From positions 1 through 34,473 of IMG/VR virus record IMGVR_UViG_3300044612_000089: a DNA stretch of 34,473 bases. One strand, 5' to 3'. The notes below the pieces were generated by a model. That model was not told the DNA's origin and did not search any database. It worked only from the letters and a program-made list of their open reading frames with translations. Source of the DNA: a virus. Lineage: Duplodnaviria; Caudoviricetes. Positions 1-34,473 of this stretch are shown here, piece after piece; the stretch's first letter is position 1, and every line of letters starts with the position of its first letter. The translations under genes and the position numbers were made by a program.

Positions 1-127
1 CTTGTTGCTTCATAGCAAAGTAAGCCTGTTGTTTCTCACGCTCAAGCATCAACTTAGCAGCCTCTTTCTCACGCATTAACTGCATCTCAAGGCTTGCCTT
101 TTGTTGAGCCATCTGCATATCAATTTG
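1..127. repeat. Terminal direct repeat, left copy (127 bp, identical to 34347-34473); circular-assembly overlap
   Basis: cttgttgcttcatagc...gcatatcaatttg is identical at both ends. It lies inside the portal CDS, and 127 is a common assembler k-mer size. Confidence 0.95.
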
Positions 128-2056
128 CATTTGCTGTTGTTGCAATTGCATATCAGCTTGGGCTTTTTGTTGGTTAGCCTGAATCTCAGCCTGAGTCCTA
201 GCCATCAAAGCCTCAACCTCTGGAGGCATCTGTTGCTGTTGTGGAGGAGGATTAGACAATGCTTGATCTTGCTCTGGTGTGATCGCTTTGTAGAACTCAC
301 CAGAATCCTTAAACCCTGCCAACTCAACCATCCGACCTAAGGTAGAACGATACTGAGCAGGTGAGACATAAGGATTAGCAGGGCCATACTGGTTAATCAA
401 TTGCTCTTGTTTTGCAAGAACCATGTTCAGCATAGCCATTTGCTCTTGTCTGTTACCAGCACCCAAACCTACGTTAATCGCTACATCGTATTGATTAGCC
501 CATGTGCGAGGGTCAAACTCTACAAACTCACCACGCATACGCACCAAACGAGGCTTGTCTTGGTACTTACACAAGAGATGCAAGATACCTTTAAACAGAG
601 ACTTAACACCTGTCTCAGCAAACAATCGAGCCATCAGTTCAATCTTACCTGCACCAGCTTGTTGCATAGAAGCAACAGCAGCAGCAGTCACGTTCTGCAA
701 GATAGATGGGTCTAAACCCTGTGAAGCATCAGATACGCCAGTACGCTTAGACTGCATTGTGTCCAAGTACTGAAGCATTGGGAAAGCAGCAGTCGCTACG
801 TTCTGCACAACCAATTGAGATACAGCACCCTGAGACTTGGCACGAATAACACCACCTGCTGTAGATGTAAGCAAGTCGTCAAGGTTTACTTGACCCTCAA
901 CAGCGACTACTCGTGCATTGTTTGTCAGGTAAAGGTTATCCAGAATCTGACGAGTGATCGTAGTCTTGATTAGCTGAATGTCTGTGGTTCTGTCAGCAAG
1001 GGAGTTACCAAAGAACTTGTGTGGAATTGGAATAGGGCAGATTGAGTGGAAAGGAACGTAGTCCACTTCCTCGACCATCTCTTTACCCTTCTCATCTTGA
1101 AGAATCTCGTTAGATGCGTAGAACACCTGAACGAGTGAGGCAATACCCTTACCATTTACATCAGTCTTTACATAGCACTCAAAAACCTCAATCTCTTGCA
1201 TGGATGGGTCATCAGTCTGTACTTGGTAAGGTTGCTCACCAGCAGAGAAACGAGCCACACGCTCTGGAGTGTATGCAAGAGCATCATCCATTTGCAGACC
1301 TTCTACCTGCTTCTTGTTAAAACCCATAGCAACCAAGTCACTACGAGTCAGCATCTGTCTGTGGGCTACAAATGGGCTATCAGCAATGGTGCGAGCCTTC
1401 TTGCTAATCAGGAATTCCTCTGGAGGCACGTTCTCAATGCGAACCCGACCAACCATCTTCTTCTGCTGCACCATTACATTGTGAACAGCGTTAATAACTG
1501 GCATACCCATCGGGTCTATAACTGGCTGACCCATTTGGTCAAAGATGGGAAATTCTTCTGTGTCTTGCTCGACAATCTCCATTGTGTCGTCAGACATAAG
1601 CATTGCCAACTCATCGTTGGACAAGTTGAAGTAACGCTCTTTGGTGATATTTTCCTCGTCAGACCAGTATGCTTTAACTACTCCATTTTTCTGAAGCAGA
1701 GCATCCTTAAACCAATCATGCAGAATGGCTACACCTTCGTTGTCCCTATTGAATACCCAATTACAGTAATCAGTAGCTTGCTTGGCAGAGGCTTCATCTC
1801 TTGGGCCTTGTGGTTCAAAAACCACAATGTTATCTGAGCCTGTAAAGATGCGAACTAAAGAGGGTAGCGCACCATCAATTGCTTCGGCTACCTCACCTGT
1901 AACGATCTGAGACTTTCCCTCAACTTCATTCCCGTAAGGAGAACGTAAGTAAGCCTCTAGTGCTTGTTTGCGCTGCTCTACAGTCTCACTCTCAATAAAT
2001 CCGATAGAGTCGTCAATTTCTGCCTGTAGTATCGACTTCAAGTCGTTCGTTTCCAT
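1..2056 (-). CDS. Portal protein, 5' part (continues across the circular join to the stop at 34270; ~710 aa in total)
   Basis: Not in the ORF track. Hand translation from ATG 2056 gives METNDLKSILQAEIDDSIGFIESETVEQRKQALEAYLRSPYGNEVEGKSQIVTGEVAEAIDGALPSLVRIF...WFKDALLQKNGVVKAYW. It follows terL, has a Gln-rich coiled-coil C-terminus like a P22-type barrel, and is in frame with ORF 34270..34464. Confidence 0.92.
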   Translation of the reverse strand, partial: METNDLKSILQAEIDDSIGFIESETVEQRKQALEAYLRSPYGNEVEGKSQIVTGEVAEAIDGALPSLVRIFTGSDNIVVFEPQGPRDEASAKQATDYCNWVFNRDNEGVAILHDWFKDALLQKNGVVKAYWSDEENITKERYFNLSNDELAMLMSDDTMEIVEQDTEEFPIFDQMGQPVIDPMGMPVINAVHNVMVQQKKMVGRVRIENVPPEEFLISKKARTIADSPFVAHRQMLTRSDLVAMGFNKKQVEGLQMDDALAYTPERVARFSAGEQPYQVQTDDPSMQEIEVFECYVKTDVNGKGIASLVQVFYASNEILQDEKGKEMVEEVDYVPFHSICPIPIPHKFFGNSLADRTTDIQLIKTTITRQILDNLYLTNNARVVAVEGQVNLDDLLTSTAGGVIRAKSQGAVSQLVVQNVATAAFPMLQYLDTMQSKRTGVSDASQGLDPSILQNVTAAAVASMQQAGAGKIELMARLFAETGVKSLFKGILHLLCKYQDKPRLVRMRGEFVEFDPRTWANQYDVAINVGLGAGNRQEQMAMLNMVLAKQEQLINQYGPANPYVSPAQYRSTLGRMVELAGFKDSGEFYKAITPEQDQALSNPPPQQQQMPPEVEALMARTQAEIQANQQKAQADMQLQQQQMQIDMQMAQQKASLEMQLMREKEAAKLMLEREKQQAYFAMKQQ

Positions 2057-2195
2057 GTGCATCCTTTGGAGGGCGACCTAGTTTCGGTCTTGTCGGTAAT
2101 TGTAATGCTTTTACCACATTTTCTAACATTTCAAGACGAGTTTCAAGTTCTTTTATCTTTGGGGCAAGATTGACCCCTTGGCGTTCTACATACAT
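2013..2195 (-). CDS. Small coiled-coil protein with an AT-hook-like GRPPK motif
   Basis: ATG overlaps the terL stop (TAATG); MYVERQGVNLAPKIKELETRLEMLE...KLGRPPK. Confidence 0.6.
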   Translation of the reverse strand: MYVERQGVNLAPKIKELETRLEMLENVVKALQLPTRPKLGRPPKDAHGNERLEVDTTGRN

Positions 2196-3463
2196 TACAC
2201 AATCCATTTCGGTGCTTTGTTAATCGGCTTAGACCAAGTGCTATGACCTTCATCAAGTCCAAGGGCTAAGTATCTGAAACTGTCACTTCCATGACTAGAC
2301 CAATCGTGTAGTGGTCTTTCATAGAATATCTTACGCTTCTCATCGTAGTCTCTGCGGTAGTTTCTCAGGCAATTCAGTCCTATTTGTACCTTTGGCACGT
2401 TAAACCAACACCTCGGCAAGATACGCCTTACAGCCTGAATACCATCATCTAGGCTCATTCTGGGTGCTATTTTGATCTCTAGGCCAGCTTCCTCAAGCAT
2501 CTCTAGTCTGCTCTTACCTGTGCCTAACTCCCTAACCCTAACGTCATGGGGCAAGATGTGTTCTGCTTTAGAGTAGTCGTTATCCTTAATCCACTTCACA
2601 TAGTGGTCTAAGCCTACCCCATGATTCTCGTAGTAGTCGATCAATCTGATCTCTGTACCTACTAGTTGGGCTACCCAGATAGACGTAGAGTCACCCATAC
2701 CCAAGTCCCAAGCTGTAAAGGTTCTGCTAAGTTCCTCCCAAGGAATCTCTTGCATATGCTTCTTATCTTCTAACTCGTTAAGAATTTGCCCGTAGTACGA
2801 ACCCTCTACAGCAGCGTCAAAACTACACTCAAACTCTTGGCGGTATTTATCCTCACCCATCTCATTGCGAGCCGCCTTCAGTTCTGTGTCATCTACTACA
2901 CCTGTCTCAGAGGCTTTGAACTCTAGCAAACCCCAACCATCCTCTTTTTCTGCTCTGTCTCGCAGTTCTTTGAAGTGGTTGTGTCCCTTTGGAGTCCCAA
3001 TAAATAAGCACCATCCTTTGCGGTCTGTCAGGGCAGGGCGAACGATATCAGTCCATATCTTAGGGTTCTGATCGCCTACCTCGTCTAGGATGACCCCATC
3101 AAACCATTGTCCACGCAAGGAATCAGGATTGTCAGAACCATAAAGTTGAATCCTTCTACTTCCTAAAAAATCAACTCTTAGCTCTGAAATATTGTTTATT
3201 GCCTCTAGTGGCTCAACATATTTAATCAAGTAATCCCAAGCAACACGCTTTGCTTGCCCATAAGTTGGAGCAATGTAGGCATATCTAGCCATGTCATGCT
3301 GATTGTTGACAGCTTCCATAATCAAATGGTTTAAAGCTGAAACTGTCTTACCAAACCTTCGATGTGCGACAACTACACCAAAACGCTTTTCTCCAAGCAT
3401 TTCATGTATTTTTATCTGATGCTCTCTTGGTTTGTAATCAATCTGGACTTCTACTTCTTCCAT
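2195..3463 (-). CDS. terL: Terminase large subunit
   Basis: Walker A-like AHRRFGKT, YIAPTYGQAK, LRG...ILDE Walker B, GTPKG coupling motif, and an RNase H-like nuclease (AWDLG...HDWSSHGSDSFRY). Confidence 0.97.
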   Translation of the reverse strand: MEEVEVQIDYKPREHQIKIHEMLGEKRFGVVVAHRRFGKTVSALNHLIMEAVNNQHDMARYAYIAPTYGQAKRVAWDYLIKYVEPLEAINNISELRVDFLGSRRIQLYGSDNPDSLRGQWFDGVILDEVGDQNPKIWTDIVRPALTDRKGWCLFIGTPKGHNHFKELRDRAEKEDGWGLLEFKASETGVVDDTELKAARNEMGEDKYRQEFECSFDAAVEGSYYGQILNELEDKKHMQEIPWEELSRTFTAWDLGMGDSTSIWVAQLVGTEIRLIDYYENHGVGLDHYVKWIKDNDYSKAEHILPHDVRVRELGTGKSRLEMLEEAGLEIKIAPRMSLDDGIQAVRRILPRCWFNVPKVQIGLNCLRNYRRDYDEKRKIFYERPLHDWSSHGSDSFRYLALGLDEGHSTWSKPINKAPKWIV

Positions 3464-3753
3464 GTGACTACCATTTTCAAAGGCTTCTCAATATCACTAC
3501 CAACCTCAATAGCGGAAAGTCTTGGATGAATATATGGGGCAGCATCTTTAGCAACCCTTACAGCCGCCTCTTTGTCGCCATTTTGATAGAAGTCAATCAT
3601 TGACTCAATCATCACTTCCAACGGTGTTAAACCCATCTCAGCGCACTTTTCTGCAATTTCTCTAGTCTTAGTAGTAACGCTTCCTACTTTTCGACCAGCA
3701 TTTGCCCTAGCACCACCTCGAGATGATTTAGTTTGATTATTTTCATTTGTCAT
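3451..3753 (-). CDS. terS: Terminase small subunit
   Basis: RGGARANAGRKVGS N-terminus, TPLEVM and AAPYIHPRL; directly upstream of and overlapping terL. Confidence 0.8.
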   Translation of the reverse strand: MTNENNQTKSSRGGARANAGRKVGSVTTKTREIAEKCAEMGLTPLEVMIESMIDFYQNGDKEAAVRVAKDAAPYIHPRLSAIEVGSDIEKPLKMVVTWKK

Positions 3754-4258
3754 TTGTATGACCCCTTATGTATCTAGCAATTGCCTCAAATACTTCTGGA
3801 TTGTCGCAATCTGACTTTAGCCTATTTGCTTTCCACGATATTACACGAACATTTCCTTTGATGTAACCTTTTGTATTAACAACTTTATCAAGTGTAGGGG
3901 TTGAGTCACTTTTATGACCATTTCCTTTTGAAGATAAAGTGATACCAAGAACGCAACACTTCTCAGGAATTGCACAATCCTCAACCTCAAGGTCAAATGG
4001 AATGTTTGATTTTTTTGCTCTGCTTCGAGCTTCAATCCAAATTGTTCTAGCTGGATTTTTATAGTATCTGACCTTACGCCACTCAACCCATGCTGGCTCT
4101 TGTCCATAAGATCTCATGCAAGGCTTACAGTAACTTCCCCTACCAGTAAGGGATGATTTGTTTAAATAAAAATCAAGTGGGTTTTTATAAGTTTTACATC
4201 TTGAACAATGATGTAACTCAACCCCATCGTTAACAATTACTCGCTGTTTTCGCTTCAT
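3743..4258 (-). CDS. HNH-type (His-Me finger) homing endonuclease with N-terminal Zn finger
   Basis: CSRC...YCKPC Zn finger; C-terminal PTLDKVVNTKGYIKGNVRVISWKANRLK; AT-rich. Confidence 0.8.
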   Translation of the reverse strand: MKRKQRVIVNDGVELHHCSRCKTYKNPLDFYLNKSSLTGRGSYCKPCMRSYGQEPAWVEWRKVRYYKNPARTIWIEARSRAKKSNIPFDLEVEDCAIPEKCCVLGITLSSKGNGHKSDSTPTLDKVVNTKGYIKGNVRVISWKANRLKSDCDNPEVFEAIARYIRGHTNDK

Positions 4259-4346
4259 TCACATTCCTTTCGGTTTGTGAATATTTTATCATAATATTTT
4301 GATAAATATTAAAAGCCATTTTGTTTGACTCCTCTAGGGTTGGTCA
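4258..4346 (-). promoter_or_regulatory. Two RBS-containing hairpins and an extended -10 (TGATAAAAT) upstream of HNH/terS
   Basis: Minus strand: TTGAC-CAACCCTAGAGGA-GTCAA ahead of ATG 4319, and ATTCACA-AACCGAAAGGAA-TGTGAAT ahead of ATG 4258. Confidence 0.5.
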
Positions 4347-4361
4347 AGGTTAAGTTAGTAA

Positions 4362-6161
4362 TTACTGACCTAGTAGTGACGGCATAAGTTCATAGAGTTT
4401 CTTACGCTGTTCTTCGTCTGCTAGTAGTCCTAATGGTAGCACACCAGCAAGAATGTCTGCTTCGTTTCTACGCATTGGGTCAAAGGCAGCGAATCTACTT
4501 CTAACTTGGCTAGGCTCTAACAGTACATAACCAGTCTGGTCTGCAAACTCTGTGTATGGCGAGCCTTCTTTTGCTCTAATCATTAACGAGTCATAGCCTT
4601 GCTCTTTAAGCCTTTGACGATATGGCTCAACATCAGAGACTCTTGGAACTTCTGTTGCACCAAGTGCTTTATTGGTTGACAGATTACTGGCTGTTCTAGC
4701 CATTTGCTCAAATGATGTTGTTTTTGGGTTTTCCATGCGTAACAGCAATGGATAGATAGCACCTTGGCTTCCTGAGTACATTCCTGCACCCAATTCATCA
4801 GGTCTATCAGATGCCCATATTCCCATCTGGTCAATGGATGGCTTACGACCGACAATCTCAGTAGAAGCTAGACGATTAAATGCCTGAATGTCGCCTAGTT
4901 TGCGACCATCTTCAGCTTCCCAGACTGTTGTTCCATGATAAGCAGGAACATTGTGACCCATAGCCTCTGCCCTCATCTCAGGCGTATTGTCTTTAGGAAG
5001 TCCTAGACCACCTTCCTCAACAGGCAATGCAGCATTTCTTTGGGCTTTATCTAGTGCTTCTTGTCTTGGTGCTGATTTTTTAGGCAATTCGTCAAGTAGA
5101 CTTCTTGAAAAACCAAAGTCTAGCTTTTTAGGCAAACTTGCATCTAATTCACTAATTGGCACATCATAAGAACTCAATGGGAAAAGTTTACGCCTTTCTT
5201 CCATTGATAGATTTCTTCTTGCTTGAACAGCACGAGCCTCTGCTTCTCCTGCCGCCCTTAAATATCTTTGAAAGTCTTTTTCATCACCAGATATAAATCC
5301 AGAGCCAGCCGCCATACCTTCACGATTCTGGACTTGGTGTTGCATCTCATGGACTAAAGCAGACTTAATTTCTTCGTCTGTTGGGCCATAAGCCTCAATA
5401 AACCTACCTTCATCACCATATTCAGCAGAACCTGCTGTTTTAGGTTTTATCCCAATTTCAGTATTGACTTTCTTTAAGAAAGGATAAGCATCATATAACT
5501 CTGGATGTGCCATTACTCGTGAGGCATTTCCTTCTGTTACAGGTAAAAATATAGGATTACCTTCTCGGTCTAAACCTATGTTTTCACTTCTTAATTCAAT
5601 GTTTTGGTCACTTATTTCTTGTCGCCACTTACCATCTGGGCTTTTAAAAGTACCAGTTTTCTCCCAAATTGCTTCAGCAGATTCACCCTTTTTTTCTAAT
5701 TTCTTGGCTAACTCAGCAGCATCCTTATCCCATGCTCTTGACTTAGAACCAATGAAAATTTTACTTGTAGTGCCTTGCGCTAAATCTTGAAGCAGTCCAG
5801 CAGGTAAACCACCACGCTCCATAATCTGTGGTACTACTCTTTCAGCATAACGCTCACCTGCACGACCAACAGCCATAGCCGCCCTATTTGCACCTGATGC
5901 TACTGGCACTAACAAAGGTGCGGCTTGACCCAACAAACCTAGAGCAAACGCTGGTTCTGCGGCTTTTCTAATCTTTTCGTAATCAGGATTTAGAACACTA
6001 AACCCCATCTGGTCAGGAGCAGTTCCTAACAAACCTTGGACAATTGCATAAGTGCGAGGGTCTGCCAATGTGTTGACATCTCTCTGTCCTGCCAAGGCTC
6101 TAGCCCTAGCACCTTGACGCTGTATGTTTGGATTACCAAAAAATGCGCCAAGTTCAGCCAT
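4362..6161 (-). CDS. Polyvalent protein: LPD23-like/zincin domain plus ADP-ribosyltransferase-like (ART-PolyVal) domain
   Basis: IWEKTG..KSPDGKWRQEISD, HPELYDAYP, HEMQH (HExxH) and GEAEARAVQAR; then AYHGT...AGMY...IYPLLLRMENP...GYDSL...PSQVRSRFAAFDP. Confidence 0.75.
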   Translation of the reverse strand: MAELGAFFGNPNIQRQGARARALAGQRDVNTLADPRTYAIVQGLLGTAPDQMGFSVLNPDYEKIRKAAEPAFALGLLGQAAPLLVPVASGANRAAMAVGRAGERYAERVVPQIMERGGLPAGLLQDLAQGTTSKIFIGSKSRAWDKDAAELAKKLEKKGESAEAIWEKTGTFKSPDGKWRQEISDQNIELRSENIGLDREGNPIFLPVTEGNASRVMAHPELYDAYPFLKKVNTEIGIKPKTAGSAEYGDEGRFIEAYGPTDEEIKSALVHEMQHQVQNREGMAAGSGFISGDEKDFQRYLRAAGEAEARAVQARRNLSMEERRKLFPLSSYDVPISELDASLPKKLDFGFSRSLLDELPKKSAPRQEALDKAQRNAALPVEEGGLGLPKDNTPEMRAEAMGHNVPAYHGTTVWEAEDGRKLGDIQAFNRLASTEIVGRKPSIDQMGIWASDRPDELGAGMYSGSQGAIYPLLLRMENPKTTSFEQMARTASNLSTNKALGATEVPRVSDVEPYRQRLKEQGYDSLMIRAKEGSPYTEFADQTGYVLLEPSQVRSRFAAFDPMRRNEADILAGVLPLGLLADEEQRKKLYELMPSLLGQ

Positions 6162-6325
6162 TACTTCATCCTGCCCATCTTCTTAGCAGCTTCGCTCATA
6201 GCGATGGCTAGGGCTTGGTCACGGCTCTTGACAACCTTGCCACCCTTACCAGAGTGCAGAGTGCCTTCTTTGTATTCACCCATGACCTTGCCAACTTTTT
6301 TCTGACCAGCTTTTGTCATTTTCAT
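6161..6325 (-). CDS. Small basic protein (DUF6496-like), 54 aa
   Basis: Hand translation: MKMTKAGQKKVGKVMGEYKEGTLHSGKGGKVVKSRDQALAIAMSEAAKKMGRMK. TAATG coupling to the next gene. Confidence 0.8.
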   Translation of the reverse strand: MKMTKAGQKKVGKVMGEYKEGTLHSGKGGKVVKSRDQALAIAMSEAAKKMGRMK

Positions 6326-6330
6326 GTTGC

Positions 6331-6582
6331 TCACCATTTAACTTTGTTTGCCCAAAACGCTGCACTCATCTTGCCCTTGGCAATGTTCTCAGCATGACGA
6401 GCCTTGAACGCTTCGTTACGCTTCGTGCCATCAGCAGAACCTTTTACGCCTTGCTGACCAAAACGAATCAGCTTTACATCCTCACCAGACTTCGCTAAAA
6501 CAGCGTGAGACTTGGTTGGATGGTTAGGAGTTCTCTTAGGCTTGTTATAGCCAGAAAACTGCTCTGAGCCTCGCTTAATCAT
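6331..6582 (-). CDS. Small basic phage protein
   Basis: GYNKPKRTPNHPTKSHAVLAK..IRFGQQG..FKARH..SAAFWANKVKW; ATGA overlap with the upstream gene. Confidence 0.8.
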   Translation of the reverse strand: MIKRGSEQFSGYNKPKRTPNHPTKSHAVLAKSGEDVKLIRFGQQGVKGSADGTKRNEAFKARHAENIAKGKMSAAFWANKVKW

Positions 6583-6734
6583 TTCTTTTTAGCAGTCTTA
6601 GCTGCTTGCTTAAACGCATCCGCAGTTGGCGCACCCTTCGAGCCAACTTTACGCATACGCTCTGGAGTCTTTCCAGCAGCCTTTTGAGCCTCGATACGAT
6701 CACGCTTTTTGCGGATGTTCTCATAGAGGCTCAT
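6579..6734 (-). CDS. Small basic protein, 51 aa
   Basis: Hand translation: MSLYENIRKKRDRIEAQKAAGKTPERMRKVGSKGAPTADAFKQAAKTAKKK; ATGA overlaps on both sides. Confidence 0.75.
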   Translation of the reverse strand: MSLYENIRKKRDRIEAQKAAGKTPERMRKVGSKGAPTADAFKQAAKTAKKK

Positions 6735-6856
6735 TTTTTAGGCTTCTTTGCTTTGTTCTTTGCAGTACGCTCACCACGCACAGGCATTGGTTTAGGTTTC
6801 TTCTGCATCAACTTCTGCATCATTTCCAACGCTTGCTGATTTGTCGTTCCCATCAT
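6731..6856 (-). CDS. Small Lys-rich protein, 41 aa
   Basis: MMGTTNQQALEMMQKLMQKKPKPMPVRGERTAKNKAKKPKK; GAGGA RBS; ATGA coupling to the next gene. Confidence 0.6.
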   Translation of the reverse strand: MMGTTNQQALEMMQKLMQKKPKPMPVRGERTAKNKAKKPKK

Positions 6857-7298
6857 ATTCATCCTCAGTTATTGGCCCACCTGCAATCCATGCCTCACAA
6901 GTTCTCTTGGAAGCACACTTAAAATCGAACACTTCGCAGTAACCTAAGTCACCAGCGTCAATCACTTCCCAAGCATCCATCTCCTCGCCATTCATCTCCA
7001 AACCTGACTCAATACAAGCAAGCATCTTGGGGGTTTGGATAAAGGCTGAACAGTTACCACAGCGAGACTTCTTAGCCTGAACTGGTGAGTTTCTCCAAGT
7101 CTTACTGATCTCACGCCAGTAATCCATGTTGGCTTCGTTGGGGTTCATTGGGCCATAGTTAGCCTTGTCGATAGCCTTCTGACGATTCTCAAGATTGACC
7201 TCTACATCACCTGTAGCAACAGGACAAGCCTTGCCACTTTTCTCTTGGCTTTGTATCTCAATTTCAATCTTAACGGATGGTTCTAGCAAGCCTGTCAT
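6792..7298 (-). CDS. Cys-rich protein with a HiPIP-like metal-binding motif; first gene of the late operon
   Basis: CGNCSAF...GYCEVFDFKCASKRTCEAW; GAGGA RBS ahead of ATG 7298. Confidence 0.65.
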   Translation of the reverse strand: MTGLLEPSVKIEIEIQSQEKSGKACPVATGDVEVNLENRQKAIDKANYGPMNPNEANMDYWREISKTWRNSPVQAKKSRCGNCSAFIQTPKMLACIESGLEMNGEEMDAWEVIDAGDLGYCEVFDFKCASKRTCEAWIAGGPITEDEYDGNDKSASVGNDAEVDAEET

Positions 7299-7321
7299 GG
7301 CAATCCTCATGGAGTTTGTTC

Positions 7322-7330
7322 ATTATCCCA
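7322..7330 (-). promoter_or_regulatory. Extended -10 promoter (TGGGATAAT) for the late/packaging operon
   Basis: TGn+GATAAT immediately after the terminator, about 24 nt before ATG 7298. Confidence 0.45.
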
Positions 7331-7331
7331 T

Positions 7332-7358
7332 AAAAAAAAAGAGAGAACAAGTCTCTCT
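7332..7358 (-). terminator. Rho-independent terminator ending the early/middle operon
   Basis: Minus strand GAGAGA-CTTGT-TCTCTC followed by T9. Confidence 0.75.
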
Positions 7359-7381
7359 AAAACTCATGGCAACGAGTGCCT

Positions 7382-7639
7382 CTATCCTATCAACTTTCTC
7401 AGGGTTTCGTTTAAAACTGACATTTCTGTGTGTTTATAAACTGACCAGATTCTTGCTTGTCCATGAATTCCATTATGGCTACCCTGATGGCAGTCCTTAC
7501 ATAGCGGAATACAAAGATACTGCTGATGCTGCTCAATATGGTGAGCATCTGATGGCCCTGACTGACCACAGACCCCACAAGGCATCTCTTTAACCCTTGC
7601 AAGGTGTAGTCTTTCTTTATTGCTGAACCTGTTGTTCAT
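7382..7639 (-). CDS. Ref/DUF968-like small HNH nuclease
   Basis: MNNRFSNKERLHLARVKEMPCGVCG...DAHH...IPLCKDCHQG..GIHG. Confidence 0.75.
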   Translation of the reverse strand: MNNRFSNKERLHLARVKEMPCGVCGQSGPSDAHHIEQHQQYLCIPLCKDCHQGSHNGIHGQARIWSVYKHTEMSVLNETLRKLIG

Positions 7640-8105
7640 TTTGGAACTTTTGTAGTAAAAATGACCAAACAGCACCACCAGCAACTTTGGCTGAAAATTG
7701 AAGTGCAACAATTTCAGGCATCAAAACACCAAAGGCAATAGTTGGGAAAAGCAAAGAGTCAACGGCAGCACCAGCAGTATTTGAGTAATTTGCTCGTTTT
7801 ATCCAAGTTCCTCTGCTTTTGAAAAATACTGCCCAATCAACCAAAGACGCTACCAAGAACGAAACCGCAGAAGCTACTGCAATCATTCCAGCGGCAGGGT
7901 TTAGCAAATAGGTTAAAGCACCTGTTCCCAATATCAAACCTCCCATTTGCCATGTTTTAAGTCTTACATGAAGCCAATCTCTAAGTGTTAGATCAAGACC
8001 TATTAAGAAAAAAGCATTTAATGGACTAATTGCTGGCCCAAATGTAGCTACTAAAAGGTTTGCGGCAACCATTGCCACCGCATATGTAATTAAAGCAAAA
8101 ATCAT
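7617..8105 (-). CDS. yhhQ: VUT/YhhQ-family membrane protein (queuosine-precursor preQ0/preQ1 transporter-like)
   Basis: About 5-6 TM helices; AANLLV, LDLTLRDWLH, IAVASAVSFLVASLVDWAVF and SNTAGAAVDSLLFPTIAFG match Vut_1 patterns. ATGA-coupled to the upstream gene. Confidence 0.85.
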   Translation of the reverse strand: MIFALITYAVAMVAANLLVATFGPAISPLNAFFLIGLDLTLRDWLHVRLKTWQMGGLILGTGALTYLLNPAAGMIAVASAVSFLVASLVDWAVFFKSRGTWIKRANYSNTAGAAVDSLLFPTIAFGVLMPEIVALQFSAKVAGGAVWSFLLQKFQNEQQVQQ

Positions 8106-8842
8106 AAAAGTGTTTCCTGTTCCATTGGTTGATAAAAATTCCATTGAGATGGTGAATTAAACGATTCAATCCTTGACCTCATAACTTGCGCTCTGGCTTC
8201 CTTGGTTGGAGGTAGATAATTCCCGTGTTTCCAATGCACATCAATGCCAACATTCCTGCCAATATTTGTACTGTCTGCTGACGCAAATGGTAGTTTTGTA
8301 AAGATTGCAGGGTCTAGCATCCTTAAACCATGAAGTTTGCAAGCAGGTCTTCCCATGTCGTCACAAAGCACTCTCATGGCTTGGCTCATTTTGACCCACC
8401 AGTTTGGTGTGCCTACTGTAGAAAACTCGCCTGAACTCCCAATGCAAACCCTGACATATGTGTTTGCCAGTTGCTCGAGCCTTTCAAGAGATTCGTGCAT
8501 ATGCCAAACTGGTGCGCCAAACCATGTTGGCAATGGGCAATCTCTTAGCAAAGCATCATTGTCTGCCTCGTTGCCATCAATCACATCGGGGATAACTGCA
8601 AAGTCACACGATGGAACTTTCTTTAGATTTAAAGCCCAATCATAAAAAGGCTGCCAATCTGTAATTGGCTTTCCTGATCTCCAAGCAGAAAATGCCCCGT
8701 TATCAATTGCAAATGATTGAGCCACTTCAATGGCTATAGATAACTGGTCTGAATGGGCAAACGAAACAAACGCATGACCATTTTCAATAGCTTTAACAGC
8801 TACTGTCGCAGGAGTTATTGGGAGTCCATGATAATGAATCAT
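8102..8842 (-). CDS. dpdA: TGT-fold, DpdA-like 7-deazaguanine transglycosylase (divergent)
   Basis: IDNGAFS (cf. TGT DSGG[FY]), IPDVI, PVWH, LHGLRM, FASADST (catalytic Asp position); coupled to yhhQ. Confidence 0.7.
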   Translation of the reverse strand: MIHYHGLPITPATVAVKAIENGHAFVSFAHSDQLSIAIEVAQSFAIDNGAFSAWRSGKPITDWQPFYDWALNLKKVPSCDFAVIPDVIDGNEADNDALLRDCPLPTWFGAPVWHMHESLERLEQLANTYVRVCIGSSGEFSTVGTPNWWVKMSQAMRVLCDDMGRPACKLHGLRMLDPAIFTKLPFASADSTNIGRNVGIDVHWKHGNYLPPTKEARAQVMRSRIESFNSPSQWNFYQPMEQETLL

Positions 8843-9297
8843 TCTATTTCTACCACCAGATTCCCATTTGACTTTATGTAGTCTTTTGTTTTCTGAATGT
8901 ATCTCTCAAACTCTGATCTTGAGATACTTCCCTGCTGTAAATCAGCATACTCAATCAATTCTCTGATGGCTTTTATACCTTGACCATCTAATCCCATCTT
9001 CTTTGTCTCTTGGTAGCGTAAGGCGGCTTTATGGAGGCTATCCTGTGCTGTTTGGCATACAGGTAGTACCTCTGGGCCTACTCCGTTCTTTCCCATCATT
9101 TCTGACAGGTTTAGAACATCGACCAAGGTACGCCAGTCAGAGATAATTCCAGAGCCTTTTGTCATTGCGTCTAGTGCTGAGTACTCAAGGAGTCTGAGTT
9201 TGTCCAGCTTGTCCCTCTGGGTTATCGATGCTCCCACTAGGGCATGAGATATCGGATTCACCAGATTCCAATGCTTTCTCTTTGTTTTCTTTCTCAT
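8839..9297 (-). CDS. Hypothetical protein
   Basis: MRKKTKRKHWNLVNPISHAL...; ATGA overlap with the dpdA-like gene. Confidence 0.7.
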   Translation of the reverse strand: MRKKTKRKHWNLVNPISHALVGASITQRDKLDKLRLLEYSALDAMTKGSGIISDWRTLVDVLNLSEMMGKNGVGPEVLPVCQTAQDSLHKAALRYQETKKMGLDGQGIKAIRELIEYADLQQGSISRSEFERYIQKTKDYIKSNGNLVVEIE

Positions 9298-9382
9298 TGT
9301 CTCTGCCAAATATGGCATCCCATCGGTTTGAGTATTCTTGATTGCTTACAGAAAATGGCCTCTGTGTTGACCCTTTGCTCAT
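9185..9382 (-). CDS. Small hypothetical protein
   Basis: MSKGSTQRPFSVSNQEYSNRWDAIFG...; ATGA coupling upstream; its 3' end overlaps the next gene. Confidence 0.55.
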   Translation of the reverse strand: MSKGSTQRPFSVSNQEYSNRWDAIFGRDNEKENKEKALESGESDISCPSGSIDNPEGQAGQTQTP

Positions 9383-9630
9383 TTTTTCATGCCCCTTACG
9401 AAAGCAGCAAAACTCTGTGCCGTATCACCAAATGACTTCATTAGGCTGAACTCATGGGCAACCTCATCTAGCGTCTGGTTGCGTACTGGACAGTTCCTAC
9501 CTTGGGTGCAGTCATAAGTGCAACAGTCCATGCCACTAGACTTGTTTGCTCTCAATATCTGCTTTCCAAGGTTACTGTTTCGCTCAACCATGTTGAAAGC
9601 CTCGTCTTCTTCTTTTGTCCATTCAGTCAT
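9379..9630 (-). CDS. Hypothetical protein with Cys cluster (CCTYDCTQGRNCP)
   Basis: ATG 9630 overlaps the upstream stop (ATGA). Confidence 0.65.
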   Translation of the reverse strand: MTEWTKEEDEAFNMVERNSNLGKQILRANKSSGMDCCTYDCTQGRNCPVRNQTLDEVAHEFSLMKSFGDTAQSFAAFVRGMKK

Positions 9631-9836
9631 GCTTGTCCCCTTGCTCGGATAGCTTCGGCACATTCATATGCAGTACCGTCATCTTCCCAAAGATCATCAC
9701 ACACTACTGCACACGCCTCACGCTCATTCTGTACTACAAGAAAAGCAAAGCGTTCAAACATCAATTTGCATTTATCAATTTCCTCAACAGAAAATCCAAC
9801 CTCTTTTGCTATCTTAGTAATTTCGTTTTGCGTCAT
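9627..9836 (-). CDS. Hypothetical protein (EREACA...CAEAIRARG type)
   Basis: Motif common in small proteobacterial phage proteins; ATGA overlaps. Confidence 0.7.
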   Translation of the reverse strand: MTQNEITKIAKEVGFSVEEIDKCKLMFERFAFLVVQNEREACAVVCDDLWEDDGTAYECAEAIRARGQA

Positions 9837-9982
9837 GTTTTCACCTGTAAAGATATAGGTACATAGATGCAAGCCTTGTCTTTGCTGTTAATTACATGGA
9901 CTGTCGTTTTATGCTCAGACAATGGCCTTTTGCAGTTTGCACACTTTGCATCTGGATGCGATGGTTTGCAGCCTAGAAGCAT
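9833..9982 (-). CDS. Small Cys-rich protein, 49 aa
   Basis: MLLGCKPSHPDAKCANCKRPLSEHKTTVHVINSKDKACIYVPISLQVKT; TAATG and ATGA coupling fill the gap exactly. Confidence 0.6.
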   Translation of the reverse strand: MLLGCKPSHPDAKCANCKRPLSEHKTTVHVINSKDKACIYVPISLQVKT

Positions 9983-10239
9983 TAGACGCACCTCATGTCG
10001 TAGTCAACAGTTTTAGCGTGATCTGCCTCATCTAAAAGGTGTTTAGAAAGACGCATACTTCCCTCGATCTCTAAATCACGATACTGTTCAGCAGTAAAGA
10101 TACCCATCAGCGAAATCTTTTCGTAGATCACATCTTCGATGTTCTCGTTATAAATGCCTTCTTCGTCTTGCTCGTATTCCATAACGACAGTAACGATTAC
10201 AGAGCCTTCACCAACAGTTGTGTCAAATTTGTATTGCAT
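9982..10239 (-). CDS. Acidic hypothetical protein; first gene after an internal promoter
   Basis: AAGGA RBS; very Glu/Asp-rich. Confidence 0.7.
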   Translation of the reverse strand: MQYKFDTTVGEGSVIVTVVMEYEQDEEGIYNENIEDVIYEKISLMGIFTAEQYRDLEIEGSMRLSKHLLDEADHAKTVDYDMRCV

Positions 10240-10330
10240 TTCTTAATCCTTAAAAGTACCCTTGCGAATTGCTTGGGCTGTCTGTAATTGTATAGATTTC
10301 TAAACACAATTGTCTAGGTGTTTATACCTA
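10240..10330 (-). promoter_or_regulatory. Promoter with operator palindrome and leader hairpin
   Basis: TAGGT-ATAAAC-ACCTA palindrome (10315-10330), TAGACA-18-TACAAT, TGTTTA-N6-TATAC, and leader CAGCCCAAGCAATTCGCAAGGGT..TTTTAAGGA. Confidence 0.65.
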
Positions 10331-10660
10331 CTCTGTAGTTTTTACGCCAAGACGCTCACTTGCTTGCTCTGATCTCCAAATGTCAGCTTTCATCTGGGCA
10401 GCAGTCAGCATCCACTTTAAGGTTTCTTCTTTCTCAATAGCGACCATTAGTCCTTTGAGTAGATCAGCATATTCGGAGTGGGCATAGGCTTCTCTCTCTT
10501 GGGCAACACCAGAATCAATCCCTCTGGCTAACGCATCCTTCATCAGCAGAGCCTTCTTTGTTTTACGAAACTCCTCAAGGTAGATTCTTTGGGCTTTTGC
10601 CTCCGCATACTTTGGTGCGTTTTCTAGGATGAACTCAATGGCTTTGTAAGGTGCTTTCAT
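10328..10660 (-). CDS. Helical hypothetical protein
   Basis: GGAG RBS; AKAQRIYLEEFRKTKKALLM..AQEREAYAH..IWRSEQAS. Confidence 0.75.
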   Translation of the reverse strand: MKAPYKAIEFILENAPKYAEAKAQRIYLEEFRKTKKALLMKDALARGIDSGVAQEREAYAHSEYADLLKGLMVAIEKEETLKWMLTAAQMKADIWRSEQASERLGVKTTE

Positions 10661-11512
10661 TTAATCTCCACAGAAGCAAGAAATAGCTTCCTCATCTTTG
10701 TCAAACATATCGGTTTGCTCTGCTGCGTATTTATACATTTGTGCATAAGTAGGCCTGTCAATAGCAAAGAACTTCCCATCACCAGCGCATCTTTTTGAGG
10801 CTTCTTCCTCTTGTTTAATCCACCACAATGCTCTTTCTGGCTTTTCTTGAATAAGGCTGAGAATCTGTGCTTTAGGCTTCAACATACATAAATCACAGTT
10901 TCCATGCATTGTTTTGCCGTTGATGTTTGGTAGGCCTAAGTCAAAATCTTGCTTCTTCCAGAAGTTGCTTACATCTTTAGAAGAAATTCCATCTTGCGCT
11001 AAAGGCAAATGCACAGTCTCATGCTTACCCTCTGGGTTAGGGTTTGCCCTAAATTTGACTACTCGTTTAGGCTCATCAGCACGAATCCCTAGGAAAGACT
11101 CCCATTCCTCCCAACCAACAGACTTTAAATATCTGTAAAAAGTCCTAGTTTTTAGGTTAGCTGAACAGTATCTAGCCCTACCATTTGGTAACGCATTGTT
11201 GAAATGCTTAATGATCTGCTCAAAAGGCTCACCATTTCTGCTTGCTGTTTGGTAATCAACAACTTTAAAAGAGTGTTCACCATCAACCTCCACATATTCA
11301 AGCCAAGTAATTGGCACATTCCATTTTTGTGAGCAGTCATTAACAAACTTTAGGGTAGCTTCTTCTTCTTTGCCAGTATTAGCAAAGATCACTTTAGCTT
11401 CACTTGGTAGGCTCATCTGGTGAGCCAGTAGAACCTTGTAGAGCATAAAAGCAGAAGTCCTACCGCCAGAAAAACTAATGCAAGTCGGCTCTGTTATTTC
11501 GTAAGGATTCAC
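10661..11512 (-). CDS. PAPS-reductase-family / PP-loop (adenine nucleotide alpha-hydrolase) protein
   Basis: ISFSGGRTS PP-loop, FANTGKE, RYCSANLK, GIRADE, GNCDLC and terminal CFCGD. Confidence 0.85.
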   Translation of the reverse strand: MNPYEITEPTCISFSGGRTSAFMLYKVLLAHQMSLPSEAKVIFANTGKEEEATLKFVNDCSQKWNVPITWLEYVEVDGEHSFKVVDYQTASRNGEPFEQIIKHFNNALPNGRARYCSANLKTRTFYRYLKSVGWEEWESFLGIRADEPKRVVKFRANPNPEGKHETVHLPLAQDGISSKDVSNFWKKQDFDLGLPNINGKTMHGNCDLCMLKPKAQILSLIQEKPERALWWIKQEEEASKRCAGDGKFFAIDRPTYAQMYKYAAEQTDMFDKDEEAISCFCGD

Positions 11513-11775
11513 TTGACTACTCCGATCATTCGTAATGCGGCTTCTGGGCTATCTATTCTTGCCAAGGTACTTCCAGACCAATTCTCAAAAAAGTCGGCTT
11601 GTAGCTTGGTTAAACGCTTTCTAGGCCCTGATTTCAACTCAACCAAAAATGTGTGGTTCTTGTAGCCAACCAAAAGATCAACAGGTAGGCCAATAATCCA
11701 GACGTATGCGCCAGCACCTCGCAAGGCTGAAACTATCTGTTCTTGGTTAGCATCAACTCTTGCTGCGTATCTCAT
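11509..11775 (-). CDS. VRR-NUC-like PD-(D/E)xK nuclease
   Basis: AARVDANQEQIVSALR..PVDLLVGY..FLVELK..LTKLQADF. Confidence 0.8.
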   Translation of the reverse strand: MRYAARVDANQEQIVSALRGAGAYVWIIGLPVDLLVGYKNHTFLVELKSGPRKRLTKLQADFFENWSGSTLARIDSPEAALRMIGVVK

Positions 11776-11984
11776 TCAAGTATCCCATTCTTTATTTGCG
11801 CCATATAAGTACGAATCCTGTCTCTAGCACCAGAGCCATAGATTCGTTCTGCTCTCTCTAGCCGACCACGCACAAAGTCTCTGTCTTTGTTTGTTTCCCA
11901 AGTACGATAAAGTTCCCTTGCTTCTGCTTGTTCAAGGATTACCCTATCGTTTGGGTTTTCAATCGTCTTGCGAGAGTAAGTCAC
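11772..11984 (-). CDS. Hypothetical protein
   Basis: ORF track entry; ATGA overlap with the nuclease gene. Confidence 0.6.
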   Translation of the reverse strand: MTYSRKTIENPNDRVILEQAEARELYRTWETNKDRDFVRGRLERAERIYGSGARDRIRTYMAQIKNGILE

Positions 11985-12078
11985 CAGTTAATTCCAATGC
12001 TTTGTTTATCAGGTGTAGAGGGTATGGGATACCTTCACGCACCTTGTCTAGTAGTTTCATAGCTTCATAGTGGCTCAC
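11959..12078 (-). CDS. Small hypothetical protein, 39 aa
   Basis: GTG immediately after the TAA of the MTase beta ORF: (M)SHYEAMKLLDKVREGIPYPLHLINKALELTGDLLSQDD. Confidence 0.5.
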   Translation of the reverse strand: MSHYEAMKLLDKVREGIPYPLHLINKALELTGDLLSQDD

Positions 12079-12823
12079 TTAAAATTCTCCATGCTGTTGC
12101 CGCCACTTCTGGAACTTGCCCATTTCCACAGGCTTTAACTCTGTCCAATCGAGAGGCCAACCCATCATCCACTCCGAGAAATTCGCTGGCAAATGTTTTC
12201 CAGTCATCAACCGATAAGCACTTGTTAGCTTCGCTCCAAACTCCGTGCCAGTTTTTTGACTTGTCCTCACAAATCTTTTGCCTGTGTAAGTTATGCCGTT
12301 TGTTTGACCAGTCATGTAGTCTGAGGCTACGGGAGTGGGCCACCAACCAAAATCGTTCCCTTCTGTGGGGTGCGCCAACGTAGTCTGCTCCCACAATACC
12401 CCATCTCGCATCAAACCCCAATTTGGAAAGGTCTGCAAGCACTCTGTCGAGTCCGTTATTAACGAGCATTGGGGAATTCTCCACAAAGACGAATTTTGGT
12501 CTAACTTCGCCAATAATCCTCCCCATCTCTTTCCATAATCCACTTCGCTCTCCGTCAAGGCCAGCCCCCCCCCCTGCGGCTGACAAGTCTTGGCATGGAA
12601 ATCCTCCAGATACAACATCAACAATTTCTCTCCAAGGTTTTCCGTCAAAGGTTTGAACGTCATCCCAAATTGGGAAAGGCGGGAGAAGTCCGTCATTTTG
12701 TCGGGCGCACAGTACGCTTGCTGGGTAGGCTTCCCATTCGACTGCACAAACTGTTCTCCAACCAAGGAGGTGTCCACCAAGGATGCCTCCACCAGCGCCT
12801 GCGAAAAGAGCCAACTCATTCAT
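12065..12823 (-). CDS. C5-cytosine DNA methyltransferase, alpha subunit (motifs I-VIII and X)
   Basis: LFAGAGG (I), GGFPCQD (IV, catalytic Cys), VENS (VI), PHRRERFW (VIII), ACGNGQVP (X); motif IX is not recognisable in this frame. Confidence 0.92.
   Translation of the reverse strand: MNELALFAGAGGGILGGHLLGWRTVCAVEWEAYPASVLCARQNDGLLPPFPIWDDVQTFDGKPWREIVDVVSGGFPCQDLSAAGGGAGLDGERSGLWKEMGRIIGEVRPKFVFVENSPMLVNNGLDRVLADLSKLGFDARWGIVGADYVGAPHRRERFWLVAHSRSLRLHDWSNKRHNLHRQKICEDKSKNWHGVWSEANKCLSVDDWKTFASEFLGVDDGLASRLDRVKACGNGQVPEVAATAWRILSEPL
12079..12819 (-). CDS. C5-cytosine DNA methyltransferase, beta subunit overprinted in the +1 frame (TRD-like region and motif IX)
   Basis: 246-codon open frame inside alpha; WPTPVASD and HLPANFSEWMMGWPLDWT (motif IX-like E..MG[FW]P..W), as in M.EcoHK31I-type enzymes. 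Confidence 0.75.
   Translation of the reverse strand: MSWLFSQALVEASLVDTSLVGEQFVQSNGKPTQQAYCAPDKMTDFSRLSQFGMTFKPLTENLGEKLLMLYLEDFHAKTCQPQGGGLALTESEVDYGKRWGGLLAKLDQNSSLWRIPQCSLITDSTECLQTFPNWGLMRDGVLWEQTTLAHPTEGNDFGWWPTPVASDYMTGQTNGITYTGKRFVRTSQKTGTEFGAKLTSAYRLMTGKHLPANFSEWMMGWPLDWTELKPVEMGKFQKWRQQHGEF
12565..12574 (-). repeat. G10 homopolymer inside both MTase frames
   Basis: ccag-CCCCCCCCCC-tgc on the + strand. Confidence 0.9.
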
Positions 12824-13545
12824 ACACCGCCTTTCATTTGTTTAGCAAATTGACGAATGTAGTCAGGCATAGGTGCAGCCTTCTTTTCGTCAGCTTTAAT
12901 CTTTTCCAATGCAGGGTCAGGCTCATTCTTTGATGGAACTGTGAGCCTCACAATGTCAGCAGGATTTTGTTTAGGTGCGTGAGTAGTTCTCACCCAATTA
13001 CGCCAAGTAGCAAACCAATCTAGCTTCACACCTTTCTGACCAGCTTGGGCTATCCAGTAATCTTTAAATTGATCAAAGGTTCTGGTGGGGTGAAGTTCTG
13101 GCCTTGTCTCTTTACAAAACTGTTCCCACTCCAATGGAAAAGAAAAATCATTGGCGAGGCGTTTGCCGAGTGTCTTCTTCTCTTTCTTTGTCTCTGCCTC
13201 TGTCTCTCTCTCTCTCTCTGTCTCTGGGATAGCATCTTGCAATCGTTCTGCTAGCACTCCGCTAACAACAGTAAAAAAGTTATTATCAATCAATGGCTTA
13301 ACACCAGACTGGTATTCTTTTTCAGTTATGTGTAGACGAAAGACTAGCTCATCTAGTGAGCCATCAAAAACACCATCTTTTGACTCACTTGCAAGCAACC
13401 AGAGCATGGGTGCTATCGCTTTGCTAGCAATAGGCAAGCGCATATAAACTCTGTCGTTTAACAGGTCACGATGTAATTTAATCCACGGAGGGCATCTGTC
13501 TTTGTAATGTTGAAAGACGGCCCAATTCTTTGGCTGTAAAAGCAT
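12820..13545 (-). CDS. Replication initiator protein (lambda O-like organisation)
   Basis: KNWAVFQHYKDRCPPWIKLH N-terminus, low-complexity ETERERETE linker, C-terminal FKDYW...KLDWFATWRNW; GAGGA RBS ahead of ATG 13545. Confidence 0.8.
   Translation of the reverse strand: MLLQPKNWAVFQHYKDRCPPWIKLHRDLLNDRVYMRLPIASKAIAPMLWLLASESKDGVFDGSLDELVFRLHITEKEYQSGVKPLIDNNFFTVVSGVLAERLQDAIPETERERETEAETKKEKKTLGKRLANDFSFPLEWEQFCKETRPELHPTRTFDQFKDYWIAQAGQKGVKLDWFATWRNWVRTTHAPKQNPADIVRLTVPSKNEPDPALEKIKADEKKAAPMPDYIRQFAKQMKGGV
13170..13270. other. Putative replication origin within the initiator gene
   Basis: Strand-asymmetric (TC)n/(GA)n tract next to GCTAGCA/GCTAACA-like repeats, in the position of lambdoid origins. 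Confidence 0.4.
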
Positions 13546-13578
13546 ATCATCCTCGCACAGTCCACCCACTAACACAAA

Positions 13579-13645
13579 GAAACAATCGGCAGGCGGGGAG
13601 GCTCGCTTTTCGGTTGGGAGATCAAGCCCAACCTAGCCGTGTTTC
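13579..13645 (-). ncRNA. Candidate three-way-junction cis-regulatory RNA in the initiator leader
   Basis: P1 GAAACA.CGGC/GCCG.TTGTTTC, P2 GGTTGGG/CCCAACC, GAAAA linker, P3 GCG/CGC; begins 5 nt after TGATACAAT. Confidence 0.5.
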
Positions 13646-13656
13646 AAAACATTGTA

Positions 13657-14019
13657 TCAAATAAATTGATTGTTGGTAATTTCTTTTTTGACTGGTCTAC
13701 CAAGCAATCGTTTAGCTTGTGCGTTCATAACTGCATACTCTGATTTGCTAAAGATACCCTTGGCGTTACGAATGTCGAAAGGGTTTAGTAAGCAGCGAGT
13801 TTCGTCTTTTGGCCTGTTCTCAATCAAGTGGTTAGCAAGGGTGTACTTAGCCACTCTGTAGCGACCAACCTGAACCTCCTCTGTGGTTAGATCACCTTTG
13901 TATCGTAGTTTCTTAGCTGTGGACAGCACAGAGGATTTGGGCATACCTGTTAGGTCACAGACTTCTTGTGAAGTAAGTGGGCCATTCTGGAGGGCTTTAA
14001 TTATTGCTTCTTGTGTCAT
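13657..14019 (-). CDS. Winged-HTH DNA-binding protein
   Basis: IIKALQNGPLTSQEVCDLTGMPKSSVLSTAKKLRYKGDL; ATGA-coupled to cro. Confidence 0.75.
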   Translation of the reverse strand: MTQEAIIKALQNGPLTSQEVCDLTGMPKSSVLSTAKKLRYKGDLTTEEVQVGRYRVAKYTLANHLIENRPKDETRCLLNPFDIRNAKGIFSKSEYAVMNAQAKRLLGRPVKKEITNNQFI

Positions 14020-14168
14020 TTAAACCATTCTGGTCTGAGTTCTTTGAGTTGATAGATTCGTAACAGGGGGATTGTCTTCCAATGCCAGACAGCCGCCCGT
14101 TTGATTCCAAGGATACGAGCAAGCTCACTCTGTGAGCCAGCAAGTTTGATTGCAGTTTGTTTGTCCAT
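14016..14168 (-). CDS. cro: Cro-like repressor, 50 aa
   Basis: Hand translation: MDKQTAIKLAGSQSELARILGIKRAAVWHWKTIPLLRIYQLKELRPEWFK (P22/N15-type Cro HTH). Confidence 0.85.
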   Translation of the reverse strand: MDKQTAIKLAGSQSELARILGIKRAAVWHWKTIPLLRIYQLKELRPEWFK

Positions 14169-14174
14169 CTCTCA

Positions 14175-14192
14175 AGTATAGCAAGGTAAACA
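14175..14192 (-). promoter_or_regulatory. Leftward promoter for cro (probably leaderless)
   Basis: TGTTTA-CCTTGC-TATACT, then 6 nt to the ATG with no Shine-Dalgarno. Confidence 0.6.
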
Positions 14193-14214
14193 GTTTGTTG
14201 AAAGAAAGATACAC

Positions 14215-14316
14215 TAGGGAAAATACTTAGTAAATAATTGTTGATCTGTATGTTTAGTTTGCTATACTGACGTCAGCCCACAGCAAAACGCAAATGGGTC
14301 TTTTTAAGGAAACAAA
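14215..14316 (+). promoter_or_regulatory. Rightward early promoter with operator-like site and leader hairpin
   Basis: TAGGGAAAATACTTA; TTGATC-16-TATACT with TG extension; leader CAGCCCACAGCAAAACGCAAATGGGT..TTTTAAGGA. Confidence 0.7.
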
Positions 14317-14406
14317 ATGAACTTCGAGAAAATTATGGATTACGTTACAGCAATATCAATCGGTGTTGGCATGGCAGTTTTACTGGTTGCATGGTGGTCA
14401 ACATGA
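14317..14406 (+). CDS. Single-pass membrane peptide, 29 aa
   Basis: AAGGA RBS; MNFEKIMDYVTAISIGVGMAVLLVAWWST. Confidence 0.55.
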   Translation: MNFEKIMDYVTAISIGVGMAVLLVAWWST

Positions 14407-14558
14407 ACACACGATTCTTAGTCCACGTTCGTAAGATATTTGCTACCTACGATGCCCCTCCAGAGGTCATTAGAGGCTACCAAAAGCAATGGGTAAGGTC
14501 AGTTAGGCACTTAGGTGATAAATGGCTTGTAGCGAAACAAATCCAGAGAATCCAATGA
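14403..14558 (+). CDS. Small hypothetical protein, 51 aa
   Basis: MNTRFLVHVRKIFATYDAPPEVIRGYQKQWVRSVRHLGDKWLVAKQIQRIQ; ATGA overlaps. Confidence 0.6.
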   Translation: MNTRFLVHVRKIFATYDAPPEVIRGYQKQWVRSVRHLGDKWLVAKQIQRIQ

Positions 14559-14728
14559 TTACAAGACAAGACGCAATCAAGGATTTAACAGGGCCACTTT
14601 ACTGCTGCTACTGTACTGAACCTAAGACCTACGGCTCATGCTGTGGAGAAAACCACTTTGTAGAGTTTAGCGATCTCTATGAAGAAGATAAAGAAGCAAT
14701 GATTGAAGAATATTTAAAGGAAGAATGA
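14555..14728 (+). CDS. Small Zn-binding acidic protein
   Basis: YCCYC...SCCGENHF; ATGA overlaps. Confidence 0.65.
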   Translation: MITRQDAIKDLTGPLYCCYCTEPKTYGSCCGENHFVEFSDLYEEDKEAMIEEYLKEE

Positions 14729-15330
14729 TGGTACATAAGAAGTTAATGCAAGCACGAATCATGTTGCAAAACGCACCTCTCAAGAAGTCAGGCCACAACA
14801 AGTTTGCTGGCTACTCATACTTTGAACTCGGTGATTTTATCCCCACGATCAATGCAATCTTTAACGAGGTTGGTTTGTGTGGTGTAGTCTCCTATGATTC
14901 AGAGATTGCAAGCCTGACGATCACAGACACAGACGATGGTACTAACATCATCATCACAAGCCCAATGGCTGATGCTAACCTCAAAGGCTGCCATCCTATT
15001 CAGAACCTTGGTGCAGTAGAAACCTACACCAGACGCTACCTCTGGGTAACAGCAATGGAGATCGTTGAGCATGATGCTCTGGACTCCTCTGCACCTATCA
15101 AAGAAGTAATCATCACACCTACACAGGGTGCAATGGAGAGCCTTCCAGAAGATGAACAGAATTATCTTAGAGAGTTAGCAATGGATTTAATTTCTCTCTG
15201 TGATAAAGAAGAACCTAAGGCAGCTTGGGTAAAGTTGGAATCAGAGAACCTAGATGCTGAACAAAAAGTAGCATTGTGGACTCTGCTTCCTAGCAAAGTA
15301 AGATCAGCAATTAAGAAAGCGAAAGAGTAA
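14725..15330 (+). CDS. erf: ERF-family single-strand annealing recombinase
   Basis: KKSGHNKFAGYSYFELGDF and QNLGAVETYTRRY signature. Confidence 0.9.
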   Translation: MMVHKKLMQARIMLQNAPLKKSGHNKFAGYSYFELGDFIPTINAIFNEVGLCGVVSYDSEIASLTITDTDDGTNIIITSPMADANLKGCHPIQNLGAVETYTRRYLWVTAMEIVEHDALDSSAPIKEVIITPTQGAMESLPEDEQNYLRELAMDLISLCDKEEPKAAWVKLESENLDAEQKVALWTLLPSKVRSAIKKAKE

Positions 15331-15575
15331 TGGAATACGACAACAATAACCGAGGCTCGTTGTTTAAGAACGACCGCAAAGACGATGCTAAATTTCCTGA
15401 TTACAAAGGAAGCATTAATGTAGATGGGACTGACTACTGGCTATCAGCTTGGATTAAAGTCAGCAAGGATGGACAGAAGTTTATGTCTCTGTCTGTCAAG
15501 AACAAGAACGCTGACGCTTCTTTGCAGCCTAAGAAAAAGGTTAAAGAAGAATTTGACGATTCAATGCCGTTTTAA
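15330..15575 (+). CDS. ssb: Small single-stranded DNA-binding protein
   Basis: GSLFKND..PDYKGSINVDG..YWLSAW..KFMSLSV; acidic DDSMPF tail; follows erf. Confidence 0.75.
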   Translation: MEYDNNNRGSLFKNDRKDDAKFPDYKGSINVDGTDYWLSAWIKVSKDGQKFMSLSVKNKNADASLQPKKKVKEEFDDSMPF

Positions 15576-15615
15576 GTTAATAGGGGGCTTAGTCCCCCAC
15601 ATCAAGGAGAAAATA

Positions 15616-15936
15616 ATGGATTACAAAGAAGCGTTTAAAAGAATTTTTGTTATGCCTGACTTCCCAAGAGTTAGGACTACAGACCCTATAACTTCTTTTG
15701 AAGCAGCAGAGGCTATTAAACCAGTAGCATCTCAGCATCACCAAATCATCCTAGATTGCCTAAAAACTCATGGTGCGCTAGGCAAAGATGGTATAGCTTC
15801 GTTGTCTGGATTAGATGGCAATCAAGTCGCTAGACGCTTAAACGAGATGAAAATAATTGGCTTGATTGAGTTGACAGGAAACACAGTCAAATCTAACTCA
15901 GGTAGGAACGAGAGAGAGTGGACTACTAAGCAATAA
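15616..15936 (+). CDS. Winged-HTH protein
   Basis: AAGGAG RBS; RTTDPITSFEAA..IILDCLK..VARRLNEM..GLIE..SGRNEREW. Confidence 0.75.
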   Translation: MDYKEAFKRIFVMPDFPRVRTTDPITSFEAAEAIKPVASQHHQIILDCLKTHGALGKDGIASLSGLDGNQVARRLNEMKIIGLIELTGNTVKSNSGRNEREWTTKQ

Positions 15937-16525
15937 GCACTTCTAATGCGTGAGCAATATGTTTCTGTCTATCAGCTAAACCTATTGTTCCGCCATTGAT
16001 CTTTTTAGTCATGGTTACATAATCTCTGGCATCAGCGTACTGGTTTAGTTTGTGGGTTTGCCAGAAAAACCCTGCTGTAAGGGCTGCATACATTGGAGTA
16101 GCAACTAGGTCAGGATTCATCACAAAGTCCTCTCCTAATGCTTTTCCTGCATGGAAATAGTTGCTATGACCAGTAAGCTGAAAAAGTCCTCTGCCTCGGA
16201 AACGATGCCCATCCCCTGAAGCCTCATCCCTGTTTCCCATCCTGTTTGAATAAACAGAGTTAGCAATTTTCTTAGGATTCTTTTCGTATTGTTTGGCAAA
16301 CTCTAAAGTAGGAAATCTTTTAGGCCATACTCGCATCAGAGTTTCCGCCCTGTATTGAAGATTCTCCTCAAGCGTTTTAAAGTTACCACTTTCATGGGAT
16401 GCCTGACCAATGAAAGATGCTTGTTGAGCAGGTGTTGAAATATCAAACCTAGAGAAAGTTTGATTCAAAGGCTCTACCCATTGTTCACCAATGTGAAGCA
16501 GTTTTAGTTTTTCACTTGTTACCAT
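15926..16525 (-). CDS. Endolysin, glycoside hydrolase family 19
   Basis: FIGQASHESG, EENL, FRGRGLFQLTGHSNY, AGFFW, TKKINGG..GLADR. Confidence 0.92.
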   Translation of the reverse strand: MVTSEKLKLLHIGEQWVEPLNQTFSRFDISTPAQQASFIGQASHESGNFKTLEENLQYRAETLMRVWPKRFPTLEFAKQYEKNPKKIANSVYSNRMGNRDEASGDGHRFRGRGLFQLTGHSNYFHAGKALGEDFVMNPDLVATPMYAALTAGFFWQTHKLNQYADARDYVTMTKKINGGTIGLADRQKHIAHALEVLIA

Positions 16526-17009
16526 TTAGCAAATCTCTCATTTGATTGTACGAATCTACACAAGCATTGAGTGCAGCAGTATTCCTATCACCTTGAGCCA
16601 CTATTTCTGCGATGGCTTGGAGGGTTGCTCGCTCGGCATCAGAAGCTGTGTCAGTCGGTCTGTCAGGTTGACTGGTTGTTTCTGGATTTGTGGGGGCAAT
16701 GGGGGTACTTGTGGGGGCTTGTACACAACTTGGGGAGGGGAGGCGCACCCTGCCATCCCTAATAGCACGATCAAGAGCAGACTGTTTCTGAGTGACAACA
16801 TTATTAACCTCCAAAAGTTTACCAGCAGTAGCGTTTAATTGTTCGTTAAGTTTCTGTTCAGTCTGACGAGATTCCTCATTCTTGCGAGCAATCTCAATCT
16901 GCATCTCTTTGTCCCTGTCTGACCAACCGAAATGGTATCCACCTCGATATGTACCAAACAAGGTTATACAAAGAACAACCAGAACCCAAGGTAATGGTAT
17001 GCCAAACAT
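16512..17009 (-). CDS. Rz: Rz-like inner-membrane spanin
   Basis: N-terminal TM helix, coiled coil, C-terminal LNACVDSY; next to the endolysin. Confidence 0.8.
   Translation of the reverse strand: MFGIPLPWVLVVLCITLFGTYRGGYHFGWSDRDKEMQIEIARKNEESRQTEQKLNEQLNATAGKLLEVNNVVTQKQSALDRAIRDGRVRLPSPSCVQAPTSTPIAPTNPETTSQPDRPTDTASDAERATLQAIAEIVAQGDRNTAALNACVDSYNQMRDLLNGNK
16601..16801 (-). CDS. Rz1: Rz1-like outer-membrane spanin lipoprotein embedded in Rz
   Basis: Signal peptide and lipobox LLLIVLLGMAG|C, Pro-rich mature part, fully nested in another frame of Rz. Confidence 0.75.
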   Translation of the reverse strand: MLSLRNSLLLIVLLGMAGCASPPQVVYKPPQVPPLPPQIQKQPVNLTDRLTQLLMPSEQPSKPSQK

Positions 17010-17503
17010 TAGCCCACCTCTTTACGAGCCATAGCCAATTGCTCTCTATCGTGATCTGCTTCTAGCAATTCAGGAGGAGTAGTTGGAGGAGGAGGAGGTG
17101 TCCATGACTCATCTAAATCAGGGTTTTTAAAGTTAAGCCAGTTAGGTGTTGAACCTGTTGAAGTCCATGTAGAAGTAGGTGTTACAGACGCTTGAACTAC
17201 TGGAGGAGGGGTAGGTGTAGGAGGAGGCGTAGAAGTGCCTTGGATGGCGTTTAAAGCTGTTCCTACACCCTTCTTACCGATAACTCCACCAATACCACCA
17301 ACAATCAACAGAACAATGTCGTTCAACATCTTGGTGTAGGCCATATCTATCGGGGCCATACTCTTAATAGGCTGAGTCACAAAAGTAACAGAGTAGAGCA
17401 AAGCAATAACAATGAAGCAAAGAATCAATGTGACCATGACGACCACAAAGCCCCATACATAAGTTTCTACTTCCTCAATTGTTGGTCTTTGTTTCTTGTA
17501 CAT
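17009..17503 (-). CDS. Two-TM membrane protein with Pro/Thr-rich tail
   Basis: VWGFVVVMVTLILCFIVIALLY and IVLLIVGGIGGVIG. Confidence 0.7.
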   Translation of the reverse strand: MYKKQRPTIEEVETYVWGFVVVMVTLILCFIVIALLYSVTFVTQPIKSMAPIDMAYTKMLNDIVLLIVGGIGGVIGKKGVGTALNAIQGTSTPPPTPTPPPVVQASVTPTSTWTSTGSTPNWLNFKNPDLDESWTPPPPPTTPPELLEADHDREQLAMARKEVG

Positions 17504-17681
17504 CGTTGACTTTCTTTTCAAGAATAGGGGCTACTAAATACTCAGGGCAAGTCTGGGTAAATAAGCACTTAGGCTTTTGGCAGTTAGCATGGACAAAGTT
17601 ATCGGGATTTTGACAAAAATACCTGTAGCGATCTTCGCATCCAGATAGAAAGAGGACTGATATCAAAAAGATATATCTCAT
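17475..17681 (-). CDS. Small lipoprotein
   Basis: MRYIFLISVLFLSG|C lipobox; four further Cys. Confidence 0.75.
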   Translation of the reverse strand: MRYIFLISVLFLSGCEDRYRYFCQNPDNFVHANCQKPKCLFTQTCPEYLVAPILEKKVNDVQETKTNN

Positions 17682-17848
17682 GCCATCACATCCACGGCCT
17701 TAACCCATTGAGTCTTAATCTCTTGGGCTTTTTGTTGCTCTTGGCATTGACGATTGAGTTCTGCCAACCTTTGCATATTCTGTTGATGGATAACCCTATG
17801 AGCCTCCCATAGCATCCTAGCGTTCTCTTGATAAGTGGTAATTTTCAT
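17678..17848 (-). CDS. Small Gln-rich protein, 56 aa
   Basis: MKITTYQENARMLWEAHRVIHQQNMQRLAELNRQ...; ATGA overlaps on both sides. Confidence 0.6.
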   Translation of the reverse strand: MKITTYQENARMLWEAHRVIHQQNMQRLAELNRQCQEQQKAQEIKTQWVKAVDVMA

Positions 17849-17994
17849 AACCCAATCTTTCCAAGTAAAAGGTTAACAATCTTGTCTGACAAGTCATCAG
17901 GCAAGAACCTGAGAAACCCTAGAAACCACCAAGCAACACACCCGTAGCAGAACACCCTGCAAAACAAGTCAAATTGCTTCTGGTACTCGTTCAC
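17845..17994 (-). CDS. Small membrane protein, 49 aa
   Basis: GTGA overlap; (M)NEYQKQFDLFCRVFCYGCVAWWFLGFLRFLPDDLSDKIVNLLLGKIGL. Confidence 0.6.
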   Translation of the reverse strand: MNEYQKQFDLFCRVFCYGCVAWWFLGFLRFLPDDLSDKIVNLLLGKIGL

Positions 17995-18485
17995 CTACCA
18001 CAACCGCCCTTCGGACATAGGCTCATCAATTCATTTATACCAATAAAGACTAACAGTAGAACAAAAGCAACACCACCAATAATCATGGCTATCTCTTGCA
18101 TTTCTTCTTCTTTAGCTTTGGCTTCCTTCTCAGCTTTCTTTAAAGCACTAATCTCTCTAGCATCATCCCTGTCCATCTCAGCTTGTCTAGCTTTGATCTT
18201 GTTCCAAACATCAATCTTGCCTGTTTGCATGAACAACATCTTTAATTCTTCTTCAAAGGCTCTGGCTTGCTCTAGTGCCATCTCGATCTGTAGAGCAGCA
18301 CCCATGTTAGAACCCTTCTTCTCCCTCTTTGCTTGAAGCATAGCCTTAGTTGCTTGGCTCTTAGCATCAAACATCTTGCCAATCATGGGCGCAAGACCGC
18401 CTAGATCATTGGCTACCTTACTAGCCTTCTTGACCATCGAAATGGCACTTTGTAGGCCATTTAGGGCTGTTATCGGGTCTATCAT
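17991..18485 (-). CDS. Coiled-coil protein with C-terminal TM helix
   Basis: MIDPITALNG...; IAMIIGGVAFVLLLVFIGI. Confidence 0.75.
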   Translation of the reverse strand: MIDPITALNGLQSAISMVKKASKVANDLGGLAPMIGKMFDAKSQATKAMLQAKREKKGSNMGAALQIEMALEQARAFEEELKMLFMQTGKIDVWNKIKARQAEMDRDDAREISALKKAEKEAKAKEEEMQEIAMIIGGVAFVLLLVFIGINELMSLCPKGGCGR

Positions 18486-18604
18486 TTCCGCTCTACCTTC
18501 TTCCATTCAAGGCATACTACCTTGCGGTTATAAACATCACCTGTCCATGACCACCTTACGCACCTGTATTCAGCTTGTAAAGCTAATACAAGTAACAAAG
18601 TCAT
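18482..18604 (-). CDS. Small secreted/membrane peptide, 40 aa
   Basis: MTLLLVLALQAEYRCVRWSWTGDVYNRKVVCLEWKKVERK; ATGA overlaps on both sides. Confidence 0.55.
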   Translation of the reverse strand: MTLLLVLALQAEYRCVRWSWTGDVYNRKVVCLEWKKVERK

Positions 18605-18795
18605 TTTTCTTCACGAGCCAGTTTCAAATGTTGATATTTAAAGTAGATGTTTGCGACAAGACCAACCAAGCCGATAATCACACCACAAAGCGCACCAAAT
18701 TCATTGGCTGATAAACCAAAGAACACAGCACTACCTGCACCACCATAGGTAGCTACTGAAGATACTTTTGTTGCGACTTCTGCGGTGTTTTCCAT
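18601..18795 (-). CDS. Holin (small HP1-like)
   Basis: ATYGGAGSAVFFGLSANEFGALCGVIIGLVGLVANIYFK with a basic tail. Confidence 0.7.
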   Translation of the reverse strand: MENTAEVATKVSSVATYGGAGSAVFFGLSANEFGALCGVIIGLVGLVANIYFKYQHLKLAREEK

Positions 18796-19011
18796 TTACT
18801 TTGCCTCTGTTACTGTATTTAGAGATTGCTTCAACATTGTGAAAAAAGCGTCACGACCAACTTGAAGCTGGTCAACATTAAACTTTGCAGACGATAACTT
18901 TCTGTCAAGGTCTGCGACATGGTTGATTAGTACTTGTTGTTCAGGAGTCATATCCTCGAACTGGTACTCTACTCCGTCAATCGTCAATGGGGTTTTTGTG
19001 TTGTTGCCCAT
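18796..19011 (-). CDS. Small coiled-coil protein (tail-fibre associated)
   Basis: LTIDGVEYQFEDMTPEQQ..DLDRKL; AAGGA RBS. Confidence 0.7.
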   Translation of the reverse strand: MGNNTKTPLTIDGVEYQFEDMTPEQQVLINHVADLDRKLSSAKFNVDQLQVGRDAFFTMLKQSLNTVTEAK

Positions 19012-19057
19012 GATTTTCCTTTAATGTGCCACTAAGTTCAGGTAGTGGCTTCCTGTT

Positions 19058-19345
19058 TTACCAAGGTGTACCAGTAGCCTTAACAGGGTTCTTCAGCAAA
19101 GCAATCTGAGCCGCCAAAGAAGCCTCTGTAGCTTCCTTATTAACAGATTCCCACACCCAATTAAGGACTGTGGCTTCTGTGAGATTTTCGTACGCAATAA
19201 CTGGAGTACCACTTGCCCACGATACTGTTGCATAAACTGATGCTGTGTGATCGCCATCAGTAGCAGTTGCTTGCCAATGCGCCACAGTTACAAAATTGTT
19301 TGATGTATCTCTGTCGAGATTACTAATTGTCCAGACTATGTTCAT
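19058..19345 (-). CDS. Tail-fibre-associated/assembly protein
   Basis: WTISNLDR..VTVAHW..YENLTEATVLNWVW..GTPW; downstream of the fibre gene. Confidence 0.65.
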   Translation of the reverse strand: MNIVWTISNLDRDTSNNFVTVAHWQATATDGDHTASVYATVSWASGTPVIAYENLTEATVLNWVWESVNKEATEASLAAQIALLKNPVKATGTPW

Positions 19346-19356
19346 GTTAATTCTCC

Positions 19357-19878
19357 TTAAAAACCATGATTTGCAAAAACGCCATGCAACTCTTCTCTAG
19401 CCAATTGCACAAATTCTCCAGCATCTTCTTTTGATTTAAAAGTTCCAAGATGCTTACATTTACCATTTACTTTAATTCTACCTATCCATTTGTTACTTCT
19501 TTTGTCCCATATAACACCTTTAATTCCAGAAGTGTTGTGAGCATACATACCAGCATTGCGCTGATTGTCTGCTTTAGTTGCTGCCCTAAGATTGCCAATG
19601 TCGTTATTCATTGGGTTGCAATCAGCATGGTCAACGATTTCGGGAAGATAACCATAGTGCATTAGAAATATGATTCGTGCTAGTGGATAATGTTTTTTAT
19701 TAATTTTGACAGTAACATGATGAACCGACCAACACCCCGCTTTTTTCCCTGCGTGTTTTGGATTCCATTGCTTAAAAGTTAAGTCACTATTGAAATCAGA
19801 TCGAGGGCGCTCTTTCCAATACAAAACACCATCCTTGTACTCAAACAAGCGGTGTGCTTCTTCTTGTGTCAAGGTCAT
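19357..19878 (-). CDS. HNH homing endonuclease with AP2-like C-terminal domain
   Basis: LFEYKDGVLYW; VDHADCNPMNNDIGNLRAAT..N; NTSGIKGV.W..KWIGRI..HLGTF. Confidence 0.88.
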   Translation of the reverse strand: MTLTQEEAHRLFEYKDGVLYWKERPRSDFNSDLTFKQWNPKHAGKKAGCWSVHHVTVKINKKHYPLARIIFLMHYGYLPEIVDHADCNPMNNDIGNLRAATKADNQRNAGMYAHNTSGIKGVIWDKRSNKWIGRIKVNGKCKHLGTFKSKEDAGEFVQLAREELHGVFANHGF

Positions 19879-19890
19879 GATGTTTTCCTT

Positions 19891-21993
19891 TTAAAGATTA
19901 GCGGCATCTAAACGAGCCTTGAGTGAGTCAATTATGGCTTGTTGTTCTTGGATGGCTTTAACCATTGCGGCATAAATACCATCTTTTTCAAGACCAAATC
20001 TAGTTACTGTTTCTTCACCATCTTTAGTTTCAAATTCACGAACCAAGTCTGGCATGACAGTTTGCACTTCTTGAGCAATAAAGCCATATTGCGTACCCTG
20101 ATTTATCTGATTATTTTTCCATGCGTAGGAAACTGGGCGTAAAGCAAGAACCTGTGAAAGACCCCAATTTAAATCTTGAACATCAGTTTTTAGACGAGCA
20201 TCTGATGGATTTGTACTAGTTAAGACACCAGCGTTTGAATAAACTGTTCCTGTGCCAAGAGAGTACAACTGAACAGAATCATCGTTTTTAACTAATAATG
20301 ACTGTTTAACTCCATTTGAAGAAACAACCAATAAACCCCCAGAAATTGTGGATGTGTAATTAACAGCCAGCATACCGCTTGAGTCTATACGGGCACGTTC
20401 TGTGTCGTTAGTTTGAAAAGCCATTGCACTATTTGTGCGAGTACCAAACTTACCTACACCACCTTCAGCTTTGATAACAGCTTTCAAGCCATCGGAAGCA
20501 CCATCCCAAACACCAAACTCGTTGTAGTCGCTATCAACACCATTGCGGATGATGAACGATTGCTGTGAGCCTTTGAAAGTTGCGATGTTTCCTGACGATG
20601 TTGTAGTTCCAACTAAAAGTCGCCCACTAGCATCCAGAGTCATTGCCTGAGTCCAAGTGATGGTGCTACCAGCAGTGCCTGTTGCCGCCGCTGTTGACCA
20701 AATGTGGGATCCCAAAAATTGGTTGTATCTTGTTGGTTTATAAGTGGATGCAGTATTTTGATAAACCCAATTACCCGCACTGTTGTAGTAGGCATTGGTC
20801 GTCATGTTGCTGTCATCGCCAAAGCTAGACAACCCTAATGAATAGGTTGCGCCAATCTGCATTGCTTTAGCACTAGCCCAAGCACTAGGAGTAACTCCCA
20901 AGCCTAGATTGCCTGAGGAGTCGAGGCGCATCTTTTCTGAGCCGTTGGTATAGAACGCAAGCGGTAAAGCCCCAAGAGAGCCAATTATCGGAAAACCTCC
21001 TGTGTAACCAAGGAAACCAAGAGAAGACGATGCGCCCCATTGAACTTCACCACCATAAACTGTCAGCTTGCTTGCAGGACTACTTGTACCAATACCCAGA
21101 CCTGTGCTGGTTAGGCGCATACCTTCAGCCGCATTGACTTTGAAACCAATATAAGCAGAAGATTGTGGGGCTGAAAGAATTAACGGCTCACCAGCACCAT
21201 TAAACGATTCAAGGATTGTTCCGTCAGATGTTGTAACAAATCGACCATATCGTGTATTTGCCGTGTTGTAGGCTCTTATTTCACCTTGTGTTCCAACAGC
21301 AAAGTTAGTCCCATCAAAAGTAAGCGCAGAACCGCTTGTAACAACCTTAGAGCCGTTTAAATACGCTACTCCGTTAGCAGTACCTCCAGAGAGGGTTACA
21401 TTGCCTGAGATGCCAGCAGTACCATTTACATCCAATTTATAAGCAGGGGATGCAACACCTATTCCAAGATTCCCCGATGTGTTAAGACGCATTTGGACAG
21501 ACGCACCATTGTCACTAGAAAATGCTGTGCCAACACTAGAGCGAATAAAAGTTTCATTAGCAAGAGCGCCAATAATGTAGTTTCCTGCCGTAGTAGAACC
21601 CATGTATCCAACAGGAGTTCCTGCTGAACCAAAAAAAGTAATAGCACTATCACCACTAGTTCCATATATGCTTAATTTAGAAGCAGGGCTTGCAGTTCCT
21701 ACACCAAGGTTAGTTCCATCAAATACTAAAGAACTTCCGCTAGTAACAACCTTTGAACCATTAAGATAAGCAACTCCATTGGCTGTACCTTGATTAAGCG
21801 TTAGACTACCAGACGAGCCAACAACATAAGGGTCATTAGAAGTGCCAGATTGCCAATCTTTCAATTGAGCCATCAACTCACGGATAGCATCATTGATACC
21901 ACTTGGGCTGCAGCCTTCCGCAATATTGATCGAGTCAATGTCTGTGTTATTCGCAGGGGTTGCGCTAAATTCCGAGATTTTTGTCTTTGGCAT
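19891..21993 (-). CDS. Tail fibre with C-terminal intramolecular chaperone (Peptidase S74)
   Basis: N-terminal anchor INIAEGCSPSGINDAIRELMAQLK; repeated GNLGIG..SP..KL and MRLDSSG; SDARLK..LRPVSY.W..GFIAQEVQ plus coiled coil. Confidence 0.9.
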   Translation of the reverse strand: MPKTKISEFSATPANNTDIDSINIAEGCSPSGINDAIRELMAQLKDWQSGTSNDPYVVGSSGSLTLNQGTANGVAYLNGSKVVTSGSSLVFDGTNLGVGTASPASKLSIYGTSGDSAITFFGSAGTPVGYMGSTTAGNYIIGALANETFIRSSVGTAFSSDNGASVQMRLNTSGNLGIGVASPAYKLDVNGTAGISGNVTLSGGTANGVAYLNGSKVVTSGSALTFDGTNFAVGTQGEIRAYNTANTRYGRFVTTSDGTILESFNGAGEPLILSAPQSSAYIGFKVNAAEGMRLTSTGLGIGTSSPASKLTVYGGEVQWGASSSLGFLGYTGGFPIIGSLGALPLAFYTNGSEKMRLDSSGNLGLGVTPSAWASAKAMQIGATYSLGLSSFGDDSNMTTNAYYNSAGNWVYQNTASTYKPTRYNQFLGSHIWSTAAATGTAGSTITWTQAMTLDASGRLLVGTTTSSGNIATFKGSQQSFIIRNGVDSDYNEFGVWDGASDGLKAVIKAEGGVGKFGTRTNSAMAFQTNDTERARIDSSGMLAVNYTSTISGGLLVVSSNGVKQSLLVKNDDSVQLYSLGTGTVYSNAGVLTSTNPSDARLKTDVQDLNWGLSQVLALRPVSYAWKNNQINQGTQYGFIAQEVQTVMPDLVREFETKDGEETVTRFGLEKDGIYAAMVKAIQEQQAIIDSLKARLDAANL

Positions 21994-22003
21994 GGTTTAT
22001 TCC

Positions 22004-23521
22004 TTATTCAATTCCAAGTAAGTTACGCTGTTCTCGGTCTAAGTCTTCAATAGACAACAGACCACGCATTGCAGTTGGTGCTACAGCCCTGAATGGGCCA
22101 CCAGTTATTTGTGGAGTACCACCATAACGCATCATGTTAGACAAGTCCTCTACGCTACCTCTACGCATATTAGTAGCAGCTACACGAGAACCTGCCGCAC
22201 CTAATGCCATTGGAATACCAACAGCAGGGGCCATTACAGTTGCTCCACCAGTAAAGATTCCGCTTACAGGGCCAGTCGGTGCAAATCGACCAAAGAACTT
22301 CAGCATATTTTGAACATTGCCACCTTTAGCGGCTTGCTCAATGGCAGCTTGTTCTTCTTTAGTAAACAAACGCATTTTCTTATCATTCTTGGCAAGTTGA
22401 CGTAGTTGTGTAGCAAGTGAGTTTTCTTCACCAGACTGAGTAAACTTACTTTTATCTAGTTTTGCATCGTTAAGCATATCCTCAAAGACTTCAGCCTTCT
22501 TCATTCTTGAATAAGCGTTACGAGCCTCAGACCACAATTGACCTGCGTTTTTCATGTCACCAGAAGCAATAGAGTCTTTGGGAACAGTCATTAAGTAATT
22601 GTCATATTCATCCAAAAGGATAGATGCAATTCGTCTTTCTTCTGGGTCTGTGCTTTTTTGACCACCACGAATCATCTTACGCAAAGCCTGTAGTTCAGTC
22701 CAATCTTTAGACTGAGTAGTGGATGTAAGTTCCTCAATAGCACCAGAGACTTTTGGATATGCTTTAGGCGTATAACCTTCTTCTCTCAATCCTTTTGCAA
22801 TTTTATCCATTGAATTAACAAACTCATCAGTTTTTAACTGAACACCAGATTGTTGCAATTGGTTATATCTATCTGTGGCAATCTTGTCTAATGCTTGTGT
22901 AGATAATGCTTCTTCTCTTTGAGGGCGTTTAACACCACCAGCCATACCAGTAGCCAATGTGGTAGCAGCACCATACAAAGGATTACCAGTAGTTTCTGTT
23001 ACTGTTTGACCAGTCATAACAGCAGTAGGAGAAACAATTGCTTGAGTCCTTGGTGCGACAGCAAGTTGCTCTGTAACTCCACGAGTAACAGGAGATGCAG
23101 CAGTAGTCGATGCTTTAATCAAAGCAGGAATGGTTCTAGCAACACCAGTCATTGCTTCTAATCCGCCACCAACTACTCGCTCTGTTGGAGTCTGTGTTTC
23201 AGGCGCAGCAGGAACACCTGCTCTCGTCATCAGGTTTTGAATTGCTTGAGATGCTGGTATTAGTCGCTTATCAGTAAATGGAGAAGCAACCAAGTTAATC
23301 AATGAATTCAAAGCATCAGCAGCAGGTACAGCCATTGAGCCTACTAAAGCACCAACAGGGCCACCATAAGAGCCAATCTGTGCGCCAGCTAATGTAGGGG
23401 CAACAGCACGATAAGCCAAACCTGCACCACGCTCAAATGATTCTTTAAGTGTTGGAGATTTTGGTTGAGCATTTTCTAACTCATACCTGCGTCTAAACTC
23501 AAATTCTTCTAGTTCATCCAT
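22004..23521 (-). CDS. DNA ejection/internal virion protein (P22 gp16-like position)
   Basis: Ala/Gly-rich hydrophobic segments with a helical charged C-half; third of three ejection-type genes. Confidence 0.65.
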   Translation of the reverse strand: MDELEEFEFRRRYELENAQPKSPTLKESFERGAGLAYRAVAPTLAGAQIGSYGGPVGALVGSMAVPAADALNSLINLVASPFTDKRLIPASQAIQNLMTRAGVPAAPETQTPTERVVGGGLEAMTGVARTIPALIKASTTAASPVTRGVTEQLAVAPRTQAIVSPTAVMTGQTVTETTGNPLYGAATTLATGMAGGVKRPQREEALSTQALDKIATDRYNQLQQSGVQLKTDEFVNSMDKIAKGLREEGYTPKAYPKVSGAIEELTSTTQSKDWTELQALRKMIRGGQKSTDPEERRIASILLDEYDNYLMTVPKDSIASGDMKNAGQLWSEARNAYSRMKKAEVFEDMLNDAKLDKSKFTQSGEENSLATQLRQLAKNDKKMRLFTKEEQAAIEQAAKGGNVQNMLKFFGRFAPTGPVSGIFTGGATVMAPAVGIPMALGAAGSRVAATNMRRGSVEDLSNMMRYGGTPQITGGPFRAVAPTAMRGLLSIEDLDREQRNLLGIE

Positions 23522-23523
23522 GA

Positions 23524-24849
23524 TTAACCGCCTTGCTGTTTTTTAAGCCATTGCTGGTAACGATCTTCTTTAGCAGGTTCATATTTGAATGGAGATGTTT
23601 CAATTTGTTGTTTTGGTACAACTGGTGCAGGTATTGGTGCAGTAATTTGATTTGCCGCACGACCAGAAGCAATTTCAGCAGATTTAAGCAAGTTAGTAAG
23701 ACGCTCTTGCTTTGTTTTAACTGTTGCTGCGCTATCACCCAATTGTGGGAAATAAGACTTTTTGTAACCCTCTAACTGTTCACGGGTATATGCCGCACCA
23801 GTTCCCAATGTCAGAGCCGCATCAAGAATATCAGATTGTGCTGCCTCAACAATTTGACGTTGCTCGGTGTTAATCTTGTTTGGCAAGAATTCTGTGCGAG
23901 AAACAAAACGAGAAATTTCAGCCGCAGTATTGGGCATAGCCGCTTTAGGGTCAGCACCAATAGCTTGATTTAGTTGTCCAACGCTGAAGTTCAAACGGCT
24001 TGCTAAAGTAGCCGCCTTGCGCTCACCTTCAGTTGCCACATTAACATTAGTTACAGGGCGTTTTTGCTCTTGCAATCTAAGGTATGCAGCTTGTTCTGGC
24101 GGAGTCAACTTGCTAAAGTCTTGGAACTCTTTAATTGAACCAGAGGGTACGGCTTGTTTAGCCAATTCATAGGCTTGGAAAGTTCCTGTAAATCCTTGGC
24201 TTTTTGCTAAGTTGTATTCAGCAATTGAGGAGGGTACTGGCTCACGCTTTGGTGCGCCTTGAGCAACAGTTTCAACTTTGTTAGTAATTGGGTTAACACG
24301 AATAAGATTTGCACCTTCAGCCAATGTAGTGGTTTCACCACCCATAGCCTTCTGAGAAGCAATCAATTCAGTAAGTGCTTTGCGACCTTCTGGAGTTGCC
24401 ATCAATTTAGGTGCTAATGCTTCCAAACCAAGACCTGCTGCTTGTGGCATATTTGGCCCTGCAATCTCTTGACCCATCATATTAGTCAATGGTGTATCAG
24501 CAAATGTCTCAGGGCGATAGGCTTGTGAAATTAAGTTCTCAACACCTTGTTGACGCATTAAGGCTTGTTGCTCTAACTCTCTTTTCTTCTTCAATTCTTG
24601 AATCTGAGCATTTTGCAGTTGCTGTTGCAGACCACCTTGCATGGCAGTTCTGTAGGCTTGTTGACCTTGCTGAAGTCCCTCAATCACAGATGATGCACCT
24701 CTACCACCTTGGAACAGACGACCTGCTAATGCGTAGAGGGCTTGGGCTTGGGCATCGTCACGGCTACGCTTTATGTCTTCTGGAGACATACCCAAAAGAC
24801 CCATTGTGTCCTGACCGCTAGTGCCGAAAATATCTAATAATCCTGCCAT
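23524..24849 (-). CDS. DNA ejection/internal virion protein (P22 gp20-like position)
   Basis: MAGLLDIF.., Gln-rich helices, TGAAYTREQ..Y.K.YFPQLGDS motif. Confidence 0.65.
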   Translation of the reverse strand: MAGLLDIFGTSGQDTMGLLGMSPEDIKRSRDDAQAQALYALAGRLFQGGRGASSVIEGLQQGQQAYRTAMQGGLQQQLQNAQIQELKKKRELEQQALMRQQGVENLISQAYRPETFADTPLTNMMGQEIAGPNMPQAAGLGLEALAPKLMATPEGRKALTELIASQKAMGGETTTLAEGANLIRVNPITNKVETVAQGAPKREPVPSSIAEYNLAKSQGFTGTFQAYELAKQAVPSGSIKEFQDFSKLTPPEQAAYLRLQEQKRPVTNVNVATEGERKAATLASRLNFSVGQLNQAIGADPKAAMPNTAAEISRFVSRTEFLPNKINTEQRQIVEAAQSDILDAALTLGTGAAYTREQLEGYKKSYFPQLGDSAATVKTKQERLTNLLKSAEIASGRAANQITAPIPAPVVPKQQIETSPFKYEPAKEDRYQQWLKKQQGG

Positions 24850-24858
24850 GATTATTCC

Positions 24859-25674
24859 TTAACTCTTACCAAATAACTTGTTCCACCCACCACTTAGCCA
24901 GCCAGTATTGCTTTCAATACCACCCAACAAAGCAGCAGTTCCTAATAAATTTTGGAAGTTAGATGGCTGTTGAAAACTGGTCATTGTGTTTTGACGACCT
25001 AATGGGTTTCCATAAACACTAGACAAGAAGTTTGTCAGGTTCTGTTGTGGCTGAGTTTGCTCGTAGTTGAATCTAGCAATATCAGCTTGTTGTTGTTGGC
25101 CTGTGTAGCCTTCACGCATCTGACCTGCTTTAAGCATATTCTGAATGTCTTGGTAGTCAGCTTGAGCCATCTCAGGTGCAGCCATCGTAGCCGCTTGTTG
25201 GCGACCACGCTCTGCCTCGTAATTCTGATAAGCCAAACTTCCAGCAGTATCAGCCAAACTCTTAGCAAACTGACCACTAGCACGATCTTGCAATGTCTGC
25301 ATAGCACCACCGCCATAGCGACCAGCACGAGATGCCGCAGAACCTACATCACCTAATGTCTGCTCAAACCTAGACTGAGCCGCTTGTGCAGCAGGTTGAA
25401 ACGCACCCTGAAAGAATGGATTGCCTTGCAAGAAACCACCAGAGATAGTGTTTTGCAATTGACCTTGTGCAGACGAAAGCAAGGGATTACCCTGAGAAGC
25501 ACGAGCCTCTAAAGCCTGTATTCCAGTTTGAGTGGTTTCTGATGGGCTTACATAAGTCTGACCAGAATAGTACTGAGGGCCACCAGCTTGGTATAGCTTT
25601 TGTGCCTCAGTCAAACCATACGATAAGAATGGTTGAATTGTTGGGTCAATGTTGGATTTAGTTTCTACAGCCAT
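24859..25674 (-). CDS. Pilot/ejection protein (P22 gp7-like position)
   Basis: Gln/Ala/Gly-rich; AGRYGGGA; YQNYEAERGRQ; hydrophobic C-terminus. Confidence 0.65.
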   Translation of the reverse strand: MAVETKSNIDPTIQPFLSYGLTEAQKLYQAGGPQYYSGQTYVSPSETTQTGIQALEARASQGNPLLSSAQGQLQNTISGGFLQGNPFFQGAFQPAAQAAQSRFEQTLGDVGSAASRAGRYGGGAMQTLQDRASGQFAKSLADTAGSLAYQNYEAERGRQQAATMAAPEMAQADYQDIQNMLKAGQMREGYTGQQQQADIARFNYEQTQPQQNLTNFLSSVYGNPLGRQNTMTSFQQPSNFQNLLGTAALLGGIESNTGWLSGGWNKLFGKS

Positions 25675-25693
25675 CTTTTACTCCTAGAGTTTC

Positions 25694-25730
25694 GGATTCC
25701 AAGATGGGTCATCCATAGAATCCATTATAA
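25694..25730 (-). promoter_or_regulatory. TATAAT promoter plus leader hairpin ahead of the ejection genes
   Basis: Minus strand TATAAT-GGATTC..TGG-ATGAC-CCA..GAATCC, then AGGAG RBS. Confidence 0.45.
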
Positions 25731-25738
25731 ATTGAAAG

Positions 25739-26530
25739 TTAACCAATAACAACATATTTGTAAGTCTTATTGGCGGTTGAATTTGCAAAATGCGTGATCG
25801 TAGCTGTTCCCTGTCCTTGGCTACTAACGTAAACACCATTAAAAGTAGCACTTCCAGAGCCACCCACTAAATTCATAGTAGCTATGGCTGATGGCACAGC
25901 AGGTCTGGTTGGACTTGTGCTTGTATCGAAATGCTCAATAGATACACCAACGTCAGCAGTTCTCCAGACAATCTCAACGTAATCATTAGCAGCCATGTCA
26001 ACAAAGAAATTCAATGCAGCAATCATATGGCTAGGGTCACCTGAACTTTTCCTTGCAGGAGGGTGAAATCTACTGTTTGAGTTTGCGATATTTGTTCCAT
26101 TCTTGCGAAACCAAACATCAACGTCATGTCCATCGTTTGTGGTGTTCTTAAACTGAATGGAAAACTGTAAATTGTAAAGTCCTGCGTTTGCAACATTTAG
26201 TCTTGAACTATTTGATAACGTAACTCCATTAGAGAAGTCAGTTGTATTAAACGTAATAGGATAAGCAACAGTCGTACTAGCAGCAGTCTGGTCTGTAGAG
26301 TCCTGAAAAGCCCCATAGGGAATAGAATCAGCAAAGGCAGCAGCAGAGGTAGGGACAAACAAAATAACGCTGTTTCCACCTATCCTAAGATCATTCAAAG
26401 TGGTAGTAGTAGCACCACCAGTAGCCAGAGTTATTGAGCCTGTGTTGTTAGTTTTGCCATCCATGATTCCACGGATAATCTCAGCAGTCTGTCGCTGATC
26501 TCCACCAAAAGGAGGAAGCGTTCTAAACAT
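25739..26530 (-). CDS. Tail/virion structural protein
   Basis: Thr/Ser-rich beta protein with an inner AGLYNLQFSIQF..VWFRKNG..DYVEIVW domain; in the tail module. Confidence 0.65.
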   Translation of the reverse strand: MFRTLPPFGGDQRQTAEIIRGIMDGKTNNTGSITLATGGATTTTLNDLRIGGNSVILFVPTSAAAFADSIPYGAFQDSTDQTAASTTVAYPITFNTTDFSNGVTLSNSSRLNVANAGLYNLQFSIQFKNTTNDGHDVDVWFRKNGTNIANSNSRFHPPARKSSGDPSHMIAALNFFVDMAANDYVEIVWRTADVGVSIEHFDTSTSPTRPAVPSAIATMNLVGGSGSATFNGVYVSSQGQGTATITHFANSTANKTYKYVVIG

Positions 26531-27975
26531 TATCGAACTCCCTGACCTTGAAGTTCAACATCCAAACCAACAGCAGTTTTCCATTGACCAGTAGGGATAA
26601 CTTGAAACTGGTGATAGTTACCATTAGACCTGAGAGATACCCTGTTTTCAGAATCAGCCGCTACAGCAGTACCAAAGCTAGGTTGCTCACTTAGAAGTGT
26701 CCTAGAAGCCACAGAAACAGTCGCAGAGCCTCCATCAACCAAAGGTCTAGCCAAAGTAACCACCGATCTACCACCAGCGTTTAGATCGCCAGTTACGATG
26801 TTGGCAGTAGCGTTAGCACCATTGTAGGTAACAACATAAGCACCACTCGTACCACCAAGGAAGTACTTACCACCCATGTAAAGGATAGAGTCCAAGCTAA
26901 CAGTCAAAGCATCAATACTATTAGAGATCGAATCTAAACCTTCAAGCGTAGTGGCAGAGGTAGAAGCATCAGAGATAAAGTCAGTCCCTGCATTACCATA
27001 AGTCCACTTCTTAGTGTTGAAGTTGTAAATGATGAGTTGACGCTGTGCAAATGTAGTCTTGAAGTTCCAGATAACTAACTTGCGAACAGGGTCAATAGCC
27101 GCTGACATTGAGTCAAAGCCACTTTCATCAGCATTTGAGAAGAACCAACGATCTACCTTCTCTGAGCCAATGGCAGTCACATTCTGACCATCGCACATAT
27201 AAAAGCCATCGTCTGACAAGAAAAAGGTTACACCCTGAACTTGTGCAATAGAACCTGCTGCGATACATCCCTTACCACGAGAGATATTGTCAAACTGGAA
27301 AATAAATGGAGTGCCGATATAACTCATGCGAGAGATACCTTTTTCCATCAAAACCAAACCAAACTCACCACCACGAATTCCAACAATCTGACCGCCATCA
27401 GGGATGTCTTGAAAGTCAGCTTGTGTTACTTGGCTAGAACCCCATGTAGTCTCATCATTGATTCCAGACCAACGAACACGAGCAGGGTAAACAGTAGAAC
27501 TCTCAGTCGTAAATGCAGTAACCACAAAGTCACGAACTACTGTCAAAAACTTACATATAGGTGCGCTTCCTGATAAGTCAGCAAATGCCGTAGAAGTACC
27601 CAAGGTGAAAGATTGAATCGGGTCACTATTGTTTGTCCCAATAATTGCGTTACCAAACTGAGTAAATCTAAATCTATCGTTACTAGCATTAGGTGTGTAG
27701 CCACCAGTTTTAGAAACATTGGTCAAAGCACCAACGCCAGAAACATCGAATATCTTGGTTGAGCCAGCAGCAAACAACTTAGTAGCATTTGTAGGGGTTT
27801 TCCCTGCTACCAATGTAGTCAAGTTTTCAGAAGCAGCCGCAGAGAATGTAGCCGCTGTTGGGAATGGGCCATAACCAATAGCCTGAGAGACTACGTTCTT
27901 TGCATCCACCAAAGCACCAGAGATGCTAGGCTGGTCAGGCATCCACTCACCAAATACTAATTTTGTCGTAGCCAT
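26530..27975 (-). CDS. Tail nozzle / packaged-DNA stabilisation protein (P22 gp10-like)
   Basis: FGEWMPDQP, RVRWSGIND, GCIAAGSI..FFLSDDGFY..IGSEKVDRWF; beta-propeller-like. Confidence 0.75.
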   Translation of the reverse strand: MATTKLVFGEWMPDQPSISGALVDAKNVVSQAIGYGPFPTAATFSAAASENLTTLVAGKTPTNATKLFAAGSTKIFDVSGVGALTNVSKTGGYTPNASNDRFRFTQFGNAIIGTNNSDPIQSFTLGTSTAFADLSGSAPICKFLTVVRDFVVTAFTTESSTVYPARVRWSGINDETTWGSSQVTQADFQDIPDGGQIVGIRGGEFGLVLMEKGISRMSYIGTPFIFQFDNISRGKGCIAAGSIAQVQGVTFFLSDDGFYMCDGQNVTAIGSEKVDRWFFSNADESGFDSMSAAIDPVRKLVIWNFKTTFAQRQLIIYNFNTKKWTYGNAGTDFISDASTSATTLEGLDSISNSIDALTVSLDSILYMGGKYFLGGTSGAYVVTYNGANATANIVTGDLNAGGRSVVTLARPLVDGGSATVSVASRTLLSEQPSFGTAVAADSENRVSLRSNGNYHQFQVIPTGQWKTAVGLDVELQGQGVR

Positions 27976-28847
27976 GTGTTACTTCCTTGAGCCTGAATTG
28001 TCCATGTATTGTCATTAGCAGACACAGGTGTCCATGTGTTTGAGTCACTTGAAACTGTTGTCCAAGTATTTGAATTTGTAGAAACTGGAGTCCAAGTGTT
28101 ATCGTCTTCTGGTACTGGTGTCCAGTTCTCACCAAGGATTACACCTTTTGCTGTGATCGTAGCCGTACCATTTACAGACGCTACTCCTGCGTAAATTGCG
28201 GAAGCAGAGGCCGTAAAATCTGCATTACAAGTAATACCTGCAATAGCATTTTGGACTCTGATTGCATCAGCAGTTACAGTTGCAGTTGCATCTATGATAC
28301 CAACAGCATCTCGAACACGAATTCCTGTAGCACTAACAGTTGCGCTACCAGTTATAGACGCTACGCCTTCAGCAACCACACCACCATTAGCTGTTACTGT
28401 TGCATTGCCAGTAATCGAGGCAACACCATCCTTAATGATGCCACCAACAGCAGTTACATCAGCGTTACCTGTGATACTTCCAGACGCAAACTGAACTCTT
28501 GTTCCATCCGCAGTAACTGTTGCATTAGCGTCAATAGCACCAGAGCCAAACTGAACCCTGATTGCATCACAAGAAACACTAGCTGAACCTTCAATGCTTG
28601 CACTAGCGAATTGAACCCTGACAGCATCAGCCGTAACTGTTGCCGTTCCATCTACCGCCCCACTACCAAACTGAACCCTTACCGCATCAGCCGTAACAGT
28701 CGCAGAAGCACTAACAGACCCATAGGCATCCCATAGGGTAACTGAAGTGGTGTAGAGTGGACTATCGAGTGTGAGTGTTAAGTCATCAATGCTAGACTTT
28801 AAATTGTCTAGCGAGTCAATTGTCCACGGAGGCAGTAAATCAGCCAT
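27957..28847 (-). CDS. Repetitive beta-rich virion protein
   Basis: About ten 19-aa repeats (VQFGSGAVDGTATVTADAV type) and six 10-aa NTWTPVS-type repeats. Confidence 0.75.
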   Translation of the reverse strand: MADLLPPWTIDSLDNLKSSIDDLTLTLDSPLYTTSVTLWDAYGSVSASATVTADAVRVQFGSGAVDGTATVTADAVRVQFASASIEGSASVSCDAIRVQFGSGAIDANATVTADGTRVQFASGSITGNADVTAVGGIIKDGVASITGNATVTANGGVVAEGVASITGSATVSATGIRVRDAVGIIDATATVTADAIRVQNAIAGITCNADFTASASAIYAGVASVNGTATITAKGVILGENWTPVPEDDNTWTPVSTNSNTWTTVSSDSNTWTPVSANDNTWTIQAQGSNTWLRQN

Positions 28848-28848
28848 C

Positions 28849-29235
28849 TCACGCTAAAGTAACGCTCAATGAACCAGAGGCAATGCGAAACACATCACCA
28901 GTAGCAATGGTCTTAGATGCGTCAAGTGCTGTGTGATACAGCAAGTTACCAGAAGTAGAAGCATCACGAATACCAATGTGTGTAACAGTACCCCATGAGC
29001 CACCAGCTTGAGGGAACTCAACAGCAGCAGAATTGGTAGTCGCACCATTGCTAGGCGCACCAAAAGTTACAGCCTGACGAGCATAGCTAGTACCAGATAC
29101 CTCAGTACCTGTGTCAGCATCTGTTGGGTCAGAGGTGTACAAAGCCACATACACAGTCGTTGGTGCTGTGTAGCTAGTTGCTCTCAAAGTTACATTGATG
29201 AGAGCATTTTCCAAGTAGTTTGACATTTCAGCCAT
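28849..29235 (-). CDS. Virion structural protein (tail-associated)
   Basis: MSNYLENALIN..VYVALYTSDP..EVSGTSYARQAV..WGTVTH..DASTSGNLL. Confidence 0.75.
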   Translation of the reverse strand: MAEMSNYLENALINVTLRATSYTAPTTVYVALYTSDPTDADTGTEVSGTSYARQAVTFGAPSNGATTNSAAVEFPQAGGSWGTVTHIGIRDASTSGNLLYHTALDASKTIATGDVFRIASGSLSVTLA

Positions 29236-29239
29236 AGTT

Positions 29240-29860
29240 TCACCTTGCAGTAAGTTTCATTGCCAATGGGACACCAGAGTATTGACCTTCTTCGTCAGAC
29301 TTGGTAAGGGAGGAGATCGCTCTGTCGTACATAGTTCCCCATGTATTGATTCGTGCGTCATTCATTAAATATGGTTCTGCCTCAATCAATGCAGCATAAA
29401 GTAAAGCATCAGGTGCGATATTTAAAAACACATTAGATGCGTTACTGCTTGACAGATATGGAGGGGCAGCAAAGTACAGCATCCTCAATGTGTAAACACC
29501 ATCAGGAGGAGGCGACAGTAAGAACTCATTAGCCAGAATTGTGTAAGACTTAGGAACACCAACTTCTGATGCTCTTGGGTCATTAGACAAAGCAGAGGGG
29601 CTAGAGTAACTCAATGGCTGAATTGGGTTTGTCAATGCGACAAAATCACGAATCTCTATAAAGTCACTAGGTAACTCAACAGTAGAGTCACCCGATACTG
29701 TAGCTGTTGTTACAGACTTGAGCATCTGACGAATACGCAGTTCTCTACGCAGACGATTCTCAGCAAATGTAATGAAGTCTGGAATCTGGTTAGTTAGATC
29801 AGACCTAGCCAGATAACCTGCAATCGAGGTCTTTAAATCAGAGTAAGTTGCGAAACTCAT
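29240..29860 (-). CDS. Head-tail adaptor protein
   Basis: TYSDLKTSIAGYLARSDLT..IPDFITFAE.RL.RELR..LPSDF..PDALLYAALIEAEPYL. Confidence 0.8.
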   Translation of the reverse strand: MSFATYSDLKTSIAGYLARSDLTNQIPDFITFAENRLRRELRIRQMLKSVTTATVSGDSTVELPSDFIEIRDFVALTNPIQPLSYSSPSALSNDPRASEVGVPKSYTILANEFLLSPPPDGVYTLRMLYFAAPPYLSSSNASNVFLNIAPDALLYAALIEAEPYLMNDARINTWGTMYDRAISSLTKSDEEGQYSGVPLAMKLTAR

Positions 29861-30162
29861 ACTACTCCTGTCCTAGTGCGCCATGCACGATTCATTGGGT
29901 CATTTAACCAAGCAGCAAAACGCTTGTCATCAAGGACAGCAAAGCCACGCATGATTCCAGCTTTATTCAGATCATCAATCACAGTCATTGGGATGGATGC
30001 GACCTTATTGCCAAACAAATTATCAGACCATCTTGCACGTTCATCAAAGGAGTTATATTCCTTTTTATTCTGCTCAACAATGTCTGAAACATCTTGGCGA
30101 GTTTGAATAACGATGCCACCTTCGCCATCGGCATGAACAGCAGTTTGTCTAATGTTTTCCAT
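29857..30162 (-). CDS. Small protein following the capsid gene
   Basis: QDVSDIVEQNK..KVASIP..WLNDP.N..WRT; ATGA overlap. Confidence 0.75.
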   Translation of the reverse strand: MENIRQTAVHADGEGGIVIQTRQDVSDIVEQNKKEYNSFDERARWSDNLFGNKVASIPMTVIDDLNKAGIMRGFAVLDDKRFAAWLNDPMNRAWRTRTGVV

Positions 30163-30187
30163 ACCTTAATTCTATCAGTTTGTGTAG

Positions 30188-30227
30188 AAAAGAAAATGCC
30201 CCAGAGGTTTAAGTCTGAGGCATTTTT
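30188..30227 (-). terminator. Rho-independent terminator after the major capsid gene
   Basis: AAAATGCCTCAGA-loop-TCTGGGGCATTTT then CTTTT. Confidence 0.8.
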
Positions 30228-30242
30228 CGGAGTTACCTTAGA

Positions 30243-31193
30243 TTAAGGTGTAATGTCAGCAATGATGCCGTGAGCAGCTTCGTTCTTAACTTCCAATGTG
30301 AACTCGCACAACAATTGTGTAGACTCATTGTCGCCAGTCACAGCCAACTCGTTGGTCTGGAATGGGCGCAAGTAAGCGATAGCAGCCATGTCGGGGTCAA
30401 GCACATATGCAACTTCATCGCAGGTGTTGGTAGAAGTCATAAAGCGGTTAGGCACAACAGAAACTGTACCGAAATCGCTCAAATAAACGTCAGCCGCACC
30501 AATGATGGTAGTAGGAGCATTTGATGGGGCCATGAAACGCTGTGCAGCGATACCAGCAAAGCCAGAAACCAATTGCTTGTGTGCAGGGTTGACCATCAAC
30601 ACTTTAGGATTGCCACCAGAAGCGTAAACTTCTTTGATAACAGTCTTCAAGATTGTTTCTGTGAAAGTGCGGTTTGTGCCGTTGGTACGAGCAGTAGTGC
30701 CCAAAGAACCTGCAACACCATCAGTACCACCATCATAGTTAGAAGACAACCATGCTTGCAGACCACCCAATTTACGAGCAGTAGAACTGTTGCCGTTAGC
30801 AGCAACTTGGTTGCTCAACAAAGAGGTTTCCATGTCACGCTTGATTTCGCTAGAAGCCTTGGCAAGTTGATAAGCCTTTTCAGACTTACGACCAGCTTTG
30901 TCAACGCTCTGCAAAGTGCCAGAAATCTTGATAGTCTTCTGTGCGATCTGAGTGCGGTTGCCAACACGGGTAGTTGGAGACATGGTAGCGTCAGATGCTG
31001 TTGCACCCTCGACTGTGAAGTTGTCCAAAGTAGCAGCAGCCAAGCTGTCAGTCTGCCACTCGTGCAGAACAGCAGTAGCCTTTGTCTTGCCAATGGAAGA
31101 CATAAAAGGGGTGTCTGTAGGGCTGATGTTATAGATAACGTCAGAGAGGTCTTCACGCATACCGATAGCGGTATAGGTTTGATATGTAGCCAT
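30243..31193 (-). CDS. Major capsid protein (DUF5309/SU10-like, HK97 fold)
   Basis: REDLSDVIYNISPTDTPF..HEWQTDSL..NRTQI..EIKRDME..SDFG..VPNRF..EFTLEVKNEAAHG. Confidence 0.93.
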   Translation of the reverse strand: MATYQTYTAIGMREDLSDVIYNISPTDTPFMSSIGKTKATAVLHEWQTDSLAAATLDNFTVEGATASDATMSPTTRVGNRTQIAQKTIKISGTLQSVDKAGRKSEKAYQLAKASSEIKRDMETSLLSNQVAANGNSSTARKLGGLQAWLSSNYDGGTDGVAGSLGTTARTNGTNRTFTETILKTVIKEVYASGGNPKVLMVNPAHKQLVSGFAGIAAQRFMAPSNAPTTIIGAADVYLSDFGTVSVVPNRFMTSTNTCDEVAYVLDPDMAAIAYLRPFQTNELAVTGDNESTQLLCEFTLEVKNEAAHGIIADITP

Positions 31194-31208
31194 TTTAAAA
31201 CTCCAAAA

Positions 31209-32129
31209 TTAAAAGAATCGTTCAAATGCTTTGGCAGCGTCTTGGACTTTTCCTGTCTCACGCAACCTTTGCATTGCCTGTTTGTCACTTGACGACTTAG
31301 TAGGAGGGGCAGAAGTTCCTGATCGCATCATCTTAGGAGCAGCTTGAAGTTTCTTGTTTACCTCTGGCTTGCTCTTTTGAAGTTGCTGATACTTCATCCC
31401 GTTATACAAAGTCACCACAGCACGACTGTCATATAGTTGACTGAGTTCTTGGTCTGACCACCCAATAGACTTCGCATAGTCACGGATTTGTTTCCGAACC
31501 GCATCACCCTGTGGAGTGGCTAACTCAGGAATCAAACTGGTTAACTTCTCAGACTCTTGACGGAGATGGTTTTGCAGAGAGGTCTGTTGCTCAGATTGTT
31601 GCTGTTGAGCAAGTCTTTGCTGTTCATTCCTAACTACTGCTAATTGCTTCTCTCGCTGACTCTGTTCAGCAACCGCCACGGCATAGCCAATGGGGTCTGT
31701 TTCCTTTAGAACATCTAAGTTAACACCCTGATTTTGCTGCGAAAGGAAGCTATCCAACGCTTGCAACTTCTGGGCATATGCTTGTCGCTCTTGTTTTACA
31801 TACTCTAAATGTTGACGTTCAGCTTCGAGAGCTTTACGTTGTTCAGCTAGAGCCTGAGACTTTTTAGTGTAATCTGCACCTTGTTGATAACCCTTAATGA
31901 GTTCGTCAAGTTCTACCTCAACTTCCTCACCACTTGCCTTGACTTTATATCTAGGCTTGGGTTCTTCTTCTTCAGAATATTCAACTTCATCAGTCTCTTG
32001 TTGGTCTTCTAGTTGACCTTCGGTTTGGCCTTCTTCGGCTTCCTCAGAATCACCCATCATCCCTTCAAACGCTGAAGCGGCTTGGTTTACATCTAGGCTT
32101 TCACTCCCTTGTGGGTTGGTGTTTTCCAT
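31209..32129 (-). CDS. Capsid scaffolding protein
   Basis: Acidic N-terminus, YKVK..GEEVEV..ELIKGY...DYTKKSQ, coiled coil, RLRETG.V.DAA; upstream of the MCP. Confidence 0.85.
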   Translation of the reverse strand: MENTNPQGSESLDVNQAASAFEGMMGDSEEAEEGQTEGQLEDQQETDEVEYSEEEEPKPRYKVKASGEEVEVELDELIKGYQQGADYTKKSQALAEQRKALEAERQHLEYVKQERQAYAQKLQALDSFLSQQNQGVNLDVLKETDPIGYAVAVAEQSQREKQLAVVRNEQQRLAQQQQSEQQTSLQNHLRQESEKLTSLIPELATPQGDAVRKQIRDYAKSIGWSDQELSQLYDSRAVVTLYNGMKYQQLQKSKPEVNKKLQAAPKMMRSGTSAPPTKSSSDKQAMQRLRETGKVQDAAKAFERFF

Positions 32130-32190
32130 TTGTCATCTCAAAAATCGCTAGAAACCTTCTAGACGGAGGTGTGGCTTTTATACCACAGAA

Positions 32191-32430
32191 TTACAAAATC
32201 TTCCACTTTTTCTCTTTGATTAGAGTTTCCGAGGCTAAGCCTTCTAGGTGTCCTGTAATCAATTCAATTGTCTTGATGTGTCTATAAGCATCTTCACGCT
32301 TATCAGATTCTTCACCACTTGTGTTAATTATTACACTAATCTGTTGTTTTTTCAAGTTATCTATGACTTCTATGAAAAAGTCATCATTAAGTAGGTTTCT
32401 GGCCCATTGCGCTGTTAGTTGTTTGTCCAT
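32191..32430 (-). CDS. Small head-module protein
   Basis: ARNLLNDDFF..KREDAY; between the portal region and the scaffold. Confidence 0.7.
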   Translation of the reverse strand: MDKQLTAQWARNLLNDDFFIEVIDNLKKQQISVIINTSGEESDKREDAYRHIKTIELITGHLEGLASETLIKEKKWKIL

Positions 32431-34267
32431 ACTGATTCTGTATTCCTGAAATTACATCGTTAATGGTAAGTGCTTGGCTAGGCATCACATCTCTACCCGT
32501 TCCCAAGATGCTCATCAGTCTGTCGTAACTCATGTTTGTGGGTTGGTTAAACTGTACTGGTGCAGGAACTTTGCCATAGTTAGGGTCTAGGAACTTCTCC
32601 CATTGAGTGCCACGCAATAACTCACGGCTACCAAAGTCAATTGGTGTTAATGGAGTGAATGGTTTAGAACCTATAGGTTTAATTGGGCTTGTCCAATCGC
32701 TAGGTATAGGTACTATTGGGAATCCTGTTTCGCCATTTTGACTAGCACCTAATACAGTTGTAGCCAACAAACCAAGACGAGCCAACTCAGCCAACTCAGC
32801 GGCTGTCCAACTTTTCTCTTTCTCTTTCTCTGGCTCTGTTTTAACAGGCTCAGTAGGAACACTTGTAGGTGCTGTTGGAGACATGACAAGAGGAATAGAT
32901 GGCGGTTCTTCTTGTGGCTTCTCTGCTGGTGTACTAATCACCAATTGAGGAGGCGCAGAAGATACAGCACTAATAACGTCTGATATTGTTGTTGGTTTTT
33001 CTGGTTCAGCAGTAATCTTGAGATTCTCAAGAGGCTGAGTTACATTAGTTTGTAATGCAGTATTGACAGCGTTTATAACATTTGGTGCTACTGGTTCTGC
33101 TGGCCTTTGTGTTGTTATTTCAACAGGTGCTGGTTGAACAACAGGTGTAACAGTTGGTTGTTGAGCAATAGCACTAATTACGTCAGTAATGTTTGGGGCT
33201 ACAGCAGGAGCAGAAATTTGGATAGTTTCAAGAGGCGCACTTGGCGTGACTCCTGTAAAAAGCGTTGGCTCAACAACAGGGGTAACTATTTGATCTATAG
33301 CTGGTGCAGAAACAGGTGCAGGTTGCGAGGCAATAATATTAGTAGCATCTTTTAATGCAGACGAAATAACTTCTGGCTTATATCCAGCAATCTCTAGTTG
33401 GTTGTTAATTTCTGCAATGCTAAGTCCAGAATCAGCCATATCAATGGCAGCATCAGAAGCAGCAGTTATTTCAGCAGAAGATGCACCACTCATATACCCT
33501 GACAAAGCACCACCAGCACCACCAAGCAAAGCACCTTTGGCAATATCTTGGTCAGTCAGGGCAGCAGTACCACCACCAATCAATGCGCCACCCAAAGCAC
33601 CAGCAGCCACTTGATTAGCACCTGCTCCTAGCAAAGTATTGCCTAGCATACTAGGCGCACCCATAGCCGCTAAAGCTAGTGAAGCAATAGGAACTACAGC
33701 TTTTGCAATCGGGTCAGCACTTGATGCGCCCTGAGTGTAGAAAATTGGCTGTCCTTGAGCATCAAACTGAACACCATATCCAGTATTGCCCTTACCCTCG
33801 TAAGTTCCACCAAAGAACTCACCTGTTTGTCGTGTTGTGTAGGTGTTAGGTACTGCTTGACCAGTTACCTTGTTGCCATAGGTTTGCTCAGTTACAGTTT
33901 GATAAATTGGGTCACCCCAATCCTCGTAACCAACTATCTTTTGAACTTCTTGAGTTATAGGGCCAAACTGACTAATATCTGTGATTCCTGTTTCAGCAAG
34001 AATACGAGCCATGTCCTTAGTAGCAGCATCAGCACCATAACCACCTGTCCATTGAGAGGTGTTGCTTCTGGCTTTGATCTGACCAACTAGGTTGTTAATG
34101 ATTGTGTTTTTATCTGGTTGTGCAGGAGCAGCAGCTTGCTGAATCTGTGGTTGTTGAATCTGTGGTTGCTCAATCTGTGGTTGCTGAATTTGCATAAGCA
34201 AGTCATCAAGAGACATAGCACCATCTTCATAGTTGAACGCTCTAAATCTGTCTCTTTGTGTTGCCAT
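32387..34267 (-). CDS. Large Pro/Thr-rich protein with Gly-zipper hydrophobic segment (putative internal/ejected virion protein)
   Basis: 626-aa ORF 2 nt after the portal stop; QQPQI repeats, GALGGALIGGG..GALLGGAGGALSG, long PTV-rich linker. Confidence 0.7.
   Translation of the reverse strand: MATQRDRFRAFNYEDGAMSLDDLLMQIQQPQIEQPQIQQPQIQQAAAPAQPDKNTIINNLVGQIKARSNTSQWTGGYGADAATKDMARILAETGITDISQFGPITQEVQKIVGYEDWGDPIYQTVTEQTYGNKVTGQAVPNTYTTRQTGEFFGGTYEGKGNTGYGVQFDAQGQPIFYTQGASSADPIAKAVVPIASLALAAMGAPSMLGNTLLGAGANQVAAGALGGALIGGGTAALTDQDIAKGALLGGAGGALSGYMSGASSAEITAASDAAIDMADSGLSIAEINNQLEIAGYKPEVISSALKDATNIIASQPAPVSAPAIDQIVTPVVEPTLFTGVTPSAPLETIQISAPAVAPNITDVISAIAQQPTVTPVVQPAPVEITTQRPAEPVAPNVINAVNTALQTNVTQPLENLKITAEPEKPTTISDVISAVSSAPPQLVISTPAEKPQEEPPSIPLVMSPTAPTSVPTEPVKTEPEKEKEKSWTAAELAELARLGLLATTVLGASQNGETGFPIVPIPSDWTSPIKPIGSKPFTPLTPIDFGSRELLRGTQWEKFLDPNYGKVPAPVQFNQPTNMSYDRLMSILGTGRDVMPSQALTINDVISGIQNQYGQTTNSAMGQKPT
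34141..34188. repeat. 15-bp tandem repeat x3 (encodes QQPQI)
   Basis: gaatctgtggttgtt / gaatctgtggttgct / caatctgtggttgct. Confidence 0.85.
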
Positions 34268-34269
34268 GA

Positions 34270-34473
34270 TTAACCTTTGATCTCGACATTAGAAGTGATA
34301 CCAGCACCGACCTTCATAGCTTTCAATTGAGCCTCAACCTCAAACTCTTGTTGCTTCATAGCAAAGTAAGCCTGTTGTTTCTCACGCTCAAGCATCAACT
34401 TAGCAGCCTCTTTCTCACGCATTAACTGCATCTCAAGGCTTGCCTTTTGTTGAGCCATCTGCATATCAATTTG
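34270..34473 (-). CDS. Portal protein, 3' end (continuation of 1..2056)
   Basis: Same frame as the portal across the 127-bp overlap; ends ...GAGITSNVEIKG*. Confidence 0.9.
   Translation of the reverse strand, partial: QIDMQMAQQKASLEMQLMREKEAAKLMLEREKQQAYFAMKQQEFEVEAQLKAMKVGAGITSNVEIKG
34347..34473. repeat. Terminal direct repeat, right copy
   Basis: Identical to 1-127. Confidence 0.95.

Follow-up and report, generated by a model that had tools for sequence, protein, structure and literature searches.

The window, i.e. the whole stretch of DNA analysed here (34,473 nucleotides), is a podovirus-like genome of 34 kb and is complete (terminal repeat of 127 nt; direct terminal repeats, 100%). 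One strand carries the gene of a compact, putative DpdA-type transglycosylase, followed directly by the gene of a short membrane protein. The features of this locus are listed below.

8102..8842, minus strand: compact putative DpdA-type transglycosylase, 246 aa, predicted (beta/alpha)8 barrel, no zinc site
8702..8704, minus strand: Asp47, predicted general acid/base (equivalent to S. Montevideo DpdA D95), role assigned after PMC10164549
8273..8275, minus strand: Asp190, predicted nucleophile on strand 8 (equivalent to DpdA D256 as judged from strand order)
8105..8119, minus strand: C-terminal QETLL on a disordered tail, resembling a beta-clamp-binding motif and fitting Q-x-x-[LM]-[FL]
8102..8105, minus strand: ATGA stop/start overlap, read from the sequence; identical junction in 55 of 55 direct pairs
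7617..8105, minus strand: short Vut_1/YhhQ (COG1738)-family membrane protein, 162 aa; over the Pfam Vut_1 cut-off, matching phrog_4899

Gene arrangement and genomic context

The TGA of the enzyme ORF shares the sequence ATGA with the ATG of the transporter ORF at 8105-8102, and the transporter frame remains open for 13 codons further upstream (175-aa call). The ORF upstream of the enzyme is joined by an ATGA overlap as well, and the HNH-like ORF downstream overlaps by 23 nt. Because neighbouring ORFs overlap too, gene overlap alone proves little, and evidence for a unit comes from the conserved pairing described below. A preliminary description of this DNA had reported a 246-aa protein with TGT motifs, without a CxCxxC site and with a TGA/ATG overlap with its neighbour, and the sequence agrees on each point; the enzyme holds the motifs IDNGAFS, IPDVI, PVWH, LHGL and SADST.

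By capsid and terminase, the nearest cultured relative is the Methylophilales phage Venkman (57% and 62%, respectively). Half or more of the sequence words of the genome are present in 14 of 22 listed metagenome runs, one of which is possibly the source sample; the matching metagenomes stem from lake, freshwater, subsurface and drinking water. Neither a clamp gene was found nor a polymerase recognised in the genome. Rfam gave no match in it, and thus no known preQ1 riboswitch.

Several other genes of the window deserve mention. On the same strand as a short C5 methyltransferase of 252 aa (12065-12823, minus strand), and overlapping it fully in a different frame, lies a 246-aa ORF (12079-12819), which matches phrog_1008 and phrog_26627. 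Its product may be a subunit read from an alternate frame, like that of M.EcoHK31I, or the ORF may be a library artefact. A polyvalent-type protein of 599 aa (4362-6161, minus strand) with an LPD23 and a weak ART-PolyVal domain occurs near 4 of 80 related loci only. Furthermore, a PAPS-reductase/SspD-like PP-loop protein (10661-11512, minus strand) lies 1.8 kb upstream and does not regularly accompany the cassette. A role as a hidden amidating partner was rejected, because the gene is found near just 20 of the 80 loci, in varying positions, and has no match in three of four other long cassette-carrying genomes.

Fold, active site and tail of the enzyme

The enzyme matches phrog_887 (E 6e-68), and 7,775 of the 7,999 candidates scored are its relatives. 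A profile of the enzyme family aligns with the DpdA of phage CAjan (probability 98.8%, E 6e-17). Sequence and profile searches of the PDB returned no match, and Pfam, NCBIfam and PADLOC give the enzyme no name, Pfam also missing the DpdA proteins of CAjan, MED16 and 7-11. The predicted structure is an eight-stranded barrel with a pLDDT of 94.9. Ranks 1 to 4 among 48,161 chains were taken by archaeal TGT (arcTGT, Z 15.5; rmsd 3.5 over 229 aligned residues), Cap10 (15.5), DpdA (13.9) and TGT (13.5), with an aldolase next at Z 13.4, which ties with DpdA and TGT. The best Foldseek TM-score, 0.64, was likewise to Cap10; a ranking by Foldseek E-value, in which unrelated TIM barrels came first, was discarded. 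The TGT/DpdA fold suggested in the preliminary description therefore stood as far as the barrel and its top matches are concerned, whereas the comparison of the family profile with the single sequence of E. coli TGT gave no alignment. Taken together, sequence and model support a placement of the enzyme in the TGT/DpdA transglycosylase superfamily.

Among 103 aligned rows of the family, D47, D86, H114 and H171 are each kept in 102, D190 in 98, and F or Y at position 51 in 101. In the model, D47, D86, H114, H171 and D190 sit on strands 3, 4, 5, 7 and 8, the strands that bear the catalytic and base-reading residues of DpdA and Cap10. The mapping onto D95, F99, D130, H181 and D256 of DpdA (PMC10164549) follows strand order and not superposition. 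In alignments, Asp47 falls on the DSG of E. coli TGT and of CAjan DpdA and Asp190 on the CDS of CAjan DpdA; D86 pairs with a Ser in the pairwise alignment with CAjan. The enzyme apparently possesses a full catalytic set of three active-site Asp, a stacking Phe and base-reading His/Gln. The zinc subdomain CxCxxC...H, present in E. coli TGT, is missing from all 103 rows. This is usual among phage DpdAs: those of CAjan, MED16 and 7-11 likewise have no CxCxxC and the enzyme of phage 9g reportedly keeps two of the four zinc ligands. The locus does not resemble a bacterial Dpd system: PADLOC gave no hit among the seven proteins around it, the DpdB and DpdC Pfam families are absent from the 60 ORF translations, and the zinc motif is lacking.

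The enzyme ends in MEQETLL, and its residues 243-246 have a pLDDT under 50. QETLL fits the clamp consensus Q-phi-x-[LM]-(x)-[FL] except for the non-aliphatic position 2 (reviewed in PMC11139829). Such a pattern occurs in 18 of 81 representative enzyme tails (the 81 of 150 retained as full-length), compared with 7 of 1223 internal windows and 7 of 805 tails of control ORFs (0.6-0.9%), and with at most five in 200 shuffles. A broader pattern is found in 30 of the 81 representatives, in 97 of 117 close homologues and in none of 119 transporter tails; both patterns were picked after viewing the tails, and 51 of the 81 representatives do not have even the broad one. The tail is also missing from the enzymes of MED16 and 7-11. 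A complex prediction for residues 212-246 with a betaproteobacterial beta clamp reached a score of 0.11 (mark 0.32), which weighs neither for nor against binding. The sequence of the tail suggests that the enzyme acts on replicating DNA and not on tRNA. A literature search joining DpdA, clamp and deazaguanine returned nothing on clamp-tailed DpdAs among titles and the beginnings of abstracts.

The paired transporter and the mobility of the cassette

The 162-aa partner passes the Pfam model Vut_1 with 38.7 bits at a cut-off of 27.2, which bears out its earlier assignment to the YhhQ family. Its matches to the NCBIfam YhhQ/QPTR models are weak and far under the cut-offs, as is expected for a short subfamily. 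Alignment gives 24% identity with E. coli YhhQ and 22% with the putative transporter of CAjan. The model is all-helical and of moderate confidence (pLDDT 72), a crude hydropathy scan marks three segments both in this protein and in E. coli YhhQ, and a structural search with the model gave nothing above Z 7.6. Bacterial yhhQ normally serves tRNA queuosine salvage, according to the literature consulted; the COG1738/YhhQ family is described as heterogeneous, with no universal residues, and its cargoes may differ. From family membership, the membrane protein is predicted to import a 7-deazaguanine precursor. In the literature consulted, a demonstrated role of a phage yhhQ was not found.

In 72 of 80 close viral enzyme loci the transporter is kept while the flanking genes change. 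The 72 comprise 55 direct ATGA pairs and 17 loci with a gene of about 80 aa in between; of the others, seven have the ~80-aa gene and no transporter and one ends at a contig end. At all 80 loci found via the transporter, the enzyme lies no more than 2.5 kb away, this set overlapping heavily with the enzyme-found loci, so that the two are not independent. The proposal of a real two-gene module is borne out by the conserved pairing. In prokaryote genomes the transporter adjoins the enzyme at 18 of 62 loci, in either gene order, and cultured phages that carry the pair are AB3P2, PEAT2, Phc, LHE71, Phleasolo and Tbat1_6, with AB3P2 the closest of them at 64%. Purifying selection acts on both genes, with a median dN/dS of 0.033 for the enzyme (80 pairs) and of 0.124 for the transporter (63 of the 72 loci, with gapped, short and saturated pairs dropped).

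Neither cassette gene was detected in 26 records chosen for length from 80 capsid relatives, in a search whose positive controls worked, and none of six near-complete capsid relatives carries either one. Furthermore, enzymes that are 93-96% identical occur in phages with a terminase that either has no match or shares only 34% identity. The cassette is a genuine mobile accessory two-gene unit, of a kind already catalogued. We estimate its presence in about 800 IMG/VR stretches, and it is abundant in freshwater phages. One database protein (P0445) is a 409-aa in-frame fusion of enzyme and transporter, which is possibly a sequence error, since the junction (equivalent to window positions 8105-8145) lies at a T run in a single contig; with the transporter frame open upstream, slippage over the T run could also create such a fusion.

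The ~80-aa gene, with Cys-Pro near its start, follows the enzyme in 24 of the 80 viral loci (e.g. L020:1878-2117 and L014:6738-6983), adjoins it on either side in 14 of 62 genome loci and is also found in the phages Epa33 and Mae-JY30. It has no Pfam name and no relative in the window genome. In Solirubrobacterales genomes (L141:3459-4705 and related loci) the pair occurs in reverse order and without the tail, and its neighbours look, by eye, conjugative and not phage-like.

Proposed function and relation to known systems

Six-frame searches of the complete genome gave no match to QueC, QueD/PTPS, FolE, QueF or radical-SAM (QueE) at E<=1, while each search picked up 10-14 of its 14 control genomes; the absence of synthesis genes noted in the preliminary description is therefore confirmed. 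QueC is found in 5 of 18 genomes that have enzyme and transporter versus 26 of 32 without the transporter, a comparison covering 50 of the 62 prokaryote-genome loci. This contrast stems from ten related Solirubrobacterales and from small contigs that may be mis-binned, and a Fisher p of 0.0003 was rejected, the genomes being non-independent. The proteobacterial carriers of the pair encode QueC themselves (3 of 3). One Nitrosomonadales carrier belongs to a family in which 57 of 61 genomes have QueC, a family that need not be that of the phage host. When CAjan loses queC or folE, preQ0 from the host still enters its DNA, at a 12-fold lower level, and the DNA becomes cuttable; deletion of yhhQ has no effect in the presence of the synthesis genes (PMC7544227). 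Transporter-based salvage of precursor is plausible, though it need not be essential. The suggested dependence on community metabolites finds no support, given the QueC of the proteobacterial carriers and the dispensable yhhQ of CAjan.

The two tested relatives that we found in the literature consulted, MED16 and 7-11, have dADG at 0.02-0.13% of their guanines: 354 per million nt in MED16 virion DNA, or 0.13% of G (PMC8306585), and 50 per million nt in that of 7-11. MED16 DNA is cut by EcoRI, EcoRV, HaeIII, BamHI and others; of the enzymes with G-containing sites that were assayed, only two Dam-sensitive ones are blocked (PMC8306585). The dADG of both phages could be host-made, because no dpdA knockout of either was found in the literature consulted, and the low levels may not transfer to the enzyme of the window, because in a quick tree the MED16 and 7-11 enzymes form a separate branch and they have no tail. 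In the window, 6-mer palindromes containing G have an observed/expected ratio of 0.35, compared with 0.33-0.39 in six relatives without the cassette; four other cassette carriers of different lineages show 0.42-0.60. As a test this is weak, given that CAjan (0.69) and MED16 (0.67) are alike and that a recent gain of the cassette would hide relaxation. CCGG, CGCG, CCWGG, AAGCTT, CCATGG, TGCGCA and TGGCCA never occur in the window, and no G context spared from avoidance, as a clue to a target motif, emerged. GATC, as a separate observation, is nil or almost nil in three capsid relatives. The earlier proposal of hypermodification with restriction protection thus lacks support, given trace levels in relatives, cuttable MED16 DNA and site avoidance that is not relaxed.

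We consider it moderately probable that the locus is a mobile cassette in which the DpdA-family enzyme exchanges a small, site-limited share of the guanines in new phage DNA while the YhhQ-family protein tops up the precursor. DNA base exchange as such is likely. Like their counterparts in TGT and bacterial DpdA, Asp190 would attack the deoxyribose and Asp47 would serve as acid/base. The inserted base would likely be preQ0, recovered as dPreQ0 or dADG; an enzyme for the conversion of dPreQ0 to dADG is not recognisable in the genome. The tail may dock on the beta clamp of the host, tying base exchange to replication, the host clamp being the candidate partner because neither a clamp nor a recognised polymerase is encoded by the phage. 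Most of the precursor would come from the queuosine pathway of the host, with the transporter adding salvage where the host makes little or none. The gain for the phage is probably narrow, i.e. confined to particular host nucleases or hosts, and not a genome-wide restriction shielding.

Different readings have to be weighed against this one. The transporter might instead lift the precursor limit, so that a clamp-tethered enzyme modifies many guanines and restriction shielding depends on precursor from other microbes. This appears unlikely to us: supply does limit modification in the CAjan mutants (PMC7544227), the low-level relatives MED16 and 7-11 have neither the tail nor, in their annotated flanks, the transporter, and QueC is rarer in genomes with the pair; however, palindromes are avoided as in the cassette-less relatives, sites such as CCGG, CGCG and CCWGG are absent, and the QueC contrast stems from related Solirubrobacterales and doubtful bins, with QueC in all three proteobacterial carriers. 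Quite improbable, in our view, is a counter-defence in which the pair drains, exports or binds the CDG, ADG or preQ0 needed by type IV CBASS or Qat, with trace dADG as a by-product. Cap10 ties as the best structural match, shares pocket and catalytic pair with the enzyme and is found with a bound 7-amido-7-deazaguanine adduct (bioRxiv 2025.04.06.647259), and the genes are strongly conserved although trace modification brought no restriction benefit in MED16. Against this, Cap10 is only 10% identical and ties with archaeal TGT, the sequence links lead to DNA-modifying DpdAs, the clamp-like tail suggests DNA, and the literature consulted held no test of the idea.

An enzyme fed by host-made precursor, next to a membrane protein with another cargo or direction that is not needed for modification, would agree with the 44 of 62 prokaryote-genome loci without an adjacent transporter (some on short contigs), with the silent yhhQ deletion in CAjan and with phage mEp021 (L284:2408-3675), whose short transporter is coupled to a cytosine methyltransferase in a genome where no DpdA relative was found. 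This is highly improbable when set against the 80 of 80 close transporter loci that adjoin the enzyme, the in-frame fusion, and the recurrence of the pairing in both gene orders and with the different DpdA subfamily of phiLM21. We give hardly any weight to an action on tRNA, by which a phage TGT would alter host queuosine levels or codon use. The zinc subdomain, which TGTs are reported to use to dimerise, is missing, singleton phage DpdAs are described as clustering apart from TGTs, the DNA of relatives is modified, and the tail is clamp-like, even though the top structural matches include archaeal and bacterial TGTs and yhhQ serves tRNA in bacteria. The preliminary description had left a tRNA target open, which the DNA data of the relatives and the tail make unlikely. 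Beyond these readings, it is conceivable, though we would not expect it, that clamp-tailed DpdAs are replisome-riding editors, acting either as an importer-fed armour that is switched on by community precursor, the phage otherwise avoiding modification-dependent glycosylase defences, or as a 7-deazaguanine drain against type IV CBASS/Qat.

Trace exchange with a supplementary importer remains our preferred reading, and it bears on a puzzle open since 2019: the DpdA-only phages are the largest deazaguanine phage group, and their tested members, in the literature consulted, modify almost nothing. The cassette exists in three natural forms (enzyme with transporter, enzyme with the 80-aa gene, and all three), and cultured E. 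coli phages carry the pair, which makes the role of phage yhhQ directly testable. If it works, a two-gene, clamp-coupled base-exchange kit would be a handy tool for DNA labelling.

Among known systems, Cap10 of type IV CBASS (PDB 9ntn; bioRxiv 2025.04.06.647259) resembles the enzyme in its fold and pocket residues, but it binds a modified protein partner and works with a QueC-like Cap9, and the window has no such partners. S. Montevideo DpdABC (PDB 7ui4; PMC10164549) shares the TIM-barrel fold with matching conserved residues, but requires the DpdB ATPase and has a zinc site and DpdC, none of which was recognised in the window. CAjan DpdA1 is a homologous enzyme, and CAjan has a short yhhQ-like gene; in contrast to the window, CAjan encodes FolE, QueD, QueE and QueC and modifies about 30% of its G, with dPreQ0 placed at GA and GGC (PMC7544227), and its enzyme has 306 aa and is only 29% identical over 152 residues. 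The gene content of phiLM21, CDKM15 and eHP-6, tabulated with DpdA and YhhQ only (PMC6884629, Supplementary Data 1), is alike, for CDKM15 and eHP-6 by that table. In phiLM21 the two genes overlap in the same order, whereas its enzyme belongs to another subfamily (Pfam PF23859; 23% identity, E 1.2).

The preliminary description had placed the enzyme outside the known phage DpdAs, and this view has to be abandoned. It is 53.7% identical to gp54 of SPN3UB (YP_007011024), listed as a DpdA by Hutinet 2019 (PMC6884629, Supplementary Data 1), and 49-54% identical to the homologues of SPN3UB, BTP1, SfI and Athena1; BTP1, SfI, Athena1, PEAT2 and 7-11 are listed there with DpdA as well. The third group of that study, gamma-proteobacterial singletons, has DpdA without synthesis genes, its singleton DpdAs cluster apart from TGTs, and host preQ0 or its uptake was already proposed, with YhhQ noted in some phages (PMC6884629). 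By sequence, then, the enzyme represents no new class and belongs to the catalogued singleton phage DpdA subfamily. SPN3UB, BTP1, SfI, Athena1, 7-11 (YP_004782407; 31.7% identity) and MED16 (39%) fall into this same subfamily, with 32-54% identity over nearly the full length and no preQ0 synthesis genes. MED16 and 7-11, on their other branch, differ in having no clamp-like tail and no transporter in their annotated flanks, whereas the window has both.
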